Shown piece after piece: positions 1 to 64,000 of a DNA stretch of 64,000 nt. The position numbers were made by a program, and so were the translations under genes. Below the pieces are notes generated by a model that was given only the letters and a program-made list of their open reading frames with translations, did not search any database and was not told the DNA's origin. Position 1 is the stretch's first letter. Each line of letters starts with the position of its first letter. Source of the DNA: Planctomycetota bacterium (GTDB taxonomy: Bacteria; Planctomycetota; B15-G4); contig JACKHP010000024.1 in assembly GCA_020638905.1 (NCBI GenBank), positions 228 through 64,227 on the forward strand, read 5' to 3'.

Positions 1-652
<652 letters not shown>

Positions 653-834
653 GGGACACATCTTCGCGCGGCCGAGCCGGAGGGATGCCTCGTCATCGCA
701 CGTCGCACGCGGGATGTCCACTTCGACGCGCCGGGCACACGGGCGCCGACGGATCGCCGCGGCGGGATGTTCCCGGATCCGGGTGACGCGACGAGCGCCT
801 CGGCGCACCCGCGGCGGTGCTACCATGACGCGCC

Positions 835-1668
835 ATGCCGCCGTCGCCGACCCCCATCCGCCCGAGCGATCTCGGCGCGTCGCCCGCGCCTCGCGCGCGC
901 CGCCCGCTGCGGGAGCTCTTGCTCGTGCTGCTCGCGTTCTGCGCGCTGCTCGTCCCGGCGTGCGGCGGCGAGCGCGCCCCCGACGACGCGGCCGCACGCC
1001 GCTCGTCCGCCGGCTACGGCGACGGGTTCGGCGGCGACGACGCGACACGCGACCCGCGCGCGGCGGCGACACCCGACGTCCCCGCCGACGCCCCGCTCGT
1101 CACCGTGCTCGGCGACAGCATCTCCGCCGGACTGCACCTGGCCGCGTCCGACGCGTGGCCGGCTCGGCTGCAGCGGCTGCTCGTCGACGAGGGCCTGCCC
1201 GTGCGGCTGCAGAACGCGGGCGTGAGCGGCGACACCTCCGCCGGCGGCCTCGCGCGCCTCGACTGGATCCTCGGCGCGCGGCCCGACGTGGTGGTCGTCG
1301 AGCTGGGCGGCAACGACGGCCTGCGCGGCCAGCCGCTCGCGTCGATCGAGACGAACCTGCGCGCGATCGTGCAGAAGATCTCCGCGGCGGGCGCGCGTCC
1401 CGTGCTCGTCGCGATGCGCATCCCGACCAACTACGGGCCCGAGTACACGCGCGACTTCGCGGCGATCTACCCGCGCCTGGCCGACGCGCTCGACGTGCCG
1501 CTGGTCGACGACTTCCTCGACGGCGTGGGCGGCGTGCCGGCGATGAACCTGCCCGACGGCATCCATCCCACGCCCGAGGGACACGAGCGGCTGGCGCAGA
1601 ACGCGCTCGACACGCTCGAGGACGTCGTGCGCCAGGTGCTCGTCGAGCGCGGGTCGTCCGGCGGATGA
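835..1668 (+). CDS. tesA: SGNH/GDSL hydrolase, TesA-like thioesterase/lysophospholipase, lipobox-like signal
   Basis: Block I VLGDSISAG, block III ELGGNDGLRG and block V DGIHPTPEGH are present. It is colinear by eye with E. coli TesA. N-terminal hydrophobic LLLVLLAFCALLVPAC. It lies divergent to the ABC ATPase, as in E. coli ybbA-tesA. Confidence 0.85.
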   Translation: MPPSPTPIRPSDLGASPAPRARRPLRELLLVLLAFCALLVPACGGERAPDDAAARRSSAGYGDGFGGDDATRDPRAAATPDVPADAPLVTVLGDSISAGLHLAASDAWPARLQRLLVDEGLPVRLQNAGVSGDTSAGGLARLDWILGARPDVVVVELGGNDGLRGQPLASIETNLRAIVQKISAAGARPVLVAMRIPTNYGPEYTRDFAAIYPRLADALDVPLVDDFLDGVGGVPAMNLPDGIHPTPEGHERLAQNALDTLEDVVRQVLVERGSSGG

Positions 1669-3035
1669 AGCGCAGGCTCGCGGCGCTCGTCCTGGCGTCA
1701 CTCGTCGTGCTCTGCGGCTGCGGGCGCGAGCGTCCGGCGCGGCTCGTGCTGCTCTCGATCGACACGCTGCGCGCCGATCACCTCGGCTGCTACGGCTACG
1801 CGCGCGACACGACGCCCCGGCTCGACGCGCTCGCGCAGCAGGCTGTGCTGTTCGAGTCGGTGCAGTCGACGGCCTCGTCCACCGCGCCCTCGCACATGAC
1901 GATCATGACCGGCGTGCTGCCGGCGGTGCACGGCATCCGCAACGAGGCCGACCACGGCCTCGCGCCGGGCATCGCCACCCTCGCCGAGCGTCTGCACGAG
2001 CGCGGCTTCGCGACCGCGGCCTTCGCCGGCGGCGGCTACGTGAACGAGGCGCTCGGATTCGCGCGCGGCTTCGACGTCTTCGACTCGCGGCTCGAGCCGT
2101 TCGAGACCAAGCTCGCACGCATCGCCGAATGGCTGGACGACGTCGACGACGAGCGTCCGGCGTTCCTGTTCGTGCACACGTACGCGGTGCACGCGCCCTA
2201 CCTGCCGGCGCCCGAGCACGACCTGTGGTCCGATCCCGACTACGCGGGACCGCTGCGCGAACGCGTCCCGCTGCTGCGCGCGCGCTTCCTCGAGGGGCTC
2301 GGCGACGACCTGGGCGCGCAGGCCGAGGTGTTCTGGGAGGGCAGCCACGACTTCGACGCCGCCGACGTGGCGCACCTCGTCGACCTCTACGACGGTGCGA
2401 TCCACCAGACCGACGCCGGCGTGGGAGTCCTGCTCGACGCGCTCGGGTCGCACGGCTGGCTCGACGCGGGACCGTTCGTGCTCACGTCCGACCACGGCGA
2501 GGCCTTCGGCGAGCACGGCACCTTCAACCACCGCCAGCTCCACCAGGAGGAGCTCTCGGTCCCGTTGATCGTGCGCCCGCCCGGCGGACGGCCGACGCCG
2601 CTGCGCGTGCGCGACCCGGTCAGCTCGCTCGACCTCGCGCCCACGCTGCTCGAGCTGCTGGGCCTGCCCGTCCCGCCCGAGATGCAGGGACGCAGCCTGC
2701 TGCCGTTCGAGGGCGGCCATCCCGCGCGCCCGCGCCTCTCGTCCGGCGGCGAGGAGCTGCGCATGGACGCGGTGCTGCTCGACGGACGCAAGCTCGTCAC
2801 GCGCCGGCGCATCCCGCGCCAGCTCTACGACCTGCGCGACGACCCGGGCGAGGCGAGCAACCTGATCGATCTGTCGTCCACGCTCGACTGGCCGGCGCGC
2901 CTCGACGCGCTCATCGAGGCCATGCACGCCGACGCCGACACGCTGCGCGGCGAGCTCGGCGAACCCGGCGCGGCCGGCGCGCTGAGCGACGAGCAGCGCA
3001 GGCAGCTCGAGGCGTTGGGGTACGTCCAGCGCTGA
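1665..3035 (+). CDS. Alkaline-phosphatase-superfamily hydrolase (sulfatase/NPP-like), lipoprotein-type signal
   Basis: In-frame ATG 1665 (MKRRLAALVLASLVVLCGCG) overlaps the tesA stop (ATGA). Metal-site block LVLLSIDTLRADHLGCYGY, nucleophile block STAPSHMTIMTGVLPAVHGI and TSDHGEAFGEHG are present. The upstream part of track ORF 342..3035 is Arg-rich junk. Confidence 0.85.
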   Translation: MKRRLAALVLASLVVLCGCGRERPARLVLLSIDTLRADHLGCYGYARDTTPRLDALAQQAVLFESVQSTASSTAPSHMTIMTGVLPAVHGIRNEADHGLAPGIATLAERLHERGFATAAFAGGGYVNEALGFARGFDVFDSRLEPFETKLARIAEWLDDVDDERPAFLFVHTYAVHAPYLPAPEHDLWSDPDYAGPLRERVPLLRARFLEGLGDDLGAQAEVFWEGSHDFDAADVAHLVDLYDGAIHQTDAGVGVLLDALGSHGWLDAGPFVLTSDHGEAFGEHGTFNHRQLHQEELSVPLIVRPPGGRPTPLRVRDPVSSLDLAPTLLELLGLPVPPEMQGRSLLPFEGGHPARPRLSSGGEELRMDAVLLDGRKLVTRRRIPRQLYDLRDDPGEASNLIDLSSTLDWPARLDALIEAMHADADTLRGELGEPGAAGALSDEQRRQLEALGYVQR

Positions 3036-3090
3036 GCGGTGCGTGCGCTGCGGCGGGCCGCGTGCGCGTTCGCGCCGCCGCCCTGCCACG

Positions 3091-3110
3091 GCGACGCGCA
3101 GGCGCGTCGC
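3091..3110. terminator. GC-rich palindrome between convergent genes (candidate bidirectional terminator)
   Basis: GCGACGCGC-AG-GCGCGTCGC forms a 9-bp perfect inverted repeat. It lies between the stop at 3035 (+) and the stop at 3128 (-). No U-tract. Confidence 0.35.
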
Positions 3111-3127
3111 GCACGGTTCCTGCCAAC

Positions 3128-5014
3128 TCACTCCAGGACGTGCACCACCCGCATGTTGCTGAGCGCCACGAGCTGCGCACGCGCGTCGAGCACGAGCGCC
3201 TGCAGGCGCAGTGTCGTCCCCGGCAGCCCGGGCTCGTCGGCGAGCACGAGCGGCAGCAGCAGGTCGCCCTCGGAGTCGAGCGGCAGCACGACGAGCTTGG
3301 CCGGCGGGACGGGCGAGGCCAGCAGGAAGCTCCCGCCCGGCAGCGCGAAGGGTGCCTCGACGAGGCTCACCACGAGCAGCGCGAGGGACGCGCCCGGCGG
3401 CCCGTCGAGGGTCAGGGTCGCGGCCGCTCCCACGCCTGCGGGTTCGGGCTGCGTGTCGAGCTCGGCGCGCCACGCGGCGTCGACGACGAGGTCGGCGAAC
3501 AGCCGACCGTGCGGCGGGACGGGCAGCGTCGCGCCCGACGTCCCGGGATCGGACTCGCAGTCGGGCACGAGCGCGAGCGTGACCGGCGAGACGGCGTACG
3601 ACGGCAGCGCGTCGAGCCCGAAGACGCCGGCGCGATGGCCCAGCGCATCGGACGAGCGCGCGTCGAGGCGCGGCGCGGCGCCGAGTCCCGCGGCCTGCGC
3701 GTCGAGGCGCACGGCGTCGGCGTTCACGACGCCGTCCAGCGCGAGCAGCGCGCCGTCGGACGACAGCTCGGCGTCGAGCCACGTGAACGCGCCGGACTGC
3801 GCCTGGGTCACGCGCAACAGTCCCACGCCCGTGTCGCGGTCGAGCTGCGCGTGGACCTCGCGCGGACGCCGCGCGACACGCTGGTCGGCGAAGAAGTCGA
3901 GCAGCGCCGCCTCGTCGAGCACCGCCCAGCTGTGCGGCGCGAACGCACCCGTCTCGGGATCGAGCGTGCCCGACTTCTTCTGCACCACGAGTGCCGGACA
4001 CGTGTCGGCGAGGAAGCGCGCGCGCACCGGGTTCTGCGCCTTGCTGAGCGGCACCGTGTCGAGCGTGTCCCAGGTCAGGAAGACGGGGACGTGTTCGAGG
4101 TTGGTGCTCATCGAGAGCGTGCGGTCGAGCTCGCCCGGCAGCGGCGGATAGCTGCCCTCGCCGAAGTGCATCCCGCTCGCCTGCCGGTAGCGGAAGGGCT
4201 GCTGCGCCGGCGTCCCGCCGAAGTTGAACTCGCCCTCGAGGATCGCCTTGGTGGCCGCGCTGCCGGTCTTGTGCGTGGCCGTCCAGTCGGAGACGCCCGA
4301 GACCATGCCGAGCGCCGCGATCATCACGCCCTCGGGGTCGCGATGCCGCGCCGCGAAGCTGGCCGCCACGCCCGCGCCCATCGAGAAGCCCACCATGCAC
4401 ACGCGCTCGGCGTCCACGTGGAAGCTGTCGAGCATGTACTGGATGGCCGCCTCGACGTGCTGCTGGCAGATCGGCGAGCCGAAGAGCTGGTCGTCGAGCC
4501 CGGTCACCGAGAGGTACACCCAGCCGCGCGCGTTGCACTCCTCGTCGAGCGTCGACTGCGCGGCCACGCTGGCCGCCGACCCGCCGAAGCCGTGGTACGC
4601 CACGAGCAGCGGCCGCGGCGGACCGGACTCGTCGTAGAGCGCGCCGAGCTGGTACTGGATCTTCTCGGGCTTGTCGGTGCCCGTCCCGCCCGGCCCGGCG
4701 GGGATCACGTGGTCGACGAGCACGCCCGGCGCGAGCCCGGCGGGTGATGCGCCCTGCCCCACCGGCCGCCGGTCCTCGAAGGTGAAGTCGTCGCGCGGGC
4801 TGTCGGCCGTCACCGGCGGCAGCGGCGGGAGTCCCAGGTCGCCGGTGAGCGCGAGGCGCGCCAGCCGCTCGGCGTGGTCGAGCGCGTCGAGGCGCTCGAC
4901 CGCGTCGAAGCGCGACCCTGCATCGAGGCGCGGCAGCGCATCCTGGGCCGCGAGTGCCGCGGCGAGCGCGAGCACGGCGAGCAGCGGGCCGGACGACGGG
5001 AGCGGGATGCGCAT
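3128..5014 (-). CDS. Secreted alpha/beta hydrolase (esterase/depolymerase-like) with ~300-aa C-terminal extension
   Basis: Start taken at ATG 5014 (MRIPLPSSGPLLAVLALAAALAAQD signal; GAAGG 8 nt upstream). AYHGFGGS block and GFSMGAG nucleophile elbow are present. The C-terminal module resembles that of 49034..50389. Confidence 0.8.
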   Translation of the reverse strand: MRIPLPSSGPLLAVLALAAALAAQDALPRLDAGSRFDAVERLDALDHAERLARLALTGDLGLPPLPPVTADSPRDDFTFEDRRPVGQGASPAGLAPGVLVDHVIPAGPGGTGTDKPEKIQYQLGALYDESGPPRPLLVAYHGFGGSAASVAAQSTLDEECNARGWVYLSVTGLDDQLFGSPICQQHVEAAIQYMLDSFHVDAERVCMVGFSMGAGVAASFAARHRDPEGVMIAALGMVSGVSDWTATHKTGSAATKAILEGEFNFGGTPAQQPFRYRQASGMHFGEGSYPPLPGELDRTLSMSTNLEHVPVFLTWDTLDTVPLSKAQNPVRARFLADTCPALVVQKKSGTLDPETGAFAPHSWAVLDEAALLDFFADQRVARRPREVHAQLDRDTGVGLLRVTQAQSGAFTWLDAELSSDGALLALDGVVNADAVRLDAQAAGLGAAPRLDARSSDALGHRAGVFGLDALPSYAVSPVTLALVPDCESDPGTSGATLPVPPHGRLFADLVVDAAWRAELDTQPEPAGVGAAATLTLDGPPGASLALLVVSLVEAPFALPGGSFLLASPVPPAKLVVLPLDSEGDLLLPLVLADEPGLPGTTLRLQALVLDARAQLVALSNMRVVHVLE

Positions 5015-5087
5015 CGGGGTGACCTTCGGCTTCCCGGGAGGGCGGGCGCCGGACCTGCCGCGGCAGCGCGACGGGCCAGCCCAGAGT

Positions 5088-6311
5088 CTATCGGCCATCC
5101 GGCGGACCGGCCACAGACCCAGGGTCGGGGGACGAGTCCGAACCCGGATCCGGCGCGTCCGCAGCCGAACCCGAACCCGAACCCGAACCCGGATCCGAAC
5201 CCGATCCCGCCTCCCCGAACGAACCGTGGTCGAGGAAGCGCAGCACCGCCTCGATCACCCTGGGATCGTTCATGAGCACGGTGTGCAGGCCGTCCACCAC
5301 GAGCGTGTCGGCGGCGCCGGCGAGGCGGGTCTCCTCGACGGTCACGAGGCCGTCATCCTCGCCGGGGAGCAGCGGGTTCCAGCCGCGGCCGGCGCCGCGG
5401 GTGGCGGCCACGATGCCGAACTCGCACGGCGGCGCGGGCAGCTCGTCGAGCGAGTCGTGGGCGAGCTGCAGCGCGGACGGTCCCATGAGCAGGCCGAGCG
5501 GGAGCCACTCGTCGAGGCGGCGCGCGATCTCGGCGCCGTGGTTGGGCGGCGCGAGCATCACGACGCGGCCGAGGGCGACCCGATCGGTCCACGAGCGGTC
5601 GCGCGCGAGCGCGTCGCGCACGACGATGCCGCCCAGGCTGTGCGTCACGAACGAGACCTCGGCGACGCCCTCGAGCGAGGCGAGCACGTCGTGCAGCTGC
5701 GCGCCGTGTCCGGCGATGGTCGCGCGCAGGCTGGGATACGCGAGCGACTGCACCGCGTCGCCTCGGGCGACGAGCGCGTCGCCGAGCGCGGCGAGGGCGT
5801 GGTGCGTGCGTCCGAGGCCGTGCACGAGCAGCACGAGCCGCTGGCCGTCCCATGCGGGATGGCGTTCGAGACGCAGCGCCTCGAACGCGGTGCGGCACTG
5901 CTCGGGCGTGCCCCACGCGCGACGCACGCCGTCCGGGTCGAGCAGCCGCGCGTGCCCCGTGAGCGCGTTCTCCTGGATGCGCCAACCGGCGTGCACGAAA
6001 TGGTCGCCCCAGAACTGCAGGCCGCCGAAGGTCGGCAGCGCGAGGTTGCCGTGGCCCGTCCCGAAGCGCGCGCGCAGGTCGTCCACGAGCGCCTGCTCGC
6101 AGGCGTCGACGTCGCCGGTCACGAGCACCTCGCCGGACTCGCGCACGAGCCGATGCAGGTCGCCGGTCGCGTCGCGCTCGACGCGCAGTCCGAGCACCGC
6201 GGGGCGCAGGGGACGAAATCCGTCGTCGGACAAGGCAGCGCCTCCCGCGCCGGACGACGAGCCGTCGCCGACGAGCAGCACGAGCGAGATGAGGATGGTC
6301 GCGAACGCCAC
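5088..6311 (-). CDS. Alpha/beta hydrolase, lipase-like, with Gly/Ser/Asp/Pro-rich C-terminal tail
   Basis: LLVHGLGRTHH and THSLGG motifs and hydrophobic N-terminal VAFATILISLVLLVG are present. The tail is GSGSDPGSGSGSGSAADAPDPGS. Start is uncertain: GTG 6311 is preferred over track start 6458, which would overlap the divergent gene's ATG. Confidence 0.7.
   Translation of the reverse strand: MAFATILISLVLLVGDGSSSGAGGAALSDDGFRPLRPAVLGLRVERDATGDLHRLVRESGEVLVTGDVDACEQALVDDLRARFGTGHGNLALPTFGGLQFWGDHFVHAGWRIQENALTGHARLLDPDGVRRAWGTPEQCRTAFEALRLERHPAWDGQRLVLLVHGLGRTHHALAALGDALVARGDAVQSLAYPSLRATIAGHGAQLHDVLASLEGVAEVSFVTHSLGGIVVRDALARDRSWTDRVALGRVVMLAPPNHGAEIARRLDEWLPLGLLMGPSALQLAHDSLDELPAPPCEFGIVAATRGAGRGWNPLLPGEDDGLVTVEETRLAGAADTLVVDGLHTVLMNDPRVIEAVLRFLDHGSFGEAGSGSDPGSGSGSGSAADAPDPGSDSSPDPGSVAGPPDGR
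5165..5206. repeat. Hexanucleotide repeat (CCGAAC)n, seven units with variants, inside a CDS
   Basis: CCGAAC x4, then CCGGAT, CCGAAC, CCGATC. It encodes the Gly-Ser/Asp-Pro tail of 5088..6311 on the minus strand. Confidence 0.9.
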
Positions 6312-6456
6312 GGGAACCTCGCGGCCGGACGGAGCGCGCCGGCGACGAACCGGGCGCTGGCGCCGAGTGTACGCCGCCGGACGCGCGGCCCAGCACCACG
6401 CTGCGCTACCATGCGCGTCTCCGGCCCCGCGCTCCCCGTCCCGTCCCCGGCCGCCC

Positions 6457-8181
6457 ATGCCCCGCTCCGTCGTGTCGTCGCTGCTCGCGCTCGCGCTCCT
6501 CGTCGGCGCGGTCGCGGCGCAGACCTCTCCCCCGCCGCACGCTCCCGAGGTCGACTGGGGCAGCTTCGCGCGCGAGTTGCAGATCGACGCCGGGCTGCCC
6601 GGACTGGCGCTGGGCGTGGTGCGCGACGGAGAGATCGTCTACGCCGACGCGTTCGGCGTGCGCGAGCACGACAGCGGCGCGCCGGCCGACGGCGACACGA
6701 TCGAGCTGGCGGCCTCGCTCTCGATGCCGGTCTTCGCCTACGCGGTCATGCGCGTGGCCGACCGCGGCGGGTTCGACCTCGACGCGCCGCTCGACGACGT
6801 CCTGCGCTCGTCGCGCGTCGCGGACGTGCCCGGAGCCGAGCGCATCACGGCGCGCATGGTGCTGTCGCACGCGTCGGGCCTGCCCAACGGCGGCGGCGCG
6901 GGACTCTCGCTCGCGTTCGAGCCGGGCACGGGATTCCAGTTCTCGAGCGAGGGCTACGTCTGGCTGCAGCGCGTCATGGAGGCCGTGACCGGCGTCGACC
7001 TGCAGACGTTCGTCCAGCGCGAGGTGTTCGAGCCGCTGGGCATGACGCGCTCGGCGTTCGTCTGGCGCTCGTTCATGCAGGGCAAGCTCGTCTCGGGCCG
7101 CAGCTGGTTCCGCGTCACGCGTCCCGTGGGACGTCTCGCCGAGGGCGTCGCGGCCGGCAGCCTCATGACCACCGCGCACGACTACGCGCGCTTCCTGGTC
7201 GAGGTGCTCGACGGAGAGCTGCTCTCGCCCGATGCGCACGCGGACTTCCTGCGCGAGCAGGTCGCGCTCGACGCGCACGACGCCCGGGGACGTCCCCTGC
7301 GCCTGGGCTTCGCGCTGGGCTTCGGCGTGCAGCACGTCGCGGCCGGCGAGCAGTTCTTCCTGTGGGGCGACACGGGCGACTTCAAGTCGTGGACGGCGTT
7401 CGACTCCGTCACGCGCGACGCGCTCGTGCTCTTCGTGAACGACGCCGACGGCCTCTCGATCGCGCCGGCGCTCACCGCGCGCCTGCTGGGCGACGAGCAG
7501 CCGGCCCTCGACTGGCTCGGCTACGAGCGCTACGACGACGCCGACCGGCGCGTGCGGCTGTCGCTCGAGAAGAGCTTCCGCGAACGCGGCGTCGACGCCG
7601 GACGCAAGCGCTTCGCCGAGATCGGCGCGCGGCTCTCGCCCGAGCACGAGGTCGACCAGTTGCGCGAGCTCGGCTACGGCCTGCTGCTCTCGGGACGCGG
7701 CGACGAGGCCCTGGCGGTCTTCGAGCTCCTGGCCGAGCGCCATCCCGACGAGCCGCGGGCCCACGGCGCCCTCGCCGACGCGCACGTCAAGCGCCACGAG
7801 TGGGAGGCCGCGCGCGCCGACCTCGCGCGCCTGCTCGAGCTGTCCCCCGACGACGGGATGCGCCGCTTCCAGGCGCGCTGGCTCGACGAGGAGATCGCCG
7901 CCGAGGCGGCCCCGGTGACGCTCGGCGCCACGGCGCTCGTGCGCTGCGAGGGCGACTACGGCACGCGCCACGTGCGCCTGCGCGACGGACGCCTCGTGAC
8001 CTGGCGCGACGGCGCCCAGGACGTCGACCCGCTCGTCCCCGTGACACGCGACACGTTCCGCGTCGAGACGCTCGACGGCTTCCGGCTGCGCTTCGTCTTC
8101 GACGACGACGAGGCGCCGGCACGCGCGCTCGTCGCGCTGCACTTCGACGGCACGTCCGAGGAACTGGCGCGCACCCGATGA
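6457..8181 (+). CDS. Beta-lactamase-fold (serine hydrolase family) protein with C-terminal TPR-like region; catalytic motifs substituted
   Basis: ATG 6457 with signal MPRSVVSSLLALALLVGAVAAQ. LGVVRDGEIVYADAFG and MVLSHASGLP blocks are present. The S-x-x-K position reads SLSM and the Y-S-N position reads FSS. TPR-like region: GYGLLLSGRGDEALAVFELLAERHPDEPRAHGALADAH. Confidence 0.75.
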   Translation: MPRSVVSSLLALALLVGAVAAQTSPPPHAPEVDWGSFARELQIDAGLPGLALGVVRDGEIVYADAFGVREHDSGAPADGDTIELAASLSMPVFAYAVMRVADRGGFDLDAPLDDVLRSSRVADVPGAERITARMVLSHASGLPNGGGAGLSLAFEPGTGFQFSSEGYVWLQRVMEAVTGVDLQTFVQREVFEPLGMTRSAFVWRSFMQGKLVSGRSWFRVTRPVGRLAEGVAAGSLMTTAHDYARFLVEVLDGELLSPDAHADFLREQVALDAHDARGRPLRLGFALGFGVQHVAAGEQFFLWGDTGDFKSWTAFDSVTRDALVLFVNDADGLSIAPALTARLLGDEQPALDWLGYERYDDADRRVRLSLEKSFRERGVDAGRKRFAEIGARLSPEHEVDQLRELGYGLLLSGRGDEALAVFELLAERHPDEPRAHGALADAHVKRHEWEAARADLARLLELSPDDGMRRFQARWLDEEIAAEAAPVTLGATALVRCEGDYGTRHVRLRDGRLVTWRDGAQDVDPLVPVTRDTFRVETLDGFRLRFVFDDDEAPARALVALHFDGTSEELARTR

Positions 8182-9071
8182 GCGCGCAACGTCCGAGCCT
8201 CGTGCGCATCCCGCGCCCGACGAGCGCCCGACGCCTCGCTCGGATCGTCGCGACCTGCGCGCTGCTCGCGGCGGCGATCGGGTGCGGCGACGGATCCCCC
8301 GCCGCCGGACCGGCCGGCTGGACGCGCCTCGCGCTGCGTCCCGTCGCCGCGCCCGCGCCGGACGACGCGACGCGCGAGGGCGGCGCGCGCGAGGCGGCGT
8401 CCGCCGGGTCGCGGCGCGCGTGCCGATCCTGTGCACGTCCGACGCGCTGGCGCGCACCTGCTGGGCGGCACCTGGAGCGACGACGGACGCATCCTGCCAG
8501 GCCTGCGGGGCGCGAGCTGCGCTCGACGGACCGTTCGCGCTGGCCGACCTGCACGCGCTGCGCGTCGGCGCGACCTCGCCGGCCGCGGACAGCTCGGTGT
8601 CGAGCTGCTGCGCAACGGCCTGCCGCTCTTGACCTTGGGCCCGTTCCTGCTCGCCACCGGCGGCACGCCGCACAGCTTCGACGTGACCTTCCCCGCGCGG
8701 CTCTTCGCGCTCGGGGAGGCCGACGCGCTGCGCCTCCTGCTGAGCGCCGACACGTCGGTCACGCTCGCGTCGCTCGAGCGCGTCACGTACGCGGCGGACG
8801 AGCTGCTGCCCGACGTCGGCGCGCCGGCGCTCGTGCGCCTCGGCAGTGACGCGCGGCGCGCCGTGGGCCTGCTCGCGTCCCGTCCGCTCACGGTCACGCT
8901 GCCCGACGGCACGGGCACGCTGCGCTTCGCCACGGGACGTCCCGAGCCGCTGCGCACGCCGGGCCCTCGCGTCGTGCTGCGCGTGCTCGCCGGCGAGCGC
9001 GAGCCATGGGCGCGTTCGCGTTCGCCGACCTGGCGTGACGGCGACGCTGGCTGACGTCCCACGTCGTCGAC
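8178..9071 (+). pseudogene. Frame-disrupted N-terminal region (lipoprotein signal + beta-rich domain), probably once continuous with ORF 9072..10511
   Basis: ATG 8178 overlaps the upstream stop (ATGA) and encodes RIVATCALLAAAIGCGDG. After that, the phase in which A/T bases are avoided switches near 8420, 8455, 8520, 8570 and 9003. Frame 0 carries TGA at 9036..9038. Protein-like text appears in three frames, e.g. GVELLRNGLPLLTLGPFLLATGGTPHSFDVTFPARLFALGEADALRLLL. Confidence 0.4.
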
Positions 9072-10511
9072 GTGCCGGCCGACGCGCCCCGTGCGCTGCG
9101 TCTGGAACTCGACGCGCCGCCTGGCGGCGGCTGCGCGCTGGCCGAGGCCGCGTTCGTCCCCGCCGCGCTCGCGCGCGACGCGCGGGCGCAGGCGCCGCGG
9201 CGCGTGCTGCTGGTCACGAGCGACACCCACCGCGGCGACCACCTGGGCGCGTCGGGCAGCGGCGTTCCGGTGCGCACCCCCAACCTCGACGCGCTCGCCG
9301 CGCGCGGGACGCTGTTCCTCGACTGCTGGGTCTCGGCCAACTTCACGAACCCGTCCCACGCCGCGCTGATGACGGGGACGTCGCCGCAGGCGACCGGCAT
9401 CACGAGCAACGACCGCGCCCTCGACGACGCCGCGCCGACCCTCGCCGAACGCTTCGCCGCCGCCGGCTTCCGCACCTTCGCGGCGCTCTCGGCGCACCAC
9501 CTCGGCGACGCCGTCTCGGGCCTGGGACAGGGCTTCGACCGCGTCGCGTGGCCCGACGCGAGCCAGCGTCCGTCGGGCGAGACGCTCGACGCGCTGCTGC
9601 CCTGGCTCGACGAAGCCGACGACGACCCGCGCCCGCTGTTCGTCTGGCTGCACGTGTTCGACGCGCACCTGCCGTACGTCCCGCTGCCCGAGTTCGAGCG
9701 GCTCGGCTACGACGGACCGGCCGATCCGTTCGACCCGTCGCGTCCGCCGCTGCCCTTCGACGACCGCCTTCCCGCGGGACTGCACGGATTGCGCGACGTC
9801 GAGTTCGCGCGCGCCGAGTACCGCGGCTGCGTGGCGTCCCTCGACCACGAGCTGCGGCGCGTCTTCGGACGACCGGCGCTGGACGACGCGCTCGTCGCGG
9901 TGGTCGGCGACCACGGCGAGTCGCTCGGCGCGCACGACATCTGGTTCAACCACGCGGGACTGTATCCCGACACGCTGCACGTTCCGCTCATCCTCGCCGG
10001 ACCGGGCGTGCCCGCAGGACGCGTCGAGTCGCGTCCCGTGCGGCAGGTCGACCTGGGACGCACGCTGCTCGACCTCGCCGGACTCCCCGACGCGTCGTTC
10101 CCCGGGCGCTCGCTCGTCGCGCCGGCCGCCGACGACGACGGGACGCGCTTCGCGTTGGCGTCCCACGCCACGTCGGCCTCGATCACGCGCGGGCGCCACC
10201 ACCTCGTGCTGCAGCTCGTCGACCACCACCAGCGCTGGCACGCCCACGACGTCGAGCTCTACGACCTCGTCGACGATCCGGACTGCACGCGCGACGTGAC
10301 CGACGCGCAGCTCGACGTGGCGCGCGAACTGCGCGCACGCCTGATCGCCTGGCTCGACGCCGCGGGATGCGCGCGCTGGGCCGGCCGCGTCGACGACGAC
10401 GCCGCGCTCCACGAGCAGCTCGCCGCGCTGGGCTACGTCGAGGGCGCCGATGCGTCCGACGCGCCGCTCTTCGTGCCGGACGACTGCGCGTCGTGCCGGC
10501 GCTTCCGCTGA
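9072..10511 (+). CDS. Alkaline-phosphatase-superfamily hydrolase (sulfatase/NPP-like), paralog of 1665..3035
   Basis: GTG 9072. RRVLLVTSDTHRGDHLG, FTNPSHAALMTGTSPQATGI and VVGDHGESLGAHD blocks are present. It has no signal peptide of its own (see the pseudogene upstream). Confidence 0.7.
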   Translation: MPADAPRALRLELDAPPGGGCALAEAAFVPAALARDARAQAPRRVLLVTSDTHRGDHLGASGSGVPVRTPNLDALAARGTLFLDCWVSANFTNPSHAALMTGTSPQATGITSNDRALDDAAPTLAERFAAAGFRTFAALSAHHLGDAVSGLGQGFDRVAWPDASQRPSGETLDALLPWLDEADDDPRPLFVWLHVFDAHLPYVPLPEFERLGYDGPADPFDPSRPPLPFDDRLPAGLHGLRDVEFARAEYRGCVASLDHELRRVFGRPALDDALVAVVGDHGESLGAHDIWFNHAGLYPDTLHVPLILAGPGVPAGRVESRPVRQVDLGRTLLDLAGLPDASFPGRSLVAPAADDDGTRFALASHATSASITRGRHHLVLQLVDHHQRWHAHDVELYDLVDDPDCTRDVTDAQLDVARELRARLIAWLDAAGCARWAGRVDDDAALHEQLAALGYVEGADASDAPLFVPDDCASCRRFR

Positions 10512-10538
10512 CGCGGGGACGCCCGAGGTCGACCCCGC

Positions 10539-11234
10539 TCAGCGACGACGCGCGACGAGGAGCGTCGAGCCCGGACGCGGCAGCCCCGCGGCGCGCGCCT
10601 CGGCCAGCAGATCGTCGCGCTGCGCGCGGTCGACGTCGTCGGGCGCCAGGCCCGTCAGGCGCGCGTCGAACTCACGCACCACGGCGGCGAGCGGCGCCGC
10701 CTCGGACGCGACGCAGCGGGTGTGCCGCACGCTCCAGCGACCGTCCGGCAGCAGCTCCACCAGCCCGTGCGGGGACAGGTCGTCGCCATGCACGCGTCCG
10801 AGGCGCCGATCCTGCCGGCGCAGCCAGTCGTCGAGTCGCGCACCGAGCGCCCAGCCCGGGGCCGCCGGATCGCGCCAGGGCTCGGCCAGCAGGATGCCCG
10901 TGCGCGCCACGCGCGCGGCCTCCGCGACGGCCACCACCGGGCGGGCCAGGTGGTGCAGGACGTGCCGCAGCACGACCCAGTCGAACGCGCCCGTGGCGAA
11001 CGGCAGCACCTCGGCGTGCGCGCGCACCACGCGCAGTCCGTCCTGGACGCAGGCGCGCAGCCCCCCCTCGTCGGCCTCGATGCCCACGGCGTCGACGCCC
11101 GCGCGCCGCAGCGCGGCGAGCACGCCGCCCTCTCCGCAACCGACGTCGAGCACGCGACCCGGCTGCTCCTGGAGCAGGCGAGCCACGAGCTGCTCGCGGA
11201 GTTCGGCGCGGCCATTCGAGGGGACGACGGTCAT
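10539..11234 (-). CDS. Class I SAM-dependent methyltransferase
   Basis: Motif I RVLDVGCGEGGV. Post-I GVDAVGIEAD. FDWVVLRHVLHHL. Confidence 0.85.
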   Translation of the reverse strand: MTVVPSNGRAELREQLVARLLQEQPGRVLDVGCGEGGVLAALRRAGVDAVGIEADEGGLRACVQDGLRVVRAHAEVLPFATGAFDWVVLRHVLHHLARPVVAVAEAARVARTGILLAEPWRDPAAPGWALGARLDDWLRRQDRRLGRVHGDDLSPHGLVELLPDGRWSVRHTRCVASEAAPLAAVVREFDARLTGLAPDDVDRAQRDDLLAEARAAGLPRPGSTLLVARRR

Positions 11235-11507
11235 GCAGGTTGCCCGGAGTGAGCCCAGAGCCTACCAGGGCTCGGCCACGGCGCCTCCGAGTGTCGCGCC
11301 CCGAGGCGACGCGAGATCCGCGGAGCCACCCGGGGATTCCGATGCAACACGCGCGCCCCCGGCGGGGACTCCTCGACGAAGGGGCCGACGACTCGGGTCG
11401 CGGCCCTCCGTCGCTCCCGAACCGCGCCGCGACGGGTCGACGCGTGACTTCGCGCGCATCCTCGACCGACCCGCGCCCGCACCCACCACGAAAGGGGAAG
11501 CAACCTC

Positions 11508-13070
11508 ATGGCACGATCCTCCACGTCCCGCCCCCCGAACGCCTGGCTCGCCGCCGCCGCGCTGGCGCTCGCCTCGGTCCCCGCCGCGGCCCAGGGCAAC
11601 GGCTCGAACTTCTTCGTCCTGCACAACGGCGTCGACGCCGTGTACGCCGGCCTCGGCGCGGGCGGCACGCAGACCGCCGCCGACGGCATCGGCACGTGGG
11701 TCATGGGCGAAGACCTCAAGGGCGCCACCCGCACGCAGCTCGGCGACTGGGGCTTCAAGCTGCAAGGCCTGACCGAGAACGTGTGCGTGCTCGGCAGCGC
11801 GAGCGGCCCGTTCACCTTCGGCCAGCTCGCGATCGTCTTCCCCAACATCGCGCTGGTCGAACTCGACGGACGCAACGGACACGTGCCCGACGTGTTCACC
11901 GTGCCGCAGTGCGCGGGCGCCGCGCTGCCCGGCATCACGAGCGCCGGCTTCATCCCCTACGGCTCGCCGGCGGTGGGCTCGACGACGTTCCTGCTCTCCG
12001 GATACCCGTCGGCGGCGGCGTTGCCCTCGTCGCTCTCGATCCTGCTGCCCAACGGTGGACTCGTCCCGTCGTCGCTGGGCGGCACGGCCACGCTCGTGGG
12101 CAGCACCGGCCTGGCCGCGCTCGGCATCGGCTCGACAGGCTTCTGCTGGACGATCGACTTCACCTGGACGCCGTCCGCTCTTCCGCTGCTCGACGACGTC
12201 GACGGCCTCTGGCACTACGCGCACGTCTCGCCCGACGACAACCAGTACTGGGCCATGTCGACGAACGAGCTGAACGCCTGGCAGTCGCAGTCGGTGGTGC
12301 TCGACGGCGGCGCGACGCTGCAGGCCTTCTTCTCGAGCCTCGACTACGGCCTGCTCTACCGTTCGGTCGATCCGGTCACCGAGGACGCGCTGCAGCCGTC
12401 GGCCCCCGGCGGCGGCGTCTACTACGCGACCACGATCGACGCGGCGGGCGGCAACCCGGGCGCCCCGGGCGCCGGCTTCGACCTCGGGCGACACATCGCG
12501 TGGAGCCAGTCGGGCAGCACGGCATACCTTGCGAAGACTCCCGGCCTCGCGAACCAGGATCCGGCCGGCGGACCCTTCCCGACCGCCATCCCGACCTTGG
12601 GCTTCTGCACCTGGAACGACGAGCAGTACAACGGCCCCGGTTCGCCGCCCCCGGGGGGCTATCGGCTCACCTGGCTGACGCTCGACTGGGACGCGACCTT
12701 CGGCGTCGACCCGGCGCTGGCCGGCGAGGCGACCAAGTTCCTGGGGACGGTGCGCGTGCCCTCCACGATCCCGGTCAGCATCCCCACGCCCTGGCCCCAG
12801 CCGATCACGACGGTGCTCTTCCCGTTGCTCGTGCACGACACGGTGCTGCACGTCGGCGACCCGCAGTGGCCCGACCCGAACGGCAACCCGGCCGCGAACG
12901 TGGGAGGCACGAGCCCGCACATCCCCCTGCTGCTCGGCTCGGTCTGCATCGGCGCGCCGGTGGTGCTGCAGTTCGGCAGCTCGGGTCTCGCCGGTCCGGC
13001 CGGCCCGCTGGTCTGGGACCCTGACGTGAACGCACCGAGCATCACGCAGCAGATCGCCTACCTCGACTGA
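11508..13070 (+). CDS. Secreted hypothetical protein (no family recognised)
   Basis: ATG is preceded by purine-rich AAAGGGGAAG. Signal WLAAAALALASVPAAAQG. 520 aa, Gly/Pro/Ser/Thr/Leu-rich with very few Lys. It is followed by a strong hairpin. Confidence 0.75.
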   Translation: MARSSTSRPPNAWLAAAALALASVPAAAQGNGSNFFVLHNGVDAVYAGLGAGGTQTAADGIGTWVMGEDLKGATRTQLGDWGFKLQGLTENVCVLGSASGPFTFGQLAIVFPNIALVELDGRNGHVPDVFTVPQCAGAALPGITSAGFIPYGSPAVGSTTFLLSGYPSAAALPSSLSILLPNGGLVPSSLGGTATLVGSTGLAALGIGSTGFCWTIDFTWTPSALPLLDDVDGLWHYAHVSPDDNQYWAMSTNELNAWQSQSVVLDGGATLQAFFSSLDYGLLYRSVDPVTEDALQPSAPGGGVYYATTIDAAGGNPGAPGAGFDLGRHIAWSQSGSTAYLAKTPGLANQDPAGGPFPTAIPTLGFCTWNDEQYNGPGSPPPGGYRLTWLTLDWDATFGVDPALAGEATKFLGTVRVPSTIPVSIPTPWPQPITTVLFPLLVHDTVLHVGDPQWPDPNGNPAANVGGTSPHIPLLLGSVCIGAPVVLQFGSSGLAGPAGPLVWDPDVNAPSITQQIAYLD

Positions 13071-13105
13071 TCGGGACCGCACTCCGGTCTCTTGCATCCT
13101 CGGCC

Positions 13106-13155
13106 GCGCGGGCCCGACACCCGGAGGGACTCCACCCCCCGCGTCGGGCCCGCGC
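13106..13155 (+). terminator. Stem-loop terminator candidate
   Basis: GCGCGGGCCCGAC (13106..13118) is perfectly complementary to GTCGGGCCCGCGC (13143..13155), with a 24-nt loop. It is followed by TCTCTC and starts 36 nt after the stop at 13070. Confidence 0.55.
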
Positions 13156-13241
13156 TCTCTCGGGACGTCGATCCGCGGCGTCGTCGTGGCGCCGCGCCCG
13201 GAGCAGGCGACGGCCGAGCGGCGACGCGCTACCATCGGCGC

Positions 13242-14048
13242 ATGCAAGCCGTCGTCGAGGACGCAGCCGTGGACTACGCGTCGGCCGTCGCCGACGGCTA
13301 CGTGTCCCAACTCGCCGCGCTGGGGCTGCGTCCCGAGGGGCTGACCCTGCTCGAACTCGGGCCCGGCGCCGACCTCGGACCCGCGCTGCTGCTCGCCGGT
13401 CGCGGCGCGCGCGTCACGGTGGCCGACCCGTGGCTGGCCGATTGCACGGCCCGGCACCTTGCGCTCTACGCGCGTCTCGCCGAGCGCGTCGAGTCGGGCG
13501 ACGCACCCGGACACGCGCGTGCGCTGCGCGCGGTGCTGGCCGAGCGACGCCACGAGGCCGCGCTCCTGACGCTGCGCGCATCGGCCGAACGGCTGGGACG
13601 CGCCCACGGTCTGCGCCCGTGCAGCTTCGACGTGTGCTTCTCGAACGCGGTGTTCGAACACGTCGCCAGTCCGCTGCGCGCGGCGCGCCGGCTGTTCACG
13701 CTCACGCGCCCGGGCGGATACGGATTGCACCAGGTCGACTTCCGTGACCATCGCGACTTCGCACGCCCGCTCGAGCACCTGACCGAGGGCCCGCTGGCGC
13801 GGGCGCTGCGACGCGTGCGTCACCGCGGCGCCCAGGGCAGCGGCTGGCGGCACCCCGCGTACGCCGACGCGCTGCGGCGCGCGGGATTCGAACTGCTCGA
13901 CTTCGAGGACAACCTGCACGCCGCGCCGGAGTACCTCGACGAGGTGCTGCCGCGCCTGCGTCCCGCGTTCGGGCGCCTGCCGCGCGCGACCCTGGCGGTG
14001 CTCTCGGGGCGCTTCGTCGTGCGTCGCCCGGACGGAGTCGCGGCATGA
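13242..14048 (+). CDS. Class I SAM-dependent methyltransferase
   Basis: In-frame ATG 13242 (MQAVVEDAAVDY). Motif I LLELGPGADLG. FDVCFSNAVFEHV...LTRPGGYG. Its stop overlaps the next start. Confidence 0.75.
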   Translation: MQAVVEDAAVDYASAVADGYVSQLAALGLRPEGLTLLELGPGADLGPALLLAGRGARVTVADPWLADCTARHLALYARLAERVESGDAPGHARALRAVLAERRHEAALLTLRASAERLGRAHGLRPCSFDVCFSNAVFEHVASPLRAARRLFTLTRPGGYGLHQVDFRDHRDFARPLEHLTEGPLARALRRVRHRGAQGSGWRHPAYADALRRAGFELLDFEDNLHAAPEYLDEVLPRLRPAFGRLPRATLAVLSGRFVVRRPDGVAA

Positions 14049-15976
14049 CGTCCGTCGACCTTCCGTCCACGCGCCCCGCCCGCGCACGTCCGACGACGCG
14101 CGTGCGCACGTCCCCGGGTCTCCGCCGACGCACTCTCGGCGTGCTGCTCGCGCACGCGTCCCTGGCCGCGTGCCTCGCCGCGCAGGACGACGTCGCCTCG
14201 CGCCCGCTCAACCTCGACTTCGAGCAGCCGGCGAACGAGTCCTCGGCGCTGCCCGGCTGGCTCGACCGCGACGTGCTCCCGCCGGCGCCCGGCGAGGGCT
14301 ACGAGGCCGAGCGCGTCACGCAACCCGTGCACGGCGGACGCGGCGCAGCCTTGCTGGCCCGCCGCGCCGACGCCGGGGCCGACGCCCGCTTCGGCACGCT
14401 CGGCCAGTCGATCTCCTGCGATCCGTGGCTCGGCCGACGCCTGCGCCTCTCGGGCTGGCTGCGCACCGAAGGCGTCACCTCCGGCGCGGGGCTGTGGATG
14501 CGCGTCGACGGCGAGGGCACGACGCTGGCCTTCGACAACATGTCCACGCGCTTCGTGACCGAAGACAGCGACTGGACGCACTGCGAGGTCGTGCTCGACG
14601 TCGATCGCTCGGCGCGACGCATCTCGTTCGGCGTCCTGCTGCTCGGCGAGGGACGCGTCTTCGTCGACGACCTGTCCTTCGAGGTGGTCGACGCGTCGGT
14701 GCCGAGCACGGCGATCCTGTCGCGGCCGCCGCTCGACGACTCACCCGCCCCCGCGGCCGTACGCGACTGGATCACGCGCCGCGCCGTGCGCATCTCGTCG
14801 CTCGAACCCGCCGAGTCCGAGCGCGATCTCGCGTCGTTGCCCGTGCTCGTCGGCGACGCCCGGCTCGTCGTGCTGGGTGAGCCGGTGCGCGCGACGCGCG
14901 AGGTGCTCGCGCTGCAGCGGCGCATCCTCGAACGCCTCGTCGACGAACGCGGCTTCGACACCCTGGCGCTCGACTCCGGCCTGGCCGAGACGCTCTACCT
15001 CGGACTCTACGTGACCCGTGGTCGCGGCGACCCGCGTGCGCTGGCGCGCGAGGTGCTGCCGTGGCACCGCCAGAGCGAGGACGTGCTCGACCTGATCGAG
15101 TGGCTGCGCGAGCGCAACGAAAGCCACCCGCACAACGTGCGCCTGGTGGGCATCGAGGCGCTCGGCGTCGAAGCCGGACTGCGCTCGGTCACGGCCTTCC
15201 TCGAGCGCGTCGACGCGGACCGCGCCGAGCGCTTCGAGAAGGCCTTCCTGCCGCTCAGCGCACTCGAGGACGAGCGCGGCGACGGACCCCGTCCCTCGAA
15301 CGCGACGCTCGAGCTGGCGTCGAGCGAGGCCGACGACCTGCTCGACGCGTTCGACGCGCGCCGGGAGGCGTGGTCCGAGGAGACCTCGAACCGCACGACC
15401 GAACGCGCGCGACAGCTCGTGGTCGTCCTGCGCCAGGTGGTCGCGATGGCGCGTGAACCGGCCCGCGCCGAGGAGCTCCACGTCGCGGCGCTGCTCGACA
15501 ACATCGAGTGGGAGCTCGACCAGGACCCCGAGTCGAAGGTCGTGCTGCTGCTGCACGACCGGCTGCTGCTGCGCGGAGGCGAGACCCCGACCCTGGGCGA
15601 CCGCCTGCACGAGCGCTTCGGCGACGAGGCCCTGCTGGTCGCCACCACCGTGCGCTCGGGGGGATTCCGCGCGTGGCCTGGAGGCGGCGAGCAGATCGAG
15701 ACGTTCGAGCTGCCCGAGCCGCCGACCAGCAGCCTCGAGGCCGCGGTTCCCGAGCTGGGCGTACCGGCCGTGCTGCTCGACCTGCGGGCCCTCCCGCCGG
15801 CCGGTCCGGTGAGGGCGTGGTTCGACGCCCCGCACGTCACGCGCCTCGTCGACGGTTTCTTCCTGGCCCGCAGCCCCGACCTGTTCCTCGAGCGGGTGCG
15901 CCCGGGCAAGGCCTGCGACCTGCTGCTCCAGATCGAGTCGGTGAGTCCCGACCGGCGGCTGCCCGACGACGGCTGA
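14045..15976 (+). CDS. Erythromycin-esterase-family-like protein with N-terminal beta-sandwich-like domain
   Basis: ATGA overlap with the MTase. Signal-like RRRTLGVLLAHASLAACLAAQDD. VVLGEPVRATREVLALQRRILERLVDERGFDTLALD and LLDNIEWELDQDPESKVVLLLHD blocks resemble Ere-family blocks (from memory). Confidence 0.6.
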   Translation: MTSVDLPSTRPARARPTTRVRTSPGLRRRTLGVLLAHASLAACLAAQDDVASRPLNLDFEQPANESSALPGWLDRDVLPPAPGEGYEAERVTQPVHGGRGAALLARRADAGADARFGTLGQSISCDPWLGRRLRLSGWLRTEGVTSGAGLWMRVDGEGTTLAFDNMSTRFVTEDSDWTHCEVVLDVDRSARRISFGVLLLGEGRVFVDDLSFEVVDASVPSTAILSRPPLDDSPAPAAVRDWITRRAVRISSLEPAESERDLASLPVLVGDARLVVLGEPVRATREVLALQRRILERLVDERGFDTLALDSGLAETLYLGLYVTRGRGDPRALAREVLPWHRQSEDVLDLIEWLRERNESHPHNVRLVGIEALGVEAGLRSVTAFLERVDADRAERFEKAFLPLSALEDERGDGPRPSNATLELASSEADDLLDAFDARREAWSEETSNRTTERARQLVVVLRQVVAMAREPARAEELHVAALLDNIEWELDQDPESKVVLLLHDRLLLRGGETPTLGDRLHERFGDEALLVATTVRSGGFRAWPGGGEQIETFELPEPPTSSLEAAVPELGVPAVLLDLRALPPAGPVRAWFDAPHVTRLVDGFFLARSPDLFLERVRPGKACDLLLQIESVSPDRRLPDDG

Positions 15977-16096
15977 GCGCTTCGTCACGGTTCCCCGGAC
16001 ACACGCGCCATTTGCTTCGATATCAACATCTGTCGACGCGATAATCGCCGATGACAGCCACTCATCGCGCCAAAATCGACGCAGATCGCATCGACG

Positions 16097-16126
16097 GTCG
16101 CATTCATCACAGAATCAGAATGCGAC
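16097..16126. promoter_or_regulatory. Inverted repeat (operator-like) in AT-rich intergenic region
   Basis: GTCGCATTC-N12-GAATGCGAC forms a 9-bp perfect arm pair. It lies in the unusually AT-rich gap 15977..16349, upstream of 16350. Confidence 0.3.
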
Positions 16127-16349
16127 AAAAGAGCTTGTGATCGCGACGAGCTTCGTGGCAGCCTCGACCGCGGTCCGGGAGGCGGTCGGCCACGCCTCTC
16201 CAGACCGTCACTGGCCTGAACCGTCAGGCGACATCGGGCACGGCCGCCGGTAAGACGGCTTCCCTTCGCCGTCGCGCGGCCCTCCCCGATCTTGCGGGGC
16301 CGCGCGGTCGCCGCGCCTCCTCGAAGCAGCACGCACCAGGATCTCCACC

Positions 16350-19178
16350 ATGAGCCATCCCCGGCCCTCCGGTCGGGTGCGGTGGCCGTTCGGACGACAT
16401 CGCGTCCAGAGCGCCCGCCGCCCCGTGTCCACGTCCGCGCTCCCGACGGACGGAGCCACCCGACGGCGGGCCCGAACGCTGCTGTGGTGCGGCGCCCTGA
16501 CGGCCGGAGCGCTCGCCGCCTTCTCCGGGGACGGCGCACCTCGCAGCGCCGAGGGCGGTCATCCCGCGCTCGCGGCGGCGACGTCCTCCGAGGCCCTCGG
16601 CGGACCCGACGCGACGCGCTCCGACGACGAGCCACCGGTGCTGCTCGACCCCGACGGACGTGGCGCGCGGCAGCCCCTCCGGGTGCCCGGCGCGGCCACG
16701 ACGTCGGCGACGACGGGCGCGACCTCCGGTGCCGGCGCGGGCACGCCGTCCGCCGCCTCGACTCCCGTCTCGGTGCCCGTGCTCGTGCAGGAGGCCCTGC
16801 CGGTCGGCGAGAGCGGGGTCGATCGCGTGGGTGCCGTGGCGACGTTCGGCCTGCCGTTCCCGCAGGGCCAGGTGCAGCAGATCCAGGGACGCCCGGCGCT
16901 GTCGGTCGCGGGGTCGCCGATCTACCAGTTCACGACCCTCGACACCTGGCCCGACGGCTCGGTGAAGTGGGCGCTGTGCGACGTGCGCGCCGACGTCACC
17001 GCCGGCGGCAAGACGCTCGGACTCACGGTGAAGAAGGGCCTGGGCAGCAACTCCCTGGTCGGCCTCGCGAGCGACGCACCGGGTGCCGTGCAGGTCGACT
17101 CCGGCCCGCTCCGGCTGTGGCTGCCGAAGGACCACGGCGGCAGCGTGCATCCGATCCTGTACGCCAAGCACGTGAGCGCCAAGCTCTCCGCCCCCGCCGC
17201 CCCCATGTGGCTGCTGGGACGCGCGACGAACGGCGACCTGCTCACCACGGGGCACGACACGCACGTCACGCTGCTGCACAACGGCCCCGCGCGGGCCCTG
17301 CTGCAGATCGACGGATCGCTCGTCGATCCGTCCGGCGCGTGGGCGGTCGACTTCACCTGCTACGTCACGCTGCGTCGCGGCAGCTCCGACCTCGAGGTGA
17401 CGGTCACGATCCGCGACGCGAACATCGCCCATCCCCAGCACGTGGTGCTCGAGTCCGTCGGGCTCGTGCTCGCAGGACAGGTCGGCGCCGCACCGCTGGC
17501 CAGCATCGCGCGTCCCACGGGCACGCCGGCGCTCGTCCAGCCGCTGGCTCCCGGCGACTGGTGCTTCGCGTACCAGGCGCACTCGAGCGCGTCGGCGATC
17601 TACACCGATTCGCCCGAGTACCTGCCGCACATCCCCAAGCTGCCGGGGAGCCAGGTCGACTACGAGCAGGAGGGATACCAGATCCAGGTCGCCGGCAACG
17701 ACGTCATCCCGCTCGGGAACCGCGACGCGTATCCCGAGCACGGCTGGCTCGACCTCTCCGGACAGGACGGCGGCGTCACGATGTCGATCCTGCACATGCC
17801 CTACCTGTGGCCGGCGGCGCTCGAGGCCTCGGGTTCGGGCCTGCTCGTGGCTGGCGTCTACACCTCGCGCAACAGCGCGCCCTACACCTGGATGTGGCGC
17901 CAGCACGAGAGCCGCACCGCGGTCTTCTCGTTCCACAAGGGACACGGCGGCGGCGTGCCCGACGCGGCGCAGCTCGAGGCCGTGGCGCTGCGGCTCGACC
18001 TGCCGCTCACGGGACGCGCGGTCGACTACAAGCACTACGACCAGGCCGGCGTGTTCCCGTACCGGCTGCTGACCGTGGCCGAGCAGGAACAGGCCTACGC
18101 GTGGATGGGCATCCCGCACACGCTGCAGACGTCGAACGACGGCTACACCGAGATGCGCTACATCGGCAAGTCGTTCACCGGCGGGACGAACAACTACTCG
18201 CTCAACGAGGACCGCCTCGTGGCGCGCTGGCTGCGACACGGACAGGGCGGCGCGTACGTCAAGGCGCTCGACTACTCGCTCTGGAAGGCCGAGTGGCAGA
18301 TCCGGCGCTCGGACGATCACGTCTACACCACCGACGTGACGGCCACGAACGAGGGCATCGTCCCGACCACGACACGCAGCTTCGGCGACGAGGAGCACCG
18401 CTATCGCGAGGGCCTCGTCGAGAGCTACTGGCTGACCGGCGACCCGCGCTACCGCGACGCGCTCTTCGACGAGGTCGAGGTGCTGAAGACCGTCACCAAC
18501 TACCAGCAGGAGCGCTCGATGTACCAGACGCTGCGTGCCGAGGCGCTCGTCGCCGAGTTCACCCACGACGACACGCTCCTCGACGTGCTGCGCCAGAAGG
18601 CCCAGTGGTTCTGCTCACCCACCGTCGACATCCTGACCGAGACGGCCGGCTGGGGCTGGGAGAGCGCGCCCGACCTGGGCGACCGCCGCTACTACGTGAA
18701 CTCGGCCGACAACAAGGCCGAGAAGCCCCCGGGCGAGAACTTCCAGTGCCGCGGCTTCATCACGGCCAGCCTCGGCCCCATCGGGCTCTACCAGGCGGCA
18801 CGCGCGCTGGGCGTCTCGACGCCCATCGGAGCGCTGGCCCGCGGCCGCATGCGCGACCTCTCGTTCTGGACGCGCAACGAGCTGTTCCCGTTCGTGCCCG
18901 ACCCGGCGAACCGCCATCTGCCGTACTCGTACGCGGTCACCTTCCAGCAGGTCACCGAGTACGAGACGTCCGACTTCCACCCGATCCTGCTGGGGATGGC
19001 CGAGGCGTACGTCGACACGGGCGACGTCACGTACCTGAAGCGCGGCGTGCAGCAGCTCGAGGCCTTCGCGGCCCACGACAACGGACCGCACGACGACAAT
19101 CTCTACCTGGCCGACACGCGCCCCGACTGCCAGCACTTCTTCGCGGTCTACCGCGACTGGTACCTGAGCCAGTTCTGA
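16350..19178 (+). CDS. Large secreted protein, PcRGLX-like (PL26-type barrel/sandwich/toroid) candidate
   Basis: ATG 16350. Arg-rich N-terminus with TLLWCGALTAGALAAF. Ser/Thr/Ala/Gly linker. FGLPFPQGQV...LDTWPDGSVKWAL block that I associate with PcRGLX-like N-terminal barrels. 942 aa. The family call is from memory only. Confidence 0.45.
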   Translation: MSHPRPSGRVRWPFGRHRVQSARRPVSTSALPTDGATRRRARTLLWCGALTAGALAAFSGDGAPRSAEGGHPALAAATSSEALGGPDATRSDDEPPVLLDPDGRGARQPLRVPGAATTSATTGATSGAGAGTPSAASTPVSVPVLVQEALPVGESGVDRVGAVATFGLPFPQGQVQQIQGRPALSVAGSPIYQFTTLDTWPDGSVKWALCDVRADVTAGGKTLGLTVKKGLGSNSLVGLASDAPGAVQVDSGPLRLWLPKDHGGSVHPILYAKHVSAKLSAPAAPMWLLGRATNGDLLTTGHDTHVTLLHNGPARALLQIDGSLVDPSGAWAVDFTCYVTLRRGSSDLEVTVTIRDANIAHPQHVVLESVGLVLAGQVGAAPLASIARPTGTPALVQPLAPGDWCFAYQAHSSASAIYTDSPEYLPHIPKLPGSQVDYEQEGYQIQVAGNDVIPLGNRDAYPEHGWLDLSGQDGGVTMSILHMPYLWPAALEASGSGLLVAGVYTSRNSAPYTWMWRQHESRTAVFSFHKGHGGGVPDAAQLEAVALRLDLPLTGRAVDYKHYDQAGVFPYRLLTVAEQEQAYAWMGIPHTLQTSNDGYTEMRYIGKSFTGGTNNYSLNEDRLVARWLRHGQGGAYVKALDYSLWKAEWQIRRSDDHVYTTDVTATNEGIVPTTTRSFGDEEHRYREGLVESYWLTGDPRYRDALFDEVEVLKTVTNYQQERSMYQTLRAEALVAEFTHDDTLLDVLRQKAQWFCSPTVDILTETAGWGWESAPDLGDRRYYVNSADNKAEKPPGENFQCRGFITASLGPIGLYQAARALGVSTPIGALARGRMRDLSFWTRNELFPFVPDPANRHLPYSYAVTFQQVTEYETSDFHPILLGMAEAYVDTGDVTYLKRGVQQLEAFAAHDNGPHDDNLYLADTRPDCQHFFAVYRDWYLSQF

Positions 19179-19232
19179 CCCCGCGTCCACGCCGCCGCGG
19201 TGCCGTCGTCGCGTGCGCGCACCGCCCGACGG

Positions 19233-19255
19233 CGCGGGGCGCCCGGCGCCCCGCG
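19233..19255. terminator. Perfect GC palindrome between convergent genes
   Basis: CGCGGGGCGCC-C-GGCGCCCCGCG (11-nt arms). It lies between the stop at 19178 (+) and the stop at 19260 (-). Confidence 0.45.
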
Positions 19256-19259
19256 GACG

Positions 19260-19721
19260 TCAGCGAGGCGAGGCTCCGAGGGGCACCACGCCCTCGCGCA
19301 GTGGCACGAGCCGCTGGCCGTCGAAGGCGTACGGCGTGCCGGCGTACTCGCCCTCGAGGCGGAACAGCGTGAGATCGTCGACCTCGCGATAGCAGTTGAG
19401 CGGCGGACGCGCGGCCTCGACCGGCTGTCCGTCGGCGTCGACCTGCTGCGACTCGTCGACGACGTCCTCGAGCAGCCGATCGCTGCGCGGATCGACCAGG
19501 GCGACGCCGTCGACCACCAGCCCGCGCTCGCACACGCAGCCCCAGTCGGGGACGTAGACCTGTCCCTCGAGGACGACGATCGGACGGTCGTAGCGCGCGT
19601 ACAACTGCTGCAGGCGGGCCAGGTCGAAGCCCGGACCGACGGGATGCATCACGAAGCGCGGGACGGAACCGCAACCGACCACGCCCATCGCGGCCAGCAG
19701 CACGAGACACCGCATCCGCAT
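19260..19721 (-). CDS. Small lipoprotein, unknown function
   Basis: In-frame ATG 19721 gives MRMRCLVLLAAMGVVGCGS (lipobox VVGC). 153 aa. The upstream part of the track ORF is Arg-rich. Confidence 0.65.
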   Translation of the reverse strand: MRMRCLVLLAAMGVVGCGSVPRFVMHPVGPGFDLARLQQLYARYDRPIVVLEGQVYVPDWGCVCERGLVVDGVALVDPRSDRLLEDVVDESQQVDADGQPVEAARPPLNCYREVDDLTLFRLEGEYAGTPYAFDGQRLVPLREGVVPLGASPR

Positions 19722-19876
19722 GTCGAGACTCCCGGACGTCAGACCACCTCCCGCGGCGCGGCGCCGATCGCCGTGCCGGTCGGAGCACCAGAGCAGACCA
19801 AGCCGCGAGGCCCCGCGTCCAGGATCGCTTCGCGACGCACGGGCCGCGGCCGAGGCACGAGGGAGCCGGAGCGCAC

Positions 19877-20842
19877 TCAGGGGCGCGACCATTCGTAGCG
19901 GAAGCGCACCGACGGAGAGAGCGCCGAGAGCAGCCCGAACGACGGCGCGGGCACCTCGGCGGAGGTGGCGTAGACGTTGCGCGGCGTGCCCGTCCCCACG
20001 CGGTAGGTGATCACCTCGGCGTCGTCCAGCCCCGCCTCCTGCATGGCCATGTCGAGCACCTCGTCGAGGTACGCGATGCCGTCGACGAGGCCCGCCTCGA
20101 GCGCCTTCTGCGCGGTCAGGACGCGTCCGTCGGCGAGCTTGCGCACCGCGGCCACGTCGAGACCCGGACGTCCTTGGTCGACGACCGCGACGAAGCGCTC
20201 GAAGTACGAGTCGACGAGATCCTGGAAGACGGCGCGCTCGCTCTCGGTGAGCGCGCGGTAGGGGCTGCCCATGTCCTTGTACTCGCCGCTCTTCACGGCC
20301 TCGCTGCGCACCCCGAGCATCTCCATCAGCCCGTGCGCGTCGGTGATCTGCGTGATCACGCCGATGCTGCCCGTGACCGTGGTCGGCAGGGCGTAGACGC
20401 TGTCGGCGGCCATCGCCACGTACACTCCGCCCGACGCGGCCGTGTCCATCATGCAGGCCAGCACGGGGATGCCGCGGCGCGCCTTGAAGCGCATCAGCGC
20501 GCGGTGCATCAGGTCGGCGGCCGTCACGCCCCCGCCCGGCGAGTCGATGCGCAGCACGACCGCGCGCACGTCGGGGTCGCTCGCCGCGATCTCGAGCTCG
20601 GTCACCAGATCGGCCACGCTGTTGCGCGTGCTCGAGAGCAGGCTGCTCTCCGACGCGTCGGTCAGCTCGCCCTCGATCGAGAGCATGAGCACCTTCTCGC
20701 CGGTCCAGAACGAGTCGGCATCGCGCACCACGACCTCGACCAGGCCGGTCGGGATCGGGCCCCCTCCCACCGGCGCGTAGATGATGCAGCCCGAGGGGGC
20801 CAGCAGCGCGAGCAGGGCGAGCAGGCGGACGCGGACGGACAT
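19877..20842 (-). CDS. sppA: Signal peptide peptidase SppA (S49, 36K type)
   Basis: RAVVLRIDSPGGGV, ASGGVYVAMAAD and TGSIGV (Ser nucleophile block) are present. N-terminal lipobox-like LLAPSGC. Confidence 0.85.
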   Translation of the reverse strand: MSVRVRLLALLALLAPSGCIIYAPVGGGPIPTGLVEVVVRDADSFWTGEKVLMLSIEGELTDASESSLLSSTRNSVADLVTELEIAASDPDVRAVVLRIDSPGGGVTAADLMHRALMRFKARRGIPVLACMMDTAASGGVYVAMAADSVYALPTTVTGSIGVITQITDAHGLMEMLGVRSEAVKSGEYKDMGSPYRALTESERAVFQDLVDSYFERFVAVVDQGRPGLDVAAVRKLADGRVLTAQKALEAGLVDGIAYLDEVLDMAMQEAGLDDAEVITYRVGTGTPRNVYATSAEVPAPSFGLLSALSPSVRFRYEWSRP

Positions 20843-21015
20843 GGGGCGGACTCCGGCGGGGAACGCCGGGAGTCTACCCGCGCCGGGCGGCCGGACCGGC
20901 GCTCCGATCCGCGAGCGCGGCCCGGACCGGCGTAGCGCGAGGCTCGGCGGTTGGCTCCGGACGGTCCGGAACGGATACTGCGTGAATTCCCATCCGACTC
21001 CGTGGAGCCTCCGCC

Positions 21016-21507
21016 ATGACCTCTCTCCGCCCCTTCGCGCCGCGCCTGCTGGGTGTCGCCTGCCTCGCCGTGCTCGTGCTCGGCCTGTCGGTCGTCGCCC
21101 GCACCGAGACCAAGGCGCCCACCCCCGACGAGCAGCTGCACGAGCTCATGATCGGCCTCAAGCGCCAGCTCAAGGAGTTCGGACGCGCGGTGGCCGATCC
21201 CGCCATGAACGAGACCTCGCTGGCCGCCGTGGCCGAGATGCAGGCCATCGCGCTGGCGGCCAAAACGCTCGAGCCCTCGAACCTCGACGAGAAGCCGAAG
21301 GAGGAACGCGCCGCACACAAGGCCGCCTACCGCGCCGACATGGCCCGCATGCTCTCCGACCTGTGCCAGATGGAGATCGCCATCCTCGAGGGTCGCAACG
21401 CCGACGCCCAGGCGACCCTGCAGGGCCCGCTCTTCGACCTGCGCGAATCGAGCCACGAGAAGTACCAGAAGGAAGAGGGCGAAGAGCACCACGAGCGGCG
21501 TCGCTGA
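21016..21507 (+). CDS. Cytochrome b562-like four-helix-bundle protein, secreted
   Basis: GGAG lies 8 nt upstream. Signal LLGVACLAVLVLGLSVVA. The LHELMIGLK region and C-terminal RESSHEKYQ parallel the Met7 and His102 ligand regions of E. coli b562 (by-eye alignment). Confidence 0.6.
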   Translation: MTSLRPFAPRLLGVACLAVLVLGLSVVARTETKAPTPDEQLHELMIGLKRQLKEFGRAVADPAMNETSLAAVAEMQAIALAAKTLEPSNLDEKPKEERAAHKAAYRADMARMLSDLCQMEIAILEGRNADAQATLQGPLFDLRESSHEKYQKEEGEEHHERRR

Positions 21508-21523
21508 GCGACGTCGCCGGGCC

Positions 21524-21552
21524 GACGCGGCGCGGCGGGGGCGCGCCGCGTC
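21524..21552. terminator. Stem-loop between convergent genes
   Basis: GACGCGGCGCG-GCGGGGG-CGCGCCGCGTC forms an 11-bp perfect stem with a 7-nt loop. It overlaps the stop codon of 21551..22408. Confidence 0.5.
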
Positions 21553-22408
21553 AGGCCAGCGAGAGCACGAAGCGGCGCACGAGTCGCGCCGCCACGTCGC
21601 GCCGGTAGGCTGCGGTCGAGCGCACGTCGTCGATCGGTGCGATGTCGTGCGTGAGCGCCTCGGACGCACGCTGCGCGAGGGCCGCGTCGGCGCGCTCTCC
21701 GACGAGCAGGTCCTCGGCCGCGCGCGCCCGCACGGGACGCTCGCGCACAGCGCCCAGGCCCAGCCGCGCGCAGGTGATGCGCCGCTCGTCGTCGAGCACG
21801 GCCACGGCGGCCAGCATCACCTTGCTGACCGATTGTGCGCGGCGCGTCCCGACCTTGCGCCAGGCGTGGCGCGCGCCCTCGCTCGCGAAGAGCGCGCGCC
21901 GACCGAAGCGCAGCGCCGCAATGAGTTCGCCGGGGCGCAGGTCGGTCGTGCGGTAGCCGGTGCAGAAGTCGTCGAACGCGACGAGGCGCACGCCCTTTCG
22001 CGAGACGAGCTCGACCTCGGCGTCGAGCGCCAGCAGCGCCGGGAGCGTGTCGCCCACCGGTGAGCAGGTGCCGACGTTGCCGCCCAGCGTCCCGCGCGCC
22101 TGGATCTGCCAGGCGCCGACCTCGCGCGCCACCGCCGCGAGCAGCGGCAGGTGCCGACGCACGTCGTCGCTCGCCAACAGCATCGAATAGGTCGTCGCGG
22201 CCCCGATGCGCAGCGAGCCGTCGCGCATCGGCTCGACGCCCACGAGCCCTGGCAGTCCGAACAGGTCGATCACGCCCGCCGGCGCGGGACGTCGTCCCGC
22301 GTCGACCATCAGGTCGGTGCCACCGGCCAGCACGCGCCAGTCGGCGTGCTCCTCGCGCACGGCGAGGGCCTCGTCTAGCGTGGCGGGACGGATCCAGGGC
22401 GTCGTCAC
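21551..22408 (-). CDS. Xanthine dehydrogenase/CO dehydrogenase family, FAD-binding (medium) subunit
   Basis: GTG 22408 overlaps the small-subunit stop (GTGA). VLAGGTDLMV, GTLGGNV and C-terminal IDDVRSTAAYRR are present. Confidence 0.85.
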   Translation of the reverse strand: MTTPWIRPATLDEALAVREEHADWRVLAGGTDLMVDAGRRPAPAGVIDLFGLPGLVGVEPMRDGSLRIGAATTYSMLLASDDVRRHLPLLAAVAREVGAWQIQARGTLGGNVGTCSPVGDTLPALLALDAEVELVSRKGVRLVAFDDFCTGYRTTDLRPGELIAALRFGRRALFASEGARHAWRKVGTRRAQSVSKVMLAAVAVLDDERRITCARLGLGAVRERPVRARAAEDLLVGERADAALAQRASEALTHDIAPIDDVRSTAAYRRDVAARLVRRFVLSLA

Positions 22409-22890
22409 GGCGCCCCTTCACCGGACGGACCGGCAGCCGGGCGCGCGGCGGCGCAGAGCGCGTCGATCACGAGCTGGTATCCCGTGCAGCGGCACAGGTT
22501 GCCGGCCAGCAGTTCGCGCAGCCGCTCGGCCGACGCGTCGGGCTCGCGGCGCAGCGCGGCCGTGGCGCAGACCGCGATGCCCGGCGTGCAGATGCCGCAC
22601 TGCGTGCCGCCGAAGCGCACCAGCGCGTCCTGCACGGCCGAGAGCAGCTCGCCGTCGCCGAGGCCCTCGACGGTCATGATCTCGGAGCCGTCGACCTGTC
22701 CCGCGGGGACGAGGCACGAGCACACCGGCTCGCCGTCGAGCAGCACGGTGCACGCACCGCACTCGCCCTCGCCGCAGCCCTCCTTGCTGCCGGTCAGGCG
22801 CAGCTCGTCACGCAGCACGTCGAGCAGTCGCCGCTGCGGGTCGACGTCGAGCAGCAGGTCGCGTCCGTTGAGGCGTACGCGCAGGGTCAC
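22405..22890 (-). CDS. Xanthine dehydrogenase family, [2Fe-2S] (small) subunit
   Basis: GTG 22890 overlaps the large-subunit stop. Cys clusters CGEGECGACTV and CGICTPG...CRCTGY. Only the last 161 codons of track ORF 22405..25065 are real. Confidence 0.9.
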   Translation of the reverse strand: MTLRVRLNGRDLLLDVDPQRRLLDVLRDELRLTGSKEGCGEGECGACTVLLDGEPVCSCLVPAGQVDGSEIMTVEGLGDGELLSAVQDALVRFGGTQCGICTPGIAVCATAALRREPDASAERLRELLAGNLCRCTGYQLVIDALCAAARPAAGPSGEGAP

Positions 22891-25187
22891 GTCGCTCCCT
22901 CCCGCGCGGCGCGCGCCGCGGCGATCGTCTCGGGCAGCATCGGGACGCACGCGGGCTCGATGCCCAGAGCGTCGGCCAACGCGTTCGCCGCCGCGGCGGC
23001 CGGGCCGTCCATCGGGATCTCGCCCACGCCCTTGGCCCCGTGGGGACCGAACGGGTACGGAGACTCGACGAGCAGCGTCTCCATCTTCGGGGCGTCGGCG
23101 CTCGTGGGGATGATGCAGTCGGTCATGCGCGGGTTGAGCACGCGTCCCCCGCCGTACTTCACGGCCTCGAGCAGGGCCCAGCCGAGCGCCTGCAGCGTGC
23201 CGCCCTCGATCTGTCCCTGCACCATGACGGGGTGGATCGCGTGGCCGACGTCGACCGCGTGCACGCAGCGTTCGATCGTGACCTCGTGCGTGTCGTCGTC
23301 GACCGCCACGTCGACCAGGCACGCCGCCCAGCCGTACACGGGATACGCCGAGCCGGTGTAGCTCTCGTCGTCCCACGCGATGCCGGGCGGCGGAGCGTAG
23401 GTCACCGTGCGCTCGGCCTCGCCCACGTCGCGCACGTGCGCCCGCGCGATCTCGCCCAGGTCGGCGCCGGACAGACCGTGCGCGCGGCCCCACGCGAGCA
23501 GGTGCGCACGCAGCGCGGTGGCGGCGTCCTCGACGACCTTGCCGACGACCATGCAGGTGCGCGAGGCCACCGTCGGTCCGCTGTCGGGGACACGGTCGGT
23601 CGTCGGTTCGAGCACCGAGACGCGCGCGCCGTCGACGCCCAGGGCGTCGGCCGCGATCTGCGCGAAGGTCGTGAAGGCTCCCTGTCCGATGTCGGTCGAA
23701 CTGCTGCGCACCTCGAAGCCGCCGTCGGGACGGGTCGCGACGCTGGCGCGTCCCGCGAGGCGTTGCTCGCCGCTGCCGGTGAAGCCCGCGCCGTGCATGC
23801 AGAAGGCGATGCCCCGACCGCGCCGCACCGGCGACCCGAGGCGCACGTCGGGAAGTTCGTCGCGCGGCGGCGGCCACGCGGGCGACGAGCTGCCCTCGTG
23901 ATCGGGACGCGGCGACGGCGCCACGCGCCGCAGCGCGTCGAGCACCGCCAGGCTGCCCACGCTGTGCTCGAGCACCTGGCCGGTCGAGGTCGTGTCGCCC
24001 GCGCGCAGCGCGTTCTTGCGGCGCAGCTCCCAGGGATCGACGCCCAGGGCGCGCGCCGCGCGGTCGACCTGACGCTCGGTGGCGAAGATCGCCTGGGGCG
24101 CGCCGAAGCCGCGGAAGGCGCCGTGCGGCGGGGTGTTCGTCGCCAGCGCCCGCCCGACGACCCGCACGTGCGGCAGCCGGTAGGGACCGGCGGCGTGCAG
24201 CACGGCGCGCGAGAGCACCACCGGCGTGAGCGTCACGTACGCTCCGCCGTCGAGGACCAGGTCGACGTCGGCCGCGACGAACGTGCCGTCGCGCATGAGC
24301 CCGAGCCGGTGGCGCACCCGCGACGGATGACGCTTCGTGGTGGCCGCGACGTCCTCCTCGCGGTCGTACACGATCTTCACCGGACGCCCCGCCGCGCGCG
24401 CCAGGAGCGCGGCGTGCAACGCGAGCATCGACGGATACTCTTCTTTGCCGCCGAAGCCGCCGCCGGTCACGGCCTGGGTCACGATCGCGTGCGCGTCGTC
24501 GAGTCCGAAGAGCACCTTCATCGCCGAGTGCACGTAGTACGGGCACTGCATCGAGCCCGTCACGTGGCAGGCTCCGTGCTCGTCCCAGTGCGCAAGCATG
24601 CCCTGGGGCTCGATGTACATCTGCTCCTGCGCACCCGTCTCGTAGACACCCTCGATCACGAGGTCGCAGCCCGCCAGCGCCCGCTCGACCTCGTCGCCCT
24701 TCGCGATGCGCAGGGTCTTCATCACGTTGTCGTCGCCGTGCACGAGCGCGTCGGCGCGCAACGCGGCGTCGAGGTCGAGGGCCGCGGGGAGCTCGTCGAC
24801 CTCGAGCCGCACCGCGGCCGCGGCGGCGAAGGCCCGCGCGCGCGTCGAGGCGGCCACGAGCGCCACCGGCTCGGCCACGTGCCGGATCGTCCCGCCCACG
24901 GGCACCAGCGCGGGCTGGTCGCCTTCGATGAGCGAGACCACGTTGCACCCGCGGATGTCGGCCGCGGTCACGACCGTCACGTCGCTCCAGTCGAACGCTC
25001 GGTCGAGGTGCACTCCCCGCAACCGGCCGTGCGGGACGCTGGAGCGCACCGTCGCGCCGTGCCACGCGTCCTCGCAGGGCAGGTCGTCGACGTACAGCGC
25101 GCGCCCGCTGACCTTGGCCGCGCCGTCGACGCGCGGCGGGGAGCGCCCCACGGCGACGTCGGCGGGAGAATGCGTCGGCACGGACAC
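22887..25187 (-). CDS. Xanthine dehydrogenase family, molybdopterin-binding (large) subunit
   Basis: GTG 25187. VDGAAKVSGRALYVDDL hammerhead block and TGGGFGGKE. 766 aa. No CODH-specific active-site loop recognised. Confidence 0.85.
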   Translation of the reverse strand: MSVPTHSPADVAVGRSPPRVDGAAKVSGRALYVDDLPCEDAWHGATVRSSVPHGRLRGVHLDRAFDWSDVTVVTAADIRGCNVVSLIEGDQPALVPVGGTIRHVAEPVALVAASTRARAFAAAAAVRLEVDELPAALDLDAALRADALVHGDDNVMKTLRIAKGDEVERALAGCDLVIEGVYETGAQEQMYIEPQGMLAHWDEHGACHVTGSMQCPYYVHSAMKVLFGLDDAHAIVTQAVTGGGFGGKEEYPSMLALHAALLARAAGRPVKIVYDREEDVAATTKRHPSRVRHRLGLMRDGTFVAADVDLVLDGGAYVTLTPVVLSRAVLHAAGPYRLPHVRVVGRALATNTPPHGAFRGFGAPQAIFATERQVDRAARALGVDPWELRRKNALRAGDTTSTGQVLEHSVGSLAVLDALRRVAPSPRPDHEGSSSPAWPPPRDELPDVRLGSPVRRGRGIAFCMHGAGFTGSGEQRLAGRASVATRPDGGFEVRSSSTDIGQGAFTTFAQIAADALGVDGARVSVLEPTTDRVPDSGPTVASRTCMVVGKVVEDAATALRAHLLAWGRAHGLSGADLGEIARAHVRDVGEAERTVTYAPPPGIAWDDESYTGSAYPVYGWAACLVDVAVDDDTHEVTIERCVHAVDVGHAIHPVMVQGQIEGGTLQALGWALLEAVKYGGGRVLNPRMTDCIIPTSADAPKMETLLVESPYPFGPHGAKGVGEIPMDGPAAAAANALADALGIEPACVPMLPETIAAARAAREGAT

Positions 25188-25263
25188 GGGGACGGGCGGG
25201 GCTCCACGCGGGGAGGTCCGATCGTAACCCTCGGCGCGGGCCGCTCCGAGCCCCGTCCCGCGA

Positions 25264-26388
25264 CTACTTCAGGCGCTTGACGTGCTTGGCCAGGTCCTTC
25301 GGCGCGAGTTCGCCGAAGACCGCGGCCAGCGCCGCCTCCGTGGCGTCCGGCTCGCCGACGTAGTCGGGACGTCCGCCGTACGGGTCGGCGTCGGCCTGCA
25401 GGTCCGCCAGCGCCTCGAAGAGCGCGCCGAGGTCGGCGGGACGCTTCGACCAGACGAAGTCGAGCGCACCCCAGACCATCATCTGCTCGGGCTCGGCCAC
25501 TCCGGCCCGTCCCTCCAGCACGAGCGGGACGACGCTGAAGTCCTTGTCCTTCTTGTTGCCGTCGAACAGCTCGGCGGTGCGCTTGCCCCAGTCGAAGTGC
25601 GCGCTCGACGACACGAAGCCCGACGCGTCGAAGGCGTAGCTCGTGCCGAACAGACGCTGCTCGACCAGGAAGCTCATGCCCCACAGGAGCGATTTCGGGA
25701 GTTGTCCGAAGCTCTTGGTCAGCACGCACTGCGTGAACTTGGCCGCCACCTCGTTGTCGAGCCGGAACTCGTCGTCGCCCGCGGCCGCGTTGCCGGCCAT
25801 GTCCCACGTGGGTTGCAGGAAGACCGGCGCGCCGCGCATCGTCAGCCCGCCGGGATCGTCGCGCATGCGCGACGCGTCCTCGGCACGCAGCAGGCGCCTG
25901 GCCACGAGCAGGTCGAGCGCCGCGCCGTACGCGTCGGAGCGCATGCCCGGCTCGTCGAACAGCACCGCCACGGTGGCGGGCACGTGCAGACGATCGTCGG
26001 GGAGCGCGCGCTCGAGCACCTCCCACGCGTCGTCGAGCACCTGCGCGGCGCGATGCACGAGATCGTCGTCGGCCCGTCCGAGGACGATCGCCGGAGCGTG
26101 CTCGGGCACGGCCACCTCGAAGCCGAGACCGCCGGCCGTGGCGGCCCACGTGTTGAGCGCCGCGCGCACCGAAGGCAGCAGGTCGCGCTCGACCTTGGAG
26201 CCCTCGACGTCCTTGCGTCCCATGCGGAACTTGAGCTTGGCCGCCTCCTCGACCAGGGTGTCGGACGAGCTGTCGTCGAGTGCCGACGCCGACGGCGCTC
26301 CGAAGCACAGCGCGAACGAGAGTGCGACGCCGAGCGTCGACCCGCGCGTCAGGAACCTGGCGCGTGTGCGCCCTTCGATCGACTGCAT
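25264..26388 (-). CDS. Secreted hypothetical protein
   Basis: ATG 26388 is preceded by GAGGAGGAG. Signal-like GSTLGVALSFALCFGAPSASA. 374 aa. No motif recognised. Confidence 0.65.
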   Translation of the reverse strand: MQSIEGRTRARFLTRGSTLGVALSFALCFGAPSASALDDSSSDTLVEEAAKLKFRMGRKDVEGSKVERDLLPSVRAALNTWAATAGGLGFEVAVPEHAPAIVLGRADDDLVHRAAQVLDDAWEVLERALPDDRLHVPATVAVLFDEPGMRSDAYGAALDLLVARRLLRAEDASRMRDDPGGLTMRGAPVFLQPTWDMAGNAAAGDDEFRLDNEVAAKFTQCVLTKSFGQLPKSLLWGMSFLVEQRLFGTSYAFDASGFVSSSAHFDWGKRTAELFDGNKKDKDFSVVPLVLEGRAGVAEPEQMMVWGALDFVWSKRPADLGALFEALADLQADADPYGGRPDYVGEPDATEAALAAVFGELAPKDLAKHVKRLK

Positions 26389-26690
26389 GGACTCCTCCTC
26401 TTCGAATCGTCCGCGGCGTGCCGCGGGAGCCTCTGGCCCACGAGGAGGAGCCGGCCCGACGCGACGCCCAGGACCCCGCGGGGTCCGGCGCCTCGTCTGA
26501 TCGGCCGTTCGCACCCTCTCCCTGAGAGCCCGTTGTTCCGGATGCGCGACGCCGATCCGCACTCCGGGTTCCCTTACAGACGTGGACACGCTCGGCAACC
26601 CGAGGATTCCATGACGACATCGTGTCGCACGTCGCGACGCGTACCCGATCGGGCGGAGGGCGGACGCCACGGCGTCGCTACGATGCCGAC

Positions 26691-27710
26691 ATGGAGGATC
26701 CGTCCGACGCCGCCGCCGTGCCCTGGATCGAGGTCTCGCTCACGGTCGACGCCGGTTGGGCCGAACGCGTGGCCGAGGTGCTCGGACACGCGCCGTGTTC
26801 GCCCGTCGCGATCGAGCCGCCGGACGCGCACGGACGCTGCACGCTGCGCGCGTGGATCGACGGCGCGCACGACGACGACGCCTTGCGCGCCGGACTTCGC
26901 GCGCGCCTCGCAGCCCTCGCCCGCGCGCTCGACCCGTCGACGAATGATCCGAGCAGGGCGCACGACGAGATCCAGAAGGGGCGATCGCATCGTGCCTGCG
27001 ATGCGCGGGACGGCTCTCCCGCCGGGGCCGCATCGGACGCACGTCGCGGCGCGACGCTGACAGACGATCTCGTCCCGCGCTTCACGGTGCCGGACGCCCG
27101 GGCGCGCGCGACGTTCGCCGGGCTGCCGTGGCGATCGTTCCGCGTGGGACGCCTCTGCATCGGCGCGCCCGGTGCGCTGCATACGCGGCGCGTCGACGAC
27201 GTGGCGCTACGACTCGTCCCCGGGAACGCGTTCGGCACGGGCCGCCACCCGACCACGCGTCAGGGCCTGCGCGCGCTGCAGGAGCACCTCCGTCCCGGTG
27301 CCCGCGTGCTCGACCTCGGCTGCGGGACGGGCCTGCTCGGCGTCGCCGCCGCGCTCCTCGGCGCGGCGCAGGTCACGCTGCTCGACCACGATCCCCTCGC
27401 GATCGCGGCCGCACGTGAGCTGGCCGACGCGCACGACGTCTCGTCGCGCTGCACCTTCGTCACGGGCAGCGCCGCCGACGTCCCCGCCGGGCCTTGGGGC
27501 GTGATCCTCGCCAACCTCGAGCCGGGCCTCGCGGCCGCGCACGCGCCCCGCTTCGCACGCGTCCTCGCGCCCGGCGGCGTGCTCGTGGCCGGCGGCTGTC
27601 CGCGCGCCGACGCCGACCTCCTGCGCGACGCGTTGCGCGTCGCGGGACTCGTCCCGGAACGTCTGCGCGCCACGCCACGCTGGTGCACCTGGAGCGCGCG
27701 CCGGCCTTGA
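26691..27710 (+). CDS. prmA: Ribosomal protein L11 methyltransferase-like (PrmA family)
   Basis: ATG 26691 chosen. PWIEVSL N-domain, LVPGNAFGTGRHPTTRQGL and SAM motif VLDLGCGTGLLG are present. A long Arg/Asp/Ala insert lies between the domains. Confidence 0.7.
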   Translation: MEDPSDAAAVPWIEVSLTVDAGWAERVAEVLGHAPCSPVAIEPPDAHGRCTLRAWIDGAHDDDALRAGLRARLAALARALDPSTNDPSRAHDEIQKGRSHRACDARDGSPAGAASDARRGATLTDDLVPRFTVPDARARATFAGLPWRSFRVGRLCIGAPGALHTRRVDDVALRLVPGNAFGTGRHPTTRQGLRALQEHLRPGARVLDLGCGTGLLGVAAALLGAAQVTLLDHDPLAIAAARELADAHDVSSRCTFVTGSAADVPAGPWGVILANLEPGLAAAHAPRFARVLAPGGVLVAGGCPRADADLLRDALRVAGLVPERLRATPRWCTWSARRP

Positions 27711-27750
27711 CGCGCTGCGTCGCGTCGCCCGCCGGCGTGCATGACCCGCG

Positions 27751-28509
27751 TCAGTCGTCCCCGGCCTCGTCGTCGAGGTCGGCCGCGGCCGCGGTGTCGA
27801 GCAGCACGAGCGCGTCGGCGTGGGTCCGCAGCGCACTGGCCGGGACGTCGACCCCCATCGGTCTGCGCAACGCGCGCGCCACGATCGACGCCTTGGCCGC
27901 GCCGAAGGCCAGCAGCCGCACGCGTCGCGCCGCGAGGATCGGGCCGAGACCGCGGGTGATCGCATGCCGCGGCACCTCGCCGGGGTACGTCGCCGCCGCG
28001 TCGGCGCGCGTCGTCTCGTGCAGGGTCACGAGCCGTGTCGGCGCGTCGAACGGCGTACCCGGCTCGTTGAAGCCGAGGTGCCCGGTGCGTCCGATGCCGA
28101 GCAGTTGCAGGTCGACGCCGCCCCACGCGGCGACGGCGTCCTCGAAGGCGCGCGCGCGCTCGGGCACGTCGCGCTCGGCGACGCTGCCGTCGGGCACGAG
28201 GATGTGGTCGGGCGGCAGGTCGACGTGCCGGAACAGCTGCTCGTGCATCGCGTGCCCGAAGCTGCCCGGCGCCCCGCGCTCCACCGGCCAGTACTCGTCG
28301 AGGTTCACCGTGTGGACGGACGCGAACGAGAGTCCGCGCTCGCGGTGCCGGCGCACCAGCTCGGCGTGCACGTCCTCCATCGTGCGGCCGGTGGCGAGGC
28401 CCAGCACGCACGGATGCCCGGCCGCAGCGCGCGCGCGCACGAGCGCCTCGATCTCGTCGACCACGCAGCGCACGGCCGCCGCGCGCTCGGCGAACACGCG
28501 CACGCTCAT
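27751..28509 (-). CDS. nagB: Glucosamine-6-phosphate deaminase (NagB family)
   Basis: ATG 28509 overlaps the upstream stop (ATGA). LGLATGRT, VNLDEYW and LLGIGRTGHLGFNEPG are present. Confidence 0.8.
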   Translation of the reverse strand: MSVRVFAERAAAVRCVVDEIEALVRARAAAGHPCVLGLATGRTMEDVHAELVRRHRERGLSFASVHTVNLDEYWPVERGAPGSFGHAMHEQLFRHVDLPPDHILVPDGSVAERDVPERARAFEDAVAAWGGVDLQLLGIGRTGHLGFNEPGTPFDAPTRLVTLHETTRADAAATYPGEVPRHAITRGLGPILAARRVRLLAFGAAKASIVARALRRPMGVDVPASALRTHADALVLLDTAAAADLDDEAGDD

Positions 28510-31091
28510 CGGTGACGCTGCGCGGCGAGCCGCGCGTCGAGCTCGGACATCGTGAAGCGCACGCTCACCACGTACGGCGACTCGCCCTCGGTCCAGTGGC
28601 CGTAGGTCGTCGCGACGAAGGTGCCGTCCGGCAGCACCTCGACCCCGGCGTAGCCGCAGTCGGCCTGCACGAGGTTGTCGCCGAGGCGCACGCGGTACGC
28701 GCCCGCCGTGCCGCGTACGAGGTCGTCGAACTCGCCGATCCAGGCCACCCAGTCGCCCCACGTGGGACTGCCCGGCAGCGTGTCGCGGAACGAGATCAGC
28801 AGCCGCCCGTCCGGCGCGTACGCCGCGACGTGCCGATCGCCGGTGAGCGCGGCAGGCAGCTCGCGCGGAGCGGTCCAGGTCTCGCCCTCGTCGTCGCTGA
28901 AGATCACGAACGCGTGGTACGCGCGGCTGTTCTCGCGCAGCAGCACGGCCAGGCGCGCGCCGTCGGGCGAGCGCACGAGCCCCGGCTCGCAGAGCTGCGC
29001 CGAGGGATCGCTCGCGATGACGCGCGGTGCGCTCCACGTGACGCCGCCGTCGTCGCTCGTCGTGGCGTACACGCTGAACCGCGACGGCACCCCGTGCGCG
29101 CTGGCGAAGCGTCCGTCGTCGTGGAAGAGCGCGAGGGACCGTCCGTCGCGCAGCGGCGCGACCGACGCCATGGCGACGATGCCGCCCCACGCGCCCACCG
29201 GCTCGAGCTCGCTCCACGTGCGTCCCTCGTCGAGCGAGAGCGCGCGCCGGATCGGGAAGAGGCCCGAGAAGAGCACGAGCCGCGCGGTGCCGTCGCGATC
29301 GACGAGCCGATGGATCGTCGGCACCTCCTGCGAGGTCGCGAAGCTCTCGGGAAGCGGCAACCGCTCGCTCCAGGTGAGTCCGCCGTCGTCGCTGCGCTTC
29401 ATGACGAGCGCGCCCCGTCCGTGGCCCTGCGGGTAGACGCAGAGAAGCGTGTGCCCGTCGGGCAGCAGCAGCGTCGTGGGATGGCCGAGGTACTGCCCGG
29501 GCTCACGGTCGACGACCACGCGCCGCGCGTCGTCGTGGGCCAGGTCGACGAGCGGCAGCTCCGCGTCGAACGCCTCGCCGCGCGCCACGAGCTCGTCGAG
29601 CCGCAGGGTGAACGTCACGTCCTCGGGCGGACGGCCGGGACCGCCGTCGAGCGTGGCGACGAGCGACACGCGACAGTCGCTGCACGGCGGCCTGCCCGGC
29701 CCCGGCCCGGTCACGCGCCCCGGATCGAGCTGCTCCTCGAGCCGCAGCTCGAGCCCGTCCGGCCCGGGGACCGGGTCGACGAGCAGCCGCACGCGCACGA
29801 GCGCGTCGCCACCCCGCGCGAGTTCGTCGGGACTCGCCAGCGCGAGCACCAGGTCTCCCGCCGACGAGCTCCCGGGGAATCCGTCGACGAAGGCCAGCAC
29901 CAGCCGATCGCAGCAGGTCGCCTGCCAGATGTCGCCGGCCAACGCGTGCTCGCGCCCCGCGAGCGACGCGGGCAGCTCGTGCGCCTCCCACCGCAGCTCG
30001 TCCGACGGGACCTTCGAGGTCACGGACGCCGCGAGCAGCAGCCCGTTCGTGCGCCGCGCGCGATCGCTCGCGAATCCCAGCACGATCGGATGGGTGTAGG
30101 TGTCGCTGAACTCGGGCCACGTCCCGTCGAAGAACGGTCGCGCCAGGGCCACCCGATCGGGGACGGCGCCCGAGAGGTCGTCGGGCAGCACGATCGGCAC
30201 GCGTCGCGCGGGACTGCCGACGACGTCTCGCACGCCGACCAGGCTCGTGCGCGTCCCCTGCGAGCCAGGCTCCTCGACGACCTCGACGGCCACCGTGTCG
30301 ACGAAGAGCCGCAGCGCCGTGCTCGCCGGGTTGCCGAAGACGTGCGTGTGCGGACCGCGGCTGCGCTCGATCGTGAGCGAGCCGGACAGGTCCGCGTCGA
30401 GGGTCGGGACGCGCAGGCGTTCGGCCACCGGCGCACGCACGGTCCCGAGCGCGCCGCGCAGGCTCAGCGCGCCGACCCCGAGCTCGCTGCGCTGCGCACG
30501 CAGGCCGACCCGTCCGAGCGGACCGGCGAAGGACGACTCGTGCAGCGTCACGCCGTCCAGCGCGACGACGAGCGCGTCGCCGTGACGCGAGACGTCGACG
30601 TCGAACGGGCGCCCGAGCAGCGGCTGCGATCCGGGCAGGTCGAGCAACGTGAGCGGACCGAAGGGCCCGCCCTCGACGAACGGACGTCCCGCGGCGCCGT
30701 CCCAGCCGAAGACCCCGTCGCCGAGGCGCAGCGCCGCGGCACCGCGCGGGTCGCCGCCCAGTTCGAGCCGCGCGTGGATCTGCGCGTCGCCGTCCCCCAG
30801 CGCGCGGTCGGCGAGCAGCTCCGTGCCGGGCAGCAGCCACAACATGCCGGGCTCGTCGCGCCACACGTCGTCGGCGCGCGGTCCGACGAGCACCTGGCGC
30901 GCCTGGTGGAAGCGCGCCGGGCCGTCCACCCAGCCGCCCTCCACACGACCCGCCTCGACGACGCTGCGCTCGGCGGGATTCGCAGCGGCCGGATCCTGGG
31001 CGACAGCCGGGACGGCCAGCGCGGCCAGTCCGAGCGCGCACGCCCGCAGCGCGCGCACCCTCGCTCGACGACCACGGACGACGGTTCGCAT
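28506..31091 (-). CDS. Secreted BNR/Asp-box beta-propeller (sialidase-like) protein with large N-terminal region
   Basis: ATG 31091 with signal LRACALGLAALAVPAVAQD. Four Asp-boxes: SDDGGLTWS, SLDEGRTWS, SDDGGVTWS, SDDEGETWT. The N-terminal ~500 aa are unassigned. Confidence 0.75.
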   Translation of the reverse strand: MRTVVRGRRARVRALRACALGLAALAVPAVAQDPAAANPAERSVVEAGRVEGGWVDGPARFHQARQVLVGPRADDVWRDEPGMLWLLPGTELLADRALGDGDAQIHARLELGGDPRGAAALRLGDGVFGWDGAAGRPFVEGGPFGPLTLLDLPGSQPLLGRPFDVDVSRHGDALVVALDGVTLHESSFAGPLGRVGLRAQRSELGVGALSLRGALGTVRAPVAERLRVPTLDADLSGSLTIERSRGPHTHVFGNPASTALRLFVDTVAVEVVEEPGSQGTRTSLVGVRDVVGSPARRVPIVLPDDLSGAVPDRVALARPFFDGTWPEFSDTYTHPIVLGFASDRARRTNGLLLAASVTSKVPSDELRWEAHELPASLAGREHALAGDIWQATCCDRLVLAFVDGFPGSSSAGDLVLALASPDELARGGDALVRVRLLVDPVPGPDGLELRLEEQLDPGRVTGPGPGRPPCSDCRVSLVATLDGGPGRPPEDVTFTLRLDELVARGEAFDAELPLVDLAHDDARRVVVDREPGQYLGHPTTLLLPDGHTLLCVYPQGHGRGALVMKRSDDGGLTWSERLPLPESFATSQEVPTIHRLVDRDGTARLVLFSGLFPIRRALSLDEGRTWSELEPVGAWGGIVAMASVAPLRDGRSLALFHDDGRFASAHGVPSRFSVYATTSDDGGVTWSAPRVIASDPSAQLCEPGLVRSPDGARLAVLLRENSRAYHAFVIFSDDEGETWTAPRELPAALTGDRHVAAYAPDGRLLISFRDTLPGSPTWGDWVAWIGEFDDLVRGTAGAYRVRLGDNLVQADCGYAGVEVLPDGTFVATTYGHWTEGESPYVVSVRFTMSELDARLAAQRHR

Positions 31092-31192
31092 CGGATGCAC
31101 CTCGCTTCGGTTGCCGGAGACGGCCCGTCCGCGACGCGCCGACCTGCATGCGCCCTTCGACGGCGTCGGCGGCCGGCAGAGGACGCTCCCGC

Positions 31193-31885
31193 TCACGGCG
31201 ACGGCGTGCCGCCGGACGTTTGCGCGCCGGCCAGCGCCGCGGCCAGCCCGTGCTCGGGATCCGCGAGCTGCGCGCGCGCGTCGTCGAGCGCCGCGTGGAG
31301 CGCGTCGAGCCGCGCCTGCCGCCGGGCGCCGTCGTCGTCCTGTCCCCACCAGGCGGCCCACCAGCCGGTGGCCTGGCCCCCGATCTGCCAGCTGCCGAGC
31401 GTGGCGCCGTCCTGCCCGAGCAGCTTCAGCTCGAGCTGGAAGGTCGCGTCGTGCGACGCGGCCGGCGCGCCGAACAGGTTCGCCACGCCCGCGGTGAGCA
31501 CCGAGAGCACGAGCCACGCATAGCTGTCGCGGCTCTGCAGGCGCACCAGCGACCACTCGGCGCGCGGCCCGGAGGGGTCGTCGACGGACGTCCACAGCAG
31601 ACCGTCGGCCTGCTCGACGAGCACGGTGCGCATGTCGTCGAGCAGCGGCGCCGCGTAGCGCTCGGAGACCAGGTCGAGGTCGGCACGCAGCGCGGGCAGC
31701 GGCGGCGGCAGGGGACGCAGCGACTCGGGCCGGGTCGCGTCGACGGACGCGCAGCCGGCGAGGCCGAGCATCAGCGCCCCCGCCACGAGCAGCGCCCGGG
31801 ATGCACGGAGTGCGGCCGAGCGGCCGGGCGCGCCCGGTTCCCGCGGCGCGCCGCCACGGCACGAGACGTTCGACGCGACGGACAT
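31193..31885 (-). CDS. Lipoprotein, unknown function
   Basis: ATG 31885. Lipobox LMLGLAGCAS. Trp-rich GWWAAWWGQDDDG. 230 aa. Confidence 0.6.
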   Translation of the reverse strand: MSVASNVSCRGGAPREPGAPGRSAALRASRALLVAGALMLGLAGCASVDATRPESLRPLPPPLPALRADLDLVSERYAAPLLDDMRTVLVEQADGLLWTSVDDPSGPRAEWSLVRLQSRDSYAWLVLSVLTAGVANLFGAPAASHDATFQLELKLLGQDGATLGSWQIGGQATGWWAAWWGQDDDGARRQARLDALHAALDDARAQLADPEHGLAAALAGAQTSGGTPSP

Positions 31886-32066
31886 GCCAGGGCCTCCCGG
31901 GGACCAAGGAGCATGCCAGCGTGCCGCCGCCGCCCGGCTCCGGTCAACCTCGTGCCGCGACGCGACCGGGCACGGCCGGCGTCGCGTCGCACCCGCGCGA
32001 GGGGCGACGCTCCCGCCGACCGCGGCGACGCGACGGGGGCCGGCACGGCTGCTACGATCGCGCGCC

Positions 32067-32870
32067 ATGTCCGACGTCCTCCGCATCGCCATGTGGTCCG
32101 GGCCGCGCAACGTCTCGACGGCGCTCATGCGCGCGTTCGGGGCGCGCGACGACACGCTCGTGTGCGACGAGCCGCTCTACGCGCACTACCTGCGCTCCAC
32201 CGGCCTGCCGCATCCCGGGGCCGACGAGATCGTGCGCACGCACGAGTCCGACTGGCGCGTGGTGGCCGCGTGGCTCACCGGCCCGCTGCCGGACGGCGCG
32301 CGCGTCTTCTACCAGAAGCACATGGCCCACCACCTGCTGCCCGAGGTCGGACGCGAGTGGCTCGCCGGGCTGAGCCACGCGTTCCTGATCCGCGAGCCGT
32401 CGGCCATGCTCACCTCGCTCGTCGAGGTGCTGCCCGAGCCGCGCCTCGAGGACACCGGCCTGCCCCAGCAGGTCGAGCTGTTCGACACCCTGCGCCGCGC
32501 CGGCCTCGATCCGCCGGTGGTCTGCGGACGCGAGCTGCTGCTCGATCCCGAGGGCGTGCTGCGGCAGCTCTGCGCGCGGCTCGATCTCGCGTTCCAGCCG
32601 ACGATGCTGCGCTGGGAGCCGGGACCGCGACCCACCGACGGCTGCTGGGGCAGGTTCTGGTACGCGTCGACGTGGGCCTCGACGGGCTTCGCGCCGTACC
32701 GCGAGAAGGCCGTGCCCGTCCCCGAGCGGCTGCGCGACGTGCTCGCCCGGGCCGACGCGCTCTACGCGACGCTGCACGCGCACCGCCTGCGCGCACGTCC
32801 CGACGTGGTGGCCGCCGCACAAGACACCGCCGCGCCGGGTCTGCACGACCCTTCCCGCCCTCCCTCCTGA
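32067..32870 (+). CDS. Sulfotransferase-like / P-loop-like protein of the type found next to class IV aminotransferases
   Basis: ATG 32067. MWSGPRNVSTALMRAFG...DEPLYAHYL N-terminus. The assignment is from memory of similarly annotated proteins. Confidence 0.5.
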   Translation: MSDVLRIAMWSGPRNVSTALMRAFGARDDTLVCDEPLYAHYLRSTGLPHPGADEIVRTHESDWRVVAAWLTGPLPDGARVFYQKHMAHHLLPEVGREWLAGLSHAFLIREPSAMLTSLVEVLPEPRLEDTGLPQQVELFDTLRRAGLDPPVVCGRELLLDPEGVLRQLCARLDLAFQPTMLRWEPGPRPTDGCWGRFWYASTWASTGFAPYREKAVPVPERLRDVLARADALYATLHAHRLRARPDVVAAAQDTAAPGLHDPSRPPS

Positions 32871-32881
32871 CGCCCGAGCCC

Positions 32882-33784
32882 ATGCTGCAGACCTTCGACG
32901 CGCGCAACCGCGACCTGATCGTGAACGTGAACGGCGTGCTGAGCCACCGCGACGAGGCGCGCGTCTCGCCCTTCGACTCGGCCGTCCAGGGCGGCGACGC
33001 GGTCTGGGAGGGCCTGCGCCTCTACGACGGACGCATCTTCAAGCTCGACGAACACCTGCTGCGCCTGCGCCGCTCGGCGCTCGCGCTGGACTTCGCCGAG
33101 ATCCCGGCCCGCGAGGCGATCGTGCACGAGCTCGTGCGCACGCTCGCGGCGAACGGCATGCGCGACGGCGTGCACGTGCGGCTCACGCTCACGCGCGGCG
33201 TCAAGTTCACCTCGGGCATGGACCCGCGGCTCAACACGTCCGGGCCGACGCTCATCGTGCTCGCCGAGTGGAAGGCACCCGTGTACGACAAGCACGGGCT
33301 GAGCCTGGCCACGAGCTCGGTGCGCCGGCCGGGGCCCGACGTGCTCGACCCCAAGATCCACCACGCGAACCTGCTGGGCTCGATCCTGGCCAAGATCGAG
33401 GCCACCGCGGCGGGTGCCGACGACGCGCTCATGCTCGACGGCCGCGGCTTCGTGGCCGAGACGAACGCGACGCACGTGTTCGTGGTCGAGGACGGCGTGC
33501 TCTCCACGAGCCGGCTGGTGGCGTGTCCCGAGGGCATCACGCGCGCCACGGTGCTCGAGCTGTGCGCGTCCGAGGGCATCGTCGCGCACGAACGCGACGT
33601 CTCGCTGGCCGAGGTGCACCGCGCCGACGAGGTCTTCTGCACCGGGACGATGGGCGAGCTGGCCGCCGTGACGAAGGTCGACGGACGCACCATCGGCGAC
33701 GGACGTCCCGGACCGCTCACCGCACGTCTCTCGGCGGCGTACGCCGCGCGCACCGCGCGCGAGGGCGTGCGCGTGGTCGACTGA
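32882..33784 (+). CDS. Class IV (branched-chain/D-amino-acid) aminotransferase
   Basis: ATG 32882. VWEGLRLYDGRIFKLDEHLLRL, ETNATHVFVV and EVFCTGTMGELAAV are present. Confidence 0.85.
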   Translation: MLQTFDARNRDLIVNVNGVLSHRDEARVSPFDSAVQGGDAVWEGLRLYDGRIFKLDEHLLRLRRSALALDFAEIPAREAIVHELVRTLAANGMRDGVHVRLTLTRGVKFTSGMDPRLNTSGPTLIVLAEWKAPVYDKHGLSLATSSVRRPGPDVLDPKIHHANLLGSILAKIEATAAGADDALMLDGRGFVAETNATHVFVVEDGVLSTSRLVACPEGITRATVLELCASEGIVAHERDVSLAEVHRADEVFCTGTMGELAAVTKVDGRTIGDGRPGPLTARLSAAYAARTAREGVRVVD

Positions 33785-33788
33785 GCCC

Positions 33789-34508
33789 GTGCGCCGCGCC
33801 GACCGGCTCTTCCGCATCGTCCAGCGGCTGCGCGCCGACCGCGTGGTGACCGCGGCCACGCTCGCGCGCGAGCTCTCGGTCTCCGAGCGCACGGTCTACC
33901 GCGACGTGGCCGACCTCGTGGGCTGCGGCGTGCCGATCGAGGGCGCCGCCGGCGTGGGTTACAGCCTGCCGCGCGGCTTCGAGCTCCCGCCGCTCATGTT
34001 CACGCGCGAGGAGGTCGACGCGCTCGTGCTCGGGCTGCGCATGGTCTCGGCCTTCAGCGACGACGAGCTCGCCGCGCGCGCCGACGACGTGCTGGGCAAG
34101 GTGGCCGCGGCGCTCCCGCGTCCGCTGCGCAGACGGCTCGACGCGGTCGACCTGTTCGCGCCGCGCGGCTTCGTCTCGCCGTCGATGCTCGCGCCGCTCG
34201 GGACGCTGCGCCGCGCGGTCGACGAACGCCGCCTGCTGAGCTTCGTCTACACCCGCGGCGACGGCGCCCGGAGCGCGCGCCACGTGCGTCCGTTGGGGCT
34301 GTTCTTCTGGGGACGCACGTGGACGCTGCTCGCGTGGTGCGAGCTGCGCGACGACTTCAGGAGCTTCCGGCCCGACCGCATCACGTCGCTCGTGCTGCGC
34401 GACGAGGTCGTCCCCGACGAGCCCGGCAAGGACATGGCCGAGTTCCTGCGCCGCATGCGCGCCGCGGGCGAGCTGCCGGACGACGACGGCGACGCCGCGC
34501 GCGCCTGA
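33789..34508 (+). CDS. YafY-family transcriptional regulator (HTH + WYL domain)
   Basis: GTG 33789. HTH region TAATLARELSVSERTVYRDVADL. WYL-type block RHVRPLGLFFWGRTWTLLAWCELRDDFRSFR. Confidence 0.85.
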   Translation: MRRADRLFRIVQRLRADRVVTAATLARELSVSERTVYRDVADLVGCGVPIEGAAGVGYSLPRGFELPPLMFTREEVDALVLGLRMVSAFSDDELAARADDVLGKVAAALPRPLRRRLDAVDLFAPRGFVSPSMLAPLGTLRRAVDERRLLSFVYTRGDGARSARHVRPLGLFFWGRTWTLLAWCELRDDFRSFRPDRITSLVLRDEVVPDEPGKDMAEFLRRMRAAGELPDDDGDAARA

Positions 34509-34514
34509 GGGATG

Positions 34515-34574
34515 CCGACGCGTGGAGCGTCGCGCGCCGCACGCGGCGGGGCGTGCCGTGCGAGCGGGCGCGAC
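34515..34574. terminator. Composite GC hairpins between convergent genes
   Basis: CGACGC-GTGGA-GCGTCG (34515..34531). CGTCGCGC (34527..34534) pairs with GCGCGACG (34567..34574) and encloses GCACGC-N6-GCGTGC. These alternative structures overlap. Confidence 0.3.
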
Positions 34575-34575
34575 G

Positions 34576-35214
34576 TCAGTCGTCGAGCGCCACGACGCGT
34601 CCGCCGCTCGCGTCGGCCAGCGCGCGCAGGAAGCCGTCCCGACGCTCGGCGGGCAGGCGCACGCGGTGCGTCACCGCCGCGCCGAAGTCCTCGCCGAGCA
34701 GCTCGACCTCGTGCGGGGCGTAGACGTGCCGGGCCGCGCGCACGTCCGCGTAGGCGAGCTCGAGCCGCAGCGCGACCCAGTCGACGCGCTCGGCCCGCGG
34801 CGTCCGCTCGAGCGCCTCGGCCAGGACGCCGCCGTAGGCGCGCACGAGTCCGCCGCGGCCCAGCTTCGTGCCGCCGAACCAGCGCACCACCACGGCCGCC
34901 ACGTCGCCGAGGGGCCCGTGCAGCAGGACGTCCAGCATCGGACGCCCCGCGCTCCCGTGCGGCTCGCCGTCGTCGGACAGGCCGATGCGCGCACTGCTCC
35001 CCGGCGGTCCGATCACGTACGCCCAGCAGTGGTGCGTCGCGTCGGGGAACTCGGCGCGCAGCCGCTGCACGAGCGCGGCCGCCTCGTCCTCGCTGGCCGC
35101 CGGCGCGACCACCGCCAGGAAGCGGCTGCGCTGCTCGACGAGCTCGTGCCGCTGCTCGCGCGCCGGCACGGGATGGCGACGAGGTGCGTCCAACGCGTGC
35201 CCCCGGAAAAGCAC
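34576..35214 (-). CDS. IMPACT/YigZ family protein (UPF0029)
   Basis: EQRSRFLAVVAP, ATHHCWAYV and DDGEPHGSAGRPML blocks are present. GTG start at 35214. Confidence 0.85.
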   Translation of the reverse strand: MLFRGHALDAPRRHPVPAREQRHELVEQRSRFLAVVAPAASEDEAAALVQRLRAEFPDATHHCWAYVIGPPGSSARIGLSDDGEPHGSAGRPMLDVLLHGPLGDVAAVVVRWFGGTKLGRGGLVRAYGGVLAEALERTPRAERVDWVALRLELAYADVRAARHVYAPHEVELLGEDFGAAVTHRVRLPAERRDGFLRALADASGGRVVALDD

Positions 35215-35273
35215 GAGACCCCCCGGCCGGCGTCACGCCGACCGGGGGGTCTCGTCGAACACGACCCGCTCGC

Positions 35274-38240
35274 CTAGTGCGAGACGCGCTGGGCCTGATC
35301 ACCCAGCATCAGGTACGTCACGCCGCCGCCCATCGAGCCGGCGTTGTAGATGTACTGGCTGTCGAGGGCCTTGCCGATCCGGACGCTGGCCTCGGAGAGG
35401 TGCGCCTTGGTGTACGCGTCGGTGGCGGAGTCGAGCGCCCCGTCGATGTGGCCCTTGATGTCGCGCAGCTGCGAGACCGCCAAGGTCGCCACCGGGCTCG
35501 CCGTGGAGCCGTAGCCACCACCCATGGCGAGGTCGATCAGGCGATCGAGGTGCTCGGACTGCAGGTTGCGCCGCAGGCTCGAGATGGCCGGGTTGCGCTC
35601 GCTCGCGTCGGACGGCATGGCGTCGAGCTCGGACCAGACCGCCGTGGCCACCTTGCCCATGATCTCGGGCAGGGTCACCGCGTCGGTGTCGGCCGGCAGC
35701 GCCAGCTCGTTGTCGTACACGCGCCCGAGCGTCGTCGGGTTGAGCAGCATCGACATGACCGACGCCTGGATGCCCGCCACGCGGTCGTGCACCGGATACG
35801 TGGCGTCGTCGTAGACCGAGTAGTCGCCATCGTCGAACTTCGAGAGCGTCATGTGCTGCAGCAGCTCGGGCGTGAGCCCGAACGCCTCGTCGTAGAACGA
35901 GTTCTGGATGACCCAGTCGAGCGCCTCGCGCTGCATCTCGGCCGGCACCGGCTCGAGCGGCGTGCGTCCGTCCGGATCACCCTTGTGATCGTTGTGGACG
36001 AAGGAGCCGCCGATCCAGTTGGCCATCATGCTGAGCGAGCTGACCTGGGTGCCCAGCGTGATCTCGTAGCCGCGCCGCGCGCGGCCCCAGGGCTGGCCGT
36101 CCTTGACGAACTTGTCGAGGACGCGCTCGCGCTGGTACTCGGTCAGGCGCTGCCGGCTCTTGGCGTAGTCGAGCGGGTTCTTGCTGAAGTCGTAGCGACG
36201 GGCCAGCGGGTCGGGACCGGTCGTGTCGTAGTCGGTCGAGAACGCCAGCTCGGGCTCGGCCGCGCGCTTCACGACCTCCTTGGGGTCGCCGAACGTGTAG
36301 CCGTACTCGATGGCCCACATGTCGTACGGTCCCAGGCCGATCATCGCCCAGTCGCCCTGCACCTCGCCGTCTTCCATGTTCACGTTGACGGGGATGTAGT
36401 CCATGACCGAGCCCGCGAAGGGCTTCTTGCCCTTGAGCTCGGGGCTGTTGATCTCGGCCATCGTGTACAGGCTGCTGGCCTTGAAGTTGTGCCGCAGTCC
36501 GAGCGTGTGGCCCACCTCGTGCGCCACCAGGTCGGCCAGCATCGGTCCGAGGAAGCTCTCGGGGATGCCGTCGATCTTCGGCTCGTCCTTCTTCTTCGCG
36601 GCCTTCTCGTCGAGCTCGGCCATCTTGGCCTTGCACTCGTCGCAGGGCTCGCCGTCCTTGCACTTGTCGCAGTGGATCTCTTCCTTCTTCTTCTCGGCGT
36701 CGGCGCCGGGGTGGTCCTCACCCAGCGCGAAGAGCAGTCCGAGCACGGCCATCTCGCGGCTCTTGCCCTCGGACGCCATGCACAGCGCCTTGTCGGAGCC
36801 CACGGCCTGCACGAGCTCGCGCAGGTCCTCGTTCTGCAGCAGGGCGGCCTCGCCGTACGACGCGAAGTCGGGTCCGGCTCCGCGACGGGCGCGCTCCTGG
36901 GCGCGCTCGGCCAGCAGCTTCTCGCGCTCGCCGGGCGCGGCCATGCGCACGCGCGGGTCCCACTGCGGGTTCTCGTCGAACCAGGCCAGGGTCTCGGCCG
37001 AGTAGCCCTCCATCGCGAGCTCGGGCAGGTACTCGTTCGACTGGTACCAGAAGTGGCGGATCCAGCCGTCGGTCAGGACGACGTCGGCGTCCATGATCTC
37101 GCCGGTCTCGGGGTTCGCCCGGCTCGGGCCGATGGCCGTGCCGATGTCGTTGCTGAGCCAGCGGATGAAGTTGTAGCGGACGTCCTCGGGGTCCTTGTCC
37201 ATGTTCGCGCCGGTCGACTTGTCCTGGTACTGCACCTGGATCGCGTCGACCAGGCCGACCTGCTCGAAGGCCTTGTTCCAGTAGTCGATGCCGGCCTTGA
37301 CCCAGCGCCGGTAGCGGATCGGCACGGTGTGCTCGACGTAGTAGACGAGCGGCACCTTGGGCGGCGAGAGCTCGAGCTTCGGATCGGCCTTCTCGAAGTG
37401 CCAGCGGTTGATGTACCGCACCGGCACCTGGTCGTCCTGCATCTTGCCCAGGTCGCGGTAGGTGGTCATGAAGTACCCGACCCGCTCGTCCGCCTCGCGC
37501 GGCTTGTAGGCCGGGTTCTTGCGCACGTTGCTGATCGAGTAGTGGAAGGTCTTCAGCGCGCCGCGCACCGGCACGGTGAACGCGATCTCGATGTTCTCGG
37601 GGAAGGCCTTGGCCTCGCTGATCGTGGTCAGCGCGCGGTTCATGCCGCTCGCGCTGCCGCCGTTGAAGCGGTTCGCGTTGCCGAGCAGCAGGTCGTCGAG
37701 GTCGATCATCGGCTGGCCCGACGGCCCGATGCAGACGATCGGCACGTCGACCACGACCTGGTCGACGAAGTGGTTCTTGATCGCGTCGCGCGACTCCTCG
37801 TCGCCGGACGAGCGCACGTCGAGGTTCGGGGCGATGAGCGCCACGCGCTTGTCGAAGCGCTGCCAGTAACCGTAGACCTCGCCCGACTGCAGACCGGCGT
37901 AGAGCTCGCCGGTGGGCACGGTGGTGGCGAAGAAGTGCCGCTGGTTGGCGTAGCCGCGCGGCAGCTCGGCCAGGATCTGGCCGTCCTTCTCGCGCGTCCA
38001 GATGCCGTACAGGCTGGGCGAGCCGTCGGCGGTGGAGACGACCTTCGTGTAGTCCTTCGTCACCTCTTCCCACTTGGGGAAGTCGGGCTTCTCGTCGCCC
38101 TTCGAGTCACCGCCGTTGGCGGCATTCATCATGGCCGAGAAGTCGGGCATCGCGACCTCGGACTGGGCAGCCAGGGACGGGCCGGCGAGGCTCGCTCCCA
38201 GCGCGACGAGCGCCATCGTGCGCCACCGCGGGTTCGACAT
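35274..38240 (-). CDS. Secreted zinc-dependent metalloprotease (Met-zincin, DUF4953-type)
   Basis: ATG 38240 has AGGAG 8 nt upstream (the track uses GTG 38249). Signal MALVALGASLAGPSLAAQS. HEVGHTLGLRHNF. Lys/Glu-rich insert with HCDKCKDGEPCDECK. Confidence 0.85.
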   Translation of the reverse strand: MSNPRWRTMALVALGASLAGPSLAAQSEVAMPDFSAMMNAANGGDSKGDEKPDFPKWEEVTKDYTKVVSTADGSPSLYGIWTREKDGQILAELPRGYANQRHFFATTVPTGELYAGLQSGEVYGYWQRFDKRVALIAPNLDVRSSGDEESRDAIKNHFVDQVVVDVPIVCIGPSGQPMIDLDDLLLGNANRFNGGSASGMNRALTTISEAKAFPENIEIAFTVPVRGALKTFHYSISNVRKNPAYKPREADERVGYFMTTYRDLGKMQDDQVPVRYINRWHFEKADPKLELSPPKVPLVYYVEHTVPIRYRRWVKAGIDYWNKAFEQVGLVDAIQVQYQDKSTGANMDKDPEDVRYNFIRWLSNDIGTAIGPSRANPETGEIMDADVVLTDGWIRHFWYQSNEYLPELAMEGYSAETLAWFDENPQWDPRVRMAAPGEREKLLAERAQERARRGAGPDFASYGEAALLQNEDLRELVQAVGSDKALCMASEGKSREMAVLGLLFALGEDHPGADAEKKKEEIHCDKCKDGEPCDECKAKMAELDEKAAKKKDEPKIDGIPESFLGPMLADLVAHEVGHTLGLRHNFKASSLYTMAEINSPELKGKKPFAGSVMDYIPVNVNMEDGEVQGDWAMIGLGPYDMWAIEYGYTFGDPKEVVKRAAEPELAFSTDYDTTGPDPLARRYDFSKNPLDYAKSRQRLTEYQRERVLDKFVKDGQPWGRARRGYEITLGTQVSSLSMMANWIGGSFVHNDHKGDPDGRTPLEPVPAEMQREALDWVIQNSFYDEAFGLTPELLQHMTLSKFDDGDYSVYDDATYPVHDRVAGIQASVMSMLLNPTTLGRVYDNELALPADTDAVTLPEIMGKVATAVWSELDAMPSDASERNPAISSLRRNLQSEHLDRLIDLAMGGGYGSTASPVATLAVSQLRDIKGHIDGALDSATDAYTKAHLSEASVRIGKALDSQYIYNAGSMGGGVTYLMLGDQAQRVSH

Positions 38241-38408
38241 GTCGTTCACTCCTGGTCTCGATTCGAGTTCGGAGGAGAGACCGCGTACGGCGGAGGCTCC
38301 ACCGGTTCGTCGGCGCGGGCGCGCCGATCCGTGCTCCCGATGCCGCCCCGCGGCGGCAATGGACAGACACGTGACATCGGATTCTATGCGCGTCTTCCCG
38401 GAGCAACA

Positions 38409-40628
38409 ATGGCGCGCATGACCTTCCGCTCATGCATGCCACACATCCGCCCCGGGTCCGCCGGCTCCCGTTTCCGCCCGTGCGCCTCTCGCGGTGAGCG
38501 CGCACACGAGCCGAGGCGCGCCTGTCCGCGCGGCGTGGCGTGGACGACGGAGACACCCGATTCGCCTGCTCCCGCAACGATTCCGCCCACGGACGACTGC
38601 CGACGGACGATCGCGTGCGGCGCGCCGCGGGTCGCGCGAGCGAGGGTCGGCGCGACGCGGCGAGGCGCGTCCGGCGGCAGGCTGCGTGGCATCGCCCTGC
38701 TGGCCACGCTGGCGCTGGTCCCGGCGGCGCGCCCGGACGACGAGCCCGCCGCGGCGTCTCCCGTGCGTCCCGCGCTCACCTCGCTCGAGCGCGAACTCGG
38801 CTGGACGGCACTCTTCGACGGACGCGACCTGGCCGGCTGGCGCTCCACCGACGGAGCTCCCCCCGGCGACGGATGGCGCGTGCACGACGGCGTGCTCGAG
38901 CAGTCGGGCGGCGCCGGCGACCTGCTCTCGACGCGCGTCCTGCGCGACGTCGAGCTGCGCTTCGCGTTCCGTGTCGCGCCCGGCGGCAACAGCGGCGTCA
39001 AGCTGCGCGTGCTCCCCGCCGGACGTCCAGGCGCCGGCGGTGCGCCGCTCGCGGCTCCCGTCGGACTCGAGTTCCAGATCCTCGACGACCTCGCGCACCC
39101 CGACGCGGCGTCGCCGTCGCACCGCTGTGCCGCGCTCTACGATCTCGTCCCGCGCGACGGCGCACTCGATGCGCGTCTCGACCTGGCCGGCACGTGGCAC
39201 GCCGCGGGCGTGCGTCTCGACGGCGGACGCCTGACGCATCGGCTCGACGGCGCGCGCGTGCTGCGCGTGCAGCTCGACGACGCCGCGTTCGCCGAGCGCG
39301 TCGCGCACAGCAAGTTCGCCGGCGTCCCCGACTTCGGACGGCTCGCCGGCCCGGTTCTGCTGCAGGACCACGGCGACCCGATCGCGTTCCGGGACGTCGT
39401 CGTGCGCGACCTGGCCGCGTTGCCGGGACGTCCCGCCGCGCCGCCGCCGTTCGATGCGGGCGTGCCGCCGCGCGACGTCGGCTCGCCCGCGTTCGCCGAC
39501 GTGCGACCGTTCGACGTCGTCGGCGCCCACACGCTCGCCGGCGACGACTTAGACTGGCGCGCCCTCGGCGACGCGCGCTGGACGCTGCGCGACGACGAGA
39601 TCCTCGGCGAGACCGACGGCGGCTCGCAGAGCTTCCTCGTCTCGCGCCGCGCGTTCGGCGACGCGATCGTGCAGCTCGACGTGCTCGTCGAGGGCAAGGG
39701 CAACTCGGGCATCCAGGTGCGCAGCCACGTGAGCGACGCGGGACGCATGTTCGGGTACCAGGTCGAGATCGACCCGTCCGAGCGGGCGTGGTCGGGCGGG
39801 CTCTACGACGAGGCCCGGCGCGGCTGGCTCGACGACTTGTCCGACCAGCCCGAGGCCCGCGCGGCCTTCCGCTCCGGCGAGTGGCTGCGCTACCGCATCG
39901 AGCTCGCGGGCCCGTCGATCCGCCCCTTCGTCGACGACGTGCCGTGCGCCGACGTGCTCGATCCGCTCGACCTCGAGGGACACCTCGCGTTCCAGGTCCA
40001 CGCGGGACAGGACACGCGCGTGCGCTGGCGCGGCCTGCGCGTCCGCGACCTGGGCACGCGCGCGTGGGAGCCGCTGCCCGTCGACGCGCCGCCTTCGTCG
40101 CGCGACGCGACGGGCACGCGCGCCTGGGCGCGCGACGCCTCGTCCGATGCCCGGCCCTCGTGGACGGCCGCGGGGCGCGGCACCTGGGCGCTCGCGTCCG
40201 ACGCGCCGCGCGAGGACGAGGCGCTGCGCGTCGAGCTGCGCGCGCGCGGCGACGTGCGGCTCGCGCTGCTGCTGCGCGCGCGCTCCGTCGCCGACGGTCT
40301 CGCCGCGTGGGACGCGAGCGACGCCGACGCACCGCGCGACCCGGACGCGAGGCACGCCGACGACGCCGCGCCCGACGCGCCGACGCGGCTCGCGCTCCCC
40401 GCAGGCGGACGCCTGCTGCTGCTGCCGCGCGTGGCCGACGACGCCGCGCACTCGCTCGCGCTGTGCACCTACGGCGCGCGCGTCGCCGTGCACCTCGACG
40501 GACGGCTGCTGCTCGACGCGCGCGTCGACGACCTCGCACCGAGCGGCGCCTGCGGCTGGCTCGCGCGCCTCGGCGACGACGCCACGCTCGAACTCGCGCG
40601 TCCCGAACGGCTGGGCGAGCCGCGCTGA
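38409..40628 (+). CDS. Secreted protein with three DUF1080 (3-keto-disaccharide-hydrolase-type) jelly-roll repeats
   Basis: GWTALFDGRDLAGWRS...GNSGVKLR...VLLQDHGDPIAFRDVVVRDL, then NSGIQVRS...HLAFQVHAGQDTRVRWRGLRVRDL. The third copy is degenerate. Signal-like RLRGIALLATLALVPAARP lies ~90 codons after ATG 38409, so the start (38409/38418/38436/GTG 38535) is uncertain. Confidence 0.7.
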   Translation: MARMTFRSCMPHIRPGSAGSRFRPCASRGERAHEPRRACPRGVAWTTETPDSPAPATIPPTDDCRRTIACGAPRVARARVGATRRGASGGRLRGIALLATLALVPAARPDDEPAAASPVRPALTSLERELGWTALFDGRDLAGWRSTDGAPPGDGWRVHDGVLEQSGGAGDLLSTRVLRDVELRFAFRVAPGGNSGVKLRVLPAGRPGAGGAPLAAPVGLEFQILDDLAHPDAASPSHRCAALYDLVPRDGALDARLDLAGTWHAAGVRLDGGRLTHRLDGARVLRVQLDDAAFAERVAHSKFAGVPDFGRLAGPVLLQDHGDPIAFRDVVVRDLAALPGRPAAPPPFDAGVPPRDVGSPAFADVRPFDVVGAHTLAGDDLDWRALGDARWTLRDDEILGETDGGSQSFLVSRRAFGDAIVQLDVLVEGKGNSGIQVRSHVSDAGRMFGYQVEIDPSERAWSGGLYDEARRGWLDDLSDQPEARAAFRSGEWLRYRIELAGPSIRPFVDDVPCADVLDPLDLEGHLAFQVHAGQDTRVRWRGLRVRDLGTRAWEPLPVDAPPSSRDATGTRAWARDASSDARPSWTAAGRGTWALASDAPREDEALRVELRARGDVRLALLLRARSVADGLAAWDASDADAPRDPDARHADDAAPDAPTRLALPAGGRLLLLPRVADDAAHSLALCTYGARVAVHLDGRLLLDARVDDLAPSGACGWLARLGDDATLELARPERLGEPR

Positions 40629-40633
40629 GGAAG

Positions 40634-43231
40634 TCAGCCCTCGGCGTCGAGCGCGTCGGCGGTGTACGCGTCCTCGCGCCCGGCCGACGCGGCGCGCGCG
40701 GCGGAGACCGTCTCGACGGCGACCGGATCGGCGCCGTGGCCCCACTCGCGACGCAGGTAGGTGAGCAGCGCCGCGAGGGTCTCGTCGTCGGCCGGGTAGG
40801 CCGGCATGTCCTGGTCGAACGGTCCGCCGGGCAGATCGAGCGGGCCGGTCAGGCCGTGCAGCACGAGGCGCGCAAGGCGCGCCGGATCGCCCAGCACGTA
40901 CGGCGAACCGACCAGCGACGGCGCCCGTCCGGGCTCGCCGCGACCCGACGCGAGGTGGCACGGCGTGCAGCCGACGGCGAACGCGAGCCGTCCGGCTTCG
41001 AAGCGCGCGGCCTCGTCGGCGCTCAGCGGACGCACGGGCGGCGCGTCGGCGACCGCGCGGCCGGGCCACGCCAAGGCCGCATCGAGCCGCGCCGCGCGCG
41101 TCGCGACGTCCGCGTCGTCGGACGCGAGCAGCGCGCCCAGCGCGGCAGGCTCGGCGAACAGCGTGCGCCGTCCGTCCGGACCGAGGCCGTCGAGCACGCC
41201 GTCGAGCAGCGCCCGGGCGCGCCAGGGCTGCGACTCGCGGGACGCGCGTCCGAGCAGGTCGACGAGGCGCGCGCCCGATCCCTCGCGCGTCACCGCGCGC
41301 GCGAGCAGCGCGAGGAGCACGTCGCGGCCCGGCGCCGGCTCGTCGCCGTCGAGCAGGTCGAGGAACTCGAGCTCGACGCCGCGCAGGCCCGAGAGCACGG
41401 CGCCGCGGCGTTCGGGCGTCGAGCAGTCGGCGTCCATCGCGCGGGCGAGCAGGCGTCGCCCGGGGACGCCGGCCGCGCCCAGGCTGAAGAGCGCCTGGAT
41501 GCGCACGCGCGGCGACGGGTCGTCGAGCGCGTGCGCGAGCGCGCCGAGCAGCGCGTCGTCGTCGCCGGTCACGCGTCCCTCGGTGAGCCGCAGCGCGGCC
41601 AGGCGCACGGGCAGGTCGGCGTCGGACGTGCGCGGCAGCAGGTCGGCGGCCTCGAGCGCCCCGAGTCCGTCGAGGGTCCAGAGCGCGTGCAGCCGCGCCC
41701 GCGGCGACGGATCGTCGAGCCGCGCACGCACCGCGGGCACGGTGTCCGCGTCGTCGGCGCGCCGCTCGACGAGCTCCTGCTGGGCGCGGTCGCGCCACCA
41801 GCCGTCCTCGTGCGCGAGCAGCGCGGCGAGCCCCGGCACGTCGAGACGCAAGAGGTGCGGGACGTCGCGCGGCGGCATGTCGTGCGCACGCAGGCGCCAG
41901 ATGCGTCCCCGCCCCACCGGCTGCTCGAGCCCGCGCGCCTCGATCTGCGCCCGCAGCCAGCTCGTCAGGAAGACCCGGTGCTGCAGCACGCCGCGCGCGA
42001 GGTCGACCACGTAGAGCGCACCGTCCGGTCCGTCGCACAGGTTCACGGGACGGAAACGTTCGTCGCGCGACGCGAGCGGCGTGCGTCCCGTCGCCGGCGG
42101 ACGGGCCGCGAGCGCGCCCGACGGATCTTCGACGAGCTCGTAGCGCATGAGCAGGTTCGCCGACGGCTCGCACACGATCACGTCCCCGCGCATGTCGGCC
42201 GGGACGCCGCCGCCGCGCAGCACGTGCGGCGCGCAGGCCGCGGTGACCGACCGCAGCCGTCCCGCGGCGTCGAGCACGCCCTCGCGGTAGCCGCGGTTCA
42301 CGCCCGGCGTCGCCCGCACGGGGAACACGCCGAAGTCGTCGGCCAGACGCACGTCGAGACCCGGCACGGCGCCGTGGTCGACGTTGCGCCGGCCGTAGAC
42401 CGCGGGCACGAGGTCGCCGCGCAGCGGGTCGCTGTTGTTGTCGTGGAAGGTGCGGCCCTGGTCGTCCTGGGTGAGTCCCCACTGGCCGCCGCCGTTCGTG
42501 AGCTCGGGCACGAAGCGCGTGCCGTCGAAGCGGTACTGGCGGGCGTCGTTCGCCAGGCGGTAGCGGTTGTCGAGCGTGCGCAGCAGCGCGTTCGGCGCGT
42601 GCTCGGGATTGTCGAGGCCGGAGAACCCGCTCTCGACCACGACGCGCTCGTCGGCCCGTCCGTCGCCGTCGCGGTCGCGGCAGAAGAGCAGCTCGGGCGG
42701 CGCGAGCACGAGCGCCCCGTCGTACGCGGGAGCCACCGCGCGCGGCAGCACGAGCCCGTCGAGGAAGACGGCGCGCGTGTCGAGGCGTCCGTCGCCGTCG
42801 GCGTCGGAGAGCACGGCGATGCAGCCTGACGGCTCGAGTTCGTCGCGTCCGTCGGCGTCGCGCATGAAGCCCGGCATCTCGACCACCCACAGGCGTCCGT
42901 CGCCGTCGAAGACCGCCTGCACCGGATCGTGCAGGAGCGGCTCGGCGGCCACGAGTTCGACGATCAGTCCGTCGGCCGGCACGAAGGCCGCCAGCGCGTC
43001 CTCGGGCGAGAGCGCGGGGGCCGCCGGCAGCACGAACGCCGCGGGCAGCGGCGGCTGGGCCTCGCCCGGCACGTCGCCCGCCTGCCCCGCCGCGGGCGAC
43101 GCGCCCAGCGCCGCCGCCCACGCGACGGCCAGGAGCCGTGGTGCGGCGGCCGGACCGCGTCGGTCACGCCCGCGTCGTGCGACGCGCGTCCGCCGCCCGT
43201 CCCGCGCAGACCGGACGCGCCTTCGTCTCAC
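40634..43231 (-). CDS. PVC-type putative membrane-bound dehydrogenase domain / HEAT repeat / haem-binding CxxCH protein
   Basis: GTG 43231 overlaps the upstream stop (GTGA). Signal LLAVAWAAALGASPAAGQ. LVAAEPLLHDPVQAVFDGDGRLWVVEM. HEAT-like repeats. C-terminal CTPCH. Confidence 0.8.
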   Translation of the reverse strand: MRRRRVRSARDGRRTRVARRGRDRRGPAAAPRLLAVAWAAALGASPAAGQAGDVPGEAQPPLPAAFVLPAAPALSPEDALAAFVPADGLIVELVAAEPLLHDPVQAVFDGDGRLWVVEMPGFMRDADGRDELEPSGCIAVLSDADGDGRLDTRAVFLDGLVLPRAVAPAYDGALVLAPPELLFCRDRDGDGRADERVVVESGFSGLDNPEHAPNALLRTLDNRYRLANDARQYRFDGTRFVPELTNGGGQWGLTQDDQGRTFHDNNSDPLRGDLVPAVYGRRNVDHGAVPGLDVRLADDFGVFPVRATPGVNRGYREGVLDAAGRLRSVTAACAPHVLRGGGVPADMRGDVIVCEPSANLLMRYELVEDPSGALAARPPATGRTPLASRDERFRPVNLCDGPDGALYVVDLARGVLQHRVFLTSWLRAQIEARGLEQPVGRGRIWRLRAHDMPPRDVPHLLRLDVPGLAALLAHEDGWWRDRAQQELVERRADDADTVPAVRARLDDPSPRARLHALWTLDGLGALEAADLLPRTSDADLPVRLAALRLTEGRVTGDDDALLGALAHALDDPSPRVRIQALFSLGAAGVPGRRLLARAMDADCSTPERRGAVLSGLRGVELEFLDLLDGDEPAPGRDVLLALLARAVTREGSGARLVDLLGRASRESQPWRARALLDGVLDGLGPDGRRTLFAEPAALGALLASDDADVATRAARLDAALAWPGRAVADAPPVRPLSADEAARFEAGRLAFAVGCTPCHLASGRGEPGRAPSLVGSPYVLGDPARLARLVLHGLTGPLDLPGGPFDQDMPAYPADDETLAALLTYLRREWGHGADPVAVETVSAARAASAGREDAYTADALDAEG

Positions 43232-44310
43232 CGCCCGACCGGCGCCGGCACGGCCACGCCGTCCCACAGCGCGCCGCCGTCGATCCAGCGCTTCACGAGG
43301 TCGATCTGTTCGGGCGACAGCGCGTCGCCCTCGGCCGGCATGCGGTCGGGGTCCCAGGCCGGCAGGCTGATGCGCTCGAAGACCGGACTCGCGTCGGCGT
43401 CGCCGGGGACGATCGCCCAGCGCGAGCGATCGCCCGCGAACAGGTCGGCACCCACGTCGAGCCGCAGCTTTCCCTTCTGCTTGCGCGGCCCGTGGCACTC
43501 GAAGCAACGCGCCTCGAAGAGCGGCAGCACGTCGGCCGTGAACTCGACCTCCGGCGCGGTGGCGGGGTCGCCCGGGTGTCCGTCGCTGCCGGACGCCTGT
43601 CCGTCGCCGTGCGTCACGTCGCCTCCCTCGCTCGCCGGGGGGGCGCCGTCGCTCGCGGCCGCCCCGCTCGTCGCGCCGGACGCGGCGCCGGACGTGGCGC
43701 GAGTCGCACCGTCCGACGCAGGCGTGGACGGCGGCACCTCGGACTCGCGCTGCCACGGCTCGAGCACGAAGCCCTCGCCGTACACGAGCTCGCCGCCCAG
43801 GTGTCCCGTGAACGAGACCAGTCCGGCGCCGACCAGCAGCAGCACGCGATAGGCGGTGAGCGGACCGCGGCGCGCGTGGTCTCCTTCGTCGTCGGGGCGG
43901 GGCGCGCGGCACAGCAGGGCCGCCACCCACGCGACGCACGCCACGACCGCCGTGCCCACGCCGCACCAGCGGTGCAGGTCGAGCAGGTCCTCGACCGAGC
44001 GCCCGGGCGGATCGTGCGCGGCGTAGAGCCAGCCCGTCCCCGCGGCGACGGCCGCGCCGAGCGCGGCCAGCGGCAGGACGGCGCGCGCCGCCGGCGACGG
44101 ACCGCGGCGCCGCAGCAGCACGCGCAGCCCCTCGAAGAGCGCCGCCGCGAGCAGCAGCGCGATCGGGAAGTGCACCAGCATCGGGTGCAGCCGTCCGGCG
44201 CTGGCCTGCATGCCGGGCGTGGGCGGCCACGCCAGCCCGAACAGCGCCGGCAGCAGGACCTCGCTCGCGCGCGGCGAGTGAAAGGTGTCGTCTTCGTCTG
44301 GATCGGACAT
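43228..44310 (-). CDS. Membrane protein: DUF2231-type TM domain fused to Planctomycete cytochrome c (PSCyt1-type) domain
   Basis: HPMLVHFPIALLLAAALF plus three further hydrophobic helices. Ser/Gly/Ala linker. CFECHGPRKQKGKLRLD. Confidence 0.8.
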   Translation of the reverse strand: MSDPDEDDTFHSPRASEVLLPALFGLAWPPTPGMQASAGRLHPMLVHFPIALLLAAALFEGLRVLLRRRGPSPAARAVLPLAALGAAVAAGTGWLYAAHDPPGRSVEDLLDLHRWCGVGTAVVACVAWVAALLCRAPRPDDEGDHARRGPLTAYRVLLLVGAGLVSFTGHLGGELVYGEGFVLEPWQRESEVPPSTPASDGATRATSGAASGATSGAAASDGAPPASEGGDVTHGDGQASGSDGHPGDPATAPEVEFTADVLPLFEARCFECHGPRKQKGKLRLDVGADLFAGDRSRWAIVPGDADASPVFERISLPAWDPDRMPAEGDALSPEQIDLVKRWIDGGALWDGVAVPAPVGR

Positions 44311-44437
44311 GATGCGGCGATTCTAGCAACGGGCGCGCCGCGTCCCCGAGCGTCTCGCGGATGGAATGCGTCGACGCGCGCTCCCAACACGCGCGCCGCG
44401 CAGCCGAGCTCGTCCCACCCCGCAGCGGAGTCCGAGC

Positions 44438-44722
44438 GTGAGCCTCCTGAACTGGATCTTCGACATCTACCAGCACGGCAAGATCGACGACGCGGCCGAG
44501 GACGCCCGGCGCGCCCGGGCCGAGATCGCCGCGATGCGCACGAGCGCCGGCGGCGTCGACACGGCGCGGCTCGAGGGCGCGCTGGGCGAGCTGGCCCTGG
44601 CGCTGCGCACCGTCCAGCGCATGCTCGTCGAGAAGGGCGTCTGCACCCAGGCCGAGTTCGCGCGTCTGCTCGACAGCGTCGACGCCGAGGACGGGCGTCG
44701 CGACGGCCGCGCCCCGATCTGA
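44438..44722 (+). CDS. Small hypothetical protein (94 aa)
   Basis: GTG 44438 with GGAG 7 nt upstream. VSLLNWIFDIYQHGKIDDAAEDARRARAEIAAM... looks helical. No motif recognised. Confidence 0.4.
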   Translation: MSLLNWIFDIYQHGKIDDAAEDARRARAEIAAMRTSAGGVDTARLEGALGELALALRTVQRMLVEKGVCTQAEFARLLDSVDAEDGRRDGRAPI

Positions 44723-44803
44723 CGCCGCCGCGGGGCCGTCCGCAGGCGAAGCTGGGACGGATGTCCACTTGGCGTCCGCGGCGGCATCGCCGTTAATGAG
44801 AGG

Positions 44804-46045
44804 ATGCGCCGGCGCCCGTCGCGGCGGCGCGCTCCCGAGCCTCGCGGCGTCGACACCATGCCCGAACACCCTGCCCCGCGCCGCCGGCGCGCGCTGCGCG
44901 CGGCGCCGGCCGTGGCGCTCCTCGCACTCCTCGGCGCCACGCCCTGCGCGCACGCCGACGACGACGCCGCGCGCGCCGCGTTCCTGCTGAACTGCGCCCG
45001 CTGCCACGGCGAGACGGGCGACGGACACGGCACCGAGACGCTCGATCGTCCGGCGCGTTCGTTCCGCGACGGCGGCTTCTCGTTCGGCAACACGGCCGAG
45101 GCGGTCTTCCGCACGATCTCGCACGGCATCCCCGGCAGCCCGATGCCGTCGTTCGAGGCGCTCTCCGAGAGCGATCGGCGCGCGCTGGCCGGATACGTGC
45201 TCTCGCTCGGACCGCCGCGCGCCGAGGCGTCCGACGAGCAGACCGAGCTGCGCGTCGCAGAGCGCGCCGTCGTCGTGCGCGGACTCCTGCCGCCGATCTC
45301 GGCCGCGGCGTCCGAGCAGCCGCGCGGCCTGCTCGTGGGCACGCCCGACGGACTCACCTTCGAGTACCGCGCCGACGAGCTCTCGCTGCTCGGCGTGCGC
45401 TTCGGAGCCTTCGTGCGCCGTACCGACTGGACAGGCCGCGGCGGCACGCCGCTCGAGCCGCTGGGCAAGGTCGTCGCGCTCATGCACGCCGGCGCGCCGC
45501 CCGCGAGCTTCTCGCTCGTCGGCGGACCGTCCTCGAAGGGCACGCGCGACGGGTCGCGCCTCGAACTGCCCCTGCACTGCGAGCTCGTCGCCACGCGCGT
45601 GAACGGCGCCACGTGCACGCTGAGCGGAACGCTCGTGCGTCCCGACGGCAGCCGCCTCGGGACGCTCGAGGAGTCCGCCGGCGCGATCTCGAGCGCGTTC
45701 GCGTCGGGCTTCGTGCGCCGGCTCGGCGTGCCGCTCCCTCCCGACGGGGCTCTGCGCGTCGACCTCGGGCTCGAGCCCGGCGCCGAGACGCTCGCCACGA
45801 CCGAGGACGCCGTGGCGCGGCGCACGTGGTTCGTGCTGCGTGCGACCGACGGCGAGGTGCGCTGCCTCGGCGTGACGCTCTCGTCCGGCGAGCCGGTGCT
45901 CGTCGACGGCCCGCACGGGCCGGCGCTCGAGCTGCGCGCGCTCCCCGGCGAGCTGCTGCCGCGCGGGGTCGAGATCGTGACCCTGCTCCCCGCGCACTGG
46001 ACGGACGACGACCTGCACGCCCTGCTCGACGAGCCGCTGCGATGA
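44804..46045 (+). CDS. c-type cytochrome with ~290-aa unassigned C-terminal domain
   Basis: Arg-rich signal RRRRALRAAPAVALLALLGATPCAHA. CARCHGETGDGHG...GIPGSPMPSF. The stop overlaps the next start (ATGA). ATG 44858 is an alternative start. Confidence 0.75.
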   Translation: MRRRPSRRRAPEPRGVDTMPEHPAPRRRRALRAAPAVALLALLGATPCAHADDDAARAAFLLNCARCHGETGDGHGTETLDRPARSFRDGGFSFGNTAEAVFRTISHGIPGSPMPSFEALSESDRRALAGYVLSLGPPRAEASDEQTELRVAERAVVVRGLLPPISAAASEQPRGLLVGTPDGLTFEYRADELSLLGVRFGAFVRRTDWTGRGGTPLEPLGKVVALMHAGAPPASFSLVGGPSSKGTRDGSRLELPLHCELVATRVNGATCTLSGTLVRPDGSRLGTLEESAGAISSAFASGFVRRLGVPLPPDGALRVDLGLEPGAETLATTEDAVARRTWFVLRATDGEVRCLGVTLSSGEPVLVDGPHGPALELRALPGELLPRGVEIVTLLPAHWTDDDLHALLDEPLR

Positions 46046-48831
46046 CGACCAGACCTCCGTGCACGACGCTCGCCCTGCCGGGTGCAGCGCTGGCCCTCTC
46101 CCTCGCACTCGTCGCGCCCGCGCTCGTCGCGCAGGACGGCGGGCCGTCCGCCGACGCGTCGACGTCCGACGCCGACGAGGGCTCGCTGCTCGAGCTCGAG
46201 AAGCGCTACTACGTCGTCGAGCCGATCCCTGCGCCGCCGGGCGAGGTGCTCGAGGTGGGCGGCCTCGGCCGCCTCTCCGACGGACGGCTCGTGGCCTCGA
46301 CCCGCCGCGGACAGGTCTGGCTCGTCGACGGCGCGCTCGACGACGACCCGTCCGACGCGACCACGACGCTCTTCGCCGAAGGCCTGCAGGAAGGCCTCGG
46401 CCTGTGCGTCGTGCCCGGCGAGCACGGAGCCCGCGACCGCATCTTCGTCGTCCAGCGCGGCGAGCTGAGCGAGCTGGTCGACGACGACGGCGACGACCGC
46501 TGCGACACGATCCGCACGATCTGCAACGACTGGGGACTCTCGGGCAACTACCACGAGTTCGCCTTCGGCCTGCCGCGCGACGCCCGGGGACGCTTCTACG
46601 TCTCGCTCAACGTGGGCTTCCTGAACCCCGAGTGGTGGCACGGCAAGTCGATCGCGCCCTACAGAGGCTGGCTCGTGCGCATCAACCCGTCCGACGGCGC
46701 GATGACGCCGATCGCGAGCGGCTTCCGCAGTCCGTGCGGCCTGGGGCTCGACACCGACGGCACGCTGTACGTGACCGACAACCAGGGCGACTGGATGCCG
46801 ACCTGCGGCATCTTCGCCGTGCACGAGGGCGGCTACTACGGACATCCCGCGTCGCTCGCGTGGACCGACGAGTACCTCGCGAACCACGCGCAGCCGAGCG
46901 ACACGATGCCGCCCAAGCGCACGCGCGACCCGGCCGCGGTCTGGATCCCGTACGCGTGGTCACGCTCGACCGGCAACCTCGAGCCCGACACGACCGCCGG
47001 GCGTTTCGGTCCCTTCGCGGGACAGCTCTTCGCGGCCGAGCTCACGAACGGCGAGCTGCTGCGCGTCCAGCTCGAAGAGGTGCGCGGACGGAAGCAGGGC
47101 GCCGTCTTCCGTTTCAGGCGGCGCATCGGTTCGCTCGTGCGCGTGCTGTTCACCGACGAGGGCACGCTCGTGGGCGGCATGACGAACCGCGGCTGGGGCG
47201 GCCTGCCCCCCGCCGACGGCCTGGTGCGCATCCGCTGGACGGGCGAATTGCCGCTCGAGATGCACCACGTGCACCTGCTCCAGGACGGCTTCGAGATCAC
47301 GTTCACGAAGCCGCTCGACACGAGCCGCACGATCGTGCCCGACGACGTGACGCTCACGCAGTACGACTACGACTCCTGGTGGGAGTACGGCTCGCCCGAG
47401 CGGCACACGACCGCGGTGCCGGTCACGTCCACCGCGCTCTCGGCCGACGGACGCACGCTCACGCTGCGCGGTGCCGATCTCGTGCCGGGCATGGTCGCGC
47501 GTGTCGCGCTCGCGAACGTGCGTGCCGCCGACGGCTCGCCGCTGCTGCACGACGAGTTCGCGTACACGATCAACCAGCTCCCCGAGGGACCGCTCAGCAC
47601 CGCGGACGTGGCCAAGACCGTCCCGCCGCCGCCGCCGCGCACGTCGGGCGCCGAGGGCTGGCTGAGGCTCACGTACTTCGACGCGCTCGACGCCTGGGAG
47701 CAGCACGGCTGGCAGCTCGTCGACGCCGAGCTCGATCCCGAGCACCCGCGCACGTTCATGGTGCGCGACGGCGTGAACGCGCTCGTCGACACCGGACCCG
47801 ACGCGTCCGAGTTCACGAGCCGCTACGCGATGGGCGACGGACGCTACCACGTCGAGTTCATGCTGCCCGAGGGCGGACGTGCCGCGGTGTACGTCCAGGG
47901 CCGCTACGGCATCGCGCTGGCCGACGACACCCACGGGCTCGCGGCGGACGAGCCGTCCAGCGGGGCGCTGCTGCCGCTCGCCGACGGCACGCCCTCACGC
48001 GCGCCGGCCTTCGACGCGTACAAGGGCCCGGGGACGTGGCACGCGCTCGACGTCGACTTCGTCGCGCCGCGGTTCGACGCGTCCGGCGAGAAGCTCGCCG
48101 ACGCGCGCTTCGCGAACGTGCTGCTCGACGACGTGCTGATCCAAGAAGACGTCGCGCTGCCCGCCTGCGCCGCGGGACGTCCCTCCGACGAGGTCGCGCT
48201 CGGACCGCTCGTGATCGCGCCCCGGGACGGCTCGCCGCTGGCGCTGCGCACGATCCAGTTCCGTCCCGTGCAGCCGGCGGTCGACGACGAGGGCTGGGTC
48301 TCGATCTTCAACGGCGACGACCTCGACGGCTGGCGTCTGTCGCCGGGCATCGAGGATCCCGACGGCGAGCGCTGGGAGGCCGGCGGCGGCGAGCTCGTCG
48401 GTCGCGGCGACACGAGCCACCTCTTCAGTCCACGCGGCGACTACCGCGACTTCGAGCTGCGCGCCAAGGTCATGATCAGCGACGGCGGCAACTCGGGTCT
48501 CTACTTCCGCGTCGCGTACGGTCCGGGCTGGCCGAAGGGCTACGAGGCCCAGGTCAACGCGAGCATGTCCGACCCGCAGAAGACCGGCAGCCTGTACGAT
48601 CTCGCGCCGGTGCACGTCGAGCTCGTCCCGCCCGACACGTGGTTCGACTACCACGTCACCTGCCGCGACGAGTCCGAGGGGACGCACGTCACGATCGCGG
48701 TCGACGGCGTCGTCGTGACCGACTTCGTCGACACCGAACGCCGGCACGCCAGCGGCCACATCGCGCTCCAGCAGCACCACCAGGGCTCGGTGGTGCGCTG
48801 GCGCGACATCCAGGTCAAGGTGCTCGACTGA
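46042..48831 (+). CDS. Secreted beta-propeller (glucose/sorbosone-dehydrogenase-like) fused to two DUF1080-type domains
   Basis: Signal LALPGAALALSLALVAPALVAQD. RSPCGLGLDTDGTLYVTDNQGDW propeller block. EGWVSIFNGDDLDGWRLS...NSGLYFRV...GHIALQQHHQGSVVRWRDIQVKVL. Confidence 0.75.
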   Translation: MTTRPPCTTLALPGAALALSLALVAPALVAQDGGPSADASTSDADEGSLLELEKRYYVVEPIPAPPGEVLEVGGLGRLSDGRLVASTRRGQVWLVDGALDDDPSDATTTLFAEGLQEGLGLCVVPGEHGARDRIFVVQRGELSELVDDDGDDRCDTIRTICNDWGLSGNYHEFAFGLPRDARGRFYVSLNVGFLNPEWWHGKSIAPYRGWLVRINPSDGAMTPIASGFRSPCGLGLDTDGTLYVTDNQGDWMPTCGIFAVHEGGYYGHPASLAWTDEYLANHAQPSDTMPPKRTRDPAAVWIPYAWSRSTGNLEPDTTAGRFGPFAGQLFAAELTNGELLRVQLEEVRGRKQGAVFRFRRRIGSLVRVLFTDEGTLVGGMTNRGWGGLPPADGLVRIRWTGELPLEMHHVHLLQDGFEITFTKPLDTSRTIVPDDVTLTQYDYDSWWEYGSPERHTTAVPVTSTALSADGRTLTLRGADLVPGMVARVALANVRAADGSPLLHDEFAYTINQLPEGPLSTADVAKTVPPPPPRTSGAEGWLRLTYFDALDAWEQHGWQLVDAELDPEHPRTFMVRDGVNALVDTGPDASEFTSRYAMGDGRYHVEFMLPEGGRAAVYVQGRYGIALADDTHGLAADEPSSGALLPLADGTPSRAPAFDAYKGPGTWHALDVDFVAPRFDASGEKLADARFANVLLDDVLIQEDVALPACAAGRPSDEVALGPLVIAPRDGSPLALRTIQFRPVQPAVDDEGWVSIFNGDDLDGWRLSPGIEDPDGERWEAGGGELVGRGDTSHLFSPRGDYRDFELRAKVMISDGGNSGLYFRVAYGPGWPKGYEAQVNASMSDPQKTGSLYDLAPVHVELVPPDTWFDYHVTCRDESEGTHVTIAVDGVVVTDFVDTERRHASGHIALQQHHQGSVVRWRDIQVKVLD

Positions 48832-49033
48832 CGGGACGGCCGGGCGCTGGGGCGCATGACCCACCCACATTTCGACCCGCGGAGGTCACACACCCGCGCG
48901 CGTCCGGAGGTAATGTGAATCCGCGTCCACGCCGCGGTTCGCATGGCCCGGCGTGACCTCGTGCGGGCGCCCGCGACGCGGGCCGCCCCTCCGCGATCCG
49001 GCGACCACCCCATGCGCCGTCGAGATCCGACCG

Positions 49034-50389
49034 ATGTCCAATCGCCTTGTGCGTTTCCCGATCTGCTCCGCGCTCCTCACCGCCGCGTTCGTCGGCACCA
49101 CGCTGCCTCACGTCGAGGCGCAGGTCCCCGACTGGGACGCCCCCGCGCTGACCGGCGCGCTCCCGCCACGCTCGGCCGCCGCCACGGCCTATGACCCCGT
49201 GAGCGAACGCGTCGTGCTCTTCGGCGGCTACAACGCCACGTCGTACAAGGCCGACACGTTCGTGTTCGACGGCACCGGCTGGGCGCGCGTGCAGACTCCC
49301 GTCGCGCCATCGGGACGCGCCGGCGCGAGCATGGCCTTCGACGAGGTCACGCAGAAGCTCGTGCTCTTCGGCGGCTTCGACGGCTCGTACAAGAGCGACA
49401 CCTGGCTGTGGGACGGCAGCACGCAGACGTGGTCGGCCGCCTCGCCCAGCCAGCATCCCACGGCGGTCACGGGACCGAGCCTGTTCACCGATCCCGTCGA
49501 CGGACACGTCGATGCGTTCGGCGGCTTCTCCGGCCAGTTCTACCAGCTCGACACCTGGCGCTGGACGGGCAGCGACTGGACCAAGCTCACGCCCGCCCAC
49601 AAGCCCAGCGCCCGCGCCGCCGCCTGCTGTGCGCGCGACGAGGCGCACGGCGGCGTGCTGCTCTTCGGCGGGCTGGCCAGCGTCAACCCCTGGAACACCT
49701 GGCTGTGGGACGGCAGCGACTGGCATCTCCAGTCGCCGAGCTTCCAGCCCGCGAACCGCTACAACGGCGCCGCGGCGTACGACGACGTGCTGCACGGCGT
49801 GGTCGTCTTCGGCGGTGCGAGCGCCGGCGAGCCGCTCGACGACAGCTGGCTGTGGACCGGCGCCGAGTGGACGCCGCTCGCACCCGCCCACGTCCCGCCG
49901 GCGCGCGAGAGCCACGGCATGGCGTGGATGCCCGGCCTCGGTCGCATCGTGGTCGCCGGGGGCGAAGACCACGGCGCCGTCGAGTCCGACACGTGGACCC
50001 TGACCGCCGAGCCGGCCTTCCTCGACGTGGGCCCCGGCCTCGGCGGGACGTTCGGCGTGCCGGCGTTGAGCGGCGGCGGCGACCTCGCTCCCGGCAGCGT
50101 GACCGGCTTCACGCTCGACATCGGCGCGACCTCGCCCGGCAACCTCGTGCTGCTCTTCTTCGGGGCGGACGTGGGCGCCGCGCCGTTCCACGGCGGCACC
50201 TTCTATCCCCTGCCGCTGCTGCTGAGCGTGGCGCTCACGGCCGACGGCACGGGACAGATCGCGCTGGCCGGTTCGATCCCCCTGGCCACGCCGGCCGGCG
50301 CGAGCCTCGTGATGCAGGCCTGGATGCCGGACGCAGGAGCGCCCCTCGGCGCCGCGGGCACGAACGGACTCGCGTTGCGCGTCCCCTGA
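49034..50389 (+). CDS. Secreted Kelch-repeat beta-propeller protein with C-terminal module shared with 3128..5014
   Basis: ATG 49034 with signal FPICSALLTAAFVGTTLPHVEAQ. Repeated FGG...D.W.WDG..W blades (five or six). Confidence 0.75.
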   Translation: MSNRLVRFPICSALLTAAFVGTTLPHVEAQVPDWDAPALTGALPPRSAAATAYDPVSERVVLFGGYNATSYKADTFVFDGTGWARVQTPVAPSGRAGASMAFDEVTQKLVLFGGFDGSYKSDTWLWDGSTQTWSAASPSQHPTAVTGPSLFTDPVDGHVDAFGGFSGQFYQLDTWRWTGSDWTKLTPAHKPSARAAACCARDEAHGGVLLFGGLASVNPWNTWLWDGSDWHLQSPSFQPANRYNGAAAYDDVLHGVVVFGGASAGEPLDDSWLWTGAEWTPLAPAHVPPARESHGMAWMPGLGRIVVAGGEDHGAVESDTWTLTAEPAFLDVGPGLGGTFGVPALSGGGDLAPGSVTGFTLDIGATSPGNLVLLFFGADVGAAPFHGGTFYPLPLLLSVALTADGTGQIALAGSIPLATPAGASLVMQAWMPDAGAPLGAAGTNGLALRVP

Positions 50390-50400
50390 GGCGCGACGAC

Positions 50401-50444
50401 GCACGCGAGGTGGCCCGCGCGGACGTGCGCGCCACCTCGCGTGC
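50401..50444 (+). terminator. Strong stem-loop terminator candidate
   Basis: GCACGCGAGGTGGC (50401..50414) is perfectly complementary to GCCACCTCGCGTGC (50431..50444). An inner GCGC/GCGC extension is possible. It starts 12 nt after the stop at 50389. Confidence 0.55.
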
Positions 50445-50634
50445 ACGGGCGCACGCGCCGCCGGCGACCTGACCACCACCGAGCGCACACATGAACGCCG
50501 GCCCCGAGACGCGACTCGTCCACACCGGCTTCCGCGGCGTCATGACGCAGCCGATGTGGGAGGCGAGTCGACGGCGCGCACGCTGAGCCTGCGGTTCGCT
50601 CGGGGCGCCCCCCCAGGCGGGACGCGGTCCGCGA

Positions 50635-51786
50635 TCAGCGGCGTCCGGCACGACGACGCGCCGCCGCTCCCGCCGCGGAAGTGGTCTTCGACTTCGCGTT
50701 CGGCTTCGACTTCGACTTCGACTTCGCGTTCGACTTCGGCTTCGACTTCGCGTTCGACTTCGGCTTCGCGTTCGCGTTCGTCTTCGGCTTCGCGCTCGTC
50801 TTCGGCTTCGCGCTCGGCTTCGGCTTCGCGCTCGGCTTCGGCTTCGCGTTCGCGCTCGTCTTCGGCTTCGCGCTCGGCTTCGGCTTCGCGTTCGCGTTCG
50901 TCTTCGGCTTCGCGCTCGGCTTCGGCTTCGGCTTCGGCTTCGGCTTCGGCTTCGCGCTCGGCTTCGGCTTCGCGCTCGGCTTCGGCTTCGGCTTCGGCTT
51001 CGGCTTCGCGCTCGTCTTCGGCTTCGCGCTCGTCTTCGGCTTCGCGCTCGACTTCGGCTTTCGCGCCGCCGCCTTCTTGACCGGCCCCGGACGCTTGCCG
51101 CCCGGCCCTGTCGTCGCCGGAGGCGCGCCACCGTGGCGCCGCGCGATCGTCTTGGCGATGTACTCGGCGACGTCGGGAGTCTTGCAGCCGGTCAATCCGT
51201 GGTCGACCTCGACCTTGCCGATGCGGCGGGCCGAGGCCAGCGCAGCCTTCTCGAGCTTGGGGCTGCGCAGGCCGAGCAGGATCAGCGCGCCGTTCATCGC
51301 GTGCCGCACGCGGTTGGCCGAGGCGTGCAGACGCGCCTCGATCTCGGCCAGGCGCTGGCTGCCCTCCTCCTCGGTGAGGTCGGCGATCTGCGGCAGCACC
51401 GTCCAGCCCACCGACGCGATCCACTCCTGGCTGGACGCGCACCAGCGTTCGCCCAGCGTGCGCGCGTGCGGCGAGCGCACCACGAGCACCGCGAGCGCGT
51501 CGCCGAGCACGTAGTTGTCCACCTGGTCGATCCAGCGCTGGAGCTGCTCGGGCGTGGTCTGGGCCGGGTCGGCGATGCGCGTGGCCAGGATGCGCGCGTC
51601 GTGGTTGCCCGTGTCCCACAGCGCCCGGGCCAGCTCGTGGTCGGTGCCCAGCTCCTTCGTGAGCCGGTTCTGCTCGGCGTAGCTGACCCCGTAGAGCGGC
51701 GGCGTGACGCCGTGCCGCGCGTAGACCTTGCGGTTCTGATCGGTGCCCGCGACGGCGAGTCGCGCGAGGACCTCGGCCAGGTTCAT
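50635..51786 (-). CDS. DNA alkylation repair (AlkD/AlkC-type HEAT-like repeat) family protein with Lys/Pro/Ala/Ser-rich C-terminal tail
   Basis: ATG 51786 ([10 protein letters not shown]). [52 protein letters not shown]...[10 protein letters not shown]. The last ~147 aa are (S/T)AKPK / KPKP / NAKSK repeats. Confidence 0.7.
50683..51078. repeat. Imperfect tandem 6/12/15-nt repeats (GGCTTC/GCGCTC/GACTTC units) inside a CDS
   Basis: Visible run of CGGCTTCGGCTTCGCGCTC... It encodes the KP/AKPK tail on the minus strand. Its antisense gives the spurious GFGFGF ORF 50681..51514. Confidence 0.9.
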
Positions 51787-51930
51787 GTCAAACCGCTCCG
51801 CGTCGGATGGGACGCGTCGGCCGACCCCTCCCTGGGGTCCCCGGCCGAGCCGCGGCAGAGACCCTACCGCGTCGCAGGGCCCGCTCCCAGGGGCGAGTCG
51901 GCCCGGAAGGCGACTTATCCGCGGGGAGGA

Positions 51931-51952
51931 CGGAGGGGGCCGCCCCCCTCCG
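51931..51952 (-). terminator. Hairpin immediately after LOG gene stop
   Basis: CGGAGGGGG-CCGC-CCCCCTCCG forms a 9-bp stem with a 4-nt loop, 1 nt from the stop codon (51954..51956). No U-tract. Confidence 0.4.
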
Positions 51953-51953
51953 A

Positions 51954-52769
51954 CTACAGCTTCCAGGCCGGGTCGCCCAGGGCGTGCTCGGTGAGCTCGG
52001 CCACGAGGTACTCGTAGGCCTCGTCGACCGAGTCGGTCTGGAAGAACAGGTCGGGGTCGGTCGGGCTGATCGTGCCGAACTTGATCAGCGGCTCGAAGTG
52101 CAGCACCTGGCTCCAGAACTCCTTGCCGAAGAGCACGATCGGCAGCTTCTTCTTGATCTTCAGCGTCTGGACGAGCGTCACCACCTCCATGAACTCGTCG
52201 AGGGTGCCGAAGCCGCCGGGCATCACGACCATCGCCTTGGCGAGGTACGTGAACCAGAACTTGCGCATGAAGAAGTAGTGGAACTCGAACGACAGCCGGC
52301 GGGTGATGTACGGGTTGTCGTTCTGCTCGAAGGGCAGCGAGATGTTCAGGCCGATGTTCTCGCCCTTCGCCTCCGACGCGCCGCGGTTCGCGGCCTCCAT
52401 GATGCCGGGACCGCCGCCGCTGCAGATCACGAAGCGCCGGTCGGAACCCTCGAGGCCCTTGCTCCACTCGGTGAGCCGACGCGAGAGCTCGCGCGCCGCC
52501 TCGTAGTAGCGCGACATCTCGAGCACCGACTCGGCCTTGGCCACGTCGCCGCCGTTCTCCTTCGCCTCCGCGAGCAGCTTCTTCGCCACCTCGCGCGACT
52601 TGATGCGCGCCGAGCCGAAGACCACGATCGTGTCCTTGATCTCGAACTCCTTGAAGCGCGTCTCGGGTTCGATGTACTCCGACAGGATGCGCAGGATGCG
52701 CGCGTCCGAGCTGTTCAGGAACTTCTCGTTCTTGTAGGCCTTCACGGCCCGGTAGCGACTCTCGCTCAT
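51954..52769 (-). CDS. LOG family (TIGR00730-type) nucleotide phosphoribohydrolase-like protein
   Basis: ATG 52769. [24 protein letters not shown] and [10 protein letters not shown] are present. Visibly Lys-rich and less GC-rich than its neighbours. Confidence 0.85.
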
Positions 52770-52922
52770 GGACGTCGGCGGTGCCTTCGCGGTGAGGATG
52801 TGACGCGATCGTCGTGGGACGCGCGGTCGGGCATTGTAGGGCGCGCGCACCTCCGGAGCACGCGCGGCCCGCGCGACGGACTTCCCGCCCGGGAGACTCG
52901 CGGCCGGCCGCCGGACACGCAA

Positions 52923-52941
52923 GCGGACGGACCGCGTCCGC
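52923..52941 (-). terminator. Hairpin downstream of fibre gene
   Basis: GCGGACG-GACCG-CGTCCGC forms a 7-bp stem, 22 nt after the stop at 52964. Confidence 0.3.
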
Positions 52942-52963
52942 GGGCCGGATCGCGCCGCGTGCC

Positions 52964-55444
52964 TCAGCGCTCGGCCGAGAGCGCCTCGACGCGTCCGACG
53001 AGCGCCTCCATCTGCTCACGCAGGGTCGACAGCTCGTCGCGCAGTGCGTCGATCTCGGCGTCCTTCTCGGTGACGAGCTCGTTCAACCCCTGGATCGCGG
53101 CCAGCGCCACGCCGTCGGGGTCGACGGTGTCGATCAGCTTCGCGCTCACGCCCAGGCCGAACGCCTCGCGGAAGTCCTGGGCCATCGGGCCCATGTGGCG
53201 CACCGACTCGTCCTGCGCCTTGTAGTTCCAGGTCAGGATCGGCATCCCGGCCACGAGCTCGAGCACGCGACGGGCGTCGACCGGCTGCATGTTCTCCTTG
53301 CTGTCGCGATCGCTCACCGACGACCACGACCCGGCTCCCGACGGCAGCACGACGCCGGCGCTCGCCGCCGCGTTCGAGAAGATCGTCGCCCCGCCGCGGG
53401 CGTAGACCGTGAACGAGTTGGGGCCTTGGGAGTCCTTGATGCCGCCCAGTCCGTCGCCCCAGACGAAGCTGCCGGTGTGGCTCGCGAGCGCCTCGCGCCC
53501 CGCGGCGAACGAGAAATCGCCGGCCGCGGTGTTGGAGTACCCGCCGGGGACCGTGCCGGCGCGGCCGTCGACGCGGTTGTCGTATCCCCCGCCCACCGTG
53601 CCGAGGTCCCTCGACACCCGATTGGACGCGCCGCCGCCGATCGTGGTGCTGCCGTACACGTCACCGTAGGCCCGGTTGCCGTAGCCGCCGCCGACGGTGT
53701 TGTGCGCGGTCACGTACTGGTAGTAGCCGGATCCGTAGCTGCTCGGGTATCCCGCACGGTTGTAGGAACCGCCTCCGACGACGTCCGCCGAACCCATCGT
53801 CTCGTTGCGTTCCCCGCCTCCGATCGTGCTGAAGTGAGGACCCTGGTTGTAGTAGTACCCGGGGACGCCCCGGATCGTGTTCTCGGAGCCGCCGGCGATC
53901 GTCCCGCCGCCGGCGTTCTCGTACACGCGGTTCCCGTATCCGCCGCCGACCGTCGCGCCGACGGCACCCCGGTTCACCCGGTTCTCATAGCCGCCGCCGA
54001 TGACGGCCTTGCTCGCCCGGATCTCGTTGTTCGTCCCACCACCGATCGCGCTGAAGTCGCCCCTCGATGCATACCTGTATGAGTATCCCTCTCCCGCGAT
54101 GAGATTGCCCCTGCCACCGGCGATCGTCGCGCCGCCGTTCGAGTCGACATAGTCGCCCGAGATGCGGATCTGGTTGTAGCGTCCGCCTCCGATCGCGTTG
54201 GCGGGCCCCGTCCTGCCGGAGATCGAGTTCTCGACTCCGCCGGCGATGGTGGACGCATAGTCATCGTAGCCGCCCGATTCGACACGATTGTTCCCACCTC
54301 CGCCGATCGTGACCAGATTGCCGGAGACCGAGTTGTAGCTTCCGCCTCCGATCGTGCTGGCTCTCAGGTTCGATTCGTATCCGTAGCCCGAGTCACCGCG
54401 GATGGAGTTGCGGTAGCCGCCTCCGATCGTCGCGTGGCCGTAGCCGTACTGATCGCCGTACATCGCGATCTCGTTGCGCTCTCCGCCACCGACCGCGTTG
54501 CCGCTGCCCGAGCGATTCGAGACCTTGTTGTAGAGTCCGCCGGCGATCGTCGCGCCCCGGGCTGCCTCGCTGCCCGCCTCGACCTTGTTGAGCAGTCCCC
54601 CGCCGACCGTGCTGTACTCGCCGGCTGCGCGGTTGTCGAACCCGCCGTCGATCACCGAATGCGAGCCGTTGGCCGCGTTGTCGGTCCCGCCGCCGACGAA
54701 CGCCGACGAGGCGAAGGTGTTGTTCACGCCTCCCGTGTGCGGGCCGTCCTGACCGGGGTCGCCCTTCGGACCGATCGGGCCGGGCGGCCCTCCCGAGGGA
54801 CCCGTCGCACCCTGGGGTCCGGCGGGACCCTGGGATCCCGTGTCGCCCTTCGGGCCGGCCGGACCGGCGGGGCCGGTGGCTCCCGCGGGACCCACCGGAC
54901 CGACGTCGCCTTGAAGTCCCATCGGGCCCTGCGGACCGGCGACCATCGACTTGCCCACGAGCTCGGCCGGTGACTCCGCGTACTCGACCGCCTTCTTGCC
55001 GAAGTTCGTGATCTGCGTCGTGAACCAGGCCACATCCATCTCGAAGCCGTCGGGCAGCGACTTGCTCGAGCCCACGATGAGATCGAGCTCGCCCGCCAGC
55101 TTCGACGGCAGGATGAAGCTGCCCGACGTCGGATTCGAGTCGCCCGCCGGCCCGAGCACGCCACCCTTGGCCTCGATCGCGAAGTCGAGCTCCTCCGCCC
55201 AGGGCATCCCCATCTCGTCCATCAGGGGGACGAGTTCGGAGCCGGACTTCTCGTACAGGCGCACGACCACGCTGAAGCTCGTGCTGGCCTTGAGCGGCGC
55301 GAAGGTCACCGCGCCCCCCTTCTTCGCCTTCGACTTGTAGACGGGAGCGTGCAGACGGAGCTGGGCCGAGCCGTCCTGTGCCAGGGCACCGAACGAGGCC
55401 AGGAAGGCGAGCAGCACGACGACGGAGTTTCGCTTGGGCAACAC
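52964..55444 (-). CDS. Secreted fibre-like protein: collagen triple-helix repeats + GGGxxN beta-helix repeats + S74 intramolecular-chaperone (tail-spike type) C-terminus
   Basis: GTG 55444 (or TTG 55441) gives [23 protein letters not shown]. About 22 G-X-Y triplets. About 20 [ST][IV]GGGxxN repeats. [32 protein letters not shown]...[15 protein letters not shown], then a coiled-coil-like end. Confidence 0.8.
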
Positions 55445-55594
55445 GGGACCGACCTCACACGCGGGAACGGGCCCCCCTTGGTCGAGCCCAGGTCGGCGAC
55501 CGTAACACGGGTTCCGGAACCTGCCAATCCGCGGCGAACCCCGCAGGCCGGGCACCGCGCCCGCCGGAAACGGCGGGCGCGGTGTGCCGACCGC

Positions 55595-56596
55595 TCAGAA
55601 GTGCTTGAAGAGCGAGAACACCGTACGCGCGTGCAGTTCCTTGTCGTCGGTCACCGGCAGGCTCACGCCCAGGCCGAGCTGCAGGCTGGGATCGGCGCCC
55701 GGCTGCAGCTTGATCCCCGGCGTGAGCGTCCACGCGTCGAGGCCGTCCTCCTCGCCGCCGTGCACGTGCACTCCGTTCAGCTCGCACAGCACCCAGGTGC
55801 GGTCGCCCAGCTGGTCGAGCACCGAGAGATCGAGCGCGAGTTCGTAGTCGGCCTCGTCGTCGCGGTCCGCGTCGTGGAACGGGATGCCCGCCGAGACGAA
55901 GCCTACGTACTCCCACGTGCCGGCCTTGTATCCGGCGTCGACGTACGGCTCGAGCTCGAACACGTGGTTGCTGCCGATCCCGAGGCGCTGGTCGCCGGTG
56001 GGCAGGCCGAGTTCGAGACCGCCACCCACGAGCAGGTTCGGGTCGGAGCTCGGATACGCCGCGTACTTCGCGTTGAGCCGGACCGTGTCGAGCCGTCCCG
56101 TGGCGTGCATGTGGTCGGGCTCGATCTCGGTGTACGGGATCTCGACCGCGACGCTCAGCGACGGATCGAACGCGTACTCGAGTTCGAGCCGCGCGCCGCG
56201 CCGCGTCGCCGCCGAGTCCTCCTCGCGCGGCAGGTTGGCGTCCTCGAGGTCGAGGCGCGCCTTGGTGTCGGGCGAGGGTGACTCGGTCACGATCGGATGG
56301 GAGAAGTGCACGGGTCCCGTGTGGTTCGGGTCGTGATGGAAGAACCCGGCCTCGGGCGCCGTCGCGCGCGCCGAAGCCGAAGCCGAAGCCGAAGCCGAAG
56401 CCGAAGCCGAAGCCGAAGCCGAAGCCGGGCCGAAGACCGACACGGCGCCGGTCGTCGGCGAGGGTGCGCCGAGCACGAGTGGCGACGAGAACGCGACGGG
56501 CTGCCCGCTCACGCAGGCGGCCACGCACAGCAGGGGCAGCGCGCCCAGCGCGCGTGCCCCGGGGGACCGACGGGTCCCCGGACGATGGAACGACAT
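55595..56596 (-). CDS. Outer-membrane beta-barrel (MetA-pathway/transporter-like) with lipobox, (Ala-Ser)x9 linker and His-rich segment
   Basis: ATG 56596. LLCVAAC lipobox-like. FFHHDPNHTGPVHFSHP. Alternating-strand pattern. Terminal LFKHF (C-terminal Phe). Confidence 0.7.
   Translation of the reverse strand: MSFHRPGTRRSPGARALGALPLLCVAACVSGQPVAFSSPLVLGAPSPTTGAVSVFGPASASASASASASASASASARATAPEAGFFHHDPNHTGPVHFSHPIVTESPSPDTKARLDLEDANLPREEDSAATRRGARLELEYAFDPSLSVAVEIPYTEIEPDHMHATGRLDTVRLNAKYAAYPSSDPNLLVGGGLELGLPTGDQRLGIGSNHVFELEPYVDAGYKAGTWEYVGFVSAGIPFHDADRDDEADYELALDLSVLDQLGDRTWVLCELNGVHVHGGEEDGLDAWTLTPGIKLQPGADPSLQLGLGVSLPVTDDKELHARTVFSLFKHF
56370..56423. repeat. Perfect hexanucleotide repeat (GCCGAA)x9 inside a CDS
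   Basis: Nine uninterrupted GCCGAA units. On the minus strand they read GCT TCG = (Ala-Ser)x9. Confidence 0.95.
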
Positions 56597-56743
56597 GGAA
56601 TGCTCCCGACATGCGGATCTTGGCGCCGCGAGCACGCAGCCCACGGCGCGAGGGTGCGCCGCACCGGCCCGGCGCGGCGGAACGGACGCGCGGCGCGGTG
56701 CGTCCCGCGCGCTGCGGGACGACGCGCGCTGACGCGTCGACGG

Positions 56744-57196
56744 TCAGGCGATCGACCGGCGTCCGCCGCGGGGAGGTGGCACCGGCGGCGCGATGGAGAG
56801 TCGCAGCGGGCGAACCCGCATGACCGCGCGTCGCCGAGGCGCGCACGACCGCGTCGGCGCGTCGACGCACGCGACGAGGGCGATGCGCGGCGCCGAGGCG
56901 CGCAGCAGCGGGAGGCGTCCGGCGTCGCCGCAGCCGCGGGCCGAGCTCAGACACGTGCCGTCCGAGGGACGGGCGCGCGCCCCCGCGCCGTCGACGCAGC
57001 AGCACGTCCCGCGGGCGACGCGCTGGGGGCTGCAGCAGCAGCCGCCCCCGCTCGCGTCCGCCGTCGCGCAGCCGGCGTCGTCGCCGGGACCGAGGCCGTC
57101 CGACGACAGGTCACCCGGCCAGCAGACGAGTTGCAGCGCGAACGCGAGCAGCAACGTCCAGCAGCAGCGGCGCGTGGTCGGCGACGTGGAACTCAT
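56744..57196 (-). CDS. Cys-rich orphan protein (150 aa, 14 Cys), hydrophobic N-terminus
   Basis: ATG 57196 lies 25 nt after the M14 stop. RRCCWTLLLAFALQLVCWPG. GGGCCCSP and GTCCCVDG. A/T is nearly absent from codon position 3 over the first ~110 codons and less so after that. No family recognised. Confidence 0.5.
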   Translation of the reverse strand: MSSTSPTTRRCCWTLLLAFALQLVCWPGDLSSDGLGPGDDAGCATADASGGGCCCSPQRVARGTCCCVDGAGARARPSDGTCLSSARGCGDAGRLPLLRASAPRIALVACVDAPTRSCAPRRRAVMRVRPLRLSIAPPVPPPRGGRRSIA

Positions 57197-57221
57197 CTCG
57201 AGATCCGGGGCGGCGCGCTCG

Positions 57222-58844
57222 TCAGCGCTCGAGCAGCGGGCTCTTCTCGGGCACGCGCAGCACGGGGAACGCCTCCCCCGGCGCGAGCACGTCGTCGAAG
57301 ACGTTCCAGGTGAGCAGCCCGTCCTCGCTGAGCGGCTCGAGCAGGTAGAGCGCCAGCGTCCCGAGCCGCTGCTGGAGCGGGACGGCGAACCAGTCGCCGG
57401 TGACCCGCCGGCGGACGGGCACGCGCTCGGCCTGCACGCTCACCGTGCGGTGTCCCTGGAACTCGTGCTCGGCGCGCGTCACCTCGCCGATCAGCCACTC
57501 CTCGCAGGGGACCTCGAGCGGCCAGCGCGCTCCGGGCGCCGCCACGCTGTCGTCGAGCCGGTGGGTCTTGATGCCGTGCGCCGCGAGCAGCTCGAGCACG
57601 CCCGTGAGCTCCGGCGGCACGAGATACCCCGCGGGACGCGGCACGCCGAGCGTCGGCGCGAAGTGGTCTTCGTGCAGCACCTCGTAGTCGTGCGGTTCGT
57701 CGGTCGGTGCGCGCTTGCCGTCGGCGTCGACGGTCTCGACCCACCCGAGCAGGGTCGCCTTGCCCGGCGCGGCCTCGAGCGCGTGCCGCACGCCCACCGG
57801 CAGGCCGTTGCCCGCCGCATGCCGCACCTCCGACGCGCCCGACACCACGGCCTCACGCACCCTCGTCGCGTGCTCGGCCGCCCACAGCAGGCACTCGCGC
57901 ACGAACTCGCGCGTGACCACGACGCGGTCCTCGAAGGGGATGTGCGAGTACGCCTCGCTGAGCACCGAGAGGTGGCCGCGCAGCCCGTGGTACTGCGCGC
58001 CGAAGCGCGGCTCGGGCGAGTACGTCGACCACTTCGTCTTGTCGTCGTCGAAGTTGCCGTAGGGGAAGGTGCGCAACCCCGTGCGACGCAGCAGCCGGTC
58101 GGAGACCTCGGGCAGCATGCGGTCGCGCACGAGCGCCAGCGGCGGCGTCGGCCCCGCCGGGTTGAGCGGCGGCGAGTAGGTGAGCTGGTAGCGGTGGAAG
58201 CTGCCGTTCGTGGTGTGCAGGTCGATCACCAGGTGCGGGTCCCACTCGGTCAGGAAGCGCACCATCGCGCGCGCCTCCTTCGACTCGAGCTTGACGTAGT
58301 CGCGGTTGATGTCGAGGCCGCGCGCGTTCTCGCGCGTGCCCATCTCGTCGGGCCCGACCTGCTCGGGACGGTTGTCGGACGCGAAGCGATCGTTGCCGTC
58401 GCCGTTGAAGATCGGCGCGAGCACGAGCACGAGCTGCTCCCACAAAGGGGCGACGTCGGCGCGCGTCGGCTGCTCGATCATCTCACGCGCGAGCATCGGC
58501 AGCGCCTCCTTGCCGCACACCTCGCCCGCGTGGATGTTCGCGAAGGCCAGCACCACGACCTTGCCCGAGGCGCGTGCCTCGTCGGCGGAGGCCACCGGCG
58601 GATCGGCCAGCACGAGCAGCGGGATGTCGCGTCCCTCTTCGGTCTGGCCCATCGAGAGCCGTCGCGCGTTCGGCGTGCGGGCCGCGAGCGCGTCGAGCAG
58701 CGCGACCACGTCGGCGTGGGCGGCGGTCTTCCGGAAGGCCGTGCGCTCGGCCACCGTGAGCAGCGCCTCGTCGGTCGTCGGGGACGTGTCGGCGGACTGC
58801 GGCATGGCCATGGCGAGCACCGGGACGAGGAGCGAGGCGAACAT
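57222..58844 (-). CDS. Secreted M14-family zinc carboxypeptidase
   Basis: ATG 58844 (the track uses TTG 58877). Signal MFASLLVPVLAMAMPQSA. NIHAGEVCGKEA (H-x-x-E), DINRDYVK and VIDLHTT are present. Confidence 0.8.
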   Translation of the reverse strand: MFASLLVPVLAMAMPQSADTSPTTDEALLTVAERTAFRKTAAHADVVALLDALAARTPNARRLSMGQTEEGRDIPLLVLADPPVASADEARASGKVVVLAFANIHAGEVCGKEALPMLAREMIEQPTRADVAPLWEQLVLVLAPIFNGDGNDRFASDNRPEQVGPDEMGTRENARGLDINRDYVKLESKEARAMVRFLTEWDPHLVIDLHTTNGSFHRYQLTYSPPLNPAGPTPPLALVRDRMLPEVSDRLLRRTGLRTFPYGNFDDDKTKWSTYSPEPRFGAQYHGLRGHLSVLSEAYSHIPFEDRVVVTREFVRECLLWAAEHATRVREAVVSGASEVRHAAGNGLPVGVRHALEAAPGKATLLGWVETVDADGKRAPTDEPHDYEVLHEDHFAPTLGVPRPAGYLVPPELTGVLELLAAHGIKTHRLDDSVAAPGARWPLEVPCEEWLIGEVTRAEHEFQGHRTVSVQAERVPVRRRVTGDWFAVPLQQRLGTLALYLLEPLSEDGLLTWNVFDDVLAPGEAFPVLRVPEKSPLLER

Positions 58845-58917
58845 CCCGGGATGGTAGCAGACGGGGTGGGACTGCAAGGTCGGCCCAGGCGCGACGCGGC
58901 GGGCGACGTGGGACTGC

Positions 58918-58941
58918 GGCCAGGTGGGGGAACACCTGGCC
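58918..58941. other. Perfect hairpin in long non-coding region upstream of the M14 gene
   Basis: GGCCAGGTG-GGGGAA-CACCTGGCC forms a 9-bp stem with a 6-nt loop, 74 nt upstream of ATG 58844. Confidence 0.4.
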
Positions 58942-59627
58942 TCCGTCCCACATCGCCCGCCGCTGCCCGCGCGGCGCTCCCTTCGCGAGATGGAAGGATG
59001 AACGGCTTGGCGGACACGAGCAAAGTGGCGACGTCACGCGGCGCCCACCCCGCACGCGCGGCGTTTCTGAACGCGGCGTGCGCGCCCACTGACCATCGTC
59101 ACGCAGCAGCGCACAGCTTCGGACAGTCCTCGCCGCCTTCGGCGGCTGCGGAACTCGCAGCGCGCTGGGCATGAACCTCGGGGCGCGCATTCCGGAGCGG
59201 GAGGAAGCTCAGCGCGCTGCGCGCGGCTTCGCGGCGATTCGGAGAGCTTCGCGAGTCATCATCACTTTCGAAGCTGGTGGTGCGCGCCGCCGGGGTGAGT
59301 CTCGTGCGTGAGCATGATCGCGAAGGCTGACGGCTTCGAGCTGCGTGCCGGTTCTGGACGGCGCGCCGTCGCGCGTGAATCGCCGACGGCGTTGCACTCG
59401 ATACGCTGCGAGTCGGCGGGTTACGCCGGCGCTCGATCCTCGCGACTCGTGTCGAGTGTGCGGACCGGAGGAGCGCAGGGGGCGATCGCCCAGCGAGTTC
59501 CGCAGGCGCCGCAGGCGCCGAGGACTGCTCGAGCGGGGCGGTCGCCCCCGAGCACCCGGAGTGTCCGCACACACGGATCTCCAGCATGCGAGCGATCGCG
59601 TGGAGTCGTCCCCCGCCGACACGCCGA

Positions 59628-62600
59628 CTAGCGTCGCACGAACCGCAACCTCCCGCGTTCGGCCTCGTCGATGCGGCGCGCGGCGTCGAGCAGCTCGGCG
59701 TGCTCCGCGGCGGGGATCGAGATCGGCGGGACGAACAGGTCGCGGCGCAGGTGCAGCACACCGTCGTCGTCGCGCTCGATCGCGAGCTCGTAGCGCGCAC
59801 CGGCCTCCTCGACGTGCAGGCCGTGGGGCAGCTCGACGGGCTCGAGCTCGGGCGGCACGTGCACGTCGGCGGTGAAGCGCTGCACCGCCAGCCAGCTCGA
59901 CGGGAAGAAGAACGGCAGCCGACGCTCGCCCTCGCCCGCCAGCGTGCCCGCCAGTTCGAGCGCGGGGAACGGCAGCGGCGTCACGAGCTGCCCGTCGTCC
60001 ACGTCGAGGAAGCGGTCGATGCGGCCCGTGAGCTCGGCCGACAGCGGACGTTCGTCGTCGAGTCCGACGAGCTGCACGTCGCTGACCGAGATGCCGGGCA
60101 GGATCTGTCCCGCGATCTGGTTGCCGGCCAGGGTGAGCATGGCCTTCGGCACCTCACCGACCTGCTCCTTGAACAGGTGCCCGGGACCACCGGTGAGCGC
60201 CGCCGTGGCGCGCACGTCGGCCCCACCGTCGGCGTCGAGCACGAGGTCGAAGTGCAGCACGAGGCCGGGACGCTCGTCGGGCGCGACGTCGGGCAGAGCC
60301 GTGCGCTCGCCGCCGTCGCGGGTCACAGAGAACGCCTCGGCGCGCGGTGCGTCCTGCTTCCAGACGCCGTAGGGCATGGTGCGCGACGAGAGGTCGCACA
60401 GCACCGACGGACCGTCGCGCGGTTCCACGCGCACGAGCAGGTCGCCCTGCAGCCGGCTCGCCTCGGGGAACGCCGGGTCGGGATCGGAGTCGCCCTCGGG
60501 CGACACCCCGCGCGTCCAGACGAGCGCGTGCGGGACGTCGGCCGCCTGGAGCAGCGCCGCGTAGAGGAAGCACGGGTTGCCCTCGCGCGCCAGGAGCGAC
60601 GCGGTGGCCGACATCCCCCACTGCGGACTGCGCTGGTCGAGGGCGTCGCGCACGAAGTCGTGCAGCGCGCGCGCCCTCTCGAGGTCGCCCTCGACGCCGT
60701 CGGTCGCCTCGCGCGCCGCGTCGACGACCTCGGGCGTGACGGACGAGAGCGCCAGCGACTGGCGCCGCAGTCCTTCGAGGGACGCATCGATGTCGCGGTC
60801 GACGCCCAGCTCGACCCACGGCAGGAACCAGTCGCGCGGTGGCTGGAACGGCTCGGGCACCACGCGCGCGCGGTCGAGCGTCTCCCACACGTGGATCGTC
60901 CAGGCGCCCTCGTCGAACGTCTCGTGCGTGCCGTCGAAGTGCCCCTCGACGACGCGCAGCGGGAGCGACTTCGGCACCGCGATCACGTAGCGGCTGCGCA
61001 GGAACGGCTCGTCCTGGGACGCGAACGTCCAGCGCCCGGGACGCACCACACCGTCCCAGGGCGCGTTCCAGATCGTGCGCGTGAGCGACTCGACGAAGTC
61101 GCCGGGCTCGAGCGACGGCATGACGTAGTCGCCGTCGACCTCGACCGGCTGGTGGACGGTCCCGTCGGCGTCGATCACCTCGAGCTTCAGCACGTCGCCC
61201 TGGGGCTTCTGCGTGCCGAGCGTCTCGCAGCCCTGCAGGTCGCGCGCCTGGGCGATCTCGTGCGTGAGCGTGTCGACCACGCCGTTCTCGAGCACCACGA
61301 CCACCGCCGCGTCGAGCAGCTTGACCACCGAGTCGACCTGCGCGCCGCCGTCGTAGGACGCCATGACGTCGTCGCGCGACACGTCGAAACGCTCGAAGAG
61401 CGCCCGCGCCAGGTCGGGCACGCCCGCGTCGGCCAGCCGATCGCGCACCATGCGCCAGCCGGGACTCACCGCGAGCGCGCGCTCGAGCATGGCCTTCTCG
61501 CCCGCCGCGTCGCCCTGGGCGCGCAGCACGTCGGCGGCCAGCGTCGGCGGCCACGACCAGCGCGGATGGCGCGCCATGACGCGCTCGATGACCGGCAGCG
61601 CCTCGTCGCCCCGGCCGAGGTCGGCCAGGAGCTGCGCGCGCTGCAGCGACTCGCCCGGGCGCCCCTCGCGCCACTCGGACTCGGTGAGCAGCGCGAGCGC
61701 CTGCTCGGGACGCCCGAGAGCGCGGGCCGCGTCGGCCAGGCGGCCCAGCGAACCCGTCGTGGCGCCGGCCGAGCGCAGCGCGAGCACGCGTCGCTCGAAC
61801 GCGCGCGATCGGCGTCCCACCTGGAAGTCGCGGGCGGCCAGCGCCTCGAGCACCCGCGGGCACTCGGGAGCGCGGGCGTAGGCCTCGCCGCGGGCCTCGT
61901 CGGCGGCGGCGTCCATGTCGAACGAGGCGTACAACTGGGCCGTCGCGAGCAGGCTGTCCACCTGCCGCGGGTGGGCCTCGGTGAGCTGCTGGAGCAGGTC
62001 GAGCGCCTCCTGCTCGCGGTCCTCCTTGCGCAGCAGGTCGGCCAGCTCGAGGCCCGCGTCGAGACGCTTGCCGTCGAGTTCGTGGGCCTGTTCGACGAGT
62101 GCGCGCCCCTTCGTCTTGCGCCACGTGTCCGGCAGGTCGTCGTCGCCTTCGGTGAACCGCGCCAGCCACATGAGCAGCCCGGGACTCGCCGCGATCGCGT
62201 CGATCGCCGCGCGCAGGTGGGCACGCCCGTCGGACGCACGGCCGTCGAGGCACAGCAGCACGCCCAGCAGCGCCTCGGCGTCGGGCGAGCGGTCGGTCTG
62301 CGCCTGCAGGTACTCGAGGCTGCCGTCGTTCACCGCGGGGACGATCGAGCTGCCGCCGAACGTGCCCGCCCCGAGCGGCGCGCTCGTGCTCGCCTCGCGC
62401 AGTCCCGGGTGCGGACGTCCGTCGGAGCCGAGCACGCGCACGCCGATCTGCAGACCGCTGTCGACGTGCAGGTGCAGGACGAGCCGGTTGCGTCCCTCGC
62501 GGAACACCACGCCGCGGTGCTGGACGCGACCGCGCCGCTGCGGCAGGACCTCGTCCTCGATCAGCGGCCCGTCGCCGTCGAGCGACCAGGCCCACACCGG

Positions 62601-63293
62601 CGGCGTGAGCGAGCTGCCCGAGAGCGAGCCGCCCACGTCGAACTCGAGGAAGCCCGGTCCCCCGCCCGCGACGTCGAACTCGGCCACCGCGAGCATCCAG
62701 CCGTGCCCGGGGAAGACCGACTCGGCGCCGCCGAACGAGGCCCACGTGGGACGCCGTGTGATCTCCTCGAAGCGCACGTCGCCCTCGGGTCCGCGCACCA
62801 CGCGGGAAGGATCGAAGTCGGCCGTGATCAACGGGTCGCGGCCGGCGGCGCGCGGGTCGGCGCTCGGGAACAGCGGCCCGATCGTCCACCAGTGCGCCAG
62901 GAAGTCGGGGTACAGATCGTCGCCCAGCGACTCGGCCGGCGCGAAACGCGTGGCCACGTCGGCCGCGAACACGTCGAGCCGGCGCGCGGCGGCGGGCGAC
63001 AGCTCGTCGGCCACGGTCTGCAGCGACGCGACGACGTCGGGCAGCGCGTCGGGACGCAGCAGCGTGCCGGCCCGGTCGGCGAGCAGCGTCAGGGTCGCGT
63101 CGACGAGCGGGTGCGTCGGTTCGTCGAGGATCATCGAGACCCAGCTCGCGACGAGCCGGTCGGCGTCGCCGCCGCGGTCGAGGGGATGGTCGAGCAGGAG
63201 CTGCGACCAGGTCTCGTCGTCGGTCTGCGCGTACAGCGCGAGCGGCAGCAGCAGCCACGCGGCCAGGGCGAAGACGGTCTTGCGGGCGATCAC
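59628..63293 (-). CDS. Large secreted protein: unassigned N-domain + TPR-like repeats + DUF3857-like / transglutaminase-like / DUF3858-like regions
   Basis: GTG 63293 overlaps the upstream stop (GTGA). Signal TVFALAAWLLLPLALYAQ. TPR-like helices (ALDLLQQLTEAHPRQVDSLLATAQLY...). GNPCFLYAALLQAADVPHALVW. Confidence 0.7.
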   Translation of the reverse strand: MIARKTVFALAAWLLLPLALYAQTDDETWSQLLLDHPLDRGGDADRLVASWVSMILDEPTHPLVDATLTLLADRAGTLLRPDALPDVVASLQTVADELSPAAARRLDVFAADVATRFAPAESLGDDLYPDFLAHWWTIGPLFPSADPRAAGRDPLITADFDPSRVVRGPEGDVRFEEITRRPTWASFGGAESVFPGHGWMLAVAEFDVAGGGPGFLEFDVGGSLSGSSLTPPVWAWSLDGDGPLIEDEVLPQRRGRVQHRGVVFREGRNRLVLHLHVDSGLQIGVRVLGSDGRPHPGLREASTSAPLGAGTFGGSSIVPAVNDGSLEYLQAQTDRSPDAEALLGVLLCLDGRASDGRAHLRAAIDAIAASPGLLMWLARFTEGDDDLPDTWRKTKGRALVEQAHELDGKRLDAGLELADLLRKEDREQEALDLLQQLTEAHPRQVDSLLATAQLYASFDMDAAADEARGEAYARAPECPRVLEALAARDFQVGRRSRAFERRVLALRSAGATTGSLGRLADAARALGRPEQALALLTESEWREGRPGESLQRAQLLADLGRGDEALPVIERVMARHPRWSWPPTLAADVLRAQGDAAGEKAMLERALAVSPGWRMVRDRLADAGVPDLARALFERFDVSRDDVMASYDGGAQVDSVVKLLDAAVVVVLENGVVDTLTHEIAQARDLQGCETLGTQKPQGDVLKLEVIDADGTVHQPVEVDGDYVMPSLEPGDFVESLTRTIWNAPWDGVVRPGRWTFASQDEPFLRSRYVIAVPKSLPLRVVEGHFDGTHETFDEGAWTIHVWETLDRARVVPEPFQPPRDWFLPWVELGVDRDIDASLEGLRRQSLALSSVTPEVVDAAREATDGVEGDLERARALHDFVRDALDQRSPQWGMSATASLLAREGNPCFLYAALLQAADVPHALVWTRGVSPEGDSDPDPAFPEASRLQGDLLVRVEPRDGPSVLCDLSSRTMPYGVWKQDAPRAEAFSVTRDGGERTALPDVAPDERPGLVLHFDLVLDADGGADVRATAALTGGPGHLFKEQVGEVPKAMLTLAGNQIAGQILPGISVSDVQLVGLDDERPLSAELTGRIDRFLDVDDGQLVTPLPFPALELAGTLAGEGERRLPFFFPSSWLAVQRFTADVHVPPELEPVELPHGLHVEEAGARYELAIERDDDGVLHLRRDLFVPPISIPAAEHAELLDAARRIDEAERGRLRFVRR

Positions 63294-64000
63294 AGCGAAC
63301 CCTCCGCGCCGGCACCGGGGACGACGCGCACCGTCCGGCGTTCGGCCTGCTCGACCTGGTGCAGCGCGTCGCGGAAGTCGGCGTAGCGCTCGAGCGGCAC
63401 GCGCCGCGTCTCGAGCGAGAAGCGGCGGCGCACGCGCACGCCGCCGTCGACGGGCTCGACCGTCTGGCGGTAGTCGAGCAGCCCCTCGGCCGAGACGTGG
63501 ATCTCGGGCGGCGTCGACTGCAGGCTCGCCCCGGGCGGCAGCGTCCAGGTCACGTCGGTCTCCTGAGCGTAGGGACGGTCGAGCACGACGTCGTAGAGCC
63601 GGTCGACCGGCGGTTCGGCGGCCAGCGACGAGATGCCGAGGTCGTCGAAGCCCACGCGCAGCGAGCGCAGCCGGCCCTCGGACGTCCACAGGTTCTTGGC
63701 CGCGAAGCGCGCGTCGAGCGTGGCCGGCTCGGTGATGTCCTCGAGGTCGGACGTCGCGATGCTCTCGACCGTGACCGAGCCGAAGCCCGCGTCGAGCTCC
63801 TGGGCGAGCTGCGACTCCTGACCGCCGGTGCCGCCGCCGTAGCGGTAGCGCAGCATGACGGCGTACATGCCGTCGCTGCGGTCGGACAGCTCGACCTCGC
63901 CGCTGCCGTCGTCGTTCAGCGCGACGCGGTACGTCCGGCGCAGGGCGTTCTCGTCGGGCGTCGCGTACGGGATGTCGTGCAGCTCGCCGCCGCGCTCGGA
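63290..64000 (-). CDS. C-terminal part of a paralogous DUF3858-like protein; N-terminus beyond the window end
   Basis: The frame is open to position 64000 (...SERGGELHDIPYATPDENALRRTYRVALNDDGSGEVELSDRSDGMYAVMLRYRYGG...). Its C-terminus is colinear by eye with that of 59628..63293. Confidence 0.65.
   Translation of the reverse strand, partial: SERGGELHDIPYATPDENALRRTYRVALNDDGSGEVELSDRSDGMYAVMLRYRYGGGTGGQESQLAQELDAGFGSVTVESIATSDLEDITEPATLDARFAAKNLWTSEGRLRSLRVGFDDLGISSLAAEPPVDRLYDVVLDRPYAQETDVTWTLPPGASLQSTPPEIHVSAEGLLDYRQTVEPVDGGVRVRRRFSLETRRVPLERYADFRDALHQVEQAERRTVRVVPGAGAEGSL

Follow-up and report, generated by a model that had tools for sequence, protein, structure and literature searches.

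The C-terminal S74 domain of phage fibres drives folding of the trimer and then removes itself. Among fibres encoded by bacteria, the MAT (mosaic adhesive trimer) fibres of Bdellovibrio bacteriovorus consist of a signal peptide, a conserved β-rich N-domain of ~130 amino acids, a trimeric shaft and an S74 domain with the motif SDxxxK (PMC10769870). One of them, Bd3182, cleaves itself at S782, and the mutation S782A blocks cleavage; the N-domain, which has no homologue in the PDB, was suggested to attach to the surface of the producing cell itself (PMC10769870). Supplementary Table S3 of that study contains a fibre from the PVC group with an S74-like tip; a collagen-like tip is listed there in a separate entry, for a fibre from Saprospiraceae (PMC10769870).

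The fibre gene analyzed here belongs to the chromosome of an uncultured sludge bacterium, probably a planctomycete. It is located at 52964..55444 on the minus strand of a 64-kb stretch of DNA, referred to as the window, and comprises 826 codons plus stop, with no internal stops. Reading frames of the gene and its neighbours were assessed with a GC3 frame plot, and the identical 826-aa protein was independently called on a public contig. Translation starts with GTG at 55444, with GAGG located 8 nt upstream (55453-55456); metatranscriptome contigs span the 5' end of the gene, which is weak evidence of expression. The encoded domains follow each other in the order signal peptide, N-domain, collagen, β-roll, neck, and S74 chaperone with coiled coil. 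As anticipated in an earlier note on this DNA, which had described a signal peptide and an N-domain of ~150 aa, the protein begins with a 22-aa leader, followed by an all-β domain of 147 aa. The leader (aa 1-22, 55379..55444, minus strand; [22 protein letters not shown]|QDG) was assigned by eye from the sequence as a Sec-type signal peptide with an AxA site, and in 26/26 relatives of the N-domain the domain likewise begins at about residue 20-35, behind a hydrophobic leader.

The C-terminal S74 intramolecular chaperone and self-protease (aa 711-826, 52967..53314, minus strand) was assigned with the Pfam model Peptidase_S74 (PF13884), which matches aa 711-762 with 43.8 bits at a cut-off of 22, and with 48.7 bits in a six-frame search. 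The catalytic Ser-Lys dyad motif SDxxxK is present as S711-D-R-D-S-K716 at the start of the domain, in agreement with the SDR motif noticed earlier, and an alignment of 34 homologues shows no exception to either Ser711 or Lys716. The region further carries an HxGPxAQDF motif and ends in a coiled coil at about aa 775-826. In a Foldseek search with the AF2 monomer of the C-terminal part, the top match was the MyRF ICA domain 7dc3 (probability 1.00, TM 0.48-0.56, E=0.065). The lowest E-value in this search was 0.06, so that no match passed E<=0.001, and 3gw6, the chaperone of K1F, came only 48th. When the S74 part by itself was searched as a profile against the PDB, only MyRF was returned, at a borderline E=0.013. 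MYRF, the best match of the C-terminal part both in structure and in PDB sequence profiles, is a eukaryotic membrane-bound transcription factor, with which the fibre has only the self-cleaving trimerisation module in common.

Upstream of the chaperone, the conserved columns of the 34-sequence alignment delineate a neck (aa 647-710, 53315..53506, minus strand) with the motif FSFAAGxxAxAxHxGSFVWGD...GSWSSV. Cleavage is predicted at the end of the neck, between V710 and S711, a position chosen by analogy with S782 of Bd3182.

The neck is preceded by a β-roll of the UspA1/YadA-head type (aa 237-646, 53507..54736, minus strand), in which 21 [VI]xGGxxN turns with a basic repeat length of 15 aa span aa 250-640, about half of the units carrying Tyr/Gly-rich insertions. 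The repeat region matches the UspA1 head PDB 3pr7 with E=1.3e-11 as a single sequence and E=4e-53 as a family profile, and forms a regular strand ladder in the AF2 model. The YadA-head-like character proposed for these repeats is thus borne out, while their length, given before as ~460 aa, is counted as ~400 aa. The same 15-residue GGxxN left-handed β-roll turns are found in the UspA1/YadA heads (3pr7, 3ntn); the fibre, however, has no membrane-anchor barrel and the opposite polarity, and its trimerisation would presumably be achieved by S74 and collagen, in contrast to the anchor and coiled-coil stalk of UspA1/YadA.

Between N-domain and β-roll lies a collagen triple-helix stalk (aa 170-236, 54737..54937, minus strand), assigned by the Pfam Collagen model PF01391 (aa 173-232, 31.0 bits at a cut-off of 27.2) and by counting triplets. 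The earlier note had read 22 uninterrupted G-X-Y triplets; the number is correct, but the run consists of 17 and 5 triplets separated by one extra Pro ([10 protein letters not shown]). Collagen is found at the same position in 17/26 relatives of the N-domain, and this conservation of position, together with the invariance of Ser711 and Lys716 in 34 homologues, argues that the domain calls are not due to chance. Matches to the SclA model and to BclA were found as well. With Scl1/SclA and BclA the fibre shares a short G-X-Y stalk that needs an adjacent trimerisation domain; those proteins belong to Gram-positive bacteria, are attached through LPXTG or to the exosporium and have a globular tip, whereas the nucleating domain here would be a removable S74.

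The N-domain (aa 23-169, 54938..55378, minus strand), delineated by cluster search and AF2, is proposed to be the base or anchor of the fibre. It was modeled by AF2 with 10 strands at a pLDDT of 86.5. No significant match to its fold was found in the PDB, weak C2-like matches (TM 0.28) not being counted as evidence. The domain is rare, with 29 clusters among 1.84 billion, and a search with a 5-sequence alignment gave no confirmed relative in 185,579 species genomes. The host genome encodes five paralogues of it that differ from one another in shaft or tip, and of which only the protein at 52964..55444 carries S74; across genomes the number of paralogues ranges from five to nine. Among 26 relatives of the N-domain, collagen occurs in 17, S74 in 7 and UspA1_rep in 4, and other tips are found as well. 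The proteins form a family of paralogues that have one base in common, while shafts and tips have been exchanged. For the distribution within the phylum, 401 genomes were sampled: the domain is present in 9/13 genomes of the host's family (in 8 of these at E<=1e-13), is missing from all 11 genomes from the rest of the order, and elsewhere occurs in two of ~375 genomes, one match being strong and one marginal. It is almost entirely limited to one bacterial family.

A different N-domain, with the pattern 'FTYQGRL...RWLEI...PRQ', is common to 81 of the ~120 nearest S74 relatives examined. This common base domain occurs in 48/401 genomes of the phylum and is absent or weakly matched within the host's family; in the host genome, which is 73% complete, it was not found. 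When the profiles of both domains, the rare and the common one, were compared directly, the similarity was not significant (hhalign probability 4%, P=0.01). Their homology therefore hinges on one bridging sequence, L012:1393-3117, from the host's family and of identical layout, in which both profiles match the same residues, with modest E-values of 1.5e-4 and 2.6e-7. Tentatively, and at rather less than even odds, the 147-aa N-domain may have replaced the common base of MAT-like fibres in this lineage, or may be a strongly diverged form of it.

The genes next to the fibre gene encode a β-barrel-like lipoprotein (55595-56743, upstream), a small Cys-rich ORF, an M14 peptidase and a TPR/DUF3857 protein. 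The intergenic region between the lipoprotein gene and the fibre gene contains a GC-rich hairpin (55546..55592, minus strand) with a 14-bp perfect stem and a folding energy of -52.2 kcal/mol (z = -4.6). It is a probable terminator, and the fibre gene therefore probably forms its own transcription unit; scans for T-tract terminators and sigma-70 promoters around the fibre gene returned nothing. On present evidence the neighbours were rejected as a functional set with the fibre: nine related loci lack all of them, and so do the contigs that carry the close relatives P0003 and P0124. The lipoprotein was likewise rejected as a fibre partner: it has no paralogue beside the other four fibre genes or elsewhere in the genome, and the strong hairpin sits between both genes. 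Comparison of the fibre loci and of the relatives' contigs yielded no conserved neighbour pointing to a secretion or anchoring partner.

Compared with the S74 subgroup of the Bdellovibrio MAT fibres (Bd3182; Caulton et al. 2024, PMC10769870), the fibre is likewise chromosomal and non-phage. In both cases a genome encodes several paralogues with a common base and differing shafts and tips, a subset of which ends in S74, and in both the base is a β-rich N-domain of ~130-150 aa without PDB homologue, a likeness of the two domains by description only. The fibres differ in their shafts, which combine collagen with a UspA1-type single-chain β-roll here and form an intertwined triple β-helix in Bd3182, and in the N-domain, which is a rare, family-restricted version here. 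With phage S74 proteins (K1F endosialidase, 3GW6; T5 L-shaped tail fibre, 4UW8) the fibre shares the type of C-terminal Ser-Lys chaperone, whereas everything upstream of the chaperone is non-phage, Sec-exported and encoded among ordinary chromosomal genes.

We consider it most probable (roughly 0.65) that the protein is exported by Sec and assembles into a homotrimer, which the bacterium displays as a fibre of its own and as a MAT-like adhesin. An origin as an orphan tail fibre or tailspike, be it the remnant of a decayed prophage, tailocin or eCIS or a component supplied in trans to such a particle encoded at another site, is brought to mind by the S74 stretch, which is ~40% identical to a phage 'chaperone of endosialidase', and by PHROG tail-fibre families matching the collagen and S74 parts; moreover, the contig ends ~9 kb upstream of the gene. 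However, among 50,697 phage records, matches are confined to aa 709-801, and a search of the N-domain against viral folds (BFVD) gave nothing significant (best E=0.02, TM 0.30). The protein carries a Sec signal peptide, which is normally absent from virion proteins that are assembled in the cytoplasm. The surroundings also speak against a phage origin: a Pfam scan of the ~45 genes of the 64-kb window detected no phage, eCIS or T6SS family, and neither a tRNA nor an integrase was found in it, so the claim that the fibre is encoded outside any prophage holds throughout the window. No gene from the neighbourhood of 52964..55444 is shared with the five dispersed paralogues, and on the contigs of P0003 and P0124 none of the neighbours with Pfam matches belongs to a phage family. 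We thus regard such an origin as very unlikely. Even less probable, to the point of being negligible, is a trimeric autotransporter adhesin (type Vc), an identity suggested by the repeats, which are strongly homologous to the UspA1 head, and by the label 'trimeric autotransporter adhesin' given to several homologues by JGI. It is ruled out on the defining anchor feature, the C-terminal YadA-type β-barrel: YadA_anchor is absent at E<=1, the C-terminus being formed by S74 and the coiled coil, and the polarity is inverted, with the head adjoining the C-terminal end that is cleaved off.

Less remote, albeit still unlikely, is a fibre that, once secreted, is either set free or incorporated into an extracellular matrix, a sheath or a holdfast, with the N-domain acting as a matrix or self-association module. 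Collagen-like proteins are frequent builders of filaments or naps, and the host lives in activated-sludge flocs. The protein contains no anchor motif (no lipobox, TM helix or YadA_anchor), and the fold of its N-domain is without known match, both of which would fit such a role. On the other hand, the combination of a constant N-domain with variable C-terminal tips in five paralogues is what a shared docking site with varied ligand-binding ends would produce, an argument already put forward for MAT fibres, and the S74 end is distal and exposed in every characterised case that we know of.

For the surface-displayed, MAT-like fibre that we favour, trimerisation, self-cleavage, surface anchoring and adhesion are inferred, and the following course of assembly can be envisaged. 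After export, three S74 domains (aa 711-826 with the coiled coil) would associate first, and the resulting trimer would set the register in which the neck, the 21-turn β-roll and the 22-triplet collagen fold, proceeding from the C-terminus to the N-terminus. The Ser711/Lys716 dyad would then cut the chain between V710 and S711, freeing a 12.8-kDa chaperone and leaving a mature chain of 68 kDa, whose β-roll/neck end would become the free distal tip. The 147-aa β-sandwich N-domain would stay proximal and hold the fibre on an envelope component of the host lineage, and the β-roll with its Tyr/Gly-rich loops would be the likely ligand-binding surface. From standard rises, such a fibre is estimated to be a rod of ~30-35 nm, to which collagen would contribute ~19 nm (66 residues x 0.29 nm) and the β-roll ~10 nm (21 turns x 0.48 nm), the end domains making up the remainder. 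A trimeric, self-cleaved fibre of the cell's own, as predicted in the earlier note, would agree with the experiments on Bdellovibrio MAT fibres of the same layout.

The unusualness of the design had been overestimated in the earlier note. A sequence search with the module of β-roll and S74 yielded no fewer than 2,709 relatives, several of which also contain collagen, so that chromosomal relatives of the C-terminal module number in the thousands and the combination of collagen and S74 is already present in databases. The fibre is a rather unexceptional representative of a class that is widespread and became known recently, and whose architecture, chemistry and mosaic evolution have already been described; the specific feature of this fibre is the N-domain.

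The practical value of the finding is limited. It provides a clear non-phage and, on present evidence, non-predatory example of phage-like self-cleaving surface fibres, and in activated sludge such fibres could matter for floc formation and for cell-cell or cell-particle attachment. If the N-domain is indeed a replaced or strongly diverged base, and if base and envelope docking partner evolve together, this natural base swap would offer a comparative handle on the anchoring and surface export of MAT fibres. The family-restricted base and the bridging sequence could help to identify the envelope receptor and the export route of the whole fibre class.

The window's G+C content of 72-76% gives rise to long spurious ORFs in all frames; the fibre gene, at 52964-55444 (minus strand), was chosen as coding by third-position GC frame plot. 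Translation of this ORF yields 826 aa without stops, and an independent gene call on a public Logan contig, assembled from an activated-sludge metagenome, gave the same 826-aa product. The gene has a GTG start with GAGG 8 nt upstream. Two contigs from a wastewater metatranscriptome span 55161-55392 (1 mismatch) and 55278-55468 (no mismatches), a weak sign of transcription.

Read from the sequence, the protein opens with a Sec-type leader (aa 1-22, ending ALA|Q). The following N-domain (aa 23-169) had no match in Pfam or NCBIfam; its AlphaFold2 model, computed from a 26-sequence alignment, is all-beta with ten strands and confident (pLDDT 86.5, pTM 0.81), and neither the PDB nor predicted viral structures contained a significant match to its fold. 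The collagen segment (aa 170-236) scores 31 bits with Pfam Collagen, above the cut-off. Its 22 G-X-Y triplets, which the earlier note had taken as uninterrupted, are split 17 + 5 by one extra Pro. In the beta-roll (aa 250-640), 21 [VI]xGGxxN units repeat at a basic 15-aa period, and Tyr/Gly-rich loops (e.g. [19 protein letters not shown]) lengthen about half of them. The region shares homology with the head of UspA1, a Moraxella adhesin, for which a structure is available (3pr7; E=1.3e-11 with the single sequence, 4e-53 with the family profile), so that the proposed YadA-head-like character of the repeats stands, but not their extent of ~460 aa. A strongly conserved neck (aa 647-710; FSFAAG...H.GSFVWGD...GSWSSV) leads into the S74 domain (aa 711-826; Pfam Peptidase_S74, PF13884, 43.8 bits at a cut-off of 22), where S711-D-R-D-S-K716 matches the SDxxxK consensus. 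Ser711, Lys716 and the HxGPxAQDF motif do not vary across 34 homologues, and the C-terminal end is a heptad-like helix of about 50 residues, in agreement with the S74 chaperone predicted for this end. In the AlphaFold2 monomer model of aa 237-826 (pLDDT 77.7), the tail was matched by Foldseek to the ICA domain of MyRF, a known S74 relative, with a probability of 1.00 and a TM-score of 0.48-0.56, at an E-value of only 0.065.

Of 8,000 candidates scored against the full-length protein, at least 2,709 are relatives at E<=1e-3. PF13884 is present in all of the best 120, many of which sit on contigs of 100-500 kb, and a collagen match in 15 of the 119 relatives listed. Source labels include 'tail fiber domain-containing protein', 'trimeric autotransporter adhesin' and 'hypothetical'; named relatives belong to Planctomycetota, Bacteroidales, Anaerolineae and Thermoflexales. 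At least one S74 domain is encoded by 41 of the 401 genomes (39 of 288 genera) sampled within the phylum. From the number of relatives, their contig sizes and this distribution, we conclude that beta-roll, neck and S74 form a widespread chromosomal module.

Three identities were weighed: phage tail fibre, trimeric autotransporter and mosaic adhesive trimer (MAT) fibre, 21 of the last having been described in Bdellovibrio (Caulton et al. 2024; PMC10769870). Context and N-terminus both speak against a phage tail fibre. A Pfam scan of about 45 genes with frame-plot support, spanning all 64 kb of the window, detected sulfatases, methyltransferases, a xanthine-dehydrogenase-type enzyme, cytochromes including 'Planctomycete cytochrome C', 3-keto-disaccharide-hydrolase fusions, a met-zincin, Kelch and AlkD-like proteins, a LOG-family protein, an M14 peptidase and a TPR/DUF3857 protein, and no capsid, terminase, tail, baseplate, sheath, integrase or T6SS families; nor was a tRNA found in the window. 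Of the fibre protein, only the S74 domain (aa 709-801) had matches in 50,697 phage records, in three phages and at about 40% identity. The placement of the gene outside any prophage therefore holds as far as this contig reaches, about 9 kb past the gene. A trimeric autotransporter is excluded, since the defining anchor barrel is missing. All 21 MAT fibres have a signal peptide and an invariant beta-rich N-domain of ~130 aa, which lacks a PDB homologue and is proposed to bind the surface of the producer, together with a long trimeric shaft and swappable tips; S74 with SDxxxK ends 13 of them, and Bd3182 cleaves itself at S782, which is blocked by S782A (PMC10769870). Supplementary Table S3 of that study has separate entries for a MAT of a PVC-group bacterium, whose tip is S74-like, and for one of Saprospiraceae, whose tip is collagen-like (PMC10769870). 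The present protein is like these fibres on every feature tested, but strict membership would hinge on N-domain homology. In kind, it ranks as an ordinary member of a large class that was characterised recently. The observation of the earlier note as a whole is confirmed, and its reading as a trimeric, self-processing fibre used by the cell itself is supported.

By this reading, the chain would be exported by Sec. For the subsequent steps we infer from homologues that the S74 domains and their coiled coil would form a trimer, from which the neck, the three beta-rolls and the collagen helix would begin to fold; that Ser711/Lys716 would then cut between V710 and S711, the predicted products being a mature chain of 68.2 kDa and a chaperone of 12.8 kDa; and that the N-domain would dock the fibre to the cell, with the Tyr/Gly-rich loops of the beta-roll and the newly exposed neck end as putative binding surface.

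The adjacent genes offer no supportable functional link to the fibre. Upstream, 55595-56743 (minus strand) encodes a lipoprotein with a lipobox, (AS)n linker, His-rich stretch and C-terminal ...FSLFKHF, which is single-copy in the genome and weakly matches Phenol_MetA_deg, an outer-membrane barrel (E=0.0036); neither it nor other neighbours recur beside related fibre genes on the loci and contigs compared. Directly after its stop, about 100 nt ahead of the fibre start, a stem-loop (55546-55592, minus strand; perfect 14-bp GC stem, -52.2 kcal/mol, z = -4.6) separates both genes and is likely a T-tract-less terminator or REP-like element. Within the lipoprotein gene, every run shows a very high summed depth of contigs, up to about 28,000 for X1, at 56370-56430, a (GCx)n Ala/Ser repeat; as this low-complexity repeat is common to many other organisms, the depth was rejected as a copy-number signal. 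Elsewhere in the window, 38541-40628 (+), 40634-43102 (-) and 45613-48831 (+) form a cluster for large exported proteins combining 3-keto-disaccharide-hydrolase (DUF1080-type), DUF7133, HEAT-repeat and c-type cytochrome modules, adjoined by a PSCyt1/DUF2231 membrane cytochrome; it looks like a typical planctomycete-style redox/sugar module. Together with the window's PSCyt1, two PSD1 proteins in the genome, against none in 14 control genomes, mark the organism as probably one of the Planctomycetota. The AlkD-like DNA-alkylation-repair protein (50635-51873, minus strand), whose antisense frames yield long spurious ORFs, carries a ~150-aa basic KPKxSA/KPKPKP repeat tail resembling histone H1.

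The N-domain of the fibre is rare: searched exhaustively with HMMER, 1.84 billion cluster representatives yielded only 29 proteins that have it, in every one directly behind the leader peptide. Among 26 of these scanned, collagen follows in 17, S74 forms the end in 7, UspA1 repeats occur in 4 and another beta-roll in 3, the remainder bearing several unrelated tips. Instead of this domain, 81 of about 120 nearest S74 relatives examined carry a common one of ~105 aa (GTAFTYQGRL...NGLFTV.LDFG...RWLEI.V...L.PRQ.L..PYA), which 48 of the phylum's 401 sampled genomes contain; in profile searches this common domain was not found in this genome and was absent or weakly matched in its family. Direct comparison of the two with hhalign was not significant (probability 4%, P=0.01). 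A locus from the same bacterial family (L012:1393-3117, genome G322, contig C13) encodes signal peptide, N-domain, collagen, beta-roll and S74 in the order of the fibre, and the rare and the common profile both match its N-domain, in one register and across the same residues (per-genome E=1.5e-4 and 2.6e-7). Judged by its sequence, it bridges the two, and the rare N-domain is probably, though not provenly, the common base in a diverged form specific to this lineage.

The rare N-domain occurs in 9 of 13 genomes of the family, with 1-9 copies each (eight genomes at E<=1e-13, one only at 1.5e-4), in none of 11 other genomes of the order, and in 2 of about 375 from the rest of the phylum, one of them a strong match and the other marginal. 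This genome holds five copies, on contigs C19, C17, C47, C1 and C7, which differ in tips and shafts (collagen of varied length, or 'AxGAVTSxKIA' repeats); among these paralogues only 52964-55444 has S74, a combination also found in an 824-aa protein of another genome (G215). The paralogues at C19:35919-37967 (+) and C7:64435-66600 (-) share an uncharacterised tip, GFDLAE[RW][FY]P ... [FY]YGDxGSxxW[IV]xxRGxG[WY]F, whose C-terminal part recurs in seven metagenomic relatives (P0129-P0131, P0137, P0144, P0145, P0148). The family-restricted base domain, together with its five paralogues, is the sole moderately new element of the fibre.
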